This document shows, one piece after another, positions 1 through 64,000 of a stretch of 64,000 nt of DNA. The notes under the pieces are model-generated. The model did not search any database and was not told where the DNA came from. It saw nothing but the letters and a program-made list of their open reading frames with translations. Position 1 is the first letter of the stretch. Every line of letters starts with the position of its first letter. Origin of the DNA: Pseudonocardiaceae bacterium (lineage in GTDB: Bacteria > Actinomycetota > Actinomycetes > Mycobacteriales > Pseudonocardiaceae); contig DASVLX010000155.1 in the NCBI GenBank assembly GCA_036384655.1, positions 10,110-74,109 of the forward strand, read 5' to 3'. Made by a program: the position numbers and the translations under genes.

Positions 1-1
1 G

Positions 2-1312
2 GCCGCGGCGAAGAAGACGACGACCAAGCGGGCGACCGGCACGCGCACCACCAAGCGCGCCGCGTCGACCTCCAAGACCGCCCCCGCGAAGGGGACGGCC
101 AAGGGGGCGAAGGCGCCCGGCAAGACGACCAGGACGTCGGCCAAGACCGCCGCCAAGGCGGGCACCAAGGGTGCCAAGCCGGCCGGCGAGGGCGACGAGG
201 CCGACACCGAACTTGAGGGCGATGTCTCGCCCGAGGACGTCGAGCTGGAGGACGTCGAGGTCGATCTCGTCGAGGACGTGGTCGAGGAGGTCTCGGACGA
301 GGCGGCCAAGGACGCCAAGGACGGTGACTTCGTCTGGGATGAGGAGGAGTCCGAGGCGCTGCGCCAGGCGCGCAAGGACGCCGAACTCACCGCGTCCGCG
401 GACTCGGTACGTGCCTACCTCAAGCAGATCGGCAAGGTGGCGCTGCTCAACGCCGAGGAGGAGGTCGAGCTCGCCAAGCGCATCGAGGCCGGGCTCTACG
501 CCGCCGAGCGGTACCGCAAGGCCGAGGAGAGCAGCGAGAAGCTGTCCACCCAGATGCGCCGTGACCTCCGGTGGATCATCCGGGACGGCGAACGCGCCAA
601 GAACCATCTGCTGGAGGCGAACCTCCGGCTGGTCGTGTCGCTGGCCAAGCGCTACACCGGCCGCGGCATGGCCTTCCTGGACCTGATTCAGGAGGGCAAC
701 CTCGGCCTGATCCGCGCGGTCGAGAAGTTCGACTACACCAAGGGCTACAAGTTCTCCACGTACGCCACCTGGTGGATCCGCCAGGCCATCACCCGCGCCA
801 TGGCGGACCAGGCCCGCACCATCCGTATTCCGGTGCATATGGTCGAGGTCATCAACAAGCTCGGTCGCATTCAGCGTGAACTTCTCCAGGATCTGGGTCG
901 CGAACCCACTCCGGAGGAACTCGCCAAGGAAATGGACATCACCCCGGAGAAAGTACTGGAAATCCAGCAGTACGCCCGGGAACCCATTTCCCTCGACCAG
1001 ACCATTGGTGACGAGGGTGATTCTCAACTCGGTGACTTCATCGAGGACTCCGAGGCCGTGGTGGCGGTGGACGCCGTGTCGTTCACGTTGCTTCAGGACC
1101 AACTCCAGTCCGTGCTGGCCACGCTCTCCGAGCGGGAGGCCGGTGTGGTCCGGTTGCGGTTCGGCCTGACCGACGGTCAGCCCCGCACCCTGGACGAGAT
1201 CGGTCAGGTCTACGGGGTGACCCGGGAGCGCATCAGGCAGATCGAGTCCAAGACCATGTCCAAGCTGCGCCACCCGTCGCGCTCCCAGGTGTTGCGCGAC
1301 TACCTCGACTAG
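2..1312 (+). CDS. hrdB: RNA polymerase principal (group 1) sigma factor, HrdB/SigA type; 5' end cut by window edge
   Basis: The frame of listed ORF 278..1312 stays open back to nt 2, giving a K/A/T-rich N-terminal tail typical of actinobacterial principal sigmas. Region 1.2-4 motifs: [119 protein letters not shown]. Confidence 0.95.
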
Positions 1313-1339
1313 GGCCCTCGATCAAGATCCAGGACCAGC

Positions 1340-1377
1340 AACGAACCGGGCCGCGGATGTTCGCGGCCCGGTTCGTT
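1340..1377 (+). terminator. Intrinsic terminator-like hairpin after hrdB
   Basis: Perfect 16-bp stem aacgaaccgggccgcg (1340-1355) / cgcggcccggttcgtt (1362-1377) with 6-nt loop gatgtt, 28 nt after the hrdB stop. Confidence 0.75.
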
Positions 1378-1420
1378 GTCTCGGTGGGCCGTCCGTGCGG
1401 CCGCCCGGCGCCGTCTCGCA

Positions 1421-1495
1421 TCGTCACGGGCGGCACTGTCACGGGCGGCATCGTCACGGGCGGCATCGTCACGGGCGGCACTGTCACGGGCGGCG
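1421..1495. repeat. 5 x 15-bp tandem repeat (tcgtcacgggcggca / ctgtcacgggcggca)
   Basis: Five head-to-tail copies read directly from the sequence, in the intergenic region. ORFs 1357..1668(+) and 1233..1487(-) merely read through it (VTGGT / PPVTM peptide repeats). Confidence 0.9.
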
Positions 1496-1879
1496 CTGGA
1501 GAAGCGCTCGATCCACGGTTGCCTGGGTCAATCCCAGTTGACGAGACACCGAAAACGGACCTGTCCGCTGAGGGCGAACAAACAATTTCGGTCTACAGAG
1601 AGCGTAGATCCGAAGCCAAATTCCGTGACCGAGATCACTTTTATGGCCAAAATTTGATCGCAGCGTGATCATTCGTCACGGACAGAAACGAAAAGAATGC
1701 TCGGCGCTGCGACAAACGGGTACTCCTCGCGTGACTCGCATCCCAACAGCTCGGGAACACTTGCAGTCCTTAGAACGTCTGCAAGAGTGGAAGTAAGCGA
1801 GCACGCGGCGAGCCGGTCCGACGTGGTCGTAGCTGAAGCGGTGCCGGGCCACCGGTGCCGGGACGGAGGGAGAGACTCC

Positions 1880-2062
1880 ATGCAAACGACACTCACCCGC
1901 CCCGCGTTGACTGCTGCTGACCGTTGTGACCGTTGCGGGGCCGCCGCACGGGTGCGGGCCATTTTTCCGTCCGGAGGCGAGCTGCTGTTCTGTGCGCACC
2001 ACGCGCGTGAGCACGCCGCCCGGCTGCACGAACTGGCGGCGGAGGTCCAGAGCGAAGAATGA
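1880..2062 (+). CDS. Small conserved actinobacterial Cys/His protein found next to hrdB (recalled as DUF7455 family)
   Basis: Internal ATG at 1880 preceded by ggagggagag. Product MQTTLTRPALTAADRCDRCGAAARVRAIFPSGGELLFCAHHAREHAARLHELAAEVQSEE has the CDRCG...FCAHH pattern I recall for this family. The upstream part of ORF 1697..2062 is AT-rich and looks non-coding. Confidence 0.7.
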   Translation: MQTTLTRPALTAADRCDRCGAAARVRAIFPSGGELLFCAHHAREHAARLHELAAEVQSEE

Positions 2063-2079
2063 TCGATCGCCAGCCAGGC

Positions 2080-2119
2080 GACCAAGGGCGCGAGATCGCG
2101 AGATCTCGCGCCCTTGGTC
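2080..2119. terminator. Bidirectional terminator hairpin between convergent genes
   Basis: Perfect 18-bp stem gaccaagggcgcgagatc / gatctcgcgcccttggtc with 4-nt loop gcga, between the stop at 2062 (+) and the stop at 2165 (-). Confidence 0.8.
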
Positions 2120-2164
2120 TGTCTCGGGTCTGGTCCGTCTCGGGTCCTGTCTGGCCTGGGTCCG

Positions 2165-3340
2165 CTAGCCACCCAGCACCGGCTCGAACGCCAGCTCGGC
2201 GGCGCCCAGCAGTTTGGCGTCCGCGCCCAACGCGGCGGTGACCACCCGTACCCCGCCCAGCGCCCGGCTGACCAGGCTGCGTTCCCGCACCAGCCGCTGG
2301 ACATGCTCGACCAGCGCCGGTGGCAGGGCGGTGAACAGGTCACCGAGCACCAGCAGCTCCGGGCTGAGCAGATTGCTCAGGTTGCACAGCCCCAGCGCCA
2401 GCCACTCACCGAACTCGCTGAGCCTGACCAGCACCTCGGTGGTGTTGCCGGCGATCCCGCGCAGCTCCGCGACGATCGCGCCCCGCGTGGTCGTCTCCGG
2501 CAGGCCCAGCGCCCGGCACAGCGCGTGCTCCCCCACCTCGGTCTCCCAGCAGCCCCGGCTGCCGCAGTAGCAGGGCCGGCCGTCGGGTCGCACGACCATG
2601 TGTCCGACCTCGCCGATGTGATGGCCGCCGGCGCCGCTCAGCGACGTGCCACCCGCGATCGCGCCGCCGCCGATACCCACGTCGGCGCTGATGTAGACGA
2701 CGTTGGCGGTGCCTCGGGCCGCGCCGCGCAGGAACTCCGCCAGACCACCCAGCTCACCGTCGTTGCCGATATGCACCGGCACCCGCAGCGCGTGCGACAA
2801 CCAGGCGCCCAGCGGCACGTCCGTCCAACGCAGGTTCGGCAGCTCGTGCACGAACCCGTCCTCATGCCGCACCACGCCGGGGACCGACACGCCGACGGCG
2901 GCCACCTCGACGCCCAGCTCCTCGATCAGCGGCACCGCGACGTCGATGATCTTGGTGAACACCTCACGCGGCTCGCCGGTGTCCCGGCCCAGCCTCGCCC
3001 TGGCCCGGCCGAGGATCTCCCCGCCGATGCCGACCAGGGCCAGCGCGACCTGCTCGACCTGGATGTCCACCGCGAGCACGACGGCGGCCTGGGCCTGCGG
3101 CAACACCAGCAGCGAGGGCCGGCCCACGCCGCTGCGCTGGGCCGGCGACTTCTCCGCCACCAGGCCGTCCTCGGCGAGGCCGTCCACGAGCGCCTTGATG
3201 GTGCTGCGGTTGAGTCCCAGCTCGGTGGCGAGTTCGGCGCGGGTGCTCGGCCCGTGCACGTGCAGCCGGCGCAGCAACGCCGCCCGGTTGTGTCGTCGGA
3301 CGTCATCAGGCCTGGTGCCGAGCCCGGGTGCGGTTGTCAC
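2165..3340 (-). CDS. ROK-family transcriptional regulator
   Basis: N-terminal winged HTH (VRRHNRAALLRRLHVHGPSTRAELATELGLNRSTIKALVDGLAEDGLV) followed by a ROK sugar-kinase-like fold with the zinc motif GHMVVRPDGRPCYCGSRGCWE. GTG start. Last gene of the sugar ABC cluster. Confidence 0.9.
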   Translation of the reverse strand: MTTAPGLGTRPDDVRRHNRAALLRRLHVHGPSTRAELATELGLNRSTIKALVDGLAEDGLVAEKSPAQRSGVGRPSLLVLPQAQAAVVLAVDIQVEQVALALVGIGGEILGRARARLGRDTGEPREVFTKIIDVAVPLIEELGVEVAAVGVSVPGVVRHEDGFVHELPNLRWTDVPLGAWLSHALRVPVHIGNDGELGGLAEFLRGAARGTANVVYISADVGIGGGAIAGGTSLSGAGGHHIGEVGHMVVRPDGRPCYCGSRGCWETEVGEHALCRALGLPETTTRGAIVAELRGIAGNTTEVLVRLSEFGEWLALGLCNLSNLLSPELLVLGDLFTALPPALVEHVQRLVRERSLVSRALGGVRVVTAALGADAKLLGAAELAFEPVLGG

Positions 3341-3392
3341 CTCCCGTGCTCCACCATCGACTGGCCACCTCGGACCACCCAGTCACCCATTC

Positions 3393-4961
3393 TCAGCGCA
3401 GGATCGTGACACGGCGTCGCGACAGGGCGTCGACGGTAGCCGCGATCAGCAGTACCAAGCCAGTGATGATATTCACGGTCGCCGCCTGGTAACCCAACAG
3501 TCCCAGCCCGTTCTGCACGGTGGCCAGCACCAGACCGCCGATCACCGCGTCACGAAGCCGGCCGCGGCCGCCGAACAGCGAGGTGCCACCGATCACCGCC
3601 GCGCCCACCGCGAACAGCAGCGTGTTGCCGTTGCCGGCGTTGCCGTCCACCGAACCGATCTTCGACGTGTAGACGATCGCGCCGAGCGCCGCGACGGACG
3701 AGCAGATCACGAACACGCTCATCCGGATCTGGTCGACCTTGACACCGGCCCGGCGGGCCGCCTCCCGGTTGCCGCCGACCGCGTAGACATGCCGGCCGTA
3801 CCGGGTGCGGTCCAGCACGAACGTCCCGACCGCCAGCAGCACGAGAATGATCGGCACCACGTACGGCACACCCCGGATCGTGGTCAGGTCCGGGTTCGGC
3901 GAGCGGTTGAGGGTGAACAGGAAGGTGGCCGCCGCACCGACCACCAGCACCGCCAGCGACTTCACCACCACCACCGTGGTGGGCTGCGCGACCAGGCCCT
4001 GCCGCAGCCTGCTGAAATGCCGGAACAGCACGACGACCGAGTAGCCGCCACCGAACACAACGAACAACAGCCAGCTGCCGAGCACGGTGAGGTTGCCATT
4101 GGTGACCGCGAACAACACCGGGCTCTGCCGGATCGACAGCTCGCCGCCCTGCCCGACCAACTGCTCGATCACGCCGTACCAGGCGATGAACAGCGCCAGG
4201 GTGACCACGAACGCCGGAATGCCGATCTTGGAAACCATGAAGCCGGTGAGCACACCGATGATCGTGCCCACCGAGATCGCCAGCACGATCTCAAGCCACG
4301 GATTGGCCGCGAAGCCGGCGACCATGATCACGACGACGACCAGCGACAGTGCGGTGCCGATCCAGATCCGGGCCAGCGCGGACAGCACGGCGGCCACCAG
4401 GGCACCGACCAGGAACGCCCAGAACACCGTGGTGCCGAACGCGCCCAGCAGGTTGCCGTGGTTGACGAAGTGCAGCGCCATCACCGCGGCGGCCACGCCG
4501 GAGGCGGTGCCCGCGGACAGGTCGATCTCGCCGAGCAGCAGCACCGGCACGATGCCCATCGCGATGATGGTCTGCCCGGCACCCTGTTCGAACAGGTTGG
4601 CCACGTTGTTGAGGGTGAGGAAGTTCCCCGACAGCAGTGCGAACACGACAACCAGCGCCGCCAGCCCGAGCAGCGCCGGCAGCGCGCCCAGCTCGCCGCC
4701 GCGCACCCGGCGGAAGTAGTCGCGGATCGCCTCCACCGTCGACAGCGCTGTGGTGTCGATGCCGAAGTCGGAGACCACGGCGGGCGCCGACGGCCCCAGC
4801 GCCGGTCCCATCTTCATCGCCGAGGATGTCTCCTCGGTCGTCTGGTCGGCTGTTGTCGTGATGGTCTCGGTGCCGGCGTCACCGGTGTTCCTGGCGCCGG
4901 TCTTCGTGCGGGCCCTCACACGGGACCTGGTGCCGGTCCTGCTGCTCGACGTGTCGTCCAT
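3393..4961 (-). CDS. CUT2-type monosaccharide ABC transporter permease
   Basis: Multi-TM protein with typical xylose/ribose-type permease segments (GEIDLSAGT, GGTSLFGGRGR). Start set at the internal ATG at 4961, preceded by gggagga, 29 nt after the ATPase stop. The ORF as listed runs to 5006. Confidence 0.85.
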   Translation of the reverse strand: MDDTSSSRTGTRSRVRARTKTGARNTGDAGTETITTTADQTTEETSSAMKMGPALGPSAPAVVSDFGIDTTALSTVEAIRDYFRRVRGGELGALPALLGLAALVVVFALLSGNFLTLNNVANLFEQGAGQTIIAMGIVPVLLLGEIDLSAGTASGVAAAVMALHFVNHGNLLGAFGTTVFWAFLVGALVAAVLSALARIWIGTALSLVVVVIMVAGFAANPWLEIVLAISVGTIIGVLTGFMVSKIGIPAFVVTLALFIAWYGVIEQLVGQGGELSIRQSPVLFAVTNGNLTVLGSWLLFVVFGGGYSVVVLFRHFSRLRQGLVAQPTTVVVVKSLAVLVVGAAATFLFTLNRSPNPDLTTIRGVPYVVPIILVLLAVGTFVLDRTRYGRHVYAVGGNREAARRAGVKVDQIRMSVFVICSSVAALGAIVYTSKIGSVDGNAGNGNTLLFAVGAAVIGGTSLFGGRGRLRDAVIGGLVLATVQNGLGLLGYQAATVNIITGLVLLIAATVDALSRRRVTILR

Positions 4962-4989
4962 GACTGGGGTTCCTCCCTTCCGTCCGAGC

Positions 4990-5763
4990 TCAGATCGTCG
5001 CGACATCGGGACGCGCCAGACCGAGATCGCCGGACCGGCCAGAGGTGATCAGTTCGACGACGGTGCTGCTGGTGACGTCCTTGGCGAACACCTCGGCGGC
5101 CAGTCGACCGAGGTAGAGAACCGCGATGCGGTCCGCCACCTCGAACACGTCGTTCATGTTGTGACTGATCAGTACCACGCCCAGGCCGTGTTCGGCGAGT
5201 CTGCGTACCAGATCGAGAACCTGGCGGGTCTGTGCCACGCCGAGTGCGGCGGTGGGCTCGTCCAGCAGCACCACCTTGCTGTTCCACAGCACGGCCTTGG
5301 CGATCGCCACGGTCTGCCGCTGGCCGCCCGACAGCGCCGACACCGGCACGCGCACCGATTTCACCGTGCGCACCGACAGCGAGGCGAGAGTGCGGCGTGC
5401 GGCCAGTTCCATCGATGCCTCGTCCAGCAGGCCGGAGCGGACGTTCTCCCGGCCCAGGAACATGTTCTGGACGATGTCGAGGTTGTCGCACAGCGCGAGA
5501 TCCTGGTAGACGACCTCGATGCCGAGCGCCGCCGCGTCCCGGGGGCTGTGCACGTGCACCGGCCGGCCCTCGAAGACCACCTCGCCGGAATCGGGCGCGT
5601 GGATACCGGCGATGCACTTCACGAGCGTCGACTTGCCGGCGCCGTTGTCGCCGACCAGGGCCGTCACCTCACCGGCCCGAACGTCCAGGTTCACGTCGTG
5701 CAGCACGTGCACCGGACCGAAGCTCTTGTTGATGTCGCGCATGGCGAGGATGGGTTCACTCAT
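4990..5763 (-). CDS. Sugar ABC transporter ATP-binding protein (single NBD)
   Basis: Walker A GDNGAGKST, signature LSGGQRQ, Walker B VVLLDEPTAAL. Start set at ATG 5763 (MSEPILAMRDINKSFG). The upstream 32 codons of the listed ORF look non-coding. Confidence 0.9.
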   Translation of the reverse strand: MSEPILAMRDINKSFGPVHVLHDVNLDVRAGEVTALVGDNGAGKSTLVKCIAGIHAPDSGEVVFEGRPVHVHSPRDAAALGIEVVYQDLALCDNLDIVQNMFLGRENVRSGLLDEASMELAARRTLASLSVRTVKSVRVPVSALSGGQRQTVAIAKAVLWNSKVVLLDEPTAALGVAQTRQVLDLVRRLAEHGLGVVLISHNMNDVFEVADRIAVLYLGRLAAEVFAKDVTSSTVVELITSGRSGDLGLARPDVATI

Positions 5764-5943
5764 GTCCACTCCGTGGGGAGTCGGGCTGTGGGAAACGCTG
5801 CTGTGGAAACGTTGCTGCTGCTGGGACAGTCTGCTGGTCAGGACTGGACGGCTACACACGGGACGGCTGACACACGGGACGCCGTGGTGGGGTCCGGGGC
5901 GCGCCGCACCCCACCACGGCGAGCCTGTCGCCGGTCAGCAGGG

Positions 5944-7056
5944 TCAGGCGATGCCGAGCTGGGCGCAGACCGGCACGGTCGGCCCGGTACAGATGTCGCT
6001 GGCCTTCACATAACCCTGCTTGACGACCACACCCACGTTGTTCTTGGTGATGGACTGCGGCGTCAGCAGGACGGACTTGACCTGCCGTTGCGAATTCGGG
6101 TCGGTCACGGTATTCGAGGCGTAGGCGCTGGCGGCGGCGGTGTTACCGCCGGCGAGGTCCACGGCGAGCTTCGCGGCGGCGTCGGCCTCCTCCTGGATCG
6201 GCTTGAACACCGTCGAGTACTGCACACCCTCCAGGACGTTCTGCAGTCCCGCGGCGGTGGCGTCCTGGCCGGTCACCGGAACCTTCCCGGCCAGGCCGTT
6301 CTTCTGTAGCACAGTGATGATCGCGCCGGCCAGGCCGTCGTTGGCGGCGAGCACGCCGTCCACCGTGCCGCCGTTGGCGGACAGCAACTGCTCGAAGGTC
6401 GTGCCGCCCTTCTGGTTGTCCCAACCGTCGATGAACTGGCTGGCCACCAGCTTGAGCGTGCCGGCGTCGTAGAGCGGCTTGAGCACCTGCTCCTGGCCGT
6501 CGTGGAACTGGGTGGCGTTGTTGTCCGTCGGCGAGCCCTCGATCTCGATGACCCGCGCGCCGGGCTTGCCGGCCAGCGCGTCCTTCAACGCGGTGCCCTG
6601 CAGCTGGCCGACCCGAACGTTGTCGAAGCTGACGTAGTAGTCGGCGCTGCCGCCCGCGTTGAGCCGGTCGTAGTCGATCACCGGCACGCCCTGCTGCCTG
6701 GCCTTCTGCTCCACCGTGGCGCCGACGTTGCCGCTCGGCGCGGCGATGATCAGCACCTTCACGCCCTGGCTGAGCATGCTGTCGGCGTACTGGGAGAACT
6801 TCTGGTTGTCGCCCTGGGCGTTCTCGATGATCGGGTTCAGACCCGCCGAGGTCAGGGCCTTACGCAGCATGGGGGCGTCGAAGTCCGCCCACCGGGCCGA
6901 GGTGGCCGTCTCGGGCAGGATCACGCCGATCTTGGGACCGTTGGCCGCTGCCGCGCTGGAACCGTCGGAGCTGGCCGTGCTGTTGGCCCCACATGCCGTC
7001 AGGACCATCGCCAGTCCCGAGCCCGCGGCGATCAGGGCGAGGGAGCTCTTGCGCAT
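5944..7056 (-). CDS. Sugar ABC transporter substrate-binding lipoprotein (XylF/ChvE-like)
   Basis: Internal ATG at 7056 gives MRKSSLALIAAGSGLAMVLTACG (lipobox LTAC). A periplasmic-binding-protein type I fold sequence follows. Confidence 0.85.
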   Translation of the reverse strand: MRKSSLALIAAGSGLAMVLTACGANSTASSDGSSAAAANGPKIGVILPETATSARWADFDAPMLRKALTSAGLNPIIENAQGDNQKFSQYADSMLSQGVKVLIIAAPSGNVGATVEQKARQQGVPVIDYDRLNAGGSADYYVSFDNVRVGQLQGTALKDALAGKPGARVIEIEGSPTDNNATQFHDGQEQVLKPLYDAGTLKLVASQFIDGWDNQKGGTTFEQLLSANGGTVDGVLAANDGLAGAIITVLQKNGLAGKVPVTGQDATAAGLQNVLEGVQYSTVFKPIQEEADAAAKLAVDLAGGNTAAASAYASNTVTDPNSQRQVKSVLLTPQSITKNNVGVVVKQGYVKASDICTGPTVPVCAQLGIA

Positions 7057-7210
7057 GTTGGCGTCCTCTCGATCGCTACCAGTCTCAGGTGTCGAGAATG
7101 TTGCGGCCGGCAACATTTGGAATGTTGTGGGTCACAACTTATGACGCGCGCGAGCGCAGCACAAGGGTGAAATGTGGCGCTCCTCACCCGTAACCCGTGC
7201 CCGGCGTGTA

Positions 7211-8950
7211 TCACCAAGAGCGGAGCGTAGCGATGCGCTCCTCGAGCTGTTCCACGGTGGCCATCGCGGTCGGCGGGCCGCCGCAGGAGCGGCGGAGTTC
7301 GCCGTGGATCGCGCCATGCGGCTTACCGGTCCGGTGGTGGTACATCGCCACCAGCGTGTTCAGTTCCTTACGCAGCGCGGCGAGCTGCTCGGCGACCGTC
7401 CGCGGCCGGACCGAACGGGGTGTGGGCCGTTCCTCCTCGGCGGCCGCGGCCGCCCGGGAGGCACGCGCCAGCTGCCGCTCCTGGCGCTGGCGCAGCAGGC
7501 TCCGCACCTGGTCGGGCTCCAGCAGGCCGGGCAACCCGAGGTAGTCCTGTTCCTCCGCGCTGCCGGCGAACGTCGCGGTGCCGAACGACGCTCCGTCGTA
7601 GATCACCTGGTCCAGTTCGGCGGAGGCGCTCAACGCGGTGAACGCGCGCTCCTCCTCGCCCGGCTCGTCCCTGGTCCGGTTGGCCTCGGCGAGCAGTTCG
7701 TCGTCCCAACCGTCCTTCTCCCGGTCCGGCTTGCCGAGCACGTGGTTCCGCTCGGCCTCGATCTGGCTGGCCAGTTCCAGCAACACCGGCACGCTGGGCA
7801 CGAACACGCTGGCGGTCTCACCGGGCTGGCGGGCACGTACGAACCGGCCCACCGCCTGGGCGAAGAACAGCGGAGTGGAGGCGCTGGTGGCGTACACGCC
7901 GACGGCCAGCCTCGGCACGTCCACACCCTCGCTGACCATCCGCACCGCGACAAGCCAACGGGCGTCGGAGGCCGCGAAGTCGGCGATCCGGCCGGATGCC
8001 TTCGGGTCGTCGGAGAGCACCACGGTCGGCTCTTCGTCGGCGATCGTGGCGAGGATCTTCGCGTACGCCTTCGCGGAGTCGTGGTCCGAGGCGATGACCA
8101 GCCCGCCGGCGTCCGGCATGCCGCCGGCCCGCAACTGGGTCAGCCGGGTGTCGGCGGCGCGCAGCACCGCCGGGATCCACTCGCCGCCCGGGTCCAGGGC
8201 GGTCCGCCAGGCGCGGGCGGTCTGTTCGGCGGTCATCGGCTCGCCCAGCCGCGCGGTGAACTCCTCCCCCGCGCTGGTTCGCCAGCTCGCCTCGCCGGAG
8301 TAGGCGAGGAAGATCACCGGCCGCACCACGCCGTCGCGCAGCGCGTCGGCGTAGCCGTAGCTGTGGTCGGCGAGGCTGCGCAGGAATCCGGCCTGGTCGG
8401 GTTCGTATTTCACGAACGGGATCGGCGTGTCGTCACTGCGGAACGGGGTTCCGGTCAGCGCGAGTCGCCGGGTCGCCGGCGTGAACGCCTCCCGGATCGC
8501 GTCACCCCACGACTTGGCGTCCCCGCCGTGGTGGATCTCGTCCAGGATGACCAGCGTCTTGTGCCGTTCGGTGCGCACCCGGTGCCGCGCGGGATGCGCC
8601 GCCACCTGCGCGTAGGTCACCGCGACGCCACGGAAGTCGGCGGAGGTCGCGCCGGTGCTGTTGCGGAAGTTGGCGTCGATCGGGATGCCCACGTCCCGCG
8701 CGGCCGCCGCCCACTGGTGTTTGAGGTGCTCGGTGGGCGTCACCACGGTCACCGAGGCGACCGTCCGGTCGGCCAACAGCTCGGCCGCGACACGCAGGCC
8801 GAACGTGGTCTTACCGGCGCCCGGCGTGGCCACGGCGAGGAAGTCGCGCGGCCGGCGGGCCAGGTATTTGGTTAACGCCCGGCGCTGCCACGCCCGCAAG
8901 GGCGGCACTGGAACACGATCGGCCAGGTCCATTTCGACGGCCTCGGCCAC
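7211..8950 (-). CDS. Superfamily 2 DEAD/DEAH-box (DEIH) helicase
   Basis: Motif I ATPGAGKT, motif II LDEIHH, motif III-like LTGTPFR, motif VI QAVGRFVR. 579 aa. Confidence 0.85.
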   Translation of the reverse strand: MAEAVEMDLADRVPVPPLRAWQRRALTKYLARRPRDFLAVATPGAGKTTFGLRVAAELLADRTVASVTVVTPTEHLKHQWAAAARDVGIPIDANFRNSTGATSADFRGVAVTYAQVAAHPARHRVRTERHKTLVILDEIHHGGDAKSWGDAIREAFTPATRRLALTGTPFRSDDTPIPFVKYEPDQAGFLRSLADHSYGYADALRDGVVRPVIFLAYSGEASWRTSAGEEFTARLGEPMTAEQTARAWRTALDPGGEWIPAVLRAADTRLTQLRAGGMPDAGGLVIASDHDSAKAYAKILATIADEEPTVVLSDDPKASGRIADFAASDARWLVAVRMVSEGVDVPRLAVGVYATSASTPLFFAQAVGRFVRARQPGETASVFVPSVPVLLELASQIEAERNHVLGKPDREKDGWDDELLAEANRTRDEPGEEERAFTALSASAELDQVIYDGASFGTATFAGSAEEQDYLGLPGLLEPDQVRSLLRQRQERQLARASRAAAAAEEERPTPRSVRPRTVAEQLAALRKELNTLVAMYHHRTGKPHGAIHGELRRSCGGPPTAMATVEQLEERIATLRSW

Positions 8951-9128
8951 GGATAGTCGCTCCTCCCGACGGTTCCCGGCATGGCCTCACATGGCGGCTG
9001 TTGGCAGTTTACCGGTCACAAGAGCCACGCGAGACGATGACGACCCGCGCACAAGCCGCGCACAACCAGCTAACAACCAGTGGCCAACGGCCGGACAATG
9101 AGGCTGACATGCACCATGCTGGACGCCA

Positions 9129-10304
9129 ATGAACGTCGCCACACCCGCACCTCGTCGGCCGGACGCCACGGTCGGGCACCAGCGCCACACGGCCTGGCGC
9201 CTGATCGTCCGCACGGTGAGCAAGGCGTGGCAGGGCAGCATCTTCTCCGAGGCGGCCCAGGCGGCGTTCTGGCAGACCCTGTCCCTACCGCCGCTGCTGC
9301 TCGGCCTGCTGGGCAGCGTCGGCTTCCTCGGCCACTGGTTCGGTCCCGAGCTGGTGACCGCCGAGGAGCTCCGGCTGATCTCGTTCGCTCGGACGGTGTT
9401 CACCCCGAACGTGGTCGACACGATCATCCAGCCGACCATCAGCGCCATCCTGACGAAGGCGCAGACCGGGATCGCCTCGTTCGGCTTCCTGCTGTCATTC
9501 TGGTCCGGATCGTCCGCGATCTCGTCGTTCGTGAACGCGATCACCGCCGCCTACGGCCAGCATGGCGAGCGCAACGACGTGTGGCAACGCATCGTCGCGC
9601 TGTTGCTGTACGTGGTCGGGCTGGTGTTGGCGATCATCGGCCTGCCGATCCTGGCGCTCGGACCGGACCTGCTGGTCAGTCTCTTCCCCGCCTCGCTGGA
9701 GAGGACGGTCGGACAACTCGCCGAGATCCTCTACTACCCCGGCGTCGCGATCCTGCTGATCATCGCGCTGGCCACGCTCTACAAGCTCTCGCCGCCGCAC
9801 CGGCTGCCCTGGTGGCGCGGGTTGCCCGGCGCCGCGCTGGCGATGACGGTGTTCCTGCTGGCCACCGTTGGCCTGCGGATCTATCTGGTGTGGATCGGCC
9901 GGACCGGCTACACGTACGGGGCGCTGGCGGCACCGATCGCGTTCCTGCTGTTCACGTTCTTCATCGGACTGGCGATCGTGCTCGGAGCGCATTTCAACAG
10001 CGCCATCCAGGAGTTCTGGCCGGCCAAGTCAACCAACAGACAACATCGTCGGTGGCGCAGCCTGCGTCAACCCACCAGGTCCGAGAAGACCGGATCAGAC
10101 AAGAAGGGATCCGAGAAGGCCGGATCCGAGAGTTCAGCGGACGCACCGGACACCGGCGACACCGGGCCGGCCGCCGCGCCGGCCGGTAAGGCTGGCGGAG
10201 CCGACAGCGCCGACGATCACAGCGCCCACGATCAAGCCCACGATCAAGCCCACGATCACGAGCATGATCTCGGCGCCCCAGCGGGGCGTCGACGAGGTCG
10301 GTGA
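9129..10304 (+). CDS. YihY/BrkB-family membrane protein with a low-complexity His/Asp-rich C-terminal tail
   Basis: N-terminal TVSKAWQGSIFSEAAQAAFWQTLSLPPLLLGLLG and multiple TM segments typical of the YihY family. Tail ends in SAHDQAHDQAHDHEHD. Confidence 0.8.
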   Translation: MNVATPAPRRPDATVGHQRHTAWRLIVRTVSKAWQGSIFSEAAQAAFWQTLSLPPLLLGLLGSVGFLGHWFGPELVTAEELRLISFARTVFTPNVVDTIIQPTISAILTKAQTGIASFGFLLSFWSGSSAISSFVNAITAAYGQHGERNDVWQRIVALLLYVVGLVLAIIGLPILALGPDLLVSLFPASLERTVGQLAEILYYPGVAILLIIALATLYKLSPPHRLPWWRGLPGAALAMTVFLLATVGLRIYLVWIGRTGYTYGALAAPIAFLLFTFFIGLAIVLGAHFNSAIQEFWPAKSTNRQHRRWRSLRQPTRSEKTGSDKKGSEKAGSESSADAPDTGDTGPAAAPAGKAGGADSADDHSAHDQAHDQAHDHEHDLGAPAGRRRGR

Positions 10305-10328
10305 CCCGTTGCTTACGCTGGTAGCGGT

Positions 10329-13300
10329 ATGACTTCTCCGCTCGCCGAACTGGACGAACGCCTCCCGAATCTGATGCCGCGCGACGAACGTCGCCTGCGG
10401 CGCCGTGTCGACGGTGCGCGCCGGGTGCGTGATCCCGCCGCGCGACGGTCCATCGCGGACGCGATCGCGGTGGACGTGGCGGCGGCCGAGGCACGGGTGG
10501 CGGCCCGGGTGGCCAGCGTGCCCGCGATCGAGTATCCGGCGGAACTGCCGGTCAGCCAGCGGCGCGCGGAACTGCTCTCGGCCATCCGCGACAACCAGGT
10601 CGTGATCGTGGCCGGCGAGACCGGTTCGGGCAAGACCACCCAGTTGCCCAAGATCTGCCTGGAGGCCGGTCGAGGCATCCGCGGCATGATCGGCCACACC
10701 CAGCCCCGCCGGATCGCCGCGCGCTCGGTGGCCGAACGCATCGCCGAGGAACTGCACGGCGAGGTCGGCGACATCGTCGGCTACCAGGTCCGGTTCACCG
10801 GCCGGGTCGGCGACCAGAGCCTGATCAAGCTGATGACCGACGGCATCCTGCTCGCCGAGATCACCGACGACCGGCAGTTACAGTGTTACGACACGCTGAT
10901 CATCGACGAGGCGCATGAGCGCAGCCTCAACATCGACTTCATCCTGGGCTATCTCCGGCGGTTGCTGCCCCGTCGGCCGGATCTCAAGGTGATCATCACC
11001 TCGGCCACCATCGATCCGCAGCGGTTCTCCCGGCATTTCCAGGACGCCCCGGTGATCGAGGTGTCCGGCCGCACCTACCCGGTCGAGGTGCGCTACCGGC
11101 CGGTGATCGATCCGGATGATCCGGACACAGACCCGGACCGGGACGTCACGCAGGCGATCGGCGACGCCGTGCGCGAGCTGGCCGCCGAGGGCCAGGGTGA
11201 CATCCTGGTGTTCTGTTCCGGCGAACGGGAGATCCGTGACACCGCCGACTCGCTCGGGCGCCTCGATCTGCGCAACACCGAGATCGTTCCGCTGTACGCA
11301 CGGCTGTCCTCGGCCGAGCAGCACCGCGTGTTCCAGCCGCACACCGGGCGGCGGATCGTGCTGGCCACCAACGTCGCGGAGACCTCGCTGACGGTGCCGG
11401 GTATCCGGTACGTGATCGACCCCGGCACCGCACGCATCTCCCGCTACAGCAACCGGCTCAAGGTGCAGCGGCTGCCCATCGAACCGGTCTCGCAGGCGTC
11501 CGCGAACCAGCGCAAGGGCCGCTGCGGGCGGCTGTCCGACGGCATCTGCGTCCGCCTGTACAGCGAGGAGGACTTCCTCGGCCGTCCCGAGTTCACCGAA
11601 CCGGAAATCCTGCGCACCAACCTCGCGTCGGTCATCCTGCGCATGACCGCCCTGGGCCTGGGAGATCTGACCGCGTTCCCGTTCGTCGACCCACCGGACC
11701 GGCGCGCCATCACCGACGGCATCACGCTGCTGCGGGAGCTCGGCGCGATCGAGGCGTCCAAGTCGGACAGCGACCGGCCCAGGCTGACCGCGACCGGCCG
11801 CACCCTCGCGCAACTGCCCATCGATCCGCGGATGGCCCGGATGGTCACCGAGGCCGACCGCAACGGTTGTCTGCACGAGGTCATGGTGATCGCCTCGGCA
11901 CTGTCCATTCAGGATCCGCGCGAACGGCCCTCGGAGCACCAGCAGGACGCGGACGCCAAGCACGCCCGGTTCGTCGTACCGGACTCCGACTTCCTGACCT
12001 TCCTCAAGCTGTGGGACTACCTGCGCGAGCAGCAGAAGGCGTTGTCCGGCAACCAGTTCCGCAAGCTGTGCCGCAACGAGTACCTCAACTACCTGCGGGT
12101 GCGGGAATGGCAGGACCTGTACGGTCAGCTGCACCAGATGACCAAGAACCTCGGCATGACCCGCAACGACACGCCCGCCGACGAGCGCAAGATCCATATG
12201 TCGCTGCTGGCCGGCCTGCTGTCACATCTGGGGATGCGGGACAGCCGTGCCAAGCAGCCGGCGGCTGGCCGGGCCACCGTCGAGTATCTCGGCGCGCGCA
12301 ACGCCCGGTTCGCCATCTTCCCCGGTTCCGGGCTCGCCAAGAAGCCGCCGCAGTGGGTCATGGCGGCCGAACTGGTCGAAACCTCCCGGCTGTGGGCCCG
12401 GATGGTCGCCAGGATCGAACCGGAGTGGGCGGAGAGACTCGCCGAGCATCTGGTCCGGCGCGGTTACAGCGAGCCGCGCTGGGACGCCGAGCGTGGCGCC
12501 GTGCTGGGCACCGAGAAGGTCAGCCTGTTCGGGCTGCCGATCGTGGCCGCCCGGACCGTCAACTACGGCCGTATCGATCCGACGGTGGCCCGCGAGGAGT
12601 TCATCCGGCACGCCCTGGTCGAGGGTGACTGGAACACCCAGCACGCCTTCTTCCGGCGCAACCGCGAGATGCTCGCCGAGGTCGAGGAACTCGAACAGCG
12701 GGCCCGGCGGCGGGACATCATGGTCGACGAGGACGTGCTGTTCGACTTCTATGACCAGCGAGTCGGCCGCGAGGTGGTGTCCGCCCGGCATTTCGACACC
12801 TGGTGGAAGGGCGTCCGGGCCGACCAGCCCGATCTGCTCACGTTCGACCGCTCGATGCTGGCCAGGGACACCGCCGACGAGCTGGACCCGTCGAGCTACC
12901 CGGACTCCTGGCAGCAGGATGAGCTGCCGCTGACGCTGACCTACCAGTTCGAACCCGGCCAGGCCGATGACGGGGTGACCGTGCGGGTGCCACTGGCCGC
13001 GCTGCACCAGCTGTCCGCCGCCGAGTTCAGCTGGCAGGTGCCGGGACTGCGCGAGGAACTGGTCACCGCGCTGATCCGGTCGCTGCCCAAGCAGCTGCGC
13101 CGCAACTTCGTGCCCGCGCCGGACGTCGCCCGAGCGGTGCTGGACCGGATCAAGCCCGGCGACGAGTCGGGGCGGTCGCTGCCCGACGCGCTGTCCCACG
13201 AACTGCACCGGCTGCGCGGCGTGACCGTGCCCCGGGACGCCTGGGACCTGAACCGGCTGCCCGCGCATCTGCGGATCACCTTCCAGGTCGTGGACGACCA

Positions 13301-14243
13301 CGACAAAACGGTGACCGAGGGCAAGGACCTGGACGCGCTCAAGCGTGAACTGACCGAACGGGTGCGCGCGGAGCTGGACAGCAACGCCGCCGACATCGCC
13401 CGCTCCGGCCTGCGTGACTGGGACCTCGGCGAGCTGCCGCGCAGCCAGCGCCGCACCGTCAACGGCGTGCCGGTCACCGCGTATCCGACGCTGGTCGACG
13501 AGGGTGACAGCGTCGCGGTCCGGCTGGTCGGCACCGAGGCCGAGCAGCGGCGGGCGATGTGGGCTGGCACCCGACGGCTGGTGCTGTTGCGGCTGCCGTC
13601 CCCGGTCAAGATGGTCACCCGGGCGCTGGACAACCAGGCCAAACTGACCCTGGGCCGCAACCCGCACGGCAGCGTGGCCGCGCTGCTGGACGATTGCGTC
13701 ACGGCCGCCGCCGACGCGCTGATCGCCAAGGCGGGTGGGGTGGCCTGGGACGCGGCTGGCTTCGCGAGGCTGGTGGAGGCCGCCCGGCCGCACCTCGGCG
13801 AGACCATGCTGGACGTGCTGGAACAGGTACGCCGGGTGCTCGCCGCCGCGCACACCGTGGCGGCCAAACTGGACCGCCCGGGTGGCCCGGAGGACTCACT
13901 GGCCGACATCCGCGAGCATCTGCGTTCCCTGGTGCACAAGGGATTCGTGACGGAGTTCGGCCGGCGGCGGTTGCCGGACGTGGTCCGCTATGTGCGCGGC
14001 ATCGACCACCGGCTGGACAAGCTCACCGAGAACCCGAGCCGCGACCAGGACCGGCTGGCCCAACTCAACGAGGTGCGGCAGGCGTATCGGGAGTGCCGAG
14101 AACGGGTCGGCGAGGAGCGCTCGGCGGACATTCGGTGGATGATCGAGGAACTGCGCGTCAGCTACTTCGCGCAGACCCTGGGAACCGCCTGCCCCATCTC
14201 CGACAAGCGGATCTACCGGGCGATCGACCAGCTGTCCGGCTAG
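10329..14243 (+). CDS. hrpA: ATP-dependent RNA helicase HrpA
   Basis: 1304 aa. [42 protein letters not shown] motifs, plus the long HrpA C-terminal extension. Confidence 0.95.
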
Positions 14244-14244
14244 C

Positions 14245-14297
14245 CACGGACACCCCAGACACGGACAACCCGGACACGGACAACCCGGACACGGACA
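14245..14297. repeat. About 3.5 x 15-bp tandem repeat (cacggacaacccgga)
   Basis: cacggacaccccaga cacggacaacccgga cacggacaacccgga cacggaca, starting 2 nt after the hrpA stop and lying upstream of glpK. Confidence 0.9.
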
Positions 14298-14334
14298 CCG
14301 AGAAGACTGGCACCCAGCAGAGGGAGATCCGGCC

Positions 14335-15891
14335 ATGGCTGACTTCGTCGGAGCGGTCGACCAGGGCACCACGAGCACCCGGTTCATGATCTTCGACCAT
14401 GGCGGCCGCGAGGTGGCCCGCCACCAGTTGGAGCACCAGCAGATCCTGCCCCATCCCGGCTGGGTCGAACACAACCCGACGGAGATCTGGGAGCGCACCC
14501 GCGCGGTCATCGAGACGGCCCTGACCAGGGCGAACCTCCACTCAACCGATCTGGCCGCGGTCGGCATCACCAACCAGCGGGAGACCACGGTGGTGTGGAA
14601 CCGCCGGACCGGCCGGCCGTACCGCAACGCGATCGTCTGGCAGGACACCCGGACCGACCGGATCGCCGCGACGCTGGACCGGGACGGCCGGGGTGACGTC
14701 ATCCGCCGCAAGGCGGGCCTGCCGCCGGCCACCTACTTCTCCGGCGGCAAGCTGAAGTGGATCCTGGAGACCGTCGACGGGCTGCGGAAGGCCGCCGAGG
14801 CCGGCGACGCGCTGTTCGGCAACACCGACAGCTGGCTGCTGTGGAACCTCACCGGCGGAACGGACGGTGGCGTGCACGTCACCGACGTGACCAACGCCAG
14901 CCGGACCATGCTGATGGATCTGGAAACCCTGTCCTGGGACGACGAACTACTGTCCTTTTTCGACATTCCGAGGGCGATGCTGCCGGACATCAGGCCGTCC
15001 TCGCAGCCCGGTGGCTACGGGCTCAGCAGGGCCGACGGGCCACTGGGCGGTGAGGTCGCGCTGTCCGGCGATCTCGGCGACCAGCAGGCCGCGACCGTCG
15101 GCCAGGTGTGCTTCGAGCCCGGCACCGCCAAGAACACCTACGGCACCGGCAACTTCCTGCTGCTCAACACCGGGCACGAGCCGGTGCGCTCGCGGCACGG
15201 CCTGCTCACCACGGTGTGCTACCAGTTCGGCGACCAGAAGCCGGTCTACGCACTGGAGGGTTCCATCGCGGTGACCGGCTCGGCCGTGCAGTGGCTGCGT
15301 GACCAACTCGGCATCATCAGCGGCGCGGCACAGAGCGAGATGCTGGCCCGCCAGGTGCCCGACAACGGCGGGGTGTACTTCGTGCCGGCGTTCTCCGGAC
15401 TGTTCGCGCCATACTGGCGCTCCGACGCGCGCGGCGTGATCGTCGGGCTGTCCCGGTACAACAGCAACGCGCATATCGCCCGGGCAACCCTGGAGGCGAT
15501 CTGCTACCAGACCCGGGATGTGGTGGAGGCGATGCAGCAGGACTCGGGCGTCACGCTGGACGTGCTGCGGGTCGACGGTGGCGTGACCGCCAACGAGCTG
15601 TGCATGCAGCTGCAGGCGGACATCCTCGGCGTGCCGGTGTCCCGGCCGGTGGTGGCCGAGACCACCGCGCTGGGTGCCGCCTACGCGGCCGGGCTCGCCG
15701 TCGGCTTCTGGACGTCGACCGACGAGCTGAAGCGGAACTGGCACGAGGACCGGCGATGGCAGCCGACCTGGACCGAGGATCGACGCGCCAAGGGATACGC
15801 CGGCTGGCGCAAGGCGGTCACCCGCACCCTCGACTGGGTTGACGTCAACCACTCGGCGGCCGACCCAGCCGACGGTCCGGGCGAAGGCTGA
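14335..15891 (+). CDS. glpK: Glycerol kinase
   Basis: [34 protein letters not shown], full-length FGGY kinase (518 aa). Confidence 0.95.
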
Positions 15892-15895
15892 GGGC

Positions 15896-16168
15896 TCAGC
15901 GGTCCTCGTTGTTGCCGCCGCCGTGCGGCATCATCTGGTAGATCCGCTTGCACTCCGGGCACACCGGGGAACCGGGCTTGGGTGAGCGGGTCACCGGGAA
16001 CGTCTCGCCGCACAGCGCCACCACGTAGTTGCCCATGACCGCGCTCTCCGCGATCTTCTCCTTGCGCACGTAGTGGAACATCTTCGGAGAGTCGTCACCG
16101 GTGCTCTCGGTGGCCTCCGGACGTGTGTCGACTTCGGGAAGGGTCTGCGTGCTCACATCACCAATCAT
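15896..16168 (-). CDS. DUF3039-family small protein
   Basis: FHYVRKEKIAESAVMGNYVVALCGETFPVTRSPKPGSPVCPECKRIY matches my recollection of the conserved actinobacterial DUF3039 family. Confidence 0.75.
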   Translation of the reverse strand: MIGDVSTQTLPEVDTRPEATESTGDDSPKMFHYVRKEKIAESAVMGNYVVALCGETFPVTRSPKPGSPVCPECKRIYQMMPHGGGNNEDR

Positions 16169-16194
16169 GCCATCGGGCTCGCCGACGCGGGAGG

Positions 16195-17121
16195 ATGCCG
16201 GTCGTGAGGATTCGGATCGCCGACGAGGTCAGCGCAGCGGTGACGGACGGTCGGCCGGTGGTCGCGCTGGAGAGCACGCTGCTCGCGCACGGACTACCCG
16301 CCGGCCGTAACCGGGAGGTCGCCGACCGGCTGGAACGAGTCGTGCGGGAGCGGGGCGCGGTGCCGGCGACCGTCGCGGTGCTGGACGGCGAACCGGTGGT
16401 GGGCCTGTCCGGTGCGGAACTGGACAGGGTCTGCGACCCGGACGCCGGCCTGGTGAAGCTGTCCCGCCGGGACCTGGCCCCCGCGAGCGCGCTGGGCAGC
16501 AGCGGGGCGACGACGGTGGCCGCCACGGTGGCGCTGGCCCATGCCGGCGGCATCGCGGTGTTCGCCACCGGAGGACTCGGCGGCGTGCACCGGGGAGCAC
16601 GGGACAGCTGGGACGTGTCCGCCGATCTCGGGGTGCTCGCCGACACGCCGATGCTGGTGGTGTGCTCGGGAGTCAAGTCGATCCTGGACATCGGCGCCAC
16701 GCTGGAGCTGCTGGAGACCGAGTCGGTGCCGGTGCTCGGCTACCAGACCGATCTCTTCCCCGCCTTCTACCTGCGCGAATCGCCGTTCCCGGTGCCCTGG
16801 CGGGTGGACACGCCGGAGCAGGCGGCCGCGGTGTTCCTGGCACATCGAGACAGCTCCGCCGGATCCACCGCGGTGGTGCTGGCCAACCCGGTGCCCGCCG
16901 AGTTCGAGATGGATCACGGCCTGCATGACCGACTGCTCGCCGAGGGCCTCTACTGGGCGGAGACCCAGCACATCCGCGGCAAGGAGGTCACTCCGGCGCT
17001 GCTGGCGCATTTCCACGCCGGCAGCGGTGGCGCCAGCCTGGCGGCGAACGAGGCGCTCGTGGTCGCCAACGCCACGCTGGCGGCCCAGCTGGCGAACGTG
17101 CTGGCGGTCAGCCCTCGATGA
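16195..17121 (+). CDS. psuG: Pseudouridine-5'-phosphate glycosidase
   Basis: ATG at 16195. VALESTLLAHGLP, GATTVAAT, FATGGLGGVHRGA, VVCSGVKSILD motifs. Confidence 0.9.
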   Translation: MPVVRIRIADEVSAAVTDGRPVVALESTLLAHGLPAGRNREVADRLERVVRERGAVPATVAVLDGEPVVGLSGAELDRVCDPDAGLVKLSRRDLAPASALGSSGATTVAATVALAHAGGIAVFATGGLGGVHRGARDSWDVSADLGVLADTPMLVVCSGVKSILDIGATLELLETESVPVLGYQTDLFPAFYLRESPFPVPWRVDTPEQAAAVFLAHRDSSAGSTAVVLANPVPAEFEMDHGLHDRLLAEGLYWAETQHIRGKEVTPALLAHFHAGSGGASLAANEALVVANATLAAQLANVLAVSPR

Positions 17122-17425
17122 CCGGATGCTCGCGGTCCTCCAGTTGCCTGGCGGCGTGCCGGTGGCGGAACCAGCTGACCTTCTCGGACTTCCGCGGGGG
17201 CCGGTCGTTGGCGATGAGCACGGCGATCCACGGCAGTGGGATGGAGATGGCCACGAAGATCAGGGCCAGCCACCAGATCTGGTAGTACACGCCCGCGAGG
17301 ATCAGGCACGGCAGCCGCAGCGCCATCATGATCGTGTACTTGCGTTTGCGCGCGGCGTACTCGTCGTCGGCCGACGGCCGCGCCTCGGTGATCAGGATCG
17401 GCGTGTCGTTCTGGCGGCCAGTCAC
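17108..17425 (-). CDS. DUF3099-family small membrane protein
   Basis: GTG at 17425 preceded by ggaggagg. ARKRKYTIMMALRLPCLILAGVYY...IPLPWIAVLIANDRPP is the family's typical two-TM core. Confidence 0.75.
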   Translation of the reverse strand: MTGRQNDTPILITEARPSADDEYAARKRKYTIMMALRLPCLILAGVYYQIWWLALIFVAISIPLPWIAVLIANDRPPRKSEKVSWFRHRHAARQLEDREHPVIEG

Positions 17426-17633
17426 GACACCACCTCCTCCGCAATCGCCCTCCCATCGTGACACTCGCGGCGGTCCCTGCACAGTGCTGGACCGTGCGCG
17501 CCGAAATTTTTCACGACGGAAACATCACCACCCGGATGGCGCAATGCGCTGAGCGGGCGTGCGAGCATTCCGGTGAAGAACCACCCGCACAAACACGGCG
17601 GGAACACAACAGCGGAAGGTGGAAATCAAGCTC

Positions 17634-18059
17634 ATGCGCGCGGTCGTCGCCCGGGTGAACGGTGCGAGTGTCAGCGTCGATGACGAGATCGTCGGCGAGA
17701 TCGACGGACCCGGCCTACTGGTGTTGCTGGGAGTGCGCGTCGATGACACCGAGGAACAGGCGATCACCATGGCACGCAAGGTGTACGAACTGCGCATCCT
17801 GCGTGACGAGCAGTCCTGCGCGACGACCGGCGCGCCACTGCTGGTGGTCAGCCAGTTCACGCTGTACGGCAACACCCGCAAGGGCCGCCGGCCGTCCTGG
17901 ATCGAAGCCGCGCCACCCGCGGTGGCGGAACCTCTGGTGGACCTGGTGATCGCGGAACTACGCAAGCGAGGCGCGAAGGTGAGTACCGGCCGGTTCGGCG
18001 CCGTGATGGCGGTCCGAAGCATCAACGATGGACCGTTCACGGTTCTCGTGGAGACGTGA
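17634..18059 (+). CDS. dtd: D-aminoacyl-tRNA deacylase
   Basis: MRAVVARV...GLLVLLGV...SQFTLYG...GRRPSW...FGAVMAV..NDGPFT(V/I). Confidence 0.92.
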
Positions 18060-18324
18060 AAGCTGAGTAACACCTGAAGCCGCTGATCTATTCCTCAGCG
18101 AAGCTTCAGGTTTGACGGGCAACGCCTGTGACCGGTCCGACGTCATCAAGACAGGACGGCGGGAACGAATTCGAGCCCACCGTCGTTTTCAAAAATGTCC
18201 GGCCAACCAGCGAGTGGCCCCGGGGGTAACCGCAACCGGGTCATCCGCACGGTGGGCGCCACGGACACCACACGTGTTCGCGGTGCCAGCCAGCACGTCA
18301 GCCCGTAACAGGGAGGGGAGACCC

Positions 18325-19320
18325 ATGACCGCTCCGCAGACCCTCGATCGTGGGGTCGAGGTCCCGGACCTCGCCATCAGCGTCGAGGCCGCAGACCTCG
18401 ACGCTCAGGGGCCAGCCGCCGACCTAGTGCGAGTTTACCTGAACGGAATCGGCAAGACCGCCCTGCTGAACGCCGCGCAGGAAGTGGAACTCGCCAAGCG
18501 CATCGAGGCGGGCGTGTTCGCCCAGCACATGCTCGACACCGCGAAGAAGCTCTCGACCAAGCGCCGGGAGGAGTTGTCCGCGCTGGTGCGCGACGGCCAG
18601 GTGGCCAAGAATCATCTGCTGGAGGCGAACCTCCGGCTGGTCGTGTCGCTGGCCAAGCGCTACACCGGCCGCGGCATGCCGTTGCTCGACCTGATCCAGG
18701 AGGGCAACCTCGGCCTGATCCGCGCGGTCGAGAAGTTCGACTACACCAAGGGATTCAAGTTCTCCACGTACGCGACCTGGTGGATTCGCCAGGCGATCAC
18801 TCGTGGCATGGCCGACCAGGGTCGCACCATCCGGCTGCCGGTACATCTGGTCGAGCAGGTCAACAAGCTGGCCCGGATCAAGCGGGACCTGCACCAGCAA
18901 CTCGGCCGCGAAGCCACCAACGTCGAACTGGCCAAGGAGGTTGGGCTGACCCCCGACAAGGTCGCCGACCTGCTCGACCACGCCCGCGACCCGGTGAGCC
19001 TCGACATGCCGGTGGGCACCGACGAGGACGCCCCGCTGGGCGACTTCATCGAGGACGGCGAGGCGACCGACGCGGAGAGCGCCGTCATCTCCGGCCTGCT
19101 GCAGGACGACCTGCGGCGGGTGCTGGCCACGCTCGACGAGCGCGAGCAGGCCGTGATCCGGCTGCGCTACGGGCTCGACGATGGTCAGCCCCGCACGTTG
19201 GACCAGATCGGCAAGCGGTTCGGGCTGTCCCGGGAGCGGGTCCGGCAGATCGAGCGCGAGGTCATGGCCAAGCTGCGGCAGGGTGAGCGGGCTGATCGCC
19301 TTCGCGCCTACGCCTCCTAG
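18325..19320 (+). CDS. sigB: Group 2 (SigB/HrdD-like) sigma-70 family sigma factor
   Basis: ATG at 18325 preceded by gggagggg. Regions 1.2-4 closely parallel hrdB ([57 protein letters not shown]; [28 protein letters not shown]) but without the long N-terminal tail. Confidence 0.9.
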
Positions 19321-19560
19321 TTCCGCCGTCCCAGGCGGCGCGGTGCTGCGTTCTCGGCCGCTCGCGTAGATGACTACGCCACGCGGCCTGCGGCCTTGCA
19401 CCGCATCCACCTGGAACGCCGGAACTGGCTTGGGTTCAGAGACGCGCGTGAGTCCGCATGGCCTCAGTAGGCCAGGCGGCCTGCAGACTGGCCAACCATC
19501 CACGTGGAACGGCGGAGGTTCCGAGCGGTATGAGCTCGCGCGCGTGAGTTCTGTCATAGC
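19321..19560. repeat. REP-like intergenic repeat cluster (core ATCCACSTGGAACGSCGGA); internal diverged duplication of about 93-96 bp
   Basis: Core copies at 19405-19424 and 19498-19518. cgcgcgtgagtYc at 19443-19455 and 19539-19551. The 23-nt segment cgcggtgcYgcgttctcggccgc (19339-19361) recurs at 48795-48817. 18-nt imperfect inverted arms at 19321-19338 and 19407-19424. Confidence 0.7.
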
Positions 19561-19728
19561 AGGCGGTGAGGTCCGGGCGGCCGGTGGCCGTCCGGACCTC
19601 CCGCATTGTGGGTTCTACCTGCGGTTTGTCTGGGGAATCACGTCACAAGCCGGCCCGAGGGGGCGGTGACACGGGGTACGGTCAGCGATCGAGAGCTGAC
19701 CATGTGAGGCAAGGGAGCCCGCCGCGCC

Positions 19729-21426
<1,698 letters not shown>

Positions 21427-21519
21427 ACCCGGGTCAGGCCACATCACGTACGACCGGCACGCGAGCGACCAAGAACGCCGGCCCGCGCCACCTGGAACGG
21501 CGCAACGGGACGGCGGAAC

Positions 21520-22086
21520 CTAGTAGTGCCTAATGGTGCCCTGTAGCACCAGGGTGCGGCCGTCCAGCGGGGCGGCGAGCTGGACGGTGGCCACCACCTG
21601 CCGCACGATCATTGGGCACATCACGCCCGATGTGGTCTGTGTGGTGGTGGTCAGCCGCACCACCACCTGGCGGGCGTTCTCGCTGACAAGCGTGGCGGTC
21701 AGCCGGTCACAGCCGGCCTGTTCGGCGGCCAGTGCGATGGTCCGGCCGCCGTTCTCGGTCCAGACGCCGTTCGGGCCACCACCGGGCATCCCGGAGGCGT
21801 CGATCTGGTTGGCCGGCACGGGTGGCCCGCTGGTGGCCGGCGGCGCGCCAGGCACCGACGTGCCGGGTGTCGTCGGGCCTGGCGACACGCTGCCCTGTGC
21901 GCCGCTGCCGGCTGATCCGGTGTCGCCGGAGGTCGTCGTGGCAACCGTGCCGGTGCCGCTCGCGGTGCTCCCGCCGGCCGGCAGCGAGCTGGCATTCGAC
22001 GGGCCGCAGGCGGCCACGGTCAGCGCGAGCGTGACGGCGGCCAGCAGCGCGCCCGCCGGGACCGACCTGATCGAAGAGGACCTCAT
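21520..22086 (-). CDS. Hypothetical secreted lipoprotein
   Basis: Signal peptide with lipobox (LALTVAACG), a Gly/Ser/Thr/Pro-rich linker, then a globular C-terminal region of about 90 aa. No family recognised. Confidence 0.55.
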   Translation of the reverse strand: MRSSSIRSVPAGALLAAVTLALTVAACGPSNASSLPAGGSTASGTGTVATTTSGDTGSAGSGAQGSVSPGPTTPGTSVPGAPPATSGPPVPANQIDASGMPGGGPNGVWTENGGRTIALAAEQAGCDRLTATLVSENARQVVVRLTTTTQTTSGVMCPMIVRQVVATVQLAAPLDGRTLVLQGTIRHY

Positions 22087-22139
22087 GCCACCAAGACGTA
22101 CCTGGCGCGGCGGTTGGTTGCATCCGGTTGACGTGAGGT

Positions 22140-24773
22140 TCAGTCGGTCGTGTCCGAACTGCCGATCGGGCGCAGGTGGCGCGGGGCCACATCGGGCCGT
22201 GGCCGCGTTCCCACGGTGATCCGGGCGGCGGGCACGGTAACCCCCTCGGGTGAGGCGATCACCGGGTCCAGCACCAGGTCACGAAGCTGCGGCAGGTCCT
22301 CGGCCATGGCCGCGACCCGCAGGATCACGTCCTCCAGGGCGGCCAGGTCGACCGGCCGGGCACCGCGGTACCCGGTCAGCAGCGGTGCGGCGCGGGGCGC
22401 TCGGACCAGTCGGGCCGCGTCCCGGTCGGTGAGCGGAACCGCCCGGTAGGCGCGGTCGCCGAGCAGGTCACTGACGATGCCGGCCAGCCCGAAGTACACC
22501 AGGGAGCCGAACGACGGGTCATCCTGCAGTCCGATCACGCAGGACACCGCGTCGGGGACCGAACTGGTCCCGTCGGTCGAGCTGTGGTTGCCCGATCCGG
22601 CTGAGCCATCGCCCTCGGCGCCGTTCGGGTGCGCATCGGATGGGCCCGCGGCGAGTTCGATGCCGTAGCAGCGCAGCAGCCGGGCCGACTCGGAGTCGGT
22701 CAGCTCGTGGTGCCACTGCGGCCGTTCGGTGCCGGCGAACTCCTCCGGTTCGGCGGGACTGACCGACTCGATCACCTGGTGAGCGCCGTCGAGGTCGATG
22801 CCGGTGGGCCGGACGACCTGGCCCAGCGGAGCCGAGCGCCACCTGGCGTAGCGGACGGCCCGCGCCAGCGCGAACACCGCACGCTCGGGGCTGGGATAGG
22901 ACGGCACCGAGCCGTAGCCGGGCGCGGCTCCCACCGGTCCGGGCACCGCGAGTTCGTCGGGCACACCCTCGGCGGCCAGGAAGGTGGACACGATCGGCTT
23001 GCCGGTGATCCCCTCGTTGGCCGCCAGATCCGCGACCACCTCGCGGAGAGTCCGGGCGTACGCGGTGCCGGGGACGACTAACGGCGGCACGAACACGACG
23101 ACCGCCGCGTCCACGTCGTCGCGGCGCAGGATGTCCCGGATCGCCGCGCCGAACTCCTCCGGGGATGCCTGGGCCCCGGTGTCGACCGGGTCGGACGCCA
23201 GCCGCAGCCCGGAGGCGAGGATGGTGTCCGCGGCGAGCATGCCGATGGCGGTCGAGTTGCCGACCACCCCGATCCGGTCGTCGGCCGGCAGCGGCTGGTT
23301 GGACAGCAGCAGCGCGGTGTCGAACAGCTGGGCCAGTGACTCGACCCGGATGACGCCGGACTGCTCGAACAACGCCTGCACGCTCGACTCGTCGATGGGC
23401 GCCGAGGTGGCCGCCAGCGACGGCCGCACCGCGTGCCGACCGGACTTCACCGCGACGACCGGCTTCTGCCGGGCGAGCCGCCTGGCCAGCCGGGCGAACT
23501 TGCGCGGGTTGCCGAACGACTCCAGGTACAGCAGCACCACCTGGGTCGACTGATCGGTCTGCCAGTACTGCAGGAGGTCGTTGCCGGACACGTCGGCCCG
23601 GTTGCCGGCGGACACGAAGGTGGACAGTCCCAGGCCGCGCTCGGCCGCGTCGGCGAGGATGCCGATGCCCAGCGCACCGGACTGGCAGAAGAACCCGATC
23701 CGGCCGGTGCCGGGCAGCCGCGGCGCCAGGGTGGCGTTCAGCCGGACCGCCGGGTCGTTGTTGACGACGCCGAGCGCGTTGGGGCCCACCACCCGCATGC
23801 CATGTTTCCGGGCCTCGGCGACCAGCCTGCGCTCGGCGCTTCGGCCGTCCGGGCCGGCGTCGGCGAACCCGCTGGACAACACGACAAGGGTGGTCACGCC
23901 CTTGGCCAGGCAGGCGTCCATCACCTCGTCGACGCCGGACGCGGGGATCGCGACCACGGCGAGGTCGACCGGGTCCGGAATGTCCAGCACGGATCGGTAG
24001 GCGCGCACCCCGCGCACCGACCGGTGTTCCGGGTGCACCGGGTACACGGGCCCGGTGAAGTCGGCGGACAGCAGGTTGGTGAGCACCGCGTAGCCGATCT
24101 TGGTGGGGTCGGCGGACGCGCCGATCACCGCGACCGAACGGGGATGCAGCAGGTTGTGCATGCTGCGCGCCTCGGCGGCCTGCTCCCGGGCCCGGGACAC
24201 CGCCACGGACTCCTCGGTCGGGTCGACCGCGAACTCCAGGTGCAGCACGCCCGCTTCCAGCTCGCGGCTGACCCGGTAGCCGGCGTCCCGGAAGACCCGG
24301 ACCATCTGGGTGTTCTCGGCGAGTACCTCGGCGACGAACCTGGTCAGGCCGCGTTCGCGGGCGGCCGCGGCCAGATGCTCCAGCAGGATCGAGCCCAGCC
24401 CGCGCCCCTGGTGCACGTCCTCGACGACGAAGGCCACCTCGGCCTGGTCGGTGTCGCCGAGCTGCTCGTAGCGGCCGACCGCGATCAGGTTGTCGCCCAG
24501 GAAGGCGCCCAGCGCCACCCGGCCGTGGTGATCGACCACGCTGAACCGCTTGAGGTCCTTCTCCGAGATGCGTGGATAGGGCGCGAAATAACGGAAGTAG
24601 CGGGTCCGTTCGGACAGCCGGGAGTGCAGCGAGACGATCCGGTCCGCGTCCGGTGGCGTGATCGGGCGCAGGTGGACCGTGCCGCCGTCGGACAGCACCA
24701 CGTCGGCTTCCCAGTGTCGTGGGTACTCGTACGGGTCCCACGTCTGTTCGGACCGTTCATCCACTTCGGACAC
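22140..24773 (-). CDS. Pat-type protein acetyltransferase: N-terminal GNAT fused to an ADP-forming acyl-CoA synthetase-like domain
   Basis: GTG at 24773, preceded by gggtgag, 20 nt after the upstream stop. GNAT motif VHQGRGLGSILLEHL, then CoA-binding PRSVAVIGAS..KIG, VVGPNALGV and an ATP-grasp-like C-terminus. The domain order matches the actinobacterial PatA type. Confidence 0.85.
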   Translation of the reverse strand: MSEVDERSEQTWDPYEYPRHWEADVVLSDGGTVHLRPITPPDADRIVSLHSRLSERTRYFRYFAPYPRISEKDLKRFSVVDHHGRVALGAFLGDNLIAVGRYEQLGDTDQAEVAFVVEDVHQGRGLGSILLEHLAAAARERGLTRFVAEVLAENTQMVRVFRDAGYRVSRELEAGVLHLEFAVDPTEESVAVSRAREQAAEARSMHNLLHPRSVAVIGASADPTKIGYAVLTNLLSADFTGPVYPVHPEHRSVRGVRAYRSVLDIPDPVDLAVVAIPASGVDEVMDACLAKGVTTLVVLSSGFADAGPDGRSAERRLVAEARKHGMRVVGPNALGVVNNDPAVRLNATLAPRLPGTGRIGFFCQSGALGIGILADAAERGLGLSTFVSAGNRADVSGNDLLQYWQTDQSTQVVLLYLESFGNPRKFARLARRLARQKPVVAVKSGRHAVRPSLAATSAPIDESSVQALFEQSGVIRVESLAQLFDTALLLSNQPLPADDRIGVVGNSTAIGMLAADTILASGLRLASDPVDTGAQASPEEFGAAIRDILRRDDVDAAVVVFVPPLVVPGTAYARTLREVVADLAANEGITGKPIVSTFLAAEGVPDELAVPGPVGAAPGYGSVPSYPSPERAVFALARAVRYARWRSAPLGQVVRPTGIDLDGAHQVIESVSPAEPEEFAGTERPQWHHELTDSESARLLRCYGIELAAGPSDAHPNGAEGDGSAGSGNHSSTDGTSSVPDAVSCVIGLQDDPSFGSLVYFGLAGIVSDLLGDRAYRAVPLTDRDAARLVRAPRAAPLLTGYRGARPVDLAALEDVILRVAAMAEDLPQLRDLVLDPVIASPEGVTVPAARITVGTRPRPDVAPRHLRPIGSSDTTD

Positions 24774-24793
24774 GGTTGGCTCACCCGCCCAAG

Positions 24794-25972
24794 TCAGTCC
24801 CTGGAGTCGTCTGGATCGAGGCCGTGCAGGGGAAACACGGCCCGCCTTGTGTCCATGATGCCGATGTCCACGGACTCGACCGCCTCGCCACCCCACCGCT
24901 CGAAGGTGACGTTGCCCCCGTCGGACATGGAGGTGGGCAGTGGCAGATGCGGCGCGACCTTGTTGGCGACCGCGACCCAGTCGGCCGGCAGCGGCGTGTT
25001 CGGGTCAAGATCGCGATCGAGCACCGTGGCCAGCAGATGGGTCCAGGATCGCGGCACCACGCGCACGAGATCGTAACCACCGCCACCGAGCGCCAACCAT
25101 TTGCCGCCGGCGTAGTCGACGGCCAGTTCGCGCAGCGCGCGGTAGATCGCCCGGTGCCCGTCCACGGATAGCGACAGGTCCGCCAGTGGGTCGTAGCGGT
25201 GGGTGTCCACACCGCACTGGCTGACCAGCACCTGCGGCCGGAACTTCTCCAGTATCGACGGCACCACCGCGTGGAAGGCGCGCAGCCACTGCCCGTCCTT
25301 GGTGCCCGGCAGCAGCGGCAGGTTGACCGCGGTGCCCTCGGCGCCGGGCGCGCCCACCTCGCGGGGGTATCCGGTGCTCGGCCACAACGTCCTGGGGTGC
25401 TGGTGCAGGGACATGGTCAGCACCCTGGGATCGCCATAGAACGCGGCCTGCACGCCGTCGCCGTGATGCACGTCGGTGTCGACGTACGCGATGCGCTCGA
25501 TGCCGTGATCGAGCAGCCAGGAGATGGCCACCGCGCAGTCGTTGTAGACGCAGAACCCGGAAGCGTGGTTGGGCATGGCGTGGTGCAGGCCGCCGGCGAT
25601 GAACACCGCCCGGTCCGCCGCGCCGGACGCGATCTGGTCGGCGGCCAGCACCGATCCCCCCACCACACGCGCGGACGCCTCGTGCATGTGGGGGAAGATC
25701 GGGTTGTCGTCGGTACCGAGACCGTGGCCGGGTTCCCAGGTCCCGCCCTCGCCGGCGGCGCGTACGGCCGCCAGGTAGTTGGGATCGTGGATCCGTTCGA
25801 TCAGTTCGTCCGCCGCCGGCAACGGGGTCAGCGTCCGCACGCCGTCCAGGACGCCCAGCGAGGTCGCCAGCTTGACGGTCAGGGCGAGCCGGACAGGCTT
25901 CATCGGATGCTCGTCGCCCATGTCGTACCCGAGCAACGCCTCATCCCACACGACCTGCGTTGACACGCCCAT
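24794..25972 (-). CDS. Histone-deacetylase-family (AcuC-like) deacetylase
   Basis: GGLHHA, DVHHGDGVQAAFY, GGGGY motifs. 392 aa. Confidence 0.88.
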   Translation of the reverse strand: MGVSTQVVWDEALLGYDMGDEHPMKPVRLALTVKLATSLGVLDGVRTLTPLPAADELIERIHDPNYLAAVRAAGEGGTWEPGHGLGTDDNPIFPHMHEASARVVGGSVLAADQIASGAADRAVFIAGGLHHAMPNHASGFCVYNDCAVAISWLLDHGIERIAYVDTDVHHGDGVQAAFYGDPRVLTMSLHQHPRTLWPSTGYPREVGAPGAEGTAVNLPLLPGTKDGQWLRAFHAVVPSILEKFRPQVLVSQCGVDTHRYDPLADLSLSVDGHRAIYRALRELAVDYAGGKWLALGGGGYDLVRVVPRSWTHLLATVLDRDLDPNTPLPADWVAVANKVAPHLPLPTSMSDGGNVTFERWGGEAVESVDIGIMDTRRAVFPLHGLDPDDSRD

Positions 25973-26030
25973 AACCAGACATTAACGCCTGGGTCAGGAA
26001 TTCCGCCCTCGCCGCGTGTCCTACCAGCGG

Positions 26031-26879
26031 TTATTGATCGCCGGTGGCGACCGGACGACTCGGGTCGGCGCTCCACTGTGACCACGAGCCGACATACAGT
26101 GCCGCCGGCTCGGCCGGGCTGGTGATCCCGGCGACCTCCAGGGCCAGGATGACCGAGCACGCCGTCACCCCGGACCCGCAGGACGCTCCGACCGGCTGGC
26201 CGGCGCGCACACCCAGTCCCTGGAACCGCTCGGCCAGCTCGGCCGGCGGCCGCCACTGCCCGTCCGGACCGACATGGTCGGCGCAGGGCGCGTTGCGTGC
26301 GCCGGGGATGTGACCGCCCCGAGGGTCGATCGTCTCGTTCTCGCCCCGGAACCGCTCCGGCACACGGGCGTCCAGCAGCACGCTGTCGGTGGCCAGCCTG
26401 GCCGCGGCATCCGCGTCCAGTACCGGCATCGAGCCCGGACGGACCTCGATGTCGCCGGGTTCGGGACGCGGGGTGGCCGTGTCCACCGGCTGGCCCTGCC
26501 CAACCCATGCCGTGTAGCCGCCGTCGAGCACGGCGACATCGGGATGTCCGGCCCAGCGCAACAGCCACCACGCCCGCGCCGCCACCGAGCCGTTGTCGGC
26601 GTCGTAGACGACCACCGGCCGGTCCGCGCTCACGCCGGCCGCGCGCAGGGTTTTCTGGAGGTCCTCGGGCGCGGGCAGCGGGTGCCGGCCGGTGCCCGGG
26701 ACCTTCCGGCCGGCCAGTTCGGTGTCCAGATCCACGAACACCGCGTTCGGGACATGCCCGCGCTCGTACTCTCCACGCCCGGGCGGGCCGTTCAACCGCC
26801 ACCGCACGTCCAGTACGACCGGCGGTGTGTCGGACTCGCGCAATCGGGCCAGTTCGGCCACGCTCATCAACGCTCGCAT
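26031..26879 (-). CDS. Thiosulfate/3-mercaptopyruvate sulfurtransferase (tandem rhodanese)
   Basis: Two rhodanese domains. Active-site loop SCGSGVTAC. EYERGHVPNAVF in domain 1. Confidence 0.88.
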   Translation of the reverse strand: MRALMSVAELARLRESDTPPVVLDVRWRLNGPPGRGEYERGHVPNAVFVDLDTELAGRKVPGTGRHPLPAPEDLQKTLRAAGVSADRPVVVYDADNGSVAARAWWLLRWAGHPDVAVLDGGYTAWVGQGQPVDTATPRPEPGDIEVRPGSMPVLDADAAARLATDSVLLDARVPERFRGENETIDPRGGHIPGARNAPCADHVGPDGQWRPPAELAERFQGLGVRAGQPVGASCGSGVTACSVILALEVAGITSPAEPAALYVGSWSQWSADPSRPVATGDQ

Positions 26880-27084
26880 AGGCGATATCTTGCCCGGACC
26901 AGCGGCAGGTGAACGTCACCGTCGCTAGCGTTGTATCGCGATAGGTAGCGATATATCGTTTATGGTGAGGGGTGCCAGCACCTTGCCGCTGGCACCTGAC
27001 TGGTTCGCGGCCCAGTCGCCGCCGGAAGATTCGCGGGGCACCACAGTGTTGACGACTAGCATGAGGGCCATAGAGAGGACTCGC

Positions 27085-27786
27085 GTGAACGATCTCATCG
27101 ACACCACCGAGATGTACCTCCGCACGATTTTCGAGCTGGAGGAGGAGGGTGTCATGCCCCTGCGCGCCCGGATCGCCGAGCGGCTCGGGCAGAGCGGTCC
27201 CACGGTGAGCCAGACGGTGGCCCGGATGGAACGCGACGGTCTGGTGATCGTCGCGGATGATCGGCGCCTGGAGCTGACCAACCACGGCCGCGAGGTCGCC
27301 ATCGGCGTGATGCGCAAACACCGGCTCGCCGAGCGGTTGCTGGTTGACGTCATCGGCCTGGAATGGGAACAGGTGCACAGCGAGGCCTGTCGCTGGGAGC
27401 ACGTGATGAGCGAGGCCGTCGAGCGCAAGCTCGTCCGGCTGCTCAGTCATCCCACGACCTCCCCCTACGGCAACCCGATCCCCGGTCTGGACAAGATCGG
27501 TGAGGGTGAGCCGGCTCCGCCGATCGAGCCCGGGCTGCTGCGGGTGGACGAGGTGGCCCGGCGCGGCGGCGGCACGGTGCATGTTCGCCGGATCGCCGAG
27601 CACATCCAGTTGGACATCGACGTGATGAGCGAGCTGCGGGCCGCCGGCGTAATGCCCGGTGGTGCCGTCGAGGTCTCGCCATTGGCCGACGGCGCCAACG
27701 GCGTCGAGGTCCGGTCCGGTTCGGACGGCAAGTGCGCGGTGCTGCAAACAGCGGTGGCGCATGCCGTCCTGGTGTACGCCGGATAG
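27085..27786 (+). CDS. ideR: Iron-dependent repressor IdeR/DtxR
   Basis: GTG at 27085 preceded by gagagga. [65 protein letters not shown], and a C-terminal SH3-like domain. Confidence 0.92.
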
Positions 27787-27798
27787 CGGTGCCGCCAG

Positions 27799-28977
27799 TT
27801 GACTGACAACAATCCGGCGGCCCGAGCGGCCGCCGTGTTTCGCGATACCCACGGCAGGGCACCGTTTGGTGTTTGGTCGGCTCCCGGCCGTGTCAACCTG
27901 ATCGGTGAGCACACCGACTACAACGAGGGCTTCGTGATGCCCTTCGCGTTGCCGCAGCGCACCGCGGTGGCCGCCGGACCGCGCACCGACGGCATGCTCA
28001 ACGTGCTCAGCGTCGGCGACCACCGGCCGCAGCAGGCGCCGATGACGGTGATCGCGGACCTCGCCCCTGGCGAGGTCACCGGCTGGACCAGTTATCCGGC
28101 CGGGGTCGCCTGGGCGCTGCGCGAGCAGGGCGTGCGCGGTGGCGCCGACCTGGTGATCGTCGGCGACGTGCCCGCCGGCGCGGGCCTGTCCTCCTCCGCG
28201 GCACTGGAGTGCGCGGTGGAGCTGGCCCTGCTCGGGCTGGCCGGCCAGGAGTTCGGCCCCGGCGATCCGCGGCGCGCGGACCTGGCCCGGTGGGCCCAGC
28301 ATGCCGAGAACGATTTCGTTGGCGTGCCCAGCGGTGTCCTGGACCAGATGGCGTCGCTGTGTTGCACCGCCGCCCATGTGCTGTTCCTGGATATTCGCTC
28401 CGGACGGTCCGAACAGGTCCCGTTCGATTCGCGCGCGGACGGTCTGGACGTGTTGGTCATCGACACTCGGACGCATCACGCCCTGGCCGACTCCGAATAC
28501 GGCCGTCGCCGCCGCGGATGCGAGCGCGCCGCCCAACTGCTTGGTGTGCCGGCACTGCGTGATATCGGTCTCCCCGAGTTGGACGCGGTGCTCGACGCCC
28601 TTCCCGTGGATCTGGCGCCCCTGGTGCGGCATGTGGTCAACGAGAACGCCCGGGTGCTCAGGACGGTCGAACTGCTCGGGCTGGGCAAGCTCGCCGCCGT
28701 CGGACCCCTGTTGACCGCCTCGCATATCAGCCTGCGCGACGACTACCGGGTGTCCACCCCGGAACTGGATCTCGCCGTCGACACCGCGCTGGCCACCGGC
28801 GCACTGGGTGCGCGGATGATCGGCGGTGGCTTCGGCGGCTCGGTGATCGCACTGACACCGACCGAGCTTCGGCCCGCCGTGGAGAACGCGGTAACGTCCG
28901 CGTTCGCCGAACGGTCGCTCGGCGGGCCCCGGTTGTTCGTCGCCGAACCCGCGGCCGGGGCCGGCCGGGATCAGTAG
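27799..28977 (+). CDS. galK: Galactokinase
   Basis: APGRVNLIGEHTDYNEGFVMP and GAGLSSSAALE (GHMP kinase motif). TTG start as given by the ORF track. Confidence 0.9.
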   Translation: MTDNNPAARAAAVFRDTHGRAPFGVWSAPGRVNLIGEHTDYNEGFVMPFALPQRTAVAAGPRTDGMLNVLSVGDHRPQQAPMTVIADLAPGEVTGWTSYPAGVAWALREQGVRGGADLVIVGDVPAGAGLSSSAALECAVELALLGLAGQEFGPGDPRRADLARWAQHAENDFVGVPSGVLDQMASLCCTAAHVLFLDIRSGRSEQVPFDSRADGLDVLVIDTRTHHALADSEYGRRRRGCERAAQLLGVPALRDIGLPELDAVLDALPVDLAPLVRHVVNENARVLRTVELLGLGKLAAVGPLLTASHISLRDDYRVSTPELDLAVDTALATGALGARMIGGGFGGSVIALTPTELRPAVENAVTSAFAERSLGGPRLFVAEPAAGAGRDQ

Positions 28978-29082
28978 CCGGCGATCAACCCACATGACGT
29001 CCCGGGCGCAGTCGTTGCCCAGCGCGGCGTGCCAGAAAACGTCATCAGACAGAGCGTCACGGAGAGAAAGGCGAGGAACGCG

Positions 29083-30045
29083 GTGAAACTGCTCGTGACC
29101 GGGGGCGCCGGATACGTAGGCAGCGTGTGCGCGGCCCGGCTGGTCGAGGCCGGCCACGAGGTCGTGGTGCTCGATGACCTGTCCACCGGCCACGCGGACG
29201 CGATTCCCGATGGCTGCCGGTTCGTGAAGGGCAATATCGCCGAGGTGGCCGACCCGGTGCTCGCCGACGGTTTCGACGGCGTGCTGCACTTCGCCGCCAA
29301 ATCGCTGGTCGGCGAGTCCATGTCGGACCCCGCGAAGTACTGGCAGGGCAACGTGGTCACCACGCTGCACCTGCTGGACGCGGTTCGCCGGCATGCCGTG
29401 CCACGGCTGGTGTTCTCGTCCACCGCCGCCACCTATGGCGAGCCGGAGCAGGTGCCGATCACCGAGGACGCACCGACCCGGCCGACCAACACCTACGGTG
29501 CCACCAAGCTGGCCATCGACCACGCGATCACCTCGTACGCGACCGCGTACGGGCTGGCCGCCGTGAGCCTGCGGTACTTCAACGTCGCCGGTGCCTATGA
29601 CCGGTTCGGCGAGCGGCACACCACCGAGACCCACCTGATCCCCATCGTCCTGCAGGTCGCGCTCGGCCAACGGGACAAGGTGCAGATCTACGGCGACGAC
29701 TACCCCACCGACGACGGCACCTGCGTGCGGGACTACATCCACGTCGCCGATCTGGCCGACGCCCACCTTCTCGCCCTGAAGCACGCCACCGCCGACACGC
29801 ACGCCATCTACAACCTGGGCAGCGGCACCGGTTTCTCGGTGCGACAGGTGATCGAGACCTGCCGCGAGGTCACCGGACATCCCATTCCGGCGCTGCTGGC
29901 CGAGCGGCGGGCCGGTGACCCGGCGGTGCTGGTCGCCTCCAGCGAACGCGCCAAGCGGGAGCTGGGCTGGCGGCCACAGCGGGCGGATCTCGCCGGGATC
30001 GTCCGGGACGCCTGGAACTTCACCCGGGCACGCGCCGGGCAATAA
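29083..30045 (+). CDS. galE: UDP-glucose 4-epimerase
   Basis: GTG at 29083 preceded by ggagagaaaggcgagg. [11 protein letters not shown], catalytic YGATK, and [12 protein letters not shown]. Confidence 0.9.
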
Positions 30046-30107
30046 TCCCGGCCCCGACCGGCGGAGTGACAAGGTCATCATGTCGGTCTCCTCAGTAGCA
30101 CGCGGTT

Positions 30108-31136
30108 TCATGGGCACAGCAGTTGTCGGGCGGCGTTGGACGCCGTGGTGACGAGTTCTTCGAGCTGGTCCGGGGGCATCCCGGTCAGTAACGCGCCACG
30201 CAGCAGCACGGTGAGCATGTGCCCCGGATACGCGGCCTCGGCCCGGTCCAGCGCGATGCCGGCCAGCACACCGTCACCGCGCAGGTAGGCGGCCAGTGCC
30301 AGCAGACATGCCGGTTCCGCGCATTCCGGGGCCGGCGTGGCACGCAGCAGGGCGGTCCACAGCCGCTGGGCCGCCTCCTCCTCGTTGGGCTGGCCGAACC
30401 GGAGGCAGGCATCCCGGACCTTCGGGTCGGCCAGCGCCTCGGCCGCCGTCACGATGTCGTCGTCGGTGAGCAGCAGCGCGTCCTGGCCGGCTCGCCGGAC
30501 CAGCTCGTCCATGGCCGCGAGCAGCCTCGCCGATGCCGGCGGTTCCTCGTGACATGGCTCGGCGTCCTCACTCGCGCGTCGGAGCAGCTCGGCACGCCGC
30601 ACCAGCACGTCGTCGTCCTCCGGGGCCAGCGTGGCCGCGATGTCCTCCCGACGCCCGTACGTCACCGAGCCGGCCAGCACGGTGGCCGCCGCCAGCGGTG
30701 AGGCGGCGGGATCGGGCACGATCCCCTTGCAGTCGGGTTCGTCGTAGCACCGCCAGAACGCGCCCTGCGCGGTCGCGGCCGTCCAGATCCGATGGATCAC
30801 GGGAATCCCGGCCGCCCCGAAGACCCCGGTGAAAATATCCAGCACCTCAACCTGCGGTGGGCCACACTCGTCCCGCGCCGCGCCGACCACGATCAGCGTG
30901 GCCGCCTTGGTCGACTGTTGGGTGAGCGGCATGACCAGCTGCCGTGCCAGGTCACGGGCCCGGCCCGGAGGCGGCGGCAGGTCCACCCGCAGCGCGACAC
31001 CGAGTTGTGTGCCGTCGCCGCGTAGGCCCAGTACGACCAGCGAGTCAGCCGGATGGAAGCCCAGCAGATGCGGGATGGCCGCCACCAGGTCGCCGGGTGC
31101 CTTGATGGTGATCTCGGTGTGCGTCGGTGATGTCAT
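30108..31136 (-). CDS. DUF4192-family protein
   Basis: ATG at 31136 (MTSPTHTEITIKAPGDLVAAIPHLLGFHPADSLVV) matches the typical DUF4192 N-terminus as I recall it. The 911-aa listed ORF 30108..32843 is an antisense extension over the peptidase gene. Confidence 0.7.
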   Translation of the reverse strand: MTSPTHTEITIKAPGDLVAAIPHLLGFHPADSLVVLGLRGDGTQLGVALRVDLPPPPGRARDLARQLVMPLTQQSTKAATLIVVGAARDECGPPQVEVLDIFTGVFGAAGIPVIHRIWTAATAQGAFWRCYDEPDCKGIVPDPAASPLAAATVLAGSVTYGRREDIAATLAPEDDDVLVRRAELLRRASEDAEPCHEEPPASARLLAAMDELVRRAGQDALLLTDDDIVTAAEALADPKVRDACLRFGQPNEEEAAQRLWTALLRATPAPECAEPACLLALAAYLRGDGVLAGIALDRAEAAYPGHMLTVLLRGALLTGMPPDQLEELVTTASNAARQLLCP

Positions 31137-31186
31137 GAGTCCACGATCGCCCCGGTACCACCGATCCGCGGCCACTTCTTGTCCCC

Positions 31187-31215
31187 TGTGGACAACCAGA
31201 AACCCTTGTGGACAA
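31187..31215 (-). promoter_or_regulatory. Two perfect Streptomyces-type DnaA boxes (TTGTCCACA), 20 bp apart
   Basis: TGTGGACAA at 31187-31195 and 31207-31215, each embedded in ccYTGTGGACAAC. The reverse complement is TTGTCCACA. They lie in the divergent DUF4192/peptidase intergenic region. Confidence 0.6.
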
Positions 31216-31325
31216 CGGATTTGACGGTTTCGCCTGTCAGGTGTAGGTGGCCGGCGAGGCGGACCGCTCGGCCGGGGCAAAGGCCCTGGTCGACCGCCGG
31301 GCCGTCCGCGAGGCACACTCGGTTC

Positions 31326-33449
31326 ATGGACGACATGGATGCGGAGCTGACCGACGACCCCAACCGCTGGCTGGAGGACGTCACCGGTGAGGACGCGCTC
31401 GCCTGGGTTCGGGAACGCAACGCGGAGACGGCGCGGCGGTTCGCCCAGACATCCCGGTACACCGCGCTGCGCGACGAGATCCGCGAGGTGCTGGACGCGG
31501 ATGACCGCATCCCCTATGTGACGCGCCGCGGCGCACACCTCTACAACTTCTGGCGGGACGCCGCGCATCCGCGCGGTCACTGGCGGCGCACCACGCTGGA
31601 CGAGTACCGGCGGCCGAACCCGAACTGGGAAGTGCTGCTGGACATCGACGAACTCGCCGCGGCCGAGGGTGAGAACTGGGTGTGGGAAGGTGCCCGCGTG
31701 CTGCGTCCGGAGTATCGGCGCGCGCTCGTCGAACTGTCCCGTGGCGGCGCCGACGCGACCGTGCTGCGCGAGTTCGACCTGGTGGAGAAGGCCTTCGTGG
31801 CCGACGGTTTCACGCTGCCCGAGGCCAAGAGCCAGGTGGGCTGGATCGACATCGACCGGATCTACGTCGGCACGGACTTCGGGCCTGGCTCGCTGACCTC
31901 CTCCGGTTATCCGCGAATCATGAAGGAATGGCGGCGCGGCACGCCACTCGCGGACGCGGAGACCGTTTTCGAGGGCAAGCCTGACGACGTCTCGGTCTAC
32001 GCCTACCACGATCCGACCGAGGGCTATGAGCGTGATTTCGCCGGCCGCAGCATCGATTTCTACCGCACCGAACGGTATTTCCGCACACCCGAGGGCGAGT
32101 TGCTGCGCCTGGACCTGCCCGAGGACATCGAACTGAGCACCCATCGGCAATGGCTGCTGGTCACCACCCGTTCGCCGTGGACGATCGAAGGCGTCAGCCA
32201 CCCGGCCGGAGTGCTGCTGGCCATCCGGTTCGATGATTTCCTCGCCGGCGACCGGCGCTTCGAGGTGCTCTTCACGCCCGACGAGCACACCTCGCTGAGC
32301 TATTTCGCGTGGACCAGCGACCATCTGATCATCAACGCGCTCTCCGATGTGCGCAGCGTGTTGACCGTGCTCACGCCCGGCCCGGACGGTTGGAGCCGTG
32401 CGCCGCTGGCGGGTGCGCCGGACTTCGCGAACACCGACATCGTCGACACCGATCCGGACGACAGCGACGAATACTTCCTGGTGTCCAGCGGTTACACGGA
32501 GCCGGCCACCCTGCGGTACGGGCATATCGGCACCGAGGCGGAAACGCTGAAGCGGGCGCCGAGTTTCTTCCGCACCGATGGCCTTTCCGTGCGACAGATG
32601 TTCGCCACCTCCGCGGACGGCACCAGGATTCCGTACTTCGTCGTCGGAGATCCCCGGTCCGAGCCGGCGCCCACGCTGCTGAACGGCTACGGCGGGTTCG
32701 AGATCTCCCTCACGCCCGGCTACAGCGGCACCATCGGGCGCGGCTGGCTCGCCCGTGGCGGCACCTATGTCGTCGCGAACATCCGTGGTGGCGGTGAATA
32801 CGGCCCGGACTGGCACCAGCGGGCGATCAAGGAGAACCGCCACAAGGTGTACGAGGACTTCGTGGCGGTCGCGACCGATCTGGTCGACCGTGGCATCACC
32901 ACGGTGCCGCTACTGGGCATTGAGGGTGGCAGCAACGGTGGACTGTTGATGGGCGTCATGCTCACCACGTATCCGGAGCGGTTCGGCGCGATCGTCTGCC
33001 AGGTGCCGCTGCTGGACATGCTGCGCTATCCGGAGTTGTTGGCCGGCGCGTCCTGGATGGCCGAGTACGGCGACCCGCGCGACGAGACCGCGTGGTCGTC
33101 CTATCTGCGGCCGTTCTCGCCGTACCACAATGTCGCGGATGTCAACGGGAAAAATGTCCACGGGGAAAATGTCCACAGGGAAAATGTCCACAGTGGCGTG
33201 AAGTACCCACCGACGCTGTTCATGACGTCCACACGGGATGATCGCGTGCATCCTGGCCACGCACGAAAGATGGTGGCCAGGATGCGGAGCCGCGGTCATG
33301 ACGATGTCTGGTACCACGAGAACATCGAGGGCGGCCACGGCGCGGCCAGCGACAATGCGCAGATGGCCGAGAAGTGGGCGCTGGTCTTCGAGTTCCTGTG
33401 GCAGACGCTGGGCGGGACCGAGCGGGGTGAGGCCGTCAGCGGCCGTTGA
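31326..33449 (+). CDS. S9-family prolyl oligopeptidase-like serine peptidase
   Basis: ATG at 31326. N-terminal beta-propeller region, then a catalytic domain with GGSNGGLL (Ser), TSTRDDRVHP (Asp) and IEGGHGAAS (His). Confidence 0.88.
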   Translation: MDDMDAELTDDPNRWLEDVTGEDALAWVRERNAETARRFAQTSRYTALRDEIREVLDADDRIPYVTRRGAHLYNFWRDAAHPRGHWRRTTLDEYRRPNPNWEVLLDIDELAAAEGENWVWEGARVLRPEYRRALVELSRGGADATVLREFDLVEKAFVADGFTLPEAKSQVGWIDIDRIYVGTDFGPGSLTSSGYPRIMKEWRRGTPLADAETVFEGKPDDVSVYAYHDPTEGYERDFAGRSIDFYRTERYFRTPEGELLRLDLPEDIELSTHRQWLLVTTRSPWTIEGVSHPAGVLLAIRFDDFLAGDRRFEVLFTPDEHTSLSYFAWTSDHLIINALSDVRSVLTVLTPGPDGWSRAPLAGAPDFANTDIVDTDPDDSDEYFLVSSGYTEPATLRYGHIGTEAETLKRAPSFFRTDGLSVRQMFATSADGTRIPYFVVGDPRSEPAPTLLNGYGGFEISLTPGYSGTIGRGWLARGGTYVVANIRGGGEYGPDWHQRAIKENRHKVYEDFVAVATDLVDRGITTVPLLGIEGGSNGGLLMGVMLTTYPERFGAIVCQVPLLDMLRYPELLAGASWMAEYGDPRDETAWSSYLRPFSPYHNVADVNGKNVHGENVHRENVHSGVKYPPTLFMTSTRDDRVHPGHARKMVARMRSRGHDDVWYHENIEGGHGAASDNAQMAEKWALVFEFLWQTLGGTERGEAVSGR
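33147..33191 (+). repeat. In-frame 3 x 15-bp tandem repeat inside the peptidase CDS, encoding GKNVH-GENVH-RENVH
   Basis: gggaaaaatgtccac ggggaaaatgtccac agggaaaatgtccac. Unusually AT-rich for this DNA. Each unit contains ATGTCCAC(G/A). Confidence 0.9.
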
Positions 33450-34560
33450 GCTCGGGCTTGCCGGCCGCGCTCTCCTCGATCGTCGAGTTCAGGCCCTTCT
33501 TGACGGTGTTGAGGATCGACAGGCCCTGGCTGACCAGGCCCGCCGCGATCTCGCCGAGACCGTCGGTGCCGTTCAGGATGTTCACGTTGGCGCCGGACAG
33601 TCCCTGGGATGCCTCGCGGACGATCTGCGGAAGCTGATCGATGATCATCCGGTCCAGGGCGACCCTGTCGTAGGACGCGGCCGCCTCGGCCTGGATGCGC
33701 ATCTTCTCCGCGTCCGCCTGCGCGAGCACCCGGACCCGCTCGGCCTCGGCCTCGGCCGGCTTGACCACCTCGGCGACCAGCTGCTGCTGGCGCAGTTCCG
33801 CCTGGCGCTGCGCCAGTTCGGTCTGAGCCGCGATCACCTCGCGGGTCGACTGCGCCTGGGCGAGCGGGCCGGCCTGGGAGGCCTCGGCCTGTGCCTTGTC
33901 CACCTCCGCCTTGTACTGGGCCTGCACGACGGCGGTCTCCCTGGCGTATTCGGCCTGGTTGCGCTGCGATTCCTGCTCGGCCTCGGCGGCCGCCTGGTTC
34001 GCCCGCGCCTGGGCGATCTGCGCCTCCCGCTGGATGGCGGCGTTGTGCGGGGCCGCCATCGCCGCGATGTAGCCGAGCTTCATATCGTCGATCGACTGGA
34101 TCTGCAGCGAGTCGACGGTGAGGCCGATCTTGGCCATCTCCTCCTTGGAACCGTCCAGCACCTCGGTCGCCAGCTTCTGGCGTTCGGTGACGATCTCCTC
34201 CACCGTCATCGAGCCGACGATCGACCGCAGGTGACCGGCGAAGATCCGGCCGGTGAGAATGGACATCTGGTCCTGATCGGACAGGAACCGCTGTGCGGCG
34301 TTGACGATGCTCTCCTCGTCGTTGCCCACCTTGAACGCGATCACCGCGCGTACGTTGAGCGAGATGCCCTGCTTGGTGACGCACACCTCGGCGACCTCGG
34401 ACTCACACATCGCCAGTGTCAGGAAGCGGACCTTGCGGAAGAACGGCAGAACGAACGCGCCGTGGCCGGTGACCACCCGAAACGGAGTGCCGTTGCGACC
34501 ACTCCGGCCTCCCGCGATGAGCATGGCTTGGTCCGGTGAGGGAACGCGATAGCCGAACAT
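33436..34560 (-). CDS. SPFH/flotillin-family protein
   Basis: N-terminal SPFH/band-7 domain (VVTGHGAFVLPFFRKV..., IAFKVGNDEESIVNAAQRFL) followed by an Ala/Glu/Gln-rich coiled coil typical of flotillins. Confidence 0.88.
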   Translation of the reverse strand: MFGYRVPSPDQAMLIAGGRSGRNGTPFRVVTGHGAFVLPFFRKVRFLTLAMCESEVAEVCVTKQGISLNVRAVIAFKVGNDEESIVNAAQRFLSDQDQMSILTGRIFAGHLRSIVGSMTVEEIVTERQKLATEVLDGSKEEMAKIGLTVDSLQIQSIDDMKLGYIAAMAAPHNAAIQREAQIAQARANQAAAEAEQESQRNQAEYARETAVVQAQYKAEVDKAQAEASQAGPLAQAQSTREVIAAQTELAQRQAELRQQQLVAEVVKPAEAEAERVRVLAQADAEKMRIQAEAAASYDRVALDRMIIDQLPQIVREASQGLSGANVNILNGTDGLGEIAAGLVSQGLSILNTVKKGLNSTIEESAAGKPELNGR

Positions 34561-34569
34561 GACTGTCTC

Positions 34570-34830
34570 CTAGTCGAAAGCTTGAATGTCCACGGTCGGG
34601 GGGCCGAACCACGCCACGACGTCGACCGTCCTGCTCCCCCGGGTGCCGATAACCAGTACGGTGCTGCCCTTCGCCAGGGGCTCGTCGGACCAGGCGAGAT
34701 ATGCCTCGGAGCCACCCCGGATCTTCACCAGCACCTCGCCCGCGCCGACAGCGCCGCGGGTACCGATGGTGAGCACACCAACACTGCCCACGACCGACTG
34801 ATCGCTCACCACCTGATCTTGACCTCTCAC
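34570..34830 (-). CDS. NfeD-like OB-fold protein (flotillin partner)
   Basis: 86 aa. GAGEVLVKIRGGSEAYLAWSDEPLAKGSTVLVIG resembles the NfeD C-terminal domain. It sits immediately upstream of the flotillin gene. Confidence 0.7.
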   Translation of the reverse strand: MRGQDQVVSDQSVVGSVGVLTIGTRGAVGAGEVLVKIRGGSEAYLAWSDEPLAKGSTVLVIGTRGSRTVDVVAWFGPPTVDIQAFD

Positions 34831-34957
34831 CTCTTGGCGTGATCAGTGCGCCAACCTACCCGTCGGGCGTGACCGGTGGGCCCAAAACACGGATACGCCT
34901 CGGCAACGGCCCACCGGCTCGTCCAGCACCCGAAGTACCACCCGACGCTACTCGGCG

Positions 34958-35293
34958 TCAGCCCAGGTCTCCGGCGTCTCGACCTCGGCCGATACCCCCG
35001 ACCCCGACAGCAGGAACTGCTTTGAGATCCCGCGAGGACCCGATGATCCAGTTCCGAAGTTGGTCGTCGTCGCTGTGGTCGATCATCTGGACCAGGTCCC
35101 GGTTCTCGCGGTGGTTCGGCGCGTCACGAAGATATTCGTGCCAGTCCCGCGCGTACTCCCGCAGCGCGTCGATCATCTCCAAAGTCGCGTCGCCAACCGT
35201 ATCGCCGTCGACCGCGATCGGCAGTCCCGGAATAAGGACGGAACAGCCGCCGGCCTCGGCGACGACTTCTACACACGGCAGGACGGCAGACAT
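34958..35293 (-). CDS. HicB-like (UPF0150-type) small protein, putative antitoxin or immunity component
   Basis: N-terminus CVEVVAEAGGCSVLIPGLPIAVDGDTVGDATLEMIDALREYARDW follows the HicB N-terminal pattern (GG-x-V-x-x-P-x-LP...GDT..eA...eAl). The Gly/Arg-rich C-terminal 30 aa lies in higher-G+C DNA. Confidence 0.5.
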   Translation of the reverse strand: MSAVLPCVEVVAEAGGCSVLIPGLPIAVDGDTVGDATLEMIDALREYARDWHEYLRDAPNHRENRDLVQMIDHSDDDQLRNWIIGSSRDLKAVPAVGVGGIGRGRDAGDLG

Positions 35294-35347
35294 GACATGG
35301 CCCCCAATAATGGTCGGACTACCAGTAGTTATGGATATATCAAGTGC

Positions 35348-36385
35348 CTATTCAGGCGTTGGCGGCGACAGGTGGTCCACATCGAGCTGCTCACTTCGAC
35401 GGTAGCGAGCAAGTGAGTACTCATCCTCGCTGACAAGTTCGCCTGCCACAAAACCGCCACGGACGGCGCCTACGATGGTGGCGTCGTTCCTGGCCGCTCC
35501 GCGCGGCGCGCAGCGCTGAGCCCACGCCTCAGCGAGAGCAAGCCACAGATGGTAACGCTCTACAGGGGAAGGCGACGTTGTCTGCCCTGAGGAATCCAAC
35601 TCAGCGGCGAACAGCCTGTTCGCGATGTCGCCCGACATACGGCGCAGTCCGCCGTCGGGCGTACGCAGCCAGGCTCTGAGGCTCTCCGGCACGTCGACCT
35701 GATCGTCCTCGTCAAGTTCCGGAAGAACTCCAGCGCGAACGATGACCGCCAGTGTCAGGTCGTACGGTGCCGCTGTCCAGCCACGTGCGGCCTCCACACG
35801 CATCTCGGCGATATGCCTCAGCGCTTGGGCTTCGCCAGCGGAGGCCTTGTGGTACTTTTCCGCGACAATGTCAGCGAGCGGAGCCAACCAAGGCACCACT
35901 TCGTCAGGAAAAGCGAACCGTCCAAACCTGCGTGCGACTCTGCGCCCAAAGGTTCGGACCGCCATATCATCCGGACCAAGACCAGACTTCTGCCAACAGC
36001 TGACAACCGATTCCTTGCGCAAGGTGCCAATGAAGTCGAGATCGACGAAGGCATCATCGCCAACAGCGGGAAGCGCTACATACCGCGGTCGTTTTCCCTT
36101 GGCTGCCTGCCGTCGAACATCGTCAGACAGACGAACAAGAGGGGCGGCTACAACCGTGAGCCGATCTGCCTGAACAATATCGCAGGTCTGCGACAACAGA
36201 GCGACTCCGTCTGGAGTGGCATACTGACACGGATTCCCATCCGCATCTATTATCAGCAGAGCAGGAATCCGGACAACATCGCCCTGGCGCCAGGTCTTGA
36301 GTTCCGACGCCACCTCGGGTGCTACTCGAAGCGGAGTGCCGCCGTGAGTCTCTGCCGAAGTACTGGGCACGGCAGGCTGGGTCAC
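35348..36385 (-). CDS. Hypothetical 345-aa protein, no recognisable domain (candidate effector of the island)
   Basis: Long ORF in the lower-G+C island. Start set at GTG 36385, which overlaps the upstream TGA as GTGA and is preceded by ggagga. The listed ORF begins at 36433. Confidence 0.6.
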   Translation of the reverse strand: MTQPAVPSTSAETHGGTPLRVAPEVASELKTWRQGDVVRIPALLIIDADGNPCQYATPDGVALLSQTCDIVQADRLTVVAAPLVRLSDDVRRQAAKGKRPRYVALPAVGDDAFVDLDFIGTLRKESVVSCWQKSGLGPDDMAVRTFGRRVARRFGRFAFPDEVVPWLAPLADIVAEKYHKASAGEAQALRHIAEMRVEAARGWTAAPYDLTLAVIVRAGVLPELDEDDQVDVPESLRAWLRTPDGGLRRMSGDIANRLFAAELDSSGQTTSPSPVERYHLWLALAEAWAQRCAPRGAARNDATIVGAVRGGFVAGELVSEDEYSLARYRRSEQLDVDHLSPPTPE

Positions 36386-37089
36386 ACTTCCTCCGAATCC
36401 CCCAGAGCGTGGAGCAACTCGGCCGAACTCCACGGCGTGCCAGCCACATCGTGCTCGCCGGACGCGTGCGCGGCACGCAATCGATCATAGAGACTCGTCC
36501 CAGTTTCCCGCGGGGTGAGGAGCGCTGCCCGGCGCTGGTCGGGTGTTCTTCCCGGCAGCCCGTCCACTACAGACACGAGTCGCGCGAGTTGTTCGTGATT
36601 CGCGGCGTTCATCCGTCCACCGGCTGCCCAAAGATGTACGGCGCGACGCGACACTCCAAACAACTTGGCAAGCTGCTCCCAGGTTAGTCCAGACTGACCC
36701 CTCAGCCGTCGCACAAGATCCGCAGGTACCACTGGCCGCGACGCATTCAGTTTGCGCGCCCACTCAGTGGACGGTTCTTGGTCAACCGACTCAGTCGACT
36801 GAAATCTTGGTTGTATGCCCGAAACCGCATATGAAGCAAGCCAATCAGTCTCACTACTGCCGAGCTCATCCCCAGTCCACCCGACGCGCCGAACCTGGTC
36901 ACGGTCCTGAGTAGCCGCCCAGGTAGGAGCCGGCATTGGGGTCGCTACCAGAGTTCCCGTGAACGATCCCGCAAGGACCACTCCAACAAGAGCGAACCGA
37001 GTAAGCAAACCTTGAGAAACCGGAGAATAGACGCCAAGGTCACGCGTGAAGATACGCGAAGTCGCCGACTCATCAGTAGAAGAACTCAC
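36382..37089 (-). CDS. XRE-family HTH protein with a predicted N-terminal transmembrane segment
   Basis: HTH segment LRGQSGLTWEQLAKLFGVSRRAVHLWAAGGRMN. Hydrophobic stretch LLTRFALVGVVLAGSFTGTLVA near the N-terminus. The GTG start at 37089 overlaps the upstream TGA (GTGA) and is preceded by ggaggtgag. Confidence 0.65.
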   Translation of the reverse strand: MSSSTDESATSRIFTRDLGVYSPVSQGLLTRFALVGVVLAGSFTGTLVATPMPAPTWAATQDRDQVRRVGWTGDELGSSETDWLASYAVSGIQPRFQSTESVDQEPSTEWARKLNASRPVVPADLVRRLRGQSGLTWEQLAKLFGVSRRAVHLWAAGGRMNAANHEQLARLVSVVDGLPGRTPDQRRAALLTPRETGTSLYDRLRAAHASGEHDVAGTPWSSAELLHALGDSEEV

Positions 37090-37901
37090 GTCTCACCTCC
37101 GAAGGCCGCGAGAAACTTCTCAGTTACCACCCAACGAAAATAACGATACGCATTCCCAGCAAGCTCGACCACAGTCGACGCGATGGCGTCCGCGTCAAAT
37201 TGCGATCTCTGCTCCACAAAACTGTCCAGATCGAGCATCCAGCTCCGGTCCGACAAGGCAGGCAGCGTAGGGTCAATCGCGGTGCCGGGTGGCAACAGTC
37301 CCCACTGAACGCGCAGCATCCGAGAACCAAACTGATACAGACACTCACTCATAGTATGAGCGAGCACTACACCTTCAGGACGAGGGACCGCAAGTCCCCC
37401 GAGGACCTCCGGTCGCACCAGCTCGTGAATCCTCAGCAAGATGTCCGAGTCTTGAATACTATTCGTGTATCGGACACCAAGACGTTCCACGAACGGTGGC
37501 GAGATAGTGTCGGACACCTCGTTCAGAACGGCGGCGAATCGCTTGGCGAAGTCCGCGCGAGATATGTACAGTCTAGCAGCCAATGACACAAAGGTTTCCC
37601 CGATTGTAACCTGCCATGCGTCATCGGCACTTCGCAGCAGCCAGAGTTTCGCACCGATTGTCTGCGATACTCCGTCAGGACCGACCGTGAACTGCGCTTC
37701 ATGACGCTCATTGAGGATCGGATAGGAGTCCCGTAGTCGTTCAACCACCAGCCCGACCGTAGAATCGATGTTCGGCGCGCTCATGGCGACGAGCTTGGGG
37801 AAGCGAACCTGTGCCAGGACGCGGATCAGCGGCGATCGGGCGAGGGGGATCTCGTCGATCGGTTCGGATCCGAATGGGCTGCTCAACGCGTCAGAAGACA
37901 C
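37086..37901 (-). CDS. TIGR04255-family protein (uncharacterised)
   Basis: 271 aa. The N-terminal IPLARSPLIRVLAQVRFP and the overall length match my recollection of the TIGR04255 family signature (aPL.eav.eirF). GTG start at 37901. Lowest G+C in the window (48-57% on spot lines). Confidence 0.6.
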   Translation of the reverse strand: MSSDALSSPFGSEPIDEIPLARSPLIRVLAQVRFPKLVAMSAPNIDSTVGLVVERLRDSYPILNERHEAQFTVGPDGVSQTIGAKLWLLRSADDAWQVTIGETFVSLAARLYISRADFAKRFAAVLNEVSDTISPPFVERLGVRYTNSIQDSDILLRIHELVRPEVLGGLAVPRPEGVVLAHTMSECLYQFGSRMLRVQWGLLPPGTAIDPTLPALSDRSWMLDLDSFVEQRSQFDADAIASTVVELAGNAYRYFRWVVTEKFLAAFGGET

Positions 37902-38010
37902 GCTTCACACTGTACTTCACAGTGCAGTAGAGAGCGAGACCCAGATCGGAGTAACCGAGCGGCCGCTTACAGCCTGAGCCGGTCGTGAGTGTCTACGCTG
38001 AGTGATCCTT

Positions 38011-38046
38011 GGAGGGCAGCTCGGCTTAGCCACCGAGCTGCCCTCC
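38011..38046. terminator. Strong hairpin separating nrdJ from the island
   Basis: Perfect 14-bp stem ggagggcagctcgg / ccgagctgccctcc with 8-nt loop, 37 nt downstream of the nrdJ stop. No U-tract. Confidence 0.7.
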
Positions 38047-38082
38047 GGACGCGCCGCTTCACCCACATGCGTGCGCTCGCCG

Positions 38083-40935
38083 TCAGCTGCAGCCGGAGGT
38101 GGATCCGCAGCCCTCGCAGACGTAGCAGGAGCCGGCCGGACGCATCTTCGTGCCGCAGGTCATGCACAGCGGCGCGTCGGCCTCCTTGCCCGACTTCAGT
38201 TCGAGCAACTCGGTGGAACTGCCTACCCGGCGAGCGGGCTCCTTGGGCGTCTCCGACCTGGTCTCCTCCGCCGCGGCCGACGGGCGCGGGCTGGCCTCGA
38301 CCGAGGTGCGCAGGCCCTCCAGGTCCACGTCCGCGGAGTCGCCAGCCGAATCGCCATTGACCTGCGCGGACCGCTCGGCGGCGGTGAAGACGCCCAAATC
38401 GGCCCGCTTCTCGTAGGGCAGGTAGTCCAACGCCAGCCGGCGGAACAGGTAGTCGAGCACGCTGGTGGCGATGCGCACGTCCGGATCGTCGGTCATGCCG
38501 GCCGGTTCGAAGCGCAGGTTCATGAACTTCGAGACGTAGAACTCCAGCGGAATGCCGTACTGCAGACCGACCGAGATCGACATCGAGAAGGCGTCCATCA
38601 CGCCGGCCAGCGTGGAGCCCTGCTTACCGAGTTTGACGAAGATCTCACCGAGGCCATCGTCCGGGTAGGAGCCGGCGTGCAGGTAGCCCTCGGCGCCACC
38701 GACCGTGAACGACACGGTCTGGCTCGGACGCTTCTTCGGCAAGCGCTTGCGCACCGGCCGGTACTCGACGATCTTCTCCGGCTCCTCGGCCTTCTTCCGG
38801 GCGTTGGTCAGCGGCTGGCCGACCTTGCAGTTGTCGCGGTAGATCGCCAGCGCCTTGAGACCGAGCTTCCAGCCCTCGAAGTAGATCTTCTCGATGTCCT
38901 CGATGGTCGCCGACTCCGGCATGTTGACCGTCTTGGAGATCGACCCGGACACGAACGGCTGGATCGCGGCCATCATCCGGACGTGTCCCATCGCGTGGAT
39001 GGACCGCTCGCCCATCGCGCAGTCGAACACCTCGTAGTGCTCACGCTTGAGCCCGGGCGCGTCCACCACATGACCGTGCTCGGTGATGTACTCGACGATC
39101 GCCTCGATCTGCTCCTCCTGGTAGCCCAGGGTCCGCAGGGCGCGGGGCACGGTGTGGTTGACGATCTGCATGGATCCGCCGCCGACCAGCTTCTTGAACT
39201 TCACGAGCGCCAGGTCCGGCTCCACACCGGTGGTGTCGCAGTCCATCATGAAGCCGATGGTTCCGGTCGGCGCCAGCACGCTGGCCTGCGCGTTCCGCCA
39301 TCCGTTGCGGGTGCCGACCGCCAGGCACTGCTGCCACTGCTGGGTGGCCAGCTTCTGGATCGCCGTGTCGTTGACGCCGTGGGTGCGAACCAGGTCGTTC
39401 GCGGCCGCGTGCTTGCGCATCACCCGCTGGTGAGGCTCGATGTTGCGCTGGTAGCCGTCGTACGGCCCGACGATGCCGGCCAGCTCGGCCGAGCGGCGGT
39501 ACGCGGTGGCGGTCATCAGCGAGGTGATCGAGGCGGCCAGCGAACGGCCACCCTCGGAGTCGTAGGCGAGCCCGGTGGCCATCAGCAACGCGCCCAGGTT
39601 GGCATAACCGATGCCGAGCTGGCGGAACTTACGGGTGATCTCGCCGATCGCCTCGGTCGGGAAATCCGCGAAGCAGATCGAGATGTCCATCGCGGTGATG
39701 ACCAACTCGACCGAGCGCATGAACTTCTCGGCGTCGAACGTGCCGTCTTCGCCGAGGAATTTCAGCAGGTTCAGCGAGGCCAGGTTGCAGCTCGAATTGT
39801 CCAGGTGCAGATATTCGGAGCACGGGTTGGACGCGGTGATCCGGCCGGATTCCGGGCAGGTGTGCCAGTCGTTGATGGTGTCGTCGTACTGCAGGCCGGG
39901 ATCGGCGCATTCCCAGGCGGCCTTGGCGATCTTACGGAACAGCTCCTTGGCGTCCGTCTTGTCGATCACCTCGCCGGTGGTGCGGGACCGCAGGCCGAAC
40001 TCCGTGCCCGCCTCGACGGCGTGCATGAACTCGTCGGACACCCGGACCGAGTTGTTCGCGTTCTGGTACTGGACGGAGGCCATGTCCTGGCCACCCAGGT
40101 CCATGTCGAAGCCCGCGTCGCGCAGCACGCGGATCTTGTCCTCCTCGCGCGCTTTGGTCTCGATGAACTCCTCGATGTCGGGGTGATCGACATCCAGGAT
40201 GACCATCTTCGCGGCCCGCCGGGTGGCGCCACCGGACTTGATGGTGCCCGCGGAGGCGTCCGCACCACGCATGAACGACACCGGGCCGGACGCGGTACCG
40301 CCGGAGGACAGCAGCTCCTTGGAGGAGCGGATGCGGGAGAGGTTCACGCCGGCACCCGAGCCGCCCTTGAAGATCAGGCCCTCTTCCCGGTACCAGTTGA
40401 GGATCGAGTCCATCGTGTCGTCGACGGACAGGATGAAGCAGGCCGACACCTGCTGCGGGGAGGGCGTGCCAACGTTGAACCAGACCGGCGAGTTGAAGCT
40501 GAACACCTGGTGCACCAGCATCCAGGTCAGCTCATGGCCGAAGATCGTGGCGTCCTCGTCGGTGCCGAAGTAGCCGTTGTCCAGTCCGGTTTGGACGTAG
40601 GCCCGCACGACCCGGTCGATGAGTTGCTTCAGGCTGTGCTCGCGCTGCGGCGTACCAAGCGCGCCACGGAAGTATTTGCTGGTGACGATGTTGACCGCGT
40701 TGACGGACCAGAAGTCCGGGAACTCGACGCCACGCTGCTCGAAATTGATCGAGCCGTCCCGCCAGTTGGTCATGACGACATCGCGGCTCTCCCAGACCAC
40801 GTCGTCGTAGGGGTGCACACCCGCCGTGGTGTGGACGCGCCGCACCCGAAGCCCCGTCTTCTTCGGCTTGCCGGACCCGCGTGTCGCGGGCGCGCCGACC
40901 GTTTCGGTCATCAGCCGTTCCCTCTCCCTTTTCAT
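38083..40935 (-). CDS. nrdJ: Class II (adenosylcobalamin-dependent) ribonucleotide reductase
   Basis: 950 aa. NPCSEY, TGVEPD, and a C-terminal Cys-rich tail CMTCGTKMRPAGSCYVCEGCGSTSGCS. Co-located with nrdR as in other actinobacteria. Confidence 0.93.
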   Translation of the reverse strand: MKRERERLMTETVGAPATRGSGKPKKTGLRVRRVHTTAGVHPYDDVVWESRDVVMTNWRDGSINFEQRGVEFPDFWSVNAVNIVTSKYFRGALGTPQREHSLKQLIDRVVRAYVQTGLDNGYFGTDEDATIFGHELTWMLVHQVFSFNSPVWFNVGTPSPQQVSACFILSVDDTMDSILNWYREEGLIFKGGSGAGVNLSRIRSSKELLSSGGTASGPVSFMRGADASAGTIKSGGATRRAAKMVILDVDHPDIEEFIETKAREEDKIRVLRDAGFDMDLGGQDMASVQYQNANNSVRVSDEFMHAVEAGTEFGLRSRTTGEVIDKTDAKELFRKIAKAAWECADPGLQYDDTINDWHTCPESGRITASNPCSEYLHLDNSSCNLASLNLLKFLGEDGTFDAEKFMRSVELVITAMDISICFADFPTEAIGEITRKFRQLGIGYANLGALLMATGLAYDSEGGRSLAASITSLMTATAYRRSAELAGIVGPYDGYQRNIEPHQRVMRKHAAANDLVRTHGVNDTAIQKLATQQWQQCLAVGTRNGWRNAQASVLAPTGTIGFMMDCDTTGVEPDLALVKFKKLVGGGSMQIVNHTVPRALRTLGYQEEQIEAIVEYITEHGHVVDAPGLKREHYEVFDCAMGERSIHAMGHVRMMAAIQPFVSGSISKTVNMPESATIEDIEKIYFEGWKLGLKALAIYRDNCKVGQPLTNARKKAEEPEKIVEYRPVRKRLPKKRPSQTVSFTVGGAEGYLHAGSYPDDGLGEIFVKLGKQGSTLAGVMDAFSMSISVGLQYGIPLEFYVSKFMNLRFEPAGMTDDPDVRIATSVLDYLFRRLALDYLPYEKRADLGVFTAAERSAQVNGDSAGDSADVDLEGLRTSVEASPRPSAAAEETRSETPKEPARRVGSSTELLELKSGKEADAPLCMTCGTKMRPAGSCYVCEGCGSTSGCS

Positions 40936-41030
40936 CGCGTGATCGTGCCGGCCGGTCCCGTCTGACGTCCCCGTGTGTGGTGGCCCGACCGCATGCCTTG
41001 TGAGGTCTGTGTATTTGTGTGTCGCGGCGG

Positions 41031-41531
41031 TTATCGCGGATCGGGCCGAGGTTCCCCGGACTCCGGCGACTCCTGCCGCTTCTCCGCGATCGCCCGTTTG
41101 AGGTCGGCGATCTCCTTCTCGAAGTCCTCCACCGAGGAGAACGACCGGTACACGCTCGCGAACCGCAGGTAGGCGACCTCGTCGAGTTCGCGTAGCGGGC
41201 CCAGGATCGCCAACCCGACCTCGTGGCTGGGCACCTCGGCGACACCGCTGGCGCGGATCTGTTCCTCAACCCTGTGGGCGAGCCGGTCCAGCGCGTCATC
41301 GTCGACCGGACGGCCCTGGCAGGCTCGGCGCACGCCGCGGATGACCTTCTCCCGGCTGAACGGCTCGGTCACCCCGGAGCGCTTGACGACCGCGAGTACC
41401 GCTTCCTCGACGGTGGTGAACCGCCGGTTGCACTGCGTGCAGGAGCGCCGGCGGCGGATCGCCTTGCCGTCGTCCACCTCACGCGAGTCGACCACTCGCG
41501 AGTCCGGATGACGGCAAAACGGACACCGCAC
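41031..41531 (-). CDS. nrdR: Transcriptional repressor NrdR
   Basis: [17 protein letters not shown]...[15 protein letters not shown] zinc ribbon plus an ATP-cone ([14 protein letters not shown]...[12 protein letters not shown]). Confidence 0.95.
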
Positions 41532-41601
41532 AGCAGTTCACCTCTCCTACCCCGGATACCCCGACCACGGCCGCCACACACCCTGGGCCTGGGGATCGTC
41601 C

Positions 41602-41652
41602 TGTGGACGACCGGTGGACAACTCCACCGCCCCAAACCCAACCTGTGGACTA
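41602..41652 (-). promoter_or_regulatory. Three one-mismatch DnaA-box-like 9-mers upstream of nrdR
   Basis: On the nrdR coding strand: TCGTCCACA (41602-41610), TTGTCCACC (41613-41621), TAGTCCACA (41644-41652). All have the same orientation, 70-120 nt upstream of the nrdR start. Confidence 0.45.
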
Positions 41653-41740
41653 ACTACACCAGTGTAACCACTAGATGTTGGGGTACCGTATGTCGCGCCG
41701 ACCGGTTTGGCAAGTCGACACGACAGCCCTCACAACCGAC

Positions 41741-42073
41741 TCACCCGGCCGAGGGAGCGGGTCCGGACAGCGACACACCGGGTGAGACCGGGGCCGGCGA
41801 GGGCGCGCCGGCGAGCCAGCCAAGACTGAACGTGATCATGAACACCAGAAGGCCGATCAGCAACAGCCAGCCGAACCCCCGCATCGGCCGCCGCCACGGG
41901 CCACAGACCACCGGGCGCGTCCGGTACGGCGCGGACACCAGGCTCGCCGGCCGACGGATCGCGCCCAACCCGCCACCCGGGCGACGAACGGGCCGGCGGG
42001 CCGGCTGGACCCGGCCGAGGGTCCGAAGCCTGGCGAGGGATCGCTGGGCCCGCGTTTTCGTGATGACCGCCAT
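41741..42073 (-). CDS. Small Arg-rich single-TM membrane protein divergent from lexA
   Basis: 110 aa. Basic N-terminus, one TM segment (FGWLLLIGLLVFMITFSLGWLAG), short Pro/Ser tail. It occupies the position of the SOS-induced Rv2719c-type gene, but no LysM domain is visible. Confidence 0.45.
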   Translation of the reverse strand: MAVITKTRAQRSLARLRTLGRVQPARRPVRRPGGGLGAIRRPASLVSAPYRTRPVVCGPWRRPMRGFGWLLLIGLLVFMITFSLGWLAGAPSPAPVSPGVSLSGPAPSAG

Positions 42074-42128
42074 CTCCTACCTCCTGACGCCGAACCCCGG
42101 TCAGCAGCCGGTTTCCCATTCACTCTGA

Positions 42129-42160
42129 TCGAACCTTCGTTCGATCGAACCTCTGTGCGA
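42129..42160. promoter_or_regulatory. Two abutting LexA SOS (Cheo) boxes
   Basis: TCGAACcttcGTTCGA (42129-42144, perfect TCGAAC-N4-GTTCGA) followed directly by TCGAACctctGTGCGA (42145-42160). Confidence 0.85.
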
Positions 42161-42223
42161 AGGTTTACCACCAAGCACCGACAAAATCGAGCGCGGGAAA
42201 ACGCACATGCCTCGGCGTGTCGT

Positions 42224-42239
42224 TCGAACAGGTGTTTGA
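42224..42239. promoter_or_regulatory. Third LexA SOS box upstream of lexA
   Basis: TCGAACaggtGTTTGA, 85 nt upstream of the lexA start. Confidence 0.75.
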
Positions 42240-42323
42240 TCTATCACACAAACTGGGCTAACGTGGACAGCGAAGATCGAGATCGGCTGACGCCCGGCCG
42301 ACACGGACACCAGGAGGCGCCAC

Positions 42324-43031
42324 GTGGCACAGAAAAGCGCCGGCATTGACACCACCGAAGGCGGCACCGGCGCCGAGGTCCATGCCTTTCCGGAACCGGG
42401 CGCGGCCGCGCCCGGGCTCACCGCTCGTCAGCAGCGGGTTCTCGAGGTCATCCGGGAATGGCTGGACCGCGTCGGCTACCCGCCCAGTGTCCGAGAGATC
42501 GGCGAGGCGGTCGGCCTGACTTCCACGTCGTCGGTGGCACACCAGCTACGCGCGCTGGAACGCAAGGGCTACCTGCGGCGCGATCCGCACCGCCCGCGCG
42601 CCGTGGGCGTGCTGGCCACCGATGATCGGCAGACCGACGAGGCCGCCAACCAGCCGACCCCGACCTATGTGCCGGTGGTCGGCCGGATCGCCGCCGGCGG
42701 GCCGATCCTGGCGGAACAGTCGATCGAGGATGTCTTCCCGCTGCCCAAGGAGATCGTCGGCGAGGGCCCGCTGTTCCTGCTGAAGGTGGTCGGCGACTCG
42801 ATGATCGACGCGGCCATCACCGACGGCGACTGGGTAGTCGTGCGCGAGCAGCCCACCGCCGAGAACGGCGAGGTGGTCGCCGCCATGATCGACGGCGAGG
42901 CCACCGTGAAGACGCTCAAGCTGCGCGACGGCCATGTCTGGCTGATGCCGCACAACGAGGCCTACGAGCCGATCCCCGGCGATGAGGCGACCATCCTGGG
43001 CCGGGTGGTCGCGGTGCTGCGCCGGCTGTAG
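42324..43031 (+). CDS. lexA: SOS repressor LexA
   Basis: [56 protein letters not shown], cleavage site [10 protein letters not shown], and the GDSM / VKTLK Ser-Lys dyad. Confidence 0.95.
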
Positions 43032-43041
43032 CCAGGACGGC

Positions 43042-44577
43042 TCAGGCGCGCGCCGAGTCGACGACGAACGCGTCCAGTGCCGCCGCGAGACCGGGGTGAA
43101 CCCGGGCGTACAGGTGGGTGCCGTCGTCGGTGTGATCCTCGCTGATCACTTCGCCCTCGGCGTGCACGCGGGCGGCGAGGTCACCCCTGGCATAGGGCAC
43201 CAGCACGTCCACCGCCACGGCCGGCCTCGGCAGCAGCTCGGCGATCCGTTCGCGCAGCGCGGTCAGCCCGAGGCCGGTGTGCGCGGACACGAACACCGCG
43301 TCCGGCAACAGGTTCCGCAGCCTGGCCAGGGTGAACTGGTCGGCCGCGTCGACCTTGTTGACCACCAGCAGTTCGGTGGGCATCGGTTCGTCACGGTCGG
43401 CGACGATCTCGCGGAGCACATCCCGCACCGCCGTGATCTGCTTCTCGGGCGCGGTGTCCGAGGCGTCCACGACGTGCAGAACCAGGTCGGCGTCGGCGAC
43501 CTCCTCCAGCGTGGAGCGGAACGCCTCGACCAACTGGTGCGGCAGGTGTCGCACGAACCCGACCGTGTCGGTCAGGGTGTAGACGCGACCGTCCGCCGTC
43601 CGGGCACGCCGGGTGGTCGGGTCCAGGGTGGCGAACAGCGCGTTCTCCACCAGCACACCGGCACCCGTGATCGCGTTGAGCAGGCTGGACTTGCCGGCGT
43701 TGGTGTAGCCGGCGATCGCAACGCTGGGCACCAGATTGGCGGTCCGGCGACCGCGCTTGGTGACCCGGATCTTCGCCATCGCGTCGATCTCGTGGCGCAG
43801 CTTCGCGATCCGCTTGTTGATCCGGCGCCGGTCGGTTTCCAGCTTGGTCTCACCGGGACCACGCAGACCCACACCGCCGGTGGCACCACCGGCACGACCG
43901 CCGGCCTGCCGGGACAGCGATTCACCCCAACCACGCAGTCGCGGCAGCAGGTACTGCAACTGGGCCAGCTCGACCTGCGACTTACCCTCCCGCGACCGGG
44001 CATGCTGCGCGAAGATGTCCAGGATCAGCGCGGTGCGGTCAACGACCTTCACCTTCAGCTTCTCCTCCAGCTGACGCAGCTGGCCCGGCGACAGCTCACC
44101 GTCACAGATCACCGTGTCCGCGCCGGTCGAGTTGACCACATCGGCCAGCTCGTGCACCTTGCCGGAACCGATGTAGGTGGCGGCGTCCGCCTTTTGACGA
44201 CGCTGGATCAACCCCTCCAACACCTGCGAGCCGGCCGTCTCGGCCAGGCGGGCGAGTTCGGCGAGTGATGCCTCGGCATCGGCGACCGTTCCCTCGGTCC
44301 ACACCCCCACCAGAACGACGCGCTCCAGGCGTAGCCGTCGGTATTCGACCTCGGTGATGTCGGCGAGTTCGGTCGACAGTCCGGCGACCCTGCGAAGGGC
44401 GGTCCGGTCGGAGAGTTCCAGTTCGCCCTCGGACACTCGGCCCGGTGACACGAACTCCAGTGGCACCAGGTCCCGTTCGGTCCGCGGCGTGTCGCGCTGG
44501 ATGTCTCGGTGCGAGTCGTGGTGCGAGTCATGCTGTGCGGGCACCGTGGGCAGGTATTCAGGCAGGTAATCCGTCAT
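43042..44577 (-). CDS. hflX: GTPase HflX
   Basis: ATG at 44577. GYTNAGKSSLLNAITG, DTVGFVRHLPHQLVEAF, NKVD. Confidence 0.92.
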   Translation of the reverse strand: MTDYLPEYLPTVPAQHDSHHDSHRDIQRDTPRTERDLVPLEFVSPGRVSEGELELSDRTALRRVAGLSTELADITEVEYRRLRLERVVLVGVWTEGTVADAEASLAELARLAETAGSQVLEGLIQRRQKADAATYIGSGKVHELADVVNSTGADTVICDGELSPGQLRQLEEKLKVKVVDRTALILDIFAQHARSREGKSQVELAQLQYLLPRLRGWGESLSRQAGGRAGGATGGVGLRGPGETKLETDRRRINKRIAKLRHEIDAMAKIRVTKRGRRTANLVPSVAIAGYTNAGKSSLLNAITGAGVLVENALFATLDPTTRRARTADGRVYTLTDTVGFVRHLPHQLVEAFRSTLEEVADADLVLHVVDASDTAPEKQITAVRDVLREIVADRDEPMPTELLVVNKVDAADQFTLARLRNLLPDAVFVSAHTGLGLTALRERIAELLPRPAVAVDVLVPYARGDLAARVHAEGEVISEDHTDDGTHLYARVHPGLAAALDAFVVDSARA

Positions 44578-44620
44578 CTTGGTTCCAGTGTCCCACGAAT
44601 GCCCGCCCGGCGGAGCCGAA

Positions 44621-45463
44621 TTACTCGCCGGTCCGGGCCCACCACTGGGCATCGATCTCGCCGCTGGCCACGAACACGGCGGGGCCGGTCAGCGTGCTCT
44701 CACCGGGCGCGATGGTGACCCGGACGCGACCGCCAGGGACGTCCACGATCGACTCACCGGAGTCCCGGCCGGCGAGGTACAGGACCGCCGCGACGGCGGC
44801 GACCGTGCCGGTGCCGCAGGAACGGGTCTCCCCCACGCCACGCTCGTGCACCCGCATCCGCACCCGGCCGGGTTCGACCGGATCGATGAACTCGACGTTG
44901 ACGCCCCGTGGAAACAGCGCTGCGTCGTGGCCGGGGGCCTTGCCGAGATCGAGCGCGTCGAGGCCGCCGAGGGCGTCGAGAACGCAGGCCAGATGCGGGT
45001 TGCCGACATCGACCGCGACGCCGGGTATCTGGTGGCCGGACACGGCCGCGACGGACCGGCCGAGGATCCGCGCCGGCCCCATCTCGACGGTGACCGTGCC
45101 GTCGTCGTGCACGGTCACCGGCCGGACACCGGCCCGGGTGCCGACCGCGAACTCGCCGGGCTTGGCCAGTCCGTTGTCCACCAGATACCGCGCGAACACC
45201 CGCACGCCGTTGCCGCACATCTCGGCGATCGAGCCGTCCGCGTTGCGGTAGTCCATGAACCATTCCACCGAGTGCGCGCCGGGAAGGCCAGTGTTCGCGG
45301 CACGGACCACGCGCAGCACACCGTCGGCGCCGAGACCGCGCTGGCGGTCGCAGAGCGCGCGCACCCGCGCCTCGGTTAGGTCCAACGCGCCGTCGGGATC
45401 AGGCAACAGCACGAAGTCGTTCTGCGTGCCATGTCCCTTGACGAACCGCACTTCCCTGGTCAT
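44621..45463 (-). CDS. dapF: Diaminopimelate epimerase
   Basis: [36 protein letters not shown] (the two catalytic Cys). Confidence 0.93.
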
Positions 45464-45472
45464 CGGCTCAGG

Positions 45473-46402
45473 TTACCGCCCGGTTGGTGGGGCGCCCGCC
45501 AGCCGCAGGACATGCCCGAACAGCTCCGGATCCGAGGCGTCCAGCCACTCGATCCGCCTGTCACGCCGGAACCAGGACCGCTGCCGGCGCACGAACCGCC
45601 GCGTCGCGCGGGCGGTCTCCTCGGCGGCGACGGCCATGTCGTACGCATCGTCCAGCGCGGCCAGCACCTGTTGGTAGCCCAGCGCCCGGGACGCCGTGCG
45701 GCCCGACCGCAGCCCCTTCGCGAGCAGCCCTGTCACCTCGTCCACCAGGCCGGCGTCGAACATCGCCCGGACCCGCCGGTCGACCCGTTCGTCCAGGTCG
45801 GCCGGCTCGCGGTCCAGGCCGATCAGCACCGCGCCGTAGCGGGTCGGGCCGGGGCGCGGCAGGGTCGCCGAGAACGGTCGCCCGGTCAGCTCGATGACCT
45901 CCAGCGCCCGCACGATCCGCCGGCCGTTGCCGGGCAGGATCGCCGCCGCGGCGGCGGGGTCCCGTTCGGACAGTTGGGTGTGCAGCGCGGCGGCGCCGAC
46001 GGTGGCCAGTTCGGCCTCCAGCCGGGCGCGAATCGCCGGGTCGGTGCCGGGAAACCGCAGATCGTCGAACAGCGCCTGTACGTAGAGGCCGGACCCGCCG
46101 ACCACGATCGGAACCCGGCCGGCCGCGAGCAGATCCTCGATCACCCGGCGGGCGTGCCGCTGGTAGGCGGCGACCGACGCGGTTTCGGTGACCTCCAACA
46201 CGTCCAGTAGGTGATGTGGCACACCCTGTCGCTGTTCCTCGGTCAGCTTGGCCGTGCCGATGTCCATGCCCCGGTACAGCTGCATGGCGTCCGCGTTGAC
46301 GACCTCACCGCCAAGTTCGACCGCCAGCCGCACCCCCAGGTCGGACTTGCCGGTGGCGGTCGGCCCGACCACGGCGACGGGCCGGAGCGGGGATTCGGTC
46401 AT
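45473..46402 (-). CDS. miaA: tRNA dimethylallyltransferase
   Basis: ATG at 46402. [39 protein letters not shown]. Confidence 0.92.
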
Positions 46403-46410
46403 GTCCGCTG

Positions 46411-47157
46411 TCACGTCCACTCGGGATCCCAGACAGCGACGTGATAACCGACACCGAAGGGCGAGTCCGCGTACAACGTTTCGGACCGCCACCGCTCACC
46501 GGAGGCAAGTGCCACCCCCGCGAGCACCTGCCAGGCGACCCGGCCGCCGGCACCCAGCTCGGTGGCCAGCCCGGCGTCCACCTTGAGCAGCCTCATCGCG
46601 TCGGCGGTGGCCAACGCGGTGGTCACCTCCGCGTCGAACGGCTCGGCCCGGTCGTCCGCGGGCGCCGTGGAACCGTCGGGATGCCGGTTCGAACCGTCGC
46701 CCAGCACCAACAGACCCACGGGCTCGGCGGATCGGGCGGCGGACTCGAACAACTCACCGCCCAGGCAACGACATGCGGTGGCGGGCAGGTCGGGGTCGAC
46801 CAGCCGGACCTCAACATGGCGAGCCGCCACCTGGCCGCGCAGCCAGCCCGCGATCAGCACGGGCAGCGGCAGGTCAGCTCCCGGCAGACCGCCGACCTGG
46901 CCGGCCTCGGCGGTCGGAGACAGAGAAACCGGGACGGGCACGCCATAGGCCGCGAACGAGCCAGCCGCGCTGGGGCCGAACGTCGCGGGCCCGGTCGGAT
47001 CGGCGGCGATCGCCAGCCAGTCCACCGCCGCCTCGGACAGCGATCTCGCGGCCGCCAGGCAGGCGGAACGGAGATCCTGGGTCACCTTCGCCGCCCCGGC
47101 GACCAACTCGGGCACCAGCAGTGGCGGGTGCGGGACCACGGCAGCGCGCACAATCAT
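46411..47157 (-). CDS. Class III extradiol dioxygenase subunit B-like (LigB/MEMO-fold) protein, function unknown
   Basis: [19 protein letters not shown]-terminus. Ala/Val-rich. It occupies the position of Rv2728c in the conserved block. Confidence 0.5.
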
Positions 47158-47441
47158 GACGGCATCACGACCACGACGGCATCACGAAGGCCGAGGCTAC
47201 CCGGCTTCCGAAACCGTCACCGACAGCAGCACCTCGACCACGCTCCGCTCGTTCGCTTAGCCCGAATGGCCCAGTGTCCGACGCGGAGTACCGGTGGCGA
47301 CGCTGACCTGTTTAGATGCGGCCTTGGTACCACAACACACCCAGTGTGAGGAAGGATCACGCGTGCCTCACTCTTTCGGTGAGGCGCCCGGTCCAGTACA
47401 TGGGCACCGCAGCACGACGGCGGGCAAGAGGAGGAGCCGCG

Positions 47442-48773
47442 ATGGCGGACCACGACACGGCCAGTGAGGCAGAGGCGACGACGGCGCAGACCGAGGAGCA
47501 GCCCGAAGCCACCACGGAGCCGGCATCGGCCGCACCGCCGGAGGTCCCATCGGCCGAGCCGCACCCCGAGCGGTGGGGACGGGTTGCTGAGGACGGCACG
47601 GTCTATGTGCGCACCGAGGACGGTGAGCGGGCGGTCGGCTCCTGGCAGGCCGGCGACCCGGCGGAGGGACTGTTGCACTACGCGCGGCGGTTCGACGACG
47701 TCCGCGCCGAGGCCGATCTCCTACACACCCGTCTGTCCGCGGGCAGCGGCGACCCCAAGCAGACCCTGGCCTCGGCCCGGCACCTTCTCGAGTCGTTGGC
47801 CGAGGCGTCCGTGGTCGGTGACCTGACCGCGTTGCGGGCGCGCATCGAGTACCTGATCGGCGAGGCGGAGACGGCGCAGCGGGCCAACCGGGAGGCCCGG
47901 GACGCCGCCAGGGCCGAGGCCGCCGCCCACAAACAGGCACTGGTCGAGGAGGCCGAGCAGATCGGCGCCGAGTCGACCCAGTGGAAGCCGGCCGGCGACC
48001 GGCTGCGGGCGATCCTCGAAGAGTGGAAGCTGATCAAGGGCGTCGACCGCAAGACCGACGAGTTGCTGTGGAAGCGGTTCGCCAAGGCGCGTGACGCGTT
48101 CAACCGCCGGCGTGGCTCGCATTTCGCGGACCTTGACCGGCAGCGCGCCAGTGCCAAGGCACGCAAGCAGGAACTGGTCGAGGAGGCCCAGCGGATCGCC
48201 GACTCCGAGGACTGGGGGGACACCGCCACCCGGTACAAGGAGCTGATGGCCGAGTGGAAGGCGGCCGGGCGCGCGCCGAAGGAGGCCGACGACGCGCTGT
48301 GGCAGCAGTTCCGGGCCGCCCAAGACCAGTTCTTCAGCCGGCGTTCGGCGGCGTTCAACGAGCGGGACGCGGAGTTCGGCGAGAACGCCACCCGCAAGGA
48401 GGAACTGCTCGCCGAGGCCGAGGCGATCAATCCCGAGACCGACCTGGCCGCCGCCCGCGCCGCGCTGCACCGGGTGCAGGAGCAGTGGGACCAGGTCGGC
48501 AAGGTGCCCAGGGAACGGGTCCGGTCGCTGGAGGGCCGGCTGCGCGCGGTCGAGGAGCGGATCCGGAACGCGGCGGACGCCAGGTGGCGGCGCAGCGATC
48601 CGGAGGCCGTGGCACGCGCCGCGCAGTTCCGCGAGCGGGTCGAGCAGTTCGAGGCGCAGGCGGCCAAGGCCCGCGCCGCGGGCGACACCCGGCGCGCTGA
48701 ACGAGCCGAGGCCCAGGCCGCGCAGTGGCGCGAGTGGCTGGCGGCGGCGGAGAAGGCGGTTGCCACCCGCTGA
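47442..48773 (+). CDS. DUF349-repeat protein
   Basis: ATG at 47442 preceded by ggaggag. Repeated units of type E(E/L)LWKRFAKARDAFNRRR and DALWQQFRAAQDQFFSRR. Confidence 0.85.
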   Translation: MADHDTASEAEATTAQTEEQPEATTEPASAAPPEVPSAEPHPERWGRVAEDGTVYVRTEDGERAVGSWQAGDPAEGLLHYARRFDDVRAEADLLHTRLSAGSGDPKQTLASARHLLESLAEASVVGDLTALRARIEYLIGEAETAQRANREARDAARAEAAAHKQALVEEAEQIGAESTQWKPAGDRLRAILEEWKLIKGVDRKTDELLWKRFAKARDAFNRRRGSHFADLDRQRASAKARKQELVEEAQRIADSEDWGDTATRYKELMAEWKAAGRAPKEADDALWQQFRAAQDQFFSRRSAAFNERDAEFGENATRKEELLAEAEAINPETDLAAARAALHRVQEQWDQVGKVPRERVRSLEGRLRAVEERIRNAADARWRRSDPEAVARAAQFRERVEQFEAQAAKARAAGDTRRAERAEAQAAQWREWLAAAEKAVATR

Positions 48774-48778
48774 GGCGG

Positions 48779-48835
48779 CCGGCCTTCCAGGTGGCGCGGT
48801 GCCGCGTTCTCGGCCGCATCCACCTGAAAGGCCGG
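48779..48835. repeat. REP-like hairpin element (same family as 19321-19560)
   Basis: 16-nt arms ccggccttccaggtgg (48779-48794) and ccacctgaaaggccgg (48820-48835) with 1 mismatch. The loop cgcggtgccgcgttctcggccgcat shares 22 of 23 nt with 19339-19361. It starts 6 nt after the DUF349 stop. Confidence 0.75.
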
Positions 48836-48851
48836 CGCTCCCGGCCGGTGG

Positions 48852-49457
48852 TCAGTCGGCCGGGTAGCCGAGCACACCGCCCGGCCGGGCGGCGATGGTG
48901 CGCACCCAGTTCACCGCGAGCACCAGCATGCACAGCTCCGCGAGGATCAGCCCGATGCCCGGGCCGGGACCCGGAAGGTGGCTGTCGGAACTCTGCTGCG
49001 ACCACAGCGACACCAGGCCGAGCACGGTGAACGCACCACATCCGAACGAGCACAGCCAGGCCACCGGCCACCAGCGGGTGCCCAGCGCGATCGTGGAGCC
49101 CAGCACGCCGAACAGGAACACGCCGATACCGAACACCCGCGGGATCACGTCCGCCTTCGTGTTCGCGTCCGGTCCGCCGACCAGCACCTGCCAGCCGGCG
49201 ACCCCGTGCACCCAGGGCAGCAGCGCGGCGATGACCAGCACGAACACCGCCACCGCGATGATCATCGCCTTCATGCCCGGGTCGATGCGGCGCGGCGTCC
49301 GCCGTCCCGCTCCCTCGATGTCGTCGATCTGTTCGCGGAGGTTGGCCAGTGCCGGGCCTTCGGAACCGGTGCCCTGGGCGCGGTTGTCGGCCGGGCCGTC
49401 ATCGCCGGCCAGGTAGTCAGCCCGGCCATCATCGCTGGTCCCGTCGGTCGGTGTCAT
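48852..49457 (-). CDS. Conserved multi-TM membrane protein (Rv2732c position)
   Basis: The ATG at 49457 overlaps the miaB TGA as ATGA. Acidic N-terminus followed by four hydrophobic segments. Confidence 0.65.
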
Positions 49458-50953
49458 CGAACCGCGCACCCTCCCGCACTCGTTGCCGCCATGTCCGCCG
49501 CCGGAGCGCCGAACGACGGCAGGCCCAGGTTGACCCCGGAAGTCTTCGGCCGGATGCCCTCCGACCAGTTGTCGCCCGCCCTGGTCCGCCGGTGGCCGAG
49601 CAGGTCACCGTCGGCGACGAGATGGTGCGGAGCGCCGTAGCTGATCACGGTGCTGACCACGTCGCCGGGCCGCACCTCGCCGTCGAGCACCGGGCCGGTG
49701 GGGGTGAAGTGCACCAGCCGGCCGTCCCGCGCGCGGCCGCTCATCCGGTGCGTTTCGCCGTCCTTGCGGCCCTCACCCTCGGCCACCAGCACCTCGACCG
49801 TGCTGCCCTCCAACCGCCGGTTCTGCTCCCAGGAGATCGCCTCCTGGGCCTCGACCAGTCGGTCGTAGCGGTCCTGCACGACCGCCTTGGGCACCTGGTG
49901 GGGATCGTCGGCGGCCGGTGTGCCGGGACGGCGGGAGTACTGGAAGGTGAACGCGCTGGCGAACCGCGCGGCCTCCAGCACATCGAGGGTGGCCTGGAAG
50001 TCGTCCTCGGTCTCGCCGGGGAACCCGACGATGATGTCCGTGGTGATCGCCGCGTCGGGCATGGCATGGCGCACCTTGTCGATGACGCCCAGGTACCGGT
50101 CGGCGCGGTAGGAGCGGCGCATCGCCCGCAGCACACGGTCGGAACCGGACTGCAGCGGCATGTGCAGCTGGTGGCAGACATTGGGCGTCTCGGCCATCGC
50201 CTCGATCACGTCGTCCGTGAAGTCCCTGGGATGCGGCGAGGTGAACCGCACCCGTTCCAGGCCGACGACCTGACCGCAGGCGCGCAGCAGCTTGCCGAAG
50301 GCCAACCGGTCGCCGAACTCGACGCCGTAGGAGTTGACGTTCTGGCCGAGCAGGGTCACCTCCAGGACGCCCTCGGCGACCAACGCCTCCACCTCGGCGA
50401 GCACCTCACCGGGCCGGCGGTCGGACTCCTTGCCGCGCAGCGACGGCACGATGCAGTAGGTGCAGGTGTTGTTGCACCCGACCGAGATCGACACCCAGCC
50501 CGAGTAGGCCGAGTCCCGCCGGGCCGGCAGGTCGGAAGGGAAGACCTCCAACGACTCCCGGATCTCGACCTGCGCCCGCTCGTTGTGGCGCGCGCGGGCG
50601 AGCAGCGCCGGCAGCGATCCGATGTTGTGGGTGCCGAACACGACGTCCACCCACGGCGCGCGGCGGACGATCTCGCCGCGGTCCTTCTGTGCCAGGCAGC
50701 CACCCACCGCGATCTGCATGCCGGGATGGGCCAGTTTCGTCGGCCGCAGGTGACCGAGGTTGCCGTAGAGCTTGTTGTCCGCGTTCTCACGCACCGCGCA
50801 GGTGTTGAAGACCACCACGTCGGGTGTCTCACCCTCGGCGGCCAGCACATAGCCGGCCTCCTCCAAGAGCCCGGCCACCCGTTCGGAGTCGTGCACGTTC
50901 ATCTGGCACCCGTAGGTGCGCACCTGATAACTCCGGGTCGGCCGCGCTGTCAC
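49454..50953 (-). CDS. miaB: tRNA-i6A37 methylthiotransferase
   Basis: GTG at 50953. [14 protein letters not shown], radical-SAM [11 protein letters not shown], and a C-terminal TRAM domain. Confidence 0.93.
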
Positions 50954-50990
50954 GATCCCCAGGGTAGAGCGTGCGTGGCACGATGGGCGC

Positions 50991-51965
50991 GTGTGGCCCG
51001 TGCTGCGGCGAGTTCCCGTGTCCCTGCGCTGGACCGCGCTCGGGGTCGTGGTGGCGCTGGTGGCCGCGCTGGGGGCGTTCTGGTACGTCAGCGACGAGCA
51101 GCCCAACTACACCGGTCTGCACCTGAGGCTGGCCACCGGGAACACCGACGGTGTCTACTACCCGCTGGGCGAGGGGCTCCGCTCGGTCTGGCATGACCAG
51201 CTCGGTGTCAACGCGGCGGTGCTGACCAGCGCGGGTTCCGTGCAGAATGTCGACCTGCTGCGGTCCGGCGGGGCGGACTTGGCGGTCAGTGCCGCCGACG
51301 CCGCGGACATCGCCTACGACGACGGGTTCCACGATCTGCGCACGCTGGGCCGGTTGTACGACGACTACATCCAGGTGGTGGTCCGCGCGGATGAGCCGAT
51401 CACCCGGTTCGCCGACCTGCGCGGCCACAGCGTGTCGATGGGTGCGACCGGGTCGGGCGTCGAGCTGATCTCCGAGCGCCTGCTGACCGCGGCCGGCATG
51501 ACCATGAACGACGTCACGAATGTCCCGCTGGGACTCAACAGCGCGATCGACGCGCTGGAGGACCACCAGATCGACGCGTTCGTGTGGTCCGGCGGGCTGC
51601 CCACGCCGGGGCTGACCGAACTGGCCTCTCAGGGCAAGATCCGAGTGCTGGACCTGTCCGACCTGATCCCGGCGGTGCAGCGGACCTATCCGGACATCTA
51701 CGGCCGGGGCGAGATCCCGGACTCGGTGTACGGCATGACCGGCGCTCCGCCGACCACCCTGGTGGTTCACGATCTGCTGCTGGTCACCGATCGGATGCCG
51801 GACGACCTGGCACGGGCGTTGCTCGGCGCGATCTTCGACGGCCAGGCGGCACTGATCCAGGCGAGCCCGACCGCGCGGTCGATCGACATCCAGCAGGCGA
51901 TCTACACGACGCCGATCCCGTTGCACGACGGCGCCATCGCCTACTACCGGTCCGCCAAGGTCTGA
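50991..51965 (+). CDS. TAXI-family TRAP-type solute receptor
   Basis: Signal anchor, then [19 protein letters not shown]...[19 protein letters not shown], typical of TAXI (TIGR02122-like) proteins. No TRAP membrane component lies adjacent. Confidence 0.75.
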
Positions 51966-53446
51966 GGGTGCTGGTCGTCGGCGACCGCCGGCAGTGTCAC
52001 CGTGACCCGCAGGCCGCCGTCGGCGGGCAGGTCGAGAGTGATCGTGCCGTTCACCCGTTCCACGGTGCGCCGCACGACGGACAGCCCGAGGCCCGAGCCA
52101 CGAACCAGGTTGGCCTGGCTGGGACTGCGCCAGAACCGGTCGGTGGCCCGTTCCAGTTCCTCGGGCCGCATTCCGGGGCCGTGGTCGCGAACAGCGATGG
52201 ACACCGTGCCGACTGTGTCGGGTGTGCCGACCGCGCCGACCGTGCCGTGTTTCGGCACCGATCCGGGCCGTCGGCGCACGTCCACGGTGACGGCGGTGCC
52301 GGGTTCGGTGAACTTCAGCGCATTGTCGAGCAGCGCGTCCAGGATGGTTTCCAGCCCGCGTGCGGGGGCGAGGGCCCGGCCGCCCGGCTCGCCGTCGAGC
52401 ACCAGGATCACGTCCCGGGAGTCGCCGACCACCTGCCACTCGGCGATCTTCGCCTTGGCCACGGAACCGACGTCGATCTCGACCGGCGGAATGGTGTCCG
52501 ACTGGCTGCGCGCCATGGTGAGCAGATCGTCCAGGATCGCCTGGAACCGCCTGGCCTGGTCAAGGGCGGCGGCATGCTGTTCGACCGCCTCGGGCCGCAG
52601 CTGACCGTCCATGTTGCGCAGTCGCAGCAGCAGCGCGTGCAGCGGGTTGCGCAACTGGTGTGAGGCGTCCGCGACGAACGTGCGCTGCGCGGCGAGCGCC
52701 GCCCCGACGGTGTTCGCCATCTGATCGAACGCCTTGGACAGCCGACGCAGCTCGGGCGGGCCGCTGGTGCCGCCCACCGGGTCCACCGGGTGGCCGCTGA
52801 CCGCCGCGACGGCCAGCCTCGCGGTGGCGCCGTCCAACTGCCGTACCGGCCGGAGAATCCAGCGCACCATGGCCAGCGACGCCAGCACGCCGAGGGCGAT
52901 GCCGAGCAGCGCGACGGCCGCCACCTCCGCCCAGCGCCAGAGGACCACCGATCGGGCGTGGCCGGTGGACGAGACCGTGACGGCCACACCGGCGAGTTCG
53001 CCGTCGACCAATACCGGCTCGGCCACCACCAGCGGATCGGAGTTCCACGGACGCAGGCTCGGCGGGGACGCCGGCGGCCGGCCGGCCTGCGCGTTCCGCA
53101 CCGCCTGAGCCACCAGCGGATCGGCGAGATCGACCGACCGCGCTGGCTGTGCCGACCGGGCTGGCCGTGCCGCCGAGGACGCGGCGACCCCGCCGTTGAG
53201 GCCGAGCACCGCGGCCTGGATGCCGTACACGTCCTGGTAGCGGGCCAGCGTGTCGCTCATCCGGGCGGCATCGCCCTCGGCCAGTGGACGCTGTGCCAGC
53301 GACGCGAACATCTCGGTGTCGGTCACTCGGTCGACGAACAGCAGTTGGCTCTCGTTGTTGGCGATGGTGAGGGCGAACGGCACACCCAGTCCGAACGCGA
53401 CGATCACCACCAACGAGATGGAGATACCCAGCAGCCTGGTGCGCAC
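51944..53446 (-). CDS. Sensor histidine kinase
   Basis: Two TM segments, HAMP, H-box FVADASHQLRNPL, N/G boxes (LLDNALKFT, RDHGPGM, GSGLGLS). Confidence 0.9.
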   Translation of the reverse strand: MRTRLLGISISLVVIVAFGLGVPFALTIANNESQLLFVDRVTDTEMFASLAQRPLAEGDAARMSDTLARYQDVYGIQAAVLGLNGGVAASSAARPARSAQPARSVDLADPLVAQAVRNAQAGRPPASPPSLRPWNSDPLVVAEPVLVDGELAGVAVTVSSTGHARSVVLWRWAEVAAVALLGIALGVLASLAMVRWILRPVRQLDGATARLAVAAVSGHPVDPVGGTSGPPELRRLSKAFDQMANTVGAALAAQRTFVADASHQLRNPLHALLLRLRNMDGQLRPEAVEQHAAALDQARRFQAILDDLLTMARSQSDTIPPVEIDVGSVAKAKIAEWQVVGDSRDVILVLDGEPGGRALAPARGLETILDALLDNALKFTEPGTAVTVDVRRRPGSVPKHGTVGAVGTPDTVGTVSIAVRDHGPGMRPEELERATDRFWRSPSQANLVRGSGLGLSVVRRTVERVNGTITLDLPADGGLRVTVTLPAVADDQHPQTLADR

Positions 53447-53455
53447 CCGCCCGCC

Positions 53456-54202
53456 TCAGTGGTCCTGCCCAGCCCAGCCCTGACCGGACCAGTCCTGGAC
53501 CGCGGGTGGCCGGCCCAGCCGGTATCCGATGCCGCGCACGGTGTCCAGGATCCAGGGCCGGCCGAGCTTGGCGCGCACGTTGCCGATGTGCACGTCCAGC
53601 GTGCGGTTCCCGGCCGGGGAGCCGTCGCCCCACACCTCGGTCCGGATGCGCTCCCGTGTGCACACCGCGCCACCCGCCTCCGCGACCAGGGCGAGCAGCG
53701 CGAATTCCTTGCGTGCCAACGACACTCGCCGACCGGCCACCAGGACCTCGTGCCTGCTCAACTGGATTTCCACATCCCCGACCCGGATCGAATCCTCGGT
53801 GCCGCCGATCGCCGTCCGGCTGGCCACCCCGCGCCGCAGCACCGCCCGCACCCTGGCCACCAGCTCACCCACGTCGAACGGCTTGAGCAGGTAGTCGTCC
53901 GCCCCGGCGTGTAGGCCCAGGATCCGGTCCGAGACGTCCTTGAACACCCCGGTGACGGCGATGATCGGCACATCGCTGACCGCGCGGATCCGGCGGCACA
54001 GTTCGATACCGTCGATCTCGGGCAGGCCGAGGTCGAGCACGACCGCCTCGACGTCCTTCAGCCGCGCCAGCACGTCCGAGCCGTCCACGGAGCGTTCCAC
54101 CACGAAACCTCGCCGGGCCAACGCGGAGGTCAGGGCGTAGGCGGGCCCGTCCTCGTCCTCCACGATCAACATCCGCACCAGCGGGCCCCTTTCGCCGTTC
54201 AT
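53456..54202 (-). CDS. OmpR-family response regulator
   Basis: Receiver domain (LIVEDE, VVLDLGLPEIDG, LLKPF) plus winged helix (LARKEFALLALV, GIGYRL). The true start may be the ATG at 54172. Confidence 0.9.
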   Translation of the reverse strand: MNGERGPLVRMLIVEDEDGPAYALTSALARRGFVVERSVDGSDVLARLKDVEAVVLDLGLPEIDGIELCRRIRAVSDVPIIAVTGVFKDVSDRILGLHAGADDYLLKPFDVGELVARVRAVLRRGVASRTAIGGTEDSIRVGDVEIQLSRHEVLVAGRRVSLARKEFALLALVAEAGGAVCTRERIRTEVWGDGSPAGNRTLDVHIGNVRAKLGRPWILDTVRGIGYRLGRPPAVQDWSGQGWAGQDH

Positions 54203-54379
54203 GTGCGCGACACCCTAGCCGTCATCCTCAAGCCTTTATCAAGACTTCCGGATGATGCGGGGAAAACACACGAACGGAGACGTCAACCGGGGACTGGAAA
54301 CATGACCGAAACACGGCAGCGGCCCGGCCGGTGGAGAACCCCCACCGAACCGGGCCGCGACCATCTGGCCACTCCGGCG

Positions 54380-55138
54380 TTACTTGACGTCCCGCTTGCC
54401 GGCGTTCCGGAAGAACAGCCAACCCAGCGGATCGTAGGAGCGGTCGACCAACCGCTCCTTCAGCGGAATGAGCGCGTTGTCGGTGATGTGGATGGACTCC
54501 GGGCACACCTCGGTGCAGCACTTGGTGATGTTGCAGAACCCGAGGCCGAAGTCCTTCCGGGCGGCCGGCAGGCGGTCGGCGGCGTCCAGCGGGTGCATGT
54601 CCAGCTCCGCCACCCGCATCAGGAACCGCGGACCCGCGAAGGACTGCTTGTTGTCCTCGTGGTCACGCAGCACGTGGCAGGTGTTCTGGCACAGGTAGCA
54701 CTCGATGCACTTGCGGAACTCCTGCGAGCGCGCCACGTCCTCCTGCTGCATCCGGTACTCGCCCGGCTTCAGCCCCTTCGGCGGCGCGAAGGCGGGGATC
54801 TGCCGTGCCTTCTCGTAGTTGAAGGACACGTCGGTCACCAGGTCGCGGATCACCGGGAACGTCCGCATGGGGTTCACGGTGATGATCTCGTCCTGGGTGA
54901 ACGTGGACATCCGCGTCATGCACATCAGGCGCGGGCGCCCGTTGATCTCCGCCGAGCACGAACCGCACTTGCCGGCCTTGCAGTTCCAGCGCACCGCGAG
55001 GTCGGGCACCTGAGTGGCCTGCAGGCGGTGGATGATGTCGAGGACGACCTCACCCTCGTTCACCTCAACGGTGAAGTCGTGGAACTCGCCCTTGTCCGAG
55101 TCGCCCCGCCAGACCCGGAACTGTCCCTCGTAGCTCAC
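54380..55138 (-). CDS. sdhB: Succinate dehydrogenase/fumarate reductase Fe-S subunit
   Basis: CKAGKCGSCSAEINGRPRLMC, CIECYLCQNTC, CTEVCP cluster ligands. Confidence 0.93.
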   Translation of the reverse strand: MSYEGQFRVWRGDSDKGEFHDFTVEVNEGEVVLDIIHRLQATQVPDLAVRWNCKAGKCGSCSAEINGRPRLMCMTRMSTFTQDEIITVNPMRTFPVIRDLVTDVSFNYEKARQIPAFAPPKGLKPGEYRMQQEDVARSQEFRKCIECYLCQNTCHVLRDHEDNKQSFAGPRFLMRVAELDMHPLDAADRLPAARKDFGLGFCNITKCCTEVCPESIHITDNALIPLKERLVDRSYDPLGWLFFRNAGKRDVK

Positions 55139-57051
55139 TGGTCCGCCTCCTTCCGACCCCGGTGGTTCACGAGTTCCTCCGGGGTGAAGTACTTCTGCAG
55201 TTCGCTGTACTCGAACAGATCCAGCAGGTCCTGCCGCATCGGCACCTGCTCCTCGTGGACCAGGTTGACGCCGTCGCCGGTCTCGTTCGCGGTGATGACC
55301 AGCAGCTGGTGGCGCCAGCTGGCGTCCATCTTCGGGTGGTCTTCCCGAGTGTGACCGCCACGACTCTCGGTGCGTTCCAGCGCGGCCTTGGCGATGGCCT
55401 GGCTGACCAGCAGCATATTGCGCAGGTCCAGTGCCAGGTGCCAGCCGGGGTTGAACTGCCGGTGGCCCTCGACCGCGATCTTGGTGGCGCGCTGCTTGAG
55501 CACCTCGAGCTTCTCGATGGCCTCCTGCAGCTCGCCCTCCCGGCGGATGATGCCGACCAGGTCATTCATGGTCTGCTGGAGGTCCTGGTGCACGCCGTAG
55601 GGGTTCTCGGTCGCGCCGTCGCCCGGGTTGAAGGGCGCCACCACGGTCTGCTCGGCGGCCTCGACGGAGGCCTCGCTGACGGCCGGTCGATCCGACAGAC
55701 CAGCGATGTACTCGGCCGCGCCCACACCTGCCCGGCGGCCGAACACCAGCAGGTCGGACAGCGAGTTGCCGCCCAGCCGGTTGGAGCCGTGCATACCGCC
55801 GGAGACCTCACCGACCGCGAACAGACCGGGCACGCCCACGGCGGCCTCGGTGTCCGGGTCGACCTCGATGCCACCCATGACGTAGTGGCAGGTCGGCCCG
55901 ACCTCCATCGGCGTCTGCGTGATGTCGACGTCGGCCAGTTCCTTGAACTGGTGGTACATCGACGGCAGCCGCCGCTGGATCTCCTCGGGCGTCAACCGGC
56001 TGGCGATGTCCAGGAACACACCACCGTGCGGTGATCCACGGCCGGCCTTGACCTCGGAGTTGATCGCCCGGGCGACCTCGTCACGAGGCAGCAGGTCCGG
56101 CGTACGCCGGTAGTTCTCCTGGTCGTCGTACCAGTGGTCGGCCTCTTCGGCCGTCTCCGCGTACTGCCCCTTGAACACGTCGGGGATGTACTCGAACATG
56201 AACCGCTGGCCCTCGGAGTTCCGCAGCACACCACCGTCACCGCGGACGCCCTCGGTGACCAGGATGCCCTTCACCGAAGGCGGCCAGACCATGCCGGTCG
56301 GGTGGAACTGGACGAACTCCATGTTGATCAGGCGGCCGCCGGCGCGCAGCGCCAGCGCGTGGCCGTCGCCGGTGTACTCCCAGGAGTTGGAGGTCACCTT
56401 GAACGACTTGCCAATGCCGCCGGTCGCCAGGATCACGGTGGGCGCCTCGAACAGCACGAACCGGCCCGTCTCGCGCCAGTACCCGAAGGCACCGGCGATC
56501 CGGCCCTGGTCGTCCTTGAGCAGCTCCGTGATCGTGCACTCGGCGTAGACCTTGAGGTTTGCCTCGTAGTCGCCGGTCGCTTTGAAGTCATCCTGCTGCA
56601 GCGAGACGATCTTCTGCTGCATGGTGCGGATCAGCTCCAGGCCGGTGCGGTCACCGACGTGGGCCAGGCGGGGGTAGGTGTGCCCGCCGAAGTTCCGCTG
56701 GCTGATCTTGCCGTCCGGGGTGCGGTCGAACAGCGCCCCGTAGGTCTCCAGCTCCCAGACGCGGTCCGGTGCCTCCCTGGCGTGCAGCTCGGCCATCCGC
56801 CAGTTGTTCAGGAACTTGCCGCCGCGCATGGTGTCGCGGAAGTGGACCTGCCAGTTGTCATGGGAGTTGACGTTGCCCATCGACGCCGCGCAGCCACCTT
56901 CGGCCATCACGGTGTGCGCCTTGCCGAACAGGGACTTGCAGACGATCGCGACGCGCAACCCCTGTTGCCGCGCCTCGATGGCCGCCCGTAGCCCCGAACC
57001 GCCGGCACCGATCAGGACGACGTCATAGGAATGACGTTCAACCTCGGTCAT
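55135..57051 (-). CDS. sdhA: Succinate dehydrogenase/fumarate reductase flavoprotein subunit
   Basis: VVLIGAGGSGLRAA, HTVMAEGG (covalent-FAD His), RLGGNSL. 4-nt overlap with sdhB. Confidence 0.95.
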   Translation of the reverse strand: MTEVERHSYDVVLIGAGGSGLRAAIEARQQGLRVAIVCKSLFGKAHTVMAEGGCAASMGNVNSHDNWQVHFRDTMRGGKFLNNWRMAELHAREAPDRVWELETYGALFDRTPDGKISQRNFGGHTYPRLAHVGDRTGLELIRTMQQKIVSLQQDDFKATGDYEANLKVYAECTITELLKDDQGRIAGAFGYWRETGRFVLFEAPTVILATGGIGKSFKVTSNSWEYTGDGHALALRAGGRLINMEFVQFHPTGMVWPPSVKGILVTEGVRGDGGVLRNSEGQRFMFEYIPDVFKGQYAETAEEADHWYDDQENYRRTPDLLPRDEVARAINSEVKAGRGSPHGGVFLDIASRLTPEEIQRRLPSMYHQFKELADVDITQTPMEVGPTCHYVMGGIEVDPDTEAAVGVPGLFAVGEVSGGMHGSNRLGGNSLSDLLVFGRRAGVGAAEYIAGLSDRPAVSEASVEAAEQTVVAPFNPGDGATENPYGVHQDLQQTMNDLVGIIRREGELQEAIEKLEVLKQRATKIAVEGHRQFNPGWHLALDLRNMLLVSQAIAKAALERTESRGGHTREDHPKMDASWRHQLLVITANETGDGVNLVHEEQVPMRQDLLDLFEYSELQKYFTPEELVNHRGRKEADQ

Positions 57052-57087
57052 TGTCGTGCCCTTGTACCTTCACAGTCGTCGGGAAGA

Positions 57088-57873
57088 TCAGAAGAATCGC
57101 AGATCGGTGATCAAGCCAGAGGCGACCAACCTGATGTAGACGTCGGTCAGGCTGATCCACACGAGCGAAGCCCAGGCCAGCTGCATGTGCTTGGCGTTCA
57201 GCTTCGACACGAACGTCCACGCCTTGTAGCGGAGCGGGTGCTTCGAGAAGTGCCGCAACCGACCACCGGTGATGTGCCGGCACGAGTGGCAGGACAGCGT
57301 GTAGATCCAGATCAACACCACGTTGATGAGCAGCACCAGCGTGCCCAGGCCCGCGTGCCCCCACTGGCCGTCGTGGTTGCGGAAGGAGATCACCAGGTCG
57401 TACGTCAGGATCACCGCGAATATCACCGCGACATACCAGAAGTACCGGTGAATGTTCTGCATGATCAGCGGGAACCGCGTCTCACCCGAGTACTTCTTGT
57501 GCGGCTCGGCGACCGCGCAGGCGGGCGGCGACGCCCAGAACGAGCGGTAGTACGCCTTGCGGTAGTAGTAGCAGGTCACCCGGAAGCCCATCGGGAACAC
57601 GATGATGATGATGCCGGGGGTGACAGGCGCGATGCTGGGGAACCATCCCCAGCCGGCACCTGCCGGACAGTTGCCGGTCAGGCACGGCGAGTACATCGGG
57701 GAGATGTAAGGCTCCCAGTAGTAGTCGGCGTTTACCAACACCGCCCAGGTGAGGTAGACGACGATTGCGAGCAACAGTACGAACGTCACCGCTGGTGACA
57801 ACCACCAACGGTCAGTCCGGAGTGTGCGCGCCTCGATCCGCGCCCTTCCGGGAGCGTCGACGCCAGTGGTCAT
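57088..57873 (-). CDS. sdhC: Succinate dehydrogenase cytochrome b (b558-type) membrane subunit
   Basis: 261 aa, five hydrophobic helices with conserved His residues. First gene of the sdhCAB cluster. Confidence 0.8.
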   Translation of the reverse strand: MTTGVDAPGRARIEARTLRTDRWWLSPAVTFVLLLAIVVYLTWAVLVNADYYWEPYISPMYSPCLTGNCPAGAGWGWFPSIAPVTPGIIIIVFPMGFRVTCYYYRKAYYRSFWASPPACAVAEPHKKYSGETRFPLIMQNIHRYFWYVAVIFAVILTYDLVISFRNHDGQWGHAGLGTLVLLINVVLIWIYTLSCHSCRHITGGRLRHFSKHPLRYKAWTFVSKLNAKHMQLAWASLVWISLTDVYIRLVASGLITDLRFF

Positions 57874-58442
57874 GTTGTCCTTATCCTCGCGATGGCCACG
57901 CCCATGGGGCGATCACTATCAATGTGGACGGACCCGTCGACGCCCTCGCCATCCACATGAGCCATAACGCGGGGTCTACGGTGTCTCCGTTAGCACAACG
58001 GCCTCGGGTTTACCACTGACGCCGGGACCCGCTGTGAGTGGGGTAAGCGTACGGAATCGCTGCTCAGGTCGGTCGCGGGGCCTTCTGAAAGTCCCCTTGG
58101 TTGATCAACTCGCCAAGGGACGAACAGCTCCCAGGATGTGGCCCGGCGAGGCCCCTGAGCTGGGCGGTAGCCCATCCGGGGGATCGCGGACCATCCGCGC
58201 GCCCGGTGATCTCCGCATGACGGCCACCGAGCCGTGATCGACTCTTGGACACACGAATCGACCAGTTCCTAACGAGGCGACAACGCCAACAGTGCCCACA
58301 TCCAAGCGCTTGTGATAAGTCGCACAGGCGAGATCTCGCACAAAGGTAACAATCATTCGACAACGGACAGTTACTACCGAGTAAGTGACCGGGTAAGCGC
58401 CCATGTGATCGGAAAATAACGGGAAGTGATCGGTTGCCGGGA

Positions 58443-59039
58443 TCACTCTCCGAGAGGGCCGTCCAACAGATCGGTCTCGGTTCCGGCGGCACGCAGTTCG
58501 TCGCGCACCACCCGATACGACAGGCCTGACGAGTAACCCTTGCGCGCCAGCATCGCGACCAACCGGCGCACCCGGGTCGTCTCGTCAATGTTGGACGAGA
58601 CGACCCGGAGTTTGGCACGGACCAGTTGACGGGCTCGCAGTTCCTCCGCATCGGAGTCGACCGCGGCCGCGGCCCGCGCCGCGGTCGAGTCCGCGACTCC
58701 CCGGCGGCGCAGTTCGGCGACCAACGCCTTCCGTCCCATGCCCTGGTAGGTGTGCCGGGAACGCACCCACTGCTCGGCGAACGCGGCATCGTCGATCAGG
58801 CCGACCTCGCTCAACCGGCCGAGTACACGATCGGCGACGTCCTCGGCGATGCCGCGTTTCGTCAGCGCCTGGTTTAGCTCGGCTCGCGTACGGGGCCGAG
58901 CCGTCAGCAGCCGGAGACATATCTCCTTGGCATGGGCGACCGGGTCACGGGACTGTTCCTGTTCGCCGGACCGTTCCTTCCTGTCCGGTCGTTCGGATTT
59001 CGTTCTCCTCGTCCTTCCCCTCGCCGTCCACCCCGGCAT
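58443..59039 (-). CDS. recX: Recombination regulator RecX
   Basis: ICLRLLTARPRTRAELNQALTKRGI plus repeated three-helix units. Immediately downstream of recA. Confidence 0.9.
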   Translation of the reverse strand: MPGWTARGRTRRTKSERPDRKERSGEQEQSRDPVAHAKEICLRLLTARPRTRAELNQALTKRGIAEDVADRVLGRLSEVGLIDDAAFAEQWVRSRHTYQGMGRKALVAELRRRGVADSTAARAAAAVDSDAEELRARQLVRAKLRVVSSNIDETTRVRRLVAMLARKGYSSGLSYRVVRDELRAAGTETDLLDGPLGE

Positions 59040-59045
59040 GATCGA

Positions 59046-61196
<2,151 letters not shown>

Positions 61197-61300
61197 CTCG
61201 ATGTCCCTCGTTGGCTCGTGCTGTGCCCGTTACTGGTGTCCGGTCCTGGTGCCCACTGCTCGCCTGATGTCGTTACCACATCGCGTTAGGCACACTGTAG

Positions 61301-61316
61301 ACGAACAGATGTTCGA
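61301..61316. promoter_or_regulatory. LexA SOS box upstream of recA
   Basis: ACGAACagatGTTCGA, 105 nt upstream of the recA start. On the recA strand it is followed directly by a TACAGT -10-like hexamer. Confidence 0.8.
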
Positions 61317-61363
61317 TCAGACGACGACACGCCGATGTGGCGGAAAGAGCTCGGAAAAGTTCG

Positions 61364-61558
61364 TCAGCGGCGCTCCGGCGGCACGTCGAAGGCGTCACAG
61401 ACGGCCAGCCAGATCCGCTGCGGCGGCATGCCAGAGGCCAGGGCCTGATCGACCGTGTCGCCGCCGAGGTCGGAGAAGACGTGGTCGTGGGCGATCCTCT
61501 CGGCCCGGACCGTCCCGAACTCGTCGGCCATCATTCTGCGAAAAACCGTGGTGCGCAT
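61364..61558 (-). CDS. DUF3046-family small protein (Rv2738c-like)
   Basis: ATG at 61558. MRTTVFRRMMADEFGTVRAERIAHDHVFSDLGGDTVDQALASGMPPQRIWLAVCDAFDVP matches the conserved protein found upstream of actinobacterial recA. Confidence 0.8.
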   Translation of the reverse strand: MRTTVFRRMMADEFGTVRAERIAHDHVFSDLGGDTVDQALASGMPPQRIWLAVCDAFDVPPERR

Positions 61559-61793
61559 CGCCGTCAAGGCTACCGACGACCTCCGACAGAGCGCGGTTAT
61601 CGTCGAGATTGTGCTGTTCGCCGCCGACCCAACCGGGCTGTCCTCGTTCGCCGGCCAACTGGCGATCGCCGCGGCGCTGGTCGCCGCGATCCTGGTCGGT
61701 GTGCGGGCGCTCTGGAACATGCGCAACCGGCGCTAGATCCGGTGGACGTTGGAAGTCACGCCGGATGTCGGTGCGCTGGGCAAGGATGTGCGC

Positions 61794-64000
61794 GTGACTG
61801 ACCCGTCGGCCGACGTGCTGACGCTGTTCTCGCCGGCCACCCGGGAGTGGTTCGCCGGTGCCTTCGCCGCGCCCACGCCGGCACAGCGCGGAGCCTGGCG
61901 GGCGATCACGGCGGGCTCGCACACCCTGGTGGTCGCGCCGACCGGGTCCGGCAAGACGCTCGCCGCGTTCCTGTGGTCACTTGATCGGCTGACCGCGCCG
62001 CACCCGCCCGCCAATCCACGACGCCGCTGCCGGGTGCTGTACGTGTCGCCGCTGAAGGCGCTGGCCGTGGACGTGCAGCGCAACCTGCGCGCTCCGCTGG
62101 CCGGTATCCGGCATGCCGCGCGCCGGCTCGGTGTGCCGGAACCGGACATCACCGTCGGCATGCGCACCGGCGACACCCCGCCCCAGGAGCGCCGGTCGTT
62201 CCTGCGCACCCCACCGGACATCCTGGTCACCACGCCCGAGTCGCTGTTCCTGCTGCTCACCTCGCAGGCCCGGGAGTCGCTGCGCGGGGTGCGGACGGTG
62301 ATCGTGGACGAGGTACACGCGATGGCCGGCACCAAGCGCGGCGCGCATCTCGCGCTGTCGCTGGAACGGCTGGACGCGCTGCGCGCCAGCAACACCGACG
62401 GTGCCGACGGGCCGGACGACTCGGGCCCGGCGCAGCGGATCGGGCTGTCCGCGACGGTCCGGCCGGTGGACGAGGTCGGCGCCTTCCTGGCCGGCGGCCG
62501 GCCGGTCACCGTGGTCCGGCCGGAGATCGGCAAGACCGTCGAGGTGCGGGTCGAGGTGCCGGTCGCGGACCTCACCGAACTGGAGGCGACACCCGAGATC
62601 GACCCGGGCTCGCCTGTCGCCGCACCGGCGGAGACTCCGGAGGAGTCGGCGGAGGTCGTCGGCTCGGCCGCGGGCGGCGGCCGGCGGCAGCGCCCGTCGA
62701 TCTGGCCGGCGGTGGAGCGCCGCATCCTCGATCTGGTGCTCGCGCACCGCTCGACGATCGTGTTCGCGAACTCCCGGCGCCTCGCCGAACGACTCACCGC
62801 GCGGCTCAACGAGCTCGCCTCCGGCCAGGAGGAGATCATCGTCGGGCACTACCCGGCGGAGGCCGTCGGCCAGGCCGGTGTCGCCTACGGCGCCCCGGCG
62901 GTGGTCGCCCGGGCACACCACGGCTCGATGTCGCGCGAGCAGCGCACCGAGGTCGAGGAGGATCTGAAGTCCGGCAGGCTGCCCTGTGTGGTCGCCACCT
63001 CCTCACTGGAGCTGGGCATCGACATGGGCGCCGTGGATCTGGTGATCCAGGTGGAGTCGCCGCCGACGGTGGCATCCGGGCTGCAGCGGGTGGGCCGGGC
63101 CGGCCACCAGGTTGGCGCGGTGTCACGCGGTGTGGTGTTCCCGAAGTTCCGTGGTGACCTGGTGTCCTGCGCTGTGGTGGCCGAGCGGATGGCGGCCGGG
63201 AAGATCGAGGCACTGCGGTATCCGCGCAACCCGCTGGATGTGTTGGCCCAGCACGTGGTGTCGATGGTCTCGGTCGAACCGTGGTCGGTGACCGACCTGG
63301 CGAGCGTGGTGCGGCGGGCCGCGCCGTTCGCCTCGCTGCCGGACTCGGCGCTGCACGCGGTGCTGGACATGCTCGCGGGTCGCTATCCGAGCGAGGAGTT
63401 CGGCGAGTTGCGGCCCCGGATCACCTGGGACCGGGTCACCGGCGAACTGCGCGGCCGGCCCGGGGCGCAGCGGCTGGCGGTCACCTCCGGCGGCACCATC
63501 CCGGACCGTGGCCTGTTCACCGTGATGACCCCGCCGGACGAGCGCGGCGCCGGCTCGCGGGTCGGCGAGCTGGACGAGGAGATGGTCTACGAGTCGCGGG
63601 TCGGTGACGTGTTCCTGCTCGGCACGTCCTCATGGCGGGTGGAGGACATCACGCCCGACCGGGTGATCGTCACTCCCGCCCCCGGCCAGCCGGCTCGGAT
63701 GCCGTTCTGGAAGGGCGACGCACCAGGCCGGCCGCTGGAGCTGGGCCGCGCGGTGGGCCGGTTCGTACGTGAACTGGCCGCCGCGGACGAACCGACCGCC
63801 CGTGCCCGAGCGGCGGCGGCCGGGCTGGACGAGTGGGCCACCGACAACCTGCTTGGCTATCTGCACGACCAGCGCGAGGCCACCCGGCATATCCCGGACG
63901 ACCGGACGATCGTGGTGGAGCGGTTCCGGGACGAACTCGGCGACTGGCGGCTGGTGGTGCACTCGCCGTTCGGCGCGCAGGTCAACGCCCCCTGGGCACT
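61794..64000 (+). CDS. lhr: ATP-dependent helicase Lhr, 3' end beyond window
   Basis: This frame is open from 61737 to the window end and is not in the ORF track because it has no stop. GTG at 61794 gives VTDPSADVLTLFSPATREWFAGAFAAPTPAQRGAWRAI..LVVAPTGSGKTLAAF, then DEVHAMAGTKRG, ARAHHGSMSREQR, SSLELGIDMG, QRVGRAGH. GTG 61743 and GTG 61788 are alternative starts. Confidence 0.88.
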   Translation, partial: MTDPSADVLTLFSPATREWFAGAFAAPTPAQRGAWRAITAGSHTLVVAPTGSGKTLAAFLWSLDRLTAPHPPANPRRRCRVLYVSPLKALAVDVQRNLRAPLAGIRHAARRLGVPEPDITVGMRTGDTPPQERRSFLRTPPDILVTTPESLFLLLTSQARESLRGVRTVIVDEVHAMAGTKRGAHLALSLERLDALRASNTDGADGPDDSGPAQRIGLSATVRPVDEVGAFLAGGRPVTVVRPEIGKTVEVRVEVPVADLTELEATPEIDPGSPVAAPAETPEESAEVVGSAAGGGRRQRPSIWPAVERRILDLVLAHRSTIVFANSRRLAERLTARLNELASGQEEIIVGHYPAEAVGQAGVAYGAPAVVARAHHGSMSREQRTEVEEDLKSGRLPCVVATSSLELGIDMGAVDLVIQVESPPTVASGLQRVGRAGHQVGAVSRGVVFPKFRGDLVSCAVVAERMAAGKIEALRYPRNPLDVLAQHVVSMVSVEPWSVTDLASVVRRAAPFASLPDSALHAVLDMLAGRYPSEEFGELRPRITWDRVTGELRGRPGAQRLAVTSGGTIPDRGLFTVMTPPDERGAGSRVGELDEEMVYESRVGDVFLLGTSSWRVEDITPDRVIVTPAPGQPARMPFWKGDAPGRPLELGRAVGRFVRELAAADEPTARARAAAAGLDEWATDNLLGYLHDQREATRHIPDDRTIVVERFRDELGDWRLVVHSPFGAQVNAPWA

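Follow-up and report, generated by a model that had tools for sequence, protein, structure and literature searches.

On the minus strand of the window (the whole 64-kb stretch of DNA that was analysed), three ORFs follow one another downstream of a 20-bp element and encode a TIGR04255-family protein, an HTH protein and a third product that we call P345, which is 345 aa long if its start lies at 36385. The features of the locus are as follows.

38011-38046, minus strand: probable terminator or boundary upstream of the cassette, a perfect 14-bp inverted repeat (GGAGGGCAGCTCGG / CCGAGCTGCCCTCC) directly after the nrdJ stop
37902-37921, minus strand: candidate operator and core promoter, TGTGAAGTACAGTGTGAAGC, with GTGAA present twice, at 37920-37916 and at 37908-37904, a spacing of 12 nt
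37086-37901, minus strand: gene 1, TIGR04255-family protein, 271 aa, predicted two-repeat beta-alpha-beta4-alpha (TBP-like) fold
37096-37100, minus strand: Shine-Dalgarno GGAGG for gene 2, written in the conserved C-terminal Gly-Gly codons of gene 1
37086-37089, minus strand: junction 1, GTGA, gene 1 stop over gene 2 start, a 4-nt overlap conserved in 57 of 77 loci
36382-37089, minus strand: gene 2, HTH protein, 235 aa, with a variable ~110-aa N-terminal region containing a hydrophobic segment, an Xre-type HTH at about aa 121-160 and an MbcA/ParS-like C-terminal region
36389-36394, minus strand: GGAGGA, putative Shine-Dalgarno for gene 3, 3 nt upstream of GTG 36385
36382-36385, minus strand: junction 2, GTGA, gene 2 stop over candidate gene 3 start, a 4-nt overlap seen in 11 of 77 loci, lineage-specific and not a family feature
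35348-36385, minus strand: gene 3, P345, 345 aa if the start is 36385, with an N-terminal MazF/PemK-like fold of ~130 aa and a C-terminal part of ~200 aa without a detected relative

The sequence-only reading had reported the two GTGA junctions with their Shine-Dalgarno motifs on the minus strand, and both are present where it placed them. Its assignment of gene 1 also holds, the TIGR04255 NCBIfam HMM matching over profile positions 2-252 of 252 at 129.1 bits (E 2.4e-37) against a cut-off of 30 bits.

Conservation and mobility of the cassette

Of 80 related loci, 77 keep the order TIGR04255, HTH, P345; they represent at least nine phyla, among them Actinomycetota, Cyanobacteriota, Myxococcota, Pseudomonadota, Planctomycetota, Chloroflexota, Deinococcota, Gemmatimonadota and Spirochaetota; the sampling of these loci was conditional on P345 and start codons were inferred computationally. 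Pairwise divergences of the three proteins co-vary in mirror-tree distance matrices (r ~0.83 for every pair), and together with the retained order this upholds the earlier view of the three genes as one unit. The same matrices did not discriminate a contact partner for the HTH protein, all three pairs being equal (r 0.83, partial r 0.44-0.47). On plasmids, homologues of the HTH and P345 genes come next in nine of ten cases in which TIGR04255 is present. The three-gene layout recurs in a distant copy from Acinetobacter, with an ATGA at junction 1; its two downstream genes are linked to the family by shared motifs only, and the HTH and P345 profiles gave no score for either. The P345 family as a whole comprises ~2,400 clusters at 50% identity.

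The base composition of the cassette is foreign. GC3 is 0.58-0.64 in the cassette and 0.91-0.92 in the flanking nrdJ and flotillin genes, and neighbours vary by locus and include integrases, IS110, relaxases, restriction-modification genes and reverse transcriptases. The neighbour census found no recurrent fourth gene among 135 flanking ORFs, and a search for flanking direct repeats (att sites) returned short chance-like pairs only. P345 was not found in phage genomes. TIGR04255 occurs in two contigs labelled Acinetobacter phage, of which the 208-kb contig carries outer-membrane and sortase-system genes beside phage genes. Long homologues of TIGR04255 and P345 that were considered as Rosetta-stone fusions proved to be spurious N- or C-terminal extensions. 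One of these extensions translates the operator, giving 'VKYSVKV'.

PADLOC (PADLOC-DB v2) returned no match for TIGR04255 or P345, marginal HTH matches for the HTH protein and no known defence system. An Rfam scan of positions 34500-38300 gave nothing near threshold, a scan for consensus promoters and terminators gave weak matches only, all inside P345, and no papers on TIGR04255 or on the 18-mer element came up in the literature searched.

The upstream element and the gene junctions

In 68 of 81 loci the consensus TGTGAAGTAGAGTGTGAAGT precedes TIGR04255. The 20-bp element occurs once in the 64-kb window, where 0.06 occurrences are expected, and 72 of the 76 occurrences of GTGAA-N7-GTGAA in 910 kb are directly upstream of TIGR04255. 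Between the two repeats of the window copy sits a -10-like TACAGT (37914-37909), its end 7 nt ahead of the GTG start. This geometry recurs in Actinobacteria, where the element abuts the start codon at a fixed distance with a -10-like TAnnGT 7 nt before it, an arrangement that suggests a leaderless TIGR04255 mRNA. In other phyla the element is inverted, and 12 of 29 loci have TTCACA followed by 16-17 nt and TAnnnT. Dimeric Xre-type HTH proteins do not usually target direct repeats, and the TBP-like TIGR04255 protein could be the DNA binder instead.

A 4-nt overlap would make translation of the downstream gene dependent on that of the upstream gene. It is ordinary by itself and does not on its own set a stoichiometry, so the fixed stoichiometry previously read from the overlaps is not supported. 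In most prokaryotic groups roughly 15% of co-directional gene pairs overlap, in cyanobacteria fewer than 10% (PMC6728339); a single NTGA junction is therefore weak evidence, and comparison across homologous loci sets the two junctions apart.

At junction 1 the TIGR04255 ORF ends ...TTC GGA GGT GAG ACG TGA, its TGA (37088-37086) sharing bases with the GTG (37089-37087) of the HTH ORF and GGAGG (37100-37096) sitting 6 nt before that GTG. Across loci this junction is a 4-nt overlap (NTGA) in 57 of 77 cases and a 1-nt overlap in three more. The Shine-Dalgarno GGAGG falls within the conserved C-terminal [F/Y]GG codons of TIGR04255, and synonymous codon choice at junction 1 favours GGAGG: the rare GGA serves as first Gly codon in the GGxx-stop tail of 29 of 46 loci, where 10.5 would be expected (p = 1e-9). 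Because the overlap is conserved and synonymous codons favour the ribosome-binding motif, translational coupling from TIGR04255 to the HTH gene is plausible.

At junction 2 the HTH ORF ends ...GGAGGAAGTGTGA, and its TGA (36384-36382) shares bases with a GTG (36385-36383) in the frame of the long ORF 36433-35348. Both junctions of the window thus combine a stop/start overlap and a Shine-Dalgarno motif that lies within the upstream gene, and here the proposed common architecture stands. In the family it does not: the 4-nt overlap is conserved in homologous cassettes at junction 1, but at junction 2 only 11 of 77 loci show it, near the general background, and the start that creates it is disputed by the NCBI annotation. 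Prodigal-type calls (ENA/Logan) start P345 at 36385 and give 345 aa, whereas NCBI, for the same MAG, starts it 72 nt downstream at 36313, giving 321 aa, and holds no protein record for the HTH gene. Further in-frame GTGs lie at 36433, 36370 and 36313, and homology, which sets in only with RQGDV at residue 33 of the 345-aa product, does not fix the start.

These observations bear on a reading in which junction 2, and in this genome perhaps junction 1 too, is incidental packing, with P345 starting independently at GTG 36370 or 36313 and co-transcription as the sole link between the genes. The near-background frequency of the overlap, the 321-aa product, the late onset of homology and the short 3-nt spacing from GGAGGA to GTG 36385 are all in keeping with it, yet a start at 36313 would have GAGG directly abutting the GTG with zero spacing, and it would leave a 69-nt untranslated gap that is atypical of a family in which the P345 frame opens at the HTH stop or within ~23 nt of it in most loci. 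Prodigal-type callers choose 36385, and at junction 1 both the conserved overlap and the outcome of the codon test speak against chance. We regard incidental packing as rather unlikely overall. A hairpin hiding the downstream start was also considered, but RNA folding is unexceptional at the two junctions (z -0.65 and -1.57); masking of the start is accordingly not supported.

The window junctions resemble overlap-coupled pairs with termination-reinitiation, in which ATGA or GTGA goes together with a Shine-Dalgarno motif situated in the gene before it (Huber et al. 2019, PMC6728339; Front Microbiol 2023, PMC10666635). Such pairs often code for subunits of heteromeric complexes (PMC6728339; PMC10666635), and no mechanistic difference from them is evident. 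What stands out here is conservation that spans at least nine phyla, among them the cyanobacteria, a group with infrequent overlaps and infrequent Shine-Dalgarno use, together with a Shine-Dalgarno that is embedded in a conserved protein motif.

Predicted folds and relatives of the three proteins

The AF2 model of TIGR04255 (pLDDT 94) found no convincing Foldseek match in the PDB (TM <0.35) and weak TBP-like matches only in BFVD, and PDB sequence searches returned only noise. The protein has many invariant charged residues, R140, R144, D224, D226 and R256 among them.

For the HTH protein, close relatives (44-50% identity) align over 96-100% of its 235 aa, so the N-terminal extension is coding. 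The HTH itself is detected weakly in single-sequence scans. PF20432 scores 22.8 bits on the window protein against a gathering cut-off of 25.8 and reaches E<=0.01 in 19 of 53 family members (best 5.8e-5), and PF09722 was not detected in these 53. The family profile matches MbcA (PDB 6fkg) at E 2.4e-5 across MbcA residues 18-104 of 115, covering the HTH and the C-terminal region, and matches a second Xre/MbcA/ParS-type chain, 8qnl, at E 0.018. The recognition helix SRRxVHxW is near-invariant.

P345 has no Pfam, NCBIfam or PADLOC match, PF02452 (PemK_toxin) detects none of 56 members even at E<=1, and a PDB sequence-profile search returned noise and no MazF. In structure searches the AF2 model (pLDDT 92) gave a different result, its top Foldseek matches in the PDB being almost all MazF/EndoA/MoxT (TM to target 0.60-0.66, probability 1.0), with the matching part at residues ~20-130 of the predicted fold. 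An hhalign comparison with B. subtilis EndoA is collinear, RQGDV aligning with KRGDV and DLxxIxTxxKxxL with LEQIRTIDKQRL. In this weak alignment the MazF catalytic Arg and Thr, R25 and T48 in EndoA, fall in variable or gapped columns of the P345 profile; this provisional lack of conservation makes RNase activity of P345 doubtful. The motifs QTCD and RFGRFxFPDE are invariant.

P345 thus resembles the toxins of MazEF and PemIK in the predicted MazF/CcdB-type SH3-like barrel of its N-terminal domain and in the order of its motifs. Unlike MazF/PemK it is 345 aa long with an extra domain of ~200 aa, has other invariant residues and is paired with an Xre-type, not a MazE/AbrB-type, partner. The HTH gene in turn invites comparison with the RES-Xre systems (MbcT-MbcA of M. 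tuberculosis, ParST and NatR-NatT), as it lies directly upstream of a putative effector in the way that xre precedes res, and autoregulation at the promoter is plausible for the cassette as well. However, neither neighbour of the HTH gene matched a RES-domain toxin in Pfam, NCBIfam or PADLOC, the HTH protein has the additional ~110-aa N-terminal region, an extra upstream gene is overlap-coupled to it, and the candidate operator is a direct repeat with no palindrome.

Possible function of the cassette

The three ORFs and the 20-bp element probably constitute one self-contained, horizontally mobile, autoregulated operon of toxin-antitoxin-like or defence type. The earlier suggestion that a regulator or antitoxin precedes an effector is in line with the MbcA match of the HTH profile and the predicted MazF fold of the P345 N-terminal domain. 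Under the proposed mechanism, transcription would start at a promoter embedded in the element, yielding a leaderless TIGR04255 mRNA in Actinobacteria. Ribosomes ending TIGR04255 would re-initiate at the overlapping GTG or ATG of the HTH gene, aided by the GGAGG in the [F/Y]GG tail, and the HTH protein would therefore be made whenever TIGR04255 is made. The MbcA/ParS-like HTH protein may act both as an autorepressor on the GTGAAG direct repeats and as the neutraliser of an effector, for which P345, with its MazF-fold N-terminal domain and novel C-terminal domain, would be the most likely candidate. P345 would be translated directly after the HTH gene, possibly via the second GTGA overlap in the window and from a short gap at other loci. 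TIGR04255 would be the third, obligatory subunit, with sensor, adaptor or co-regulator as candidate roles.

Tripartite toxin-antitoxin modules include the HigBA-SecB-like (toxin-antitoxin-chaperone), paaR2-paaA2-parE2 and omega-epsilon-zeta systems. The cassette is like them in having three co-oriented, tightly packed genes that move together, one of them regulator- or antitoxin-like, and differs in that no cassette protein is homologous to their components. More tentatively, it may be an undescribed and widespread tripartite conflict system in which a TBP-like TIGR04255 is obligatorily co-translated with an MbcA-like antitoxin/repressor, the pair controlling a new multidomain MazF-fold effector from a near-invariant 20-bp direct-repeat element with promoter-like hexamers in both orientations (a -10 for leaderless mRNA in Actinobacteria, a -35-like TTCACA in other phyla).

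The roles could also be distributed in another way. If TIGR04255 were the toxin and the HTH protein its antitoxin, in the reverse order known from HigBA/MqsRA, the conserved ATGA coupling would be a safety device by which antitoxin is made whenever toxin is made, and P345 would be accessory or a second effector. The TIGR04255/HTH junction is indeed the most conserved one, the invariant charged residues of TIGR04255 are compatible with an active site, and the MazF catalytic residues appear to be missing from P345; but the toxin-type fold belongs to P345, the weak matches of TIGR04255 place its fold nearer TBP-like or helix-grip binding proteins than any known toxin, the antitoxin gene precedes the toxin gene in Xre/MbcA-type systems, and co-evolution is equal across all three pairs. 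This distribution of roles is improbable. Less probable still is a mobile regulatory module outside any conflict, in which a complex of TBP-like TIGR04255 with the HTH protein would bind DNA at the GTGAAG repeats and P345 would be an enzyme or regulator without toxicity, as the extreme conservation of the element and the recognition helix, the TBP-like matches and the lack of a defence-database match would allow, but to which the sporadic distribution, foreign composition, mobile-element flanks, MbcA-like HTH protein, MazF fold of P345 and the single element site in the 64-kb window searched, which argues against a regulon, are opposed.

Gene overlaps as such are routine. What their analysis brings out is the make-up of an uncharacterised three-gene module of broad distribution, with its 20-bp element. 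Annotation pipelines handle this module poorly; besides the protein record missing from NCBI for the middle gene in this MAG, two plasmid gene tables omit that gene. The hypotheses that emerge are that the operator is conserved, that the mRNA in Actinobacteria probably starts without a leader, that the middle protein is antitoxin-like, that P345 stands for an effector family of MazF fold without a Pfam model, and that translational coupling is ancient, its Shine-Dalgarno being encoded by a conserved protein tail. If the cassette does turn out to work in toxin-antitoxin or defence, a new effector family would be gained, and TIGR04255, a family that so far has a number for a name, would acquire a function.

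Stop/start overlaps in the window and in related loci

The cassette comprises three minus-strand genes, the last of which encodes a protein referred to here as P345:

37901-37086, minus strand: TIGR04255 ORF, 3' end TTC GGA GGT GAG ACG TGA
37089-36382, minus strand: HTH ORF, 235 aa, 3' end GGAGGAAGTGTGA
36385-35348, minus strand: long P345 ORF, counted from the candidate GTG at 36385-36383 to the end at 35348

The TIGR04255 assignment made in the sequence-only reading is secure, scoring 129 bits where the cut-off is 30, and the minus-strand positions of the ORFs, stops and starts confirm the coordinates and motifs it had proposed for both junctions. The GTG at 37089-37087 has three bases in common with the TIGR04255 TGA (junction 1), while the GTG at 36385-36383 has three in common with the TGA of the HTH ORF (junction 2); GGAGG lies 6 nt upstream of the former and GGAGGA 3 nt upstream of the latter. 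Taken alone, the two overlaps are routine, as ~15% of co-directional gene pairs overlap in most prokaryotic groups and <10% in cyanobacteria (PMC6728339). The commonness of such junctions in this genome is illustrated by a further 4-nt stop/start overlap suggested at 55135-55138 (minus), drawn from a crude ORF list based on GC3, between two high-GC3 genes (54380-55138 and 55135-57051). Because a single NTGA junction is weak evidence, relatives were gathered by comparing a P345-homologue profile with one-genome-per-species contigs, keeping the best 80 of 248.

The order TIGR04255, HTH, P345 was recovered in 77 of these 80 loci by tblastn with the three window proteins, and the hosts of the cassette span the Actinomycetota, Cyanobacteriota, Myxococcota, Alpha-, Beta- and Gammaproteobacteria, Planctomycetota, Chloroflexota, Deinococcota, Gemmatimonadota and Spirochaetota. 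Nine of 10 plasmid-borne TIGR04255 genes have detectable HTH and P345 homologues downstream. Even a remote Acinetobacter copy, at 24% identity, keeps the three-gene layout, with ATGA at junction 1; its two downstream genes are unscored by the HTH and P345 profiles and are linked to the families only by the motifs RQGG and SCD. The divergence matrices show the same correlation for each pair of proteins (r about 0.83); the three genes are inherited as a block, with no swapping of partners.

At junction 1, 57 of 77 loci have a 4-nt overlap (ATGA in 44, GTGA in 13) and three more a 1-nt overlap, one or the other occurring in all cyanobacterial and proteobacterial loci examined and almost all myxobacterial ones. 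The TIGR04255 C-terminus is conserved as [F/Y]-G-G-x-x-stop, and a GGA codon in this tail places GGAGG at a constant 6 nt from the HTH start. Against expectations derived from the glycine codon usage of the loci themselves, GGA encodes the first tail glycine in 29 of 46 loci (10.5 expected; binomial p = 1e-9) and in 15 of 31 high-GC loci (5.3 expected), evidence from synonymous sites that the Shine-Dalgarno within the first gene is under selection. Close HTH relatives (44-50% identity) align over 96-100% of the 235 residues, indicating that the poorly conserved N-terminal ~110 aa are translated, and a start at the junction 1 overlap is likewise supported. The HTH gene would be coupled to TIGR04255 through termination-reinitiation.

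The two junctions had been read as having the same architecture, which holds in the window (GTGA twice) and fails in relatives, where the overlap is kept at junction 1 and not at junction 2 (4-nt in 11 of 77 loci, 1-nt in five, and gaps of 0-23 nt or small overlaps in the remainder). Junction 2 appears to reflect tight packing, its architecture not conserved and its overlap rate near background. The fixed stoichiometry drawn from the overlaps is more than an overlap implies, even if overlapping pairs often encode subunits of heteromeric complexes (PMC10666635). The sequence-only reading stands as observation and in part as interpretation.

A rival reading holds that junction 2 is incidental and that P345 starts further downstream. 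Alternative in-frame GTGs lie at 36433, 36370 and 36313, among which homology cannot choose because it sets in no earlier than RQGDV (residue 33 when P345 is counted as 345 aa). The NCBI annotation of the same Pseudonocardiaceae MAG gives P345 321 aa, corresponding to a start at 36313; ENA/Logan gene calls, retrieved by exact-sequence look-up, give a 235-aa HTH protein and a 345-aa P345. The candidate start at 36385 is favoured since P345 starts beside the HTH stop family-wide and the GGAGGA motif is present. P345 (HEX7660272.1) and TIGR04255 (HEX7660273.1) carry consecutive accessions, leaving the HTH gene of this MAG without an NCBI protein record. The gene tables of Kocuria and Paenarthrobacter plasmids (loci L081 and L083) also omit the HTH gene; the ORF is intact there and matches the family profile at E 1e-26 to 1e-45. 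This middle gene seems to be systematically under-annotated.

The element upstream of TIGR04255

Upstream of TIGR04255, 68 of 81 loci carry the repeat GTGAA-N7-GTGAA (consensus TGTGAAGTAGAGTGTGAAGT), and 72 of its 76 occurrences in 910 kb of locus DNA fall in the ~200-bp windows upstream of that gene. The window holds one copy, at 37904-37920 (minus), compared to 0.06 expected in 64 kb; a literature search did not find the element sequence in any paper. In Actinobacteria the coding strand carries the element, the second repeat is nearly always followed after 2 nt by the start codon, and the central TAnnGT ends 7 nt upstream of that codon. The -10 boxes of this phylum follow the pattern TANNNT, and many of its mRNAs are leaderless. 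This layout points to an actinobacterial TIGR04255 transcript that would be leaderless, with the repeats overlapping the core promoter. In other phyla the element is inverted and 30-110 nt upstream of TIGR04255; in 12 of 29 loci its proximal TTCACA has a TAnnnT 16-17 nt further on, resembling a -35/-10 pair. Because its orientation flips between phyla, the element is read as an operator acting at the level of DNA, not as a motif in the RNA, and the near-invariant helix of the HTH protein is its obvious predicted binder.

Several loci show variations. In L038 and L046, two opposite copies lie ~29 nt apart with the TTCACA of one 17 nt from the TAGAGT of the other, so placed that the -35 comes from one copy and the -10 from the other. 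A Piscinibacter locus (L050) has five GTGAA units upstream of TIGR04255, mostly at 12-nt spacing and iteron-like. The long N-terminal extension of one 388-aa TIGR04255 homologue (P0156) was rejected as a gene-calling artefact, its 'VKYSVKV' being the operator GTGAAGTACAGTGTGAAGGT translated.

Predicted folds and roles of the three proteins

Scanned on its own, the HTH protein of the cassette gave only sub-threshold HTH matches, around residues 121-176. The family profile (53 members) matches MbcA, an antitoxin of M. tuberculosis (6fkg; E 2.4e-5), over the HTH and C-terminal part alike, and another Xre/MbcA/ParS-type chain (8qnl; E 0.018). Conservation is highest in the recognition-helix region, SGLTWxQLAxLFGVSRRxVHxWAxG, and the protein would serve as both repressor and neutraliser. 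The N-terminal extension of many members contains a hydrophobic Ala/Gly/Thr-rich segment. In the window this segment, Ala/Gly/Val/Thr-rich, covers residues ~32-50 (36940-37000, minus; Kyte-Doolittle 19-residue maximum 1.85); many homologues from actinobacteria, myxobacteria and planctomycetes have one like it, often with G-T/S-S after it, and cyanobacterial homologues do not. It may be a membrane anchor or a partner-binding helix.

P345 has no match in Pfam, NCBIfam or PADLOC; its family numbers 2,367 clusters at 50% identity (E <= 1e-3) without a Pfam model. In a confident AlphaFold2 model (pLDDT 92, pTM 0.82), the N-terminal ~130 residues resemble MazF/EndoA/MoxT structures (TM to target 0.60-0.66, probability 1.0). 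A weak, collinear hhalign alignment to B. subtilis EndoA pairs RQGDV with KRGDV, SQTCD with IQND and DLxxIxTxxKxxL with LEQIRTIDKQRL; in this weak alignment MazF's catalytic Arg and Thr fall on positions that P345 does not conserve, and none of 56 P345 members matches PF02452. P345 is thus assigned a MazF fold without being MazF-family by sequence. Its invariant residues are Q66, C68, D69, R152, R156, R196 and D335, and a search for relatives of the C-terminal ~200 residues detected none. P345 would be the effector. A less likely rival has TIGR04255 as the toxin in a reverse-order module; the non-conserved MazF catalytic residues of P345 speak for it and the MazF-like fold of P345 against it.

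The TIGR04255 model is also confident (pLDDT 94) and contains two beta-alpha-beta4-alpha repeats, whose secondary-structure order we read as TBP-like topology. Foldseek returned weak matches to AdoMetDC, Med18, START and Bet v 1 proteins in the PDB and, in BFVD (TM 0.2-0.43), to giant-virus TBP, poxvirus VETF-L-like proteins and an ASFV B263R homologue.

Genomic setting and interpretation

The GC3 of the cassette is 0.58-0.64, compared to 0.91-0.92 in the genes on either side, nrdJ and flotillin. Directly 3' of the class II ribonucleotide reductase gene nrdJ lies a perfect inverted repeat (38011-38046) of 14 bp around an 8-nt loop, which has no T-tract and may be the nrdJ terminator; this hairpin is the upstream edge of the low-GC insertion, and the cassette begins after it. 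Directly downstream of P345, a 111-aa ORF (34958-35293, minus) has coding-like codon-position GC (0.74/0.45/0.74), between that of the cassette and core genes. It has no Pfam match and no cassette-adjacent counterpart in any related locus, and may therefore be a separate small gene in the low-GC stretch. Between 25900 and 33449, two very long minus-strand ORFs (1405 and 911 aa) overlap with one of 757 aa on the plus strand; the 911-aa ORF has a family match (DUF4192) only in its C-terminal ~310 aa, and the overlap may be a high-GC effect.

Cassette neighbours in relatives include tyrosine integrases, IS110, relaxases, type IV secretion and type I restriction-modification genes, reverse transcriptases, PIN and SLATT genes and a multiubiquitin/ThiF cluster. 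No recurrent fourth gene was found among the flanks of related loci, and the cassette is essentially absent from phage genomes. Divergent TIGR04255 cassettes adjoin a multiubiquitin/ThiF/DUF6527 cluster with IS110 on a Rhizobium sp. CB3060 plasmid (L089) and a SLATT-domain gene on a Gloeocapsa plasmid (L090). The two downstream genes of L089 are not recognised by the HTH or P345 profiles, so this locus may be a variant with other partners.

The best-supported reading is that the cassette is a self-contained, mobile, autoregulated operon, probably of toxin-antitoxin or defence type, based on synteny, junction 1 with its selected Shine-Dalgarno, the upstream element and foreign base composition. 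A regulatory module with no part in conflict, the TBP-like protein helping to bind the repeats, would suit the element and the topology of TIGR04255 and is less well supported than a toxin-antitoxin or defence operon, given the MbcA- and MazF-like partners. The conserved junction 1, taken with the operator and the folds of the proteins, marks the cassette as an uncharacterised variant within a known type of system, one that merits modest experimental follow-up.
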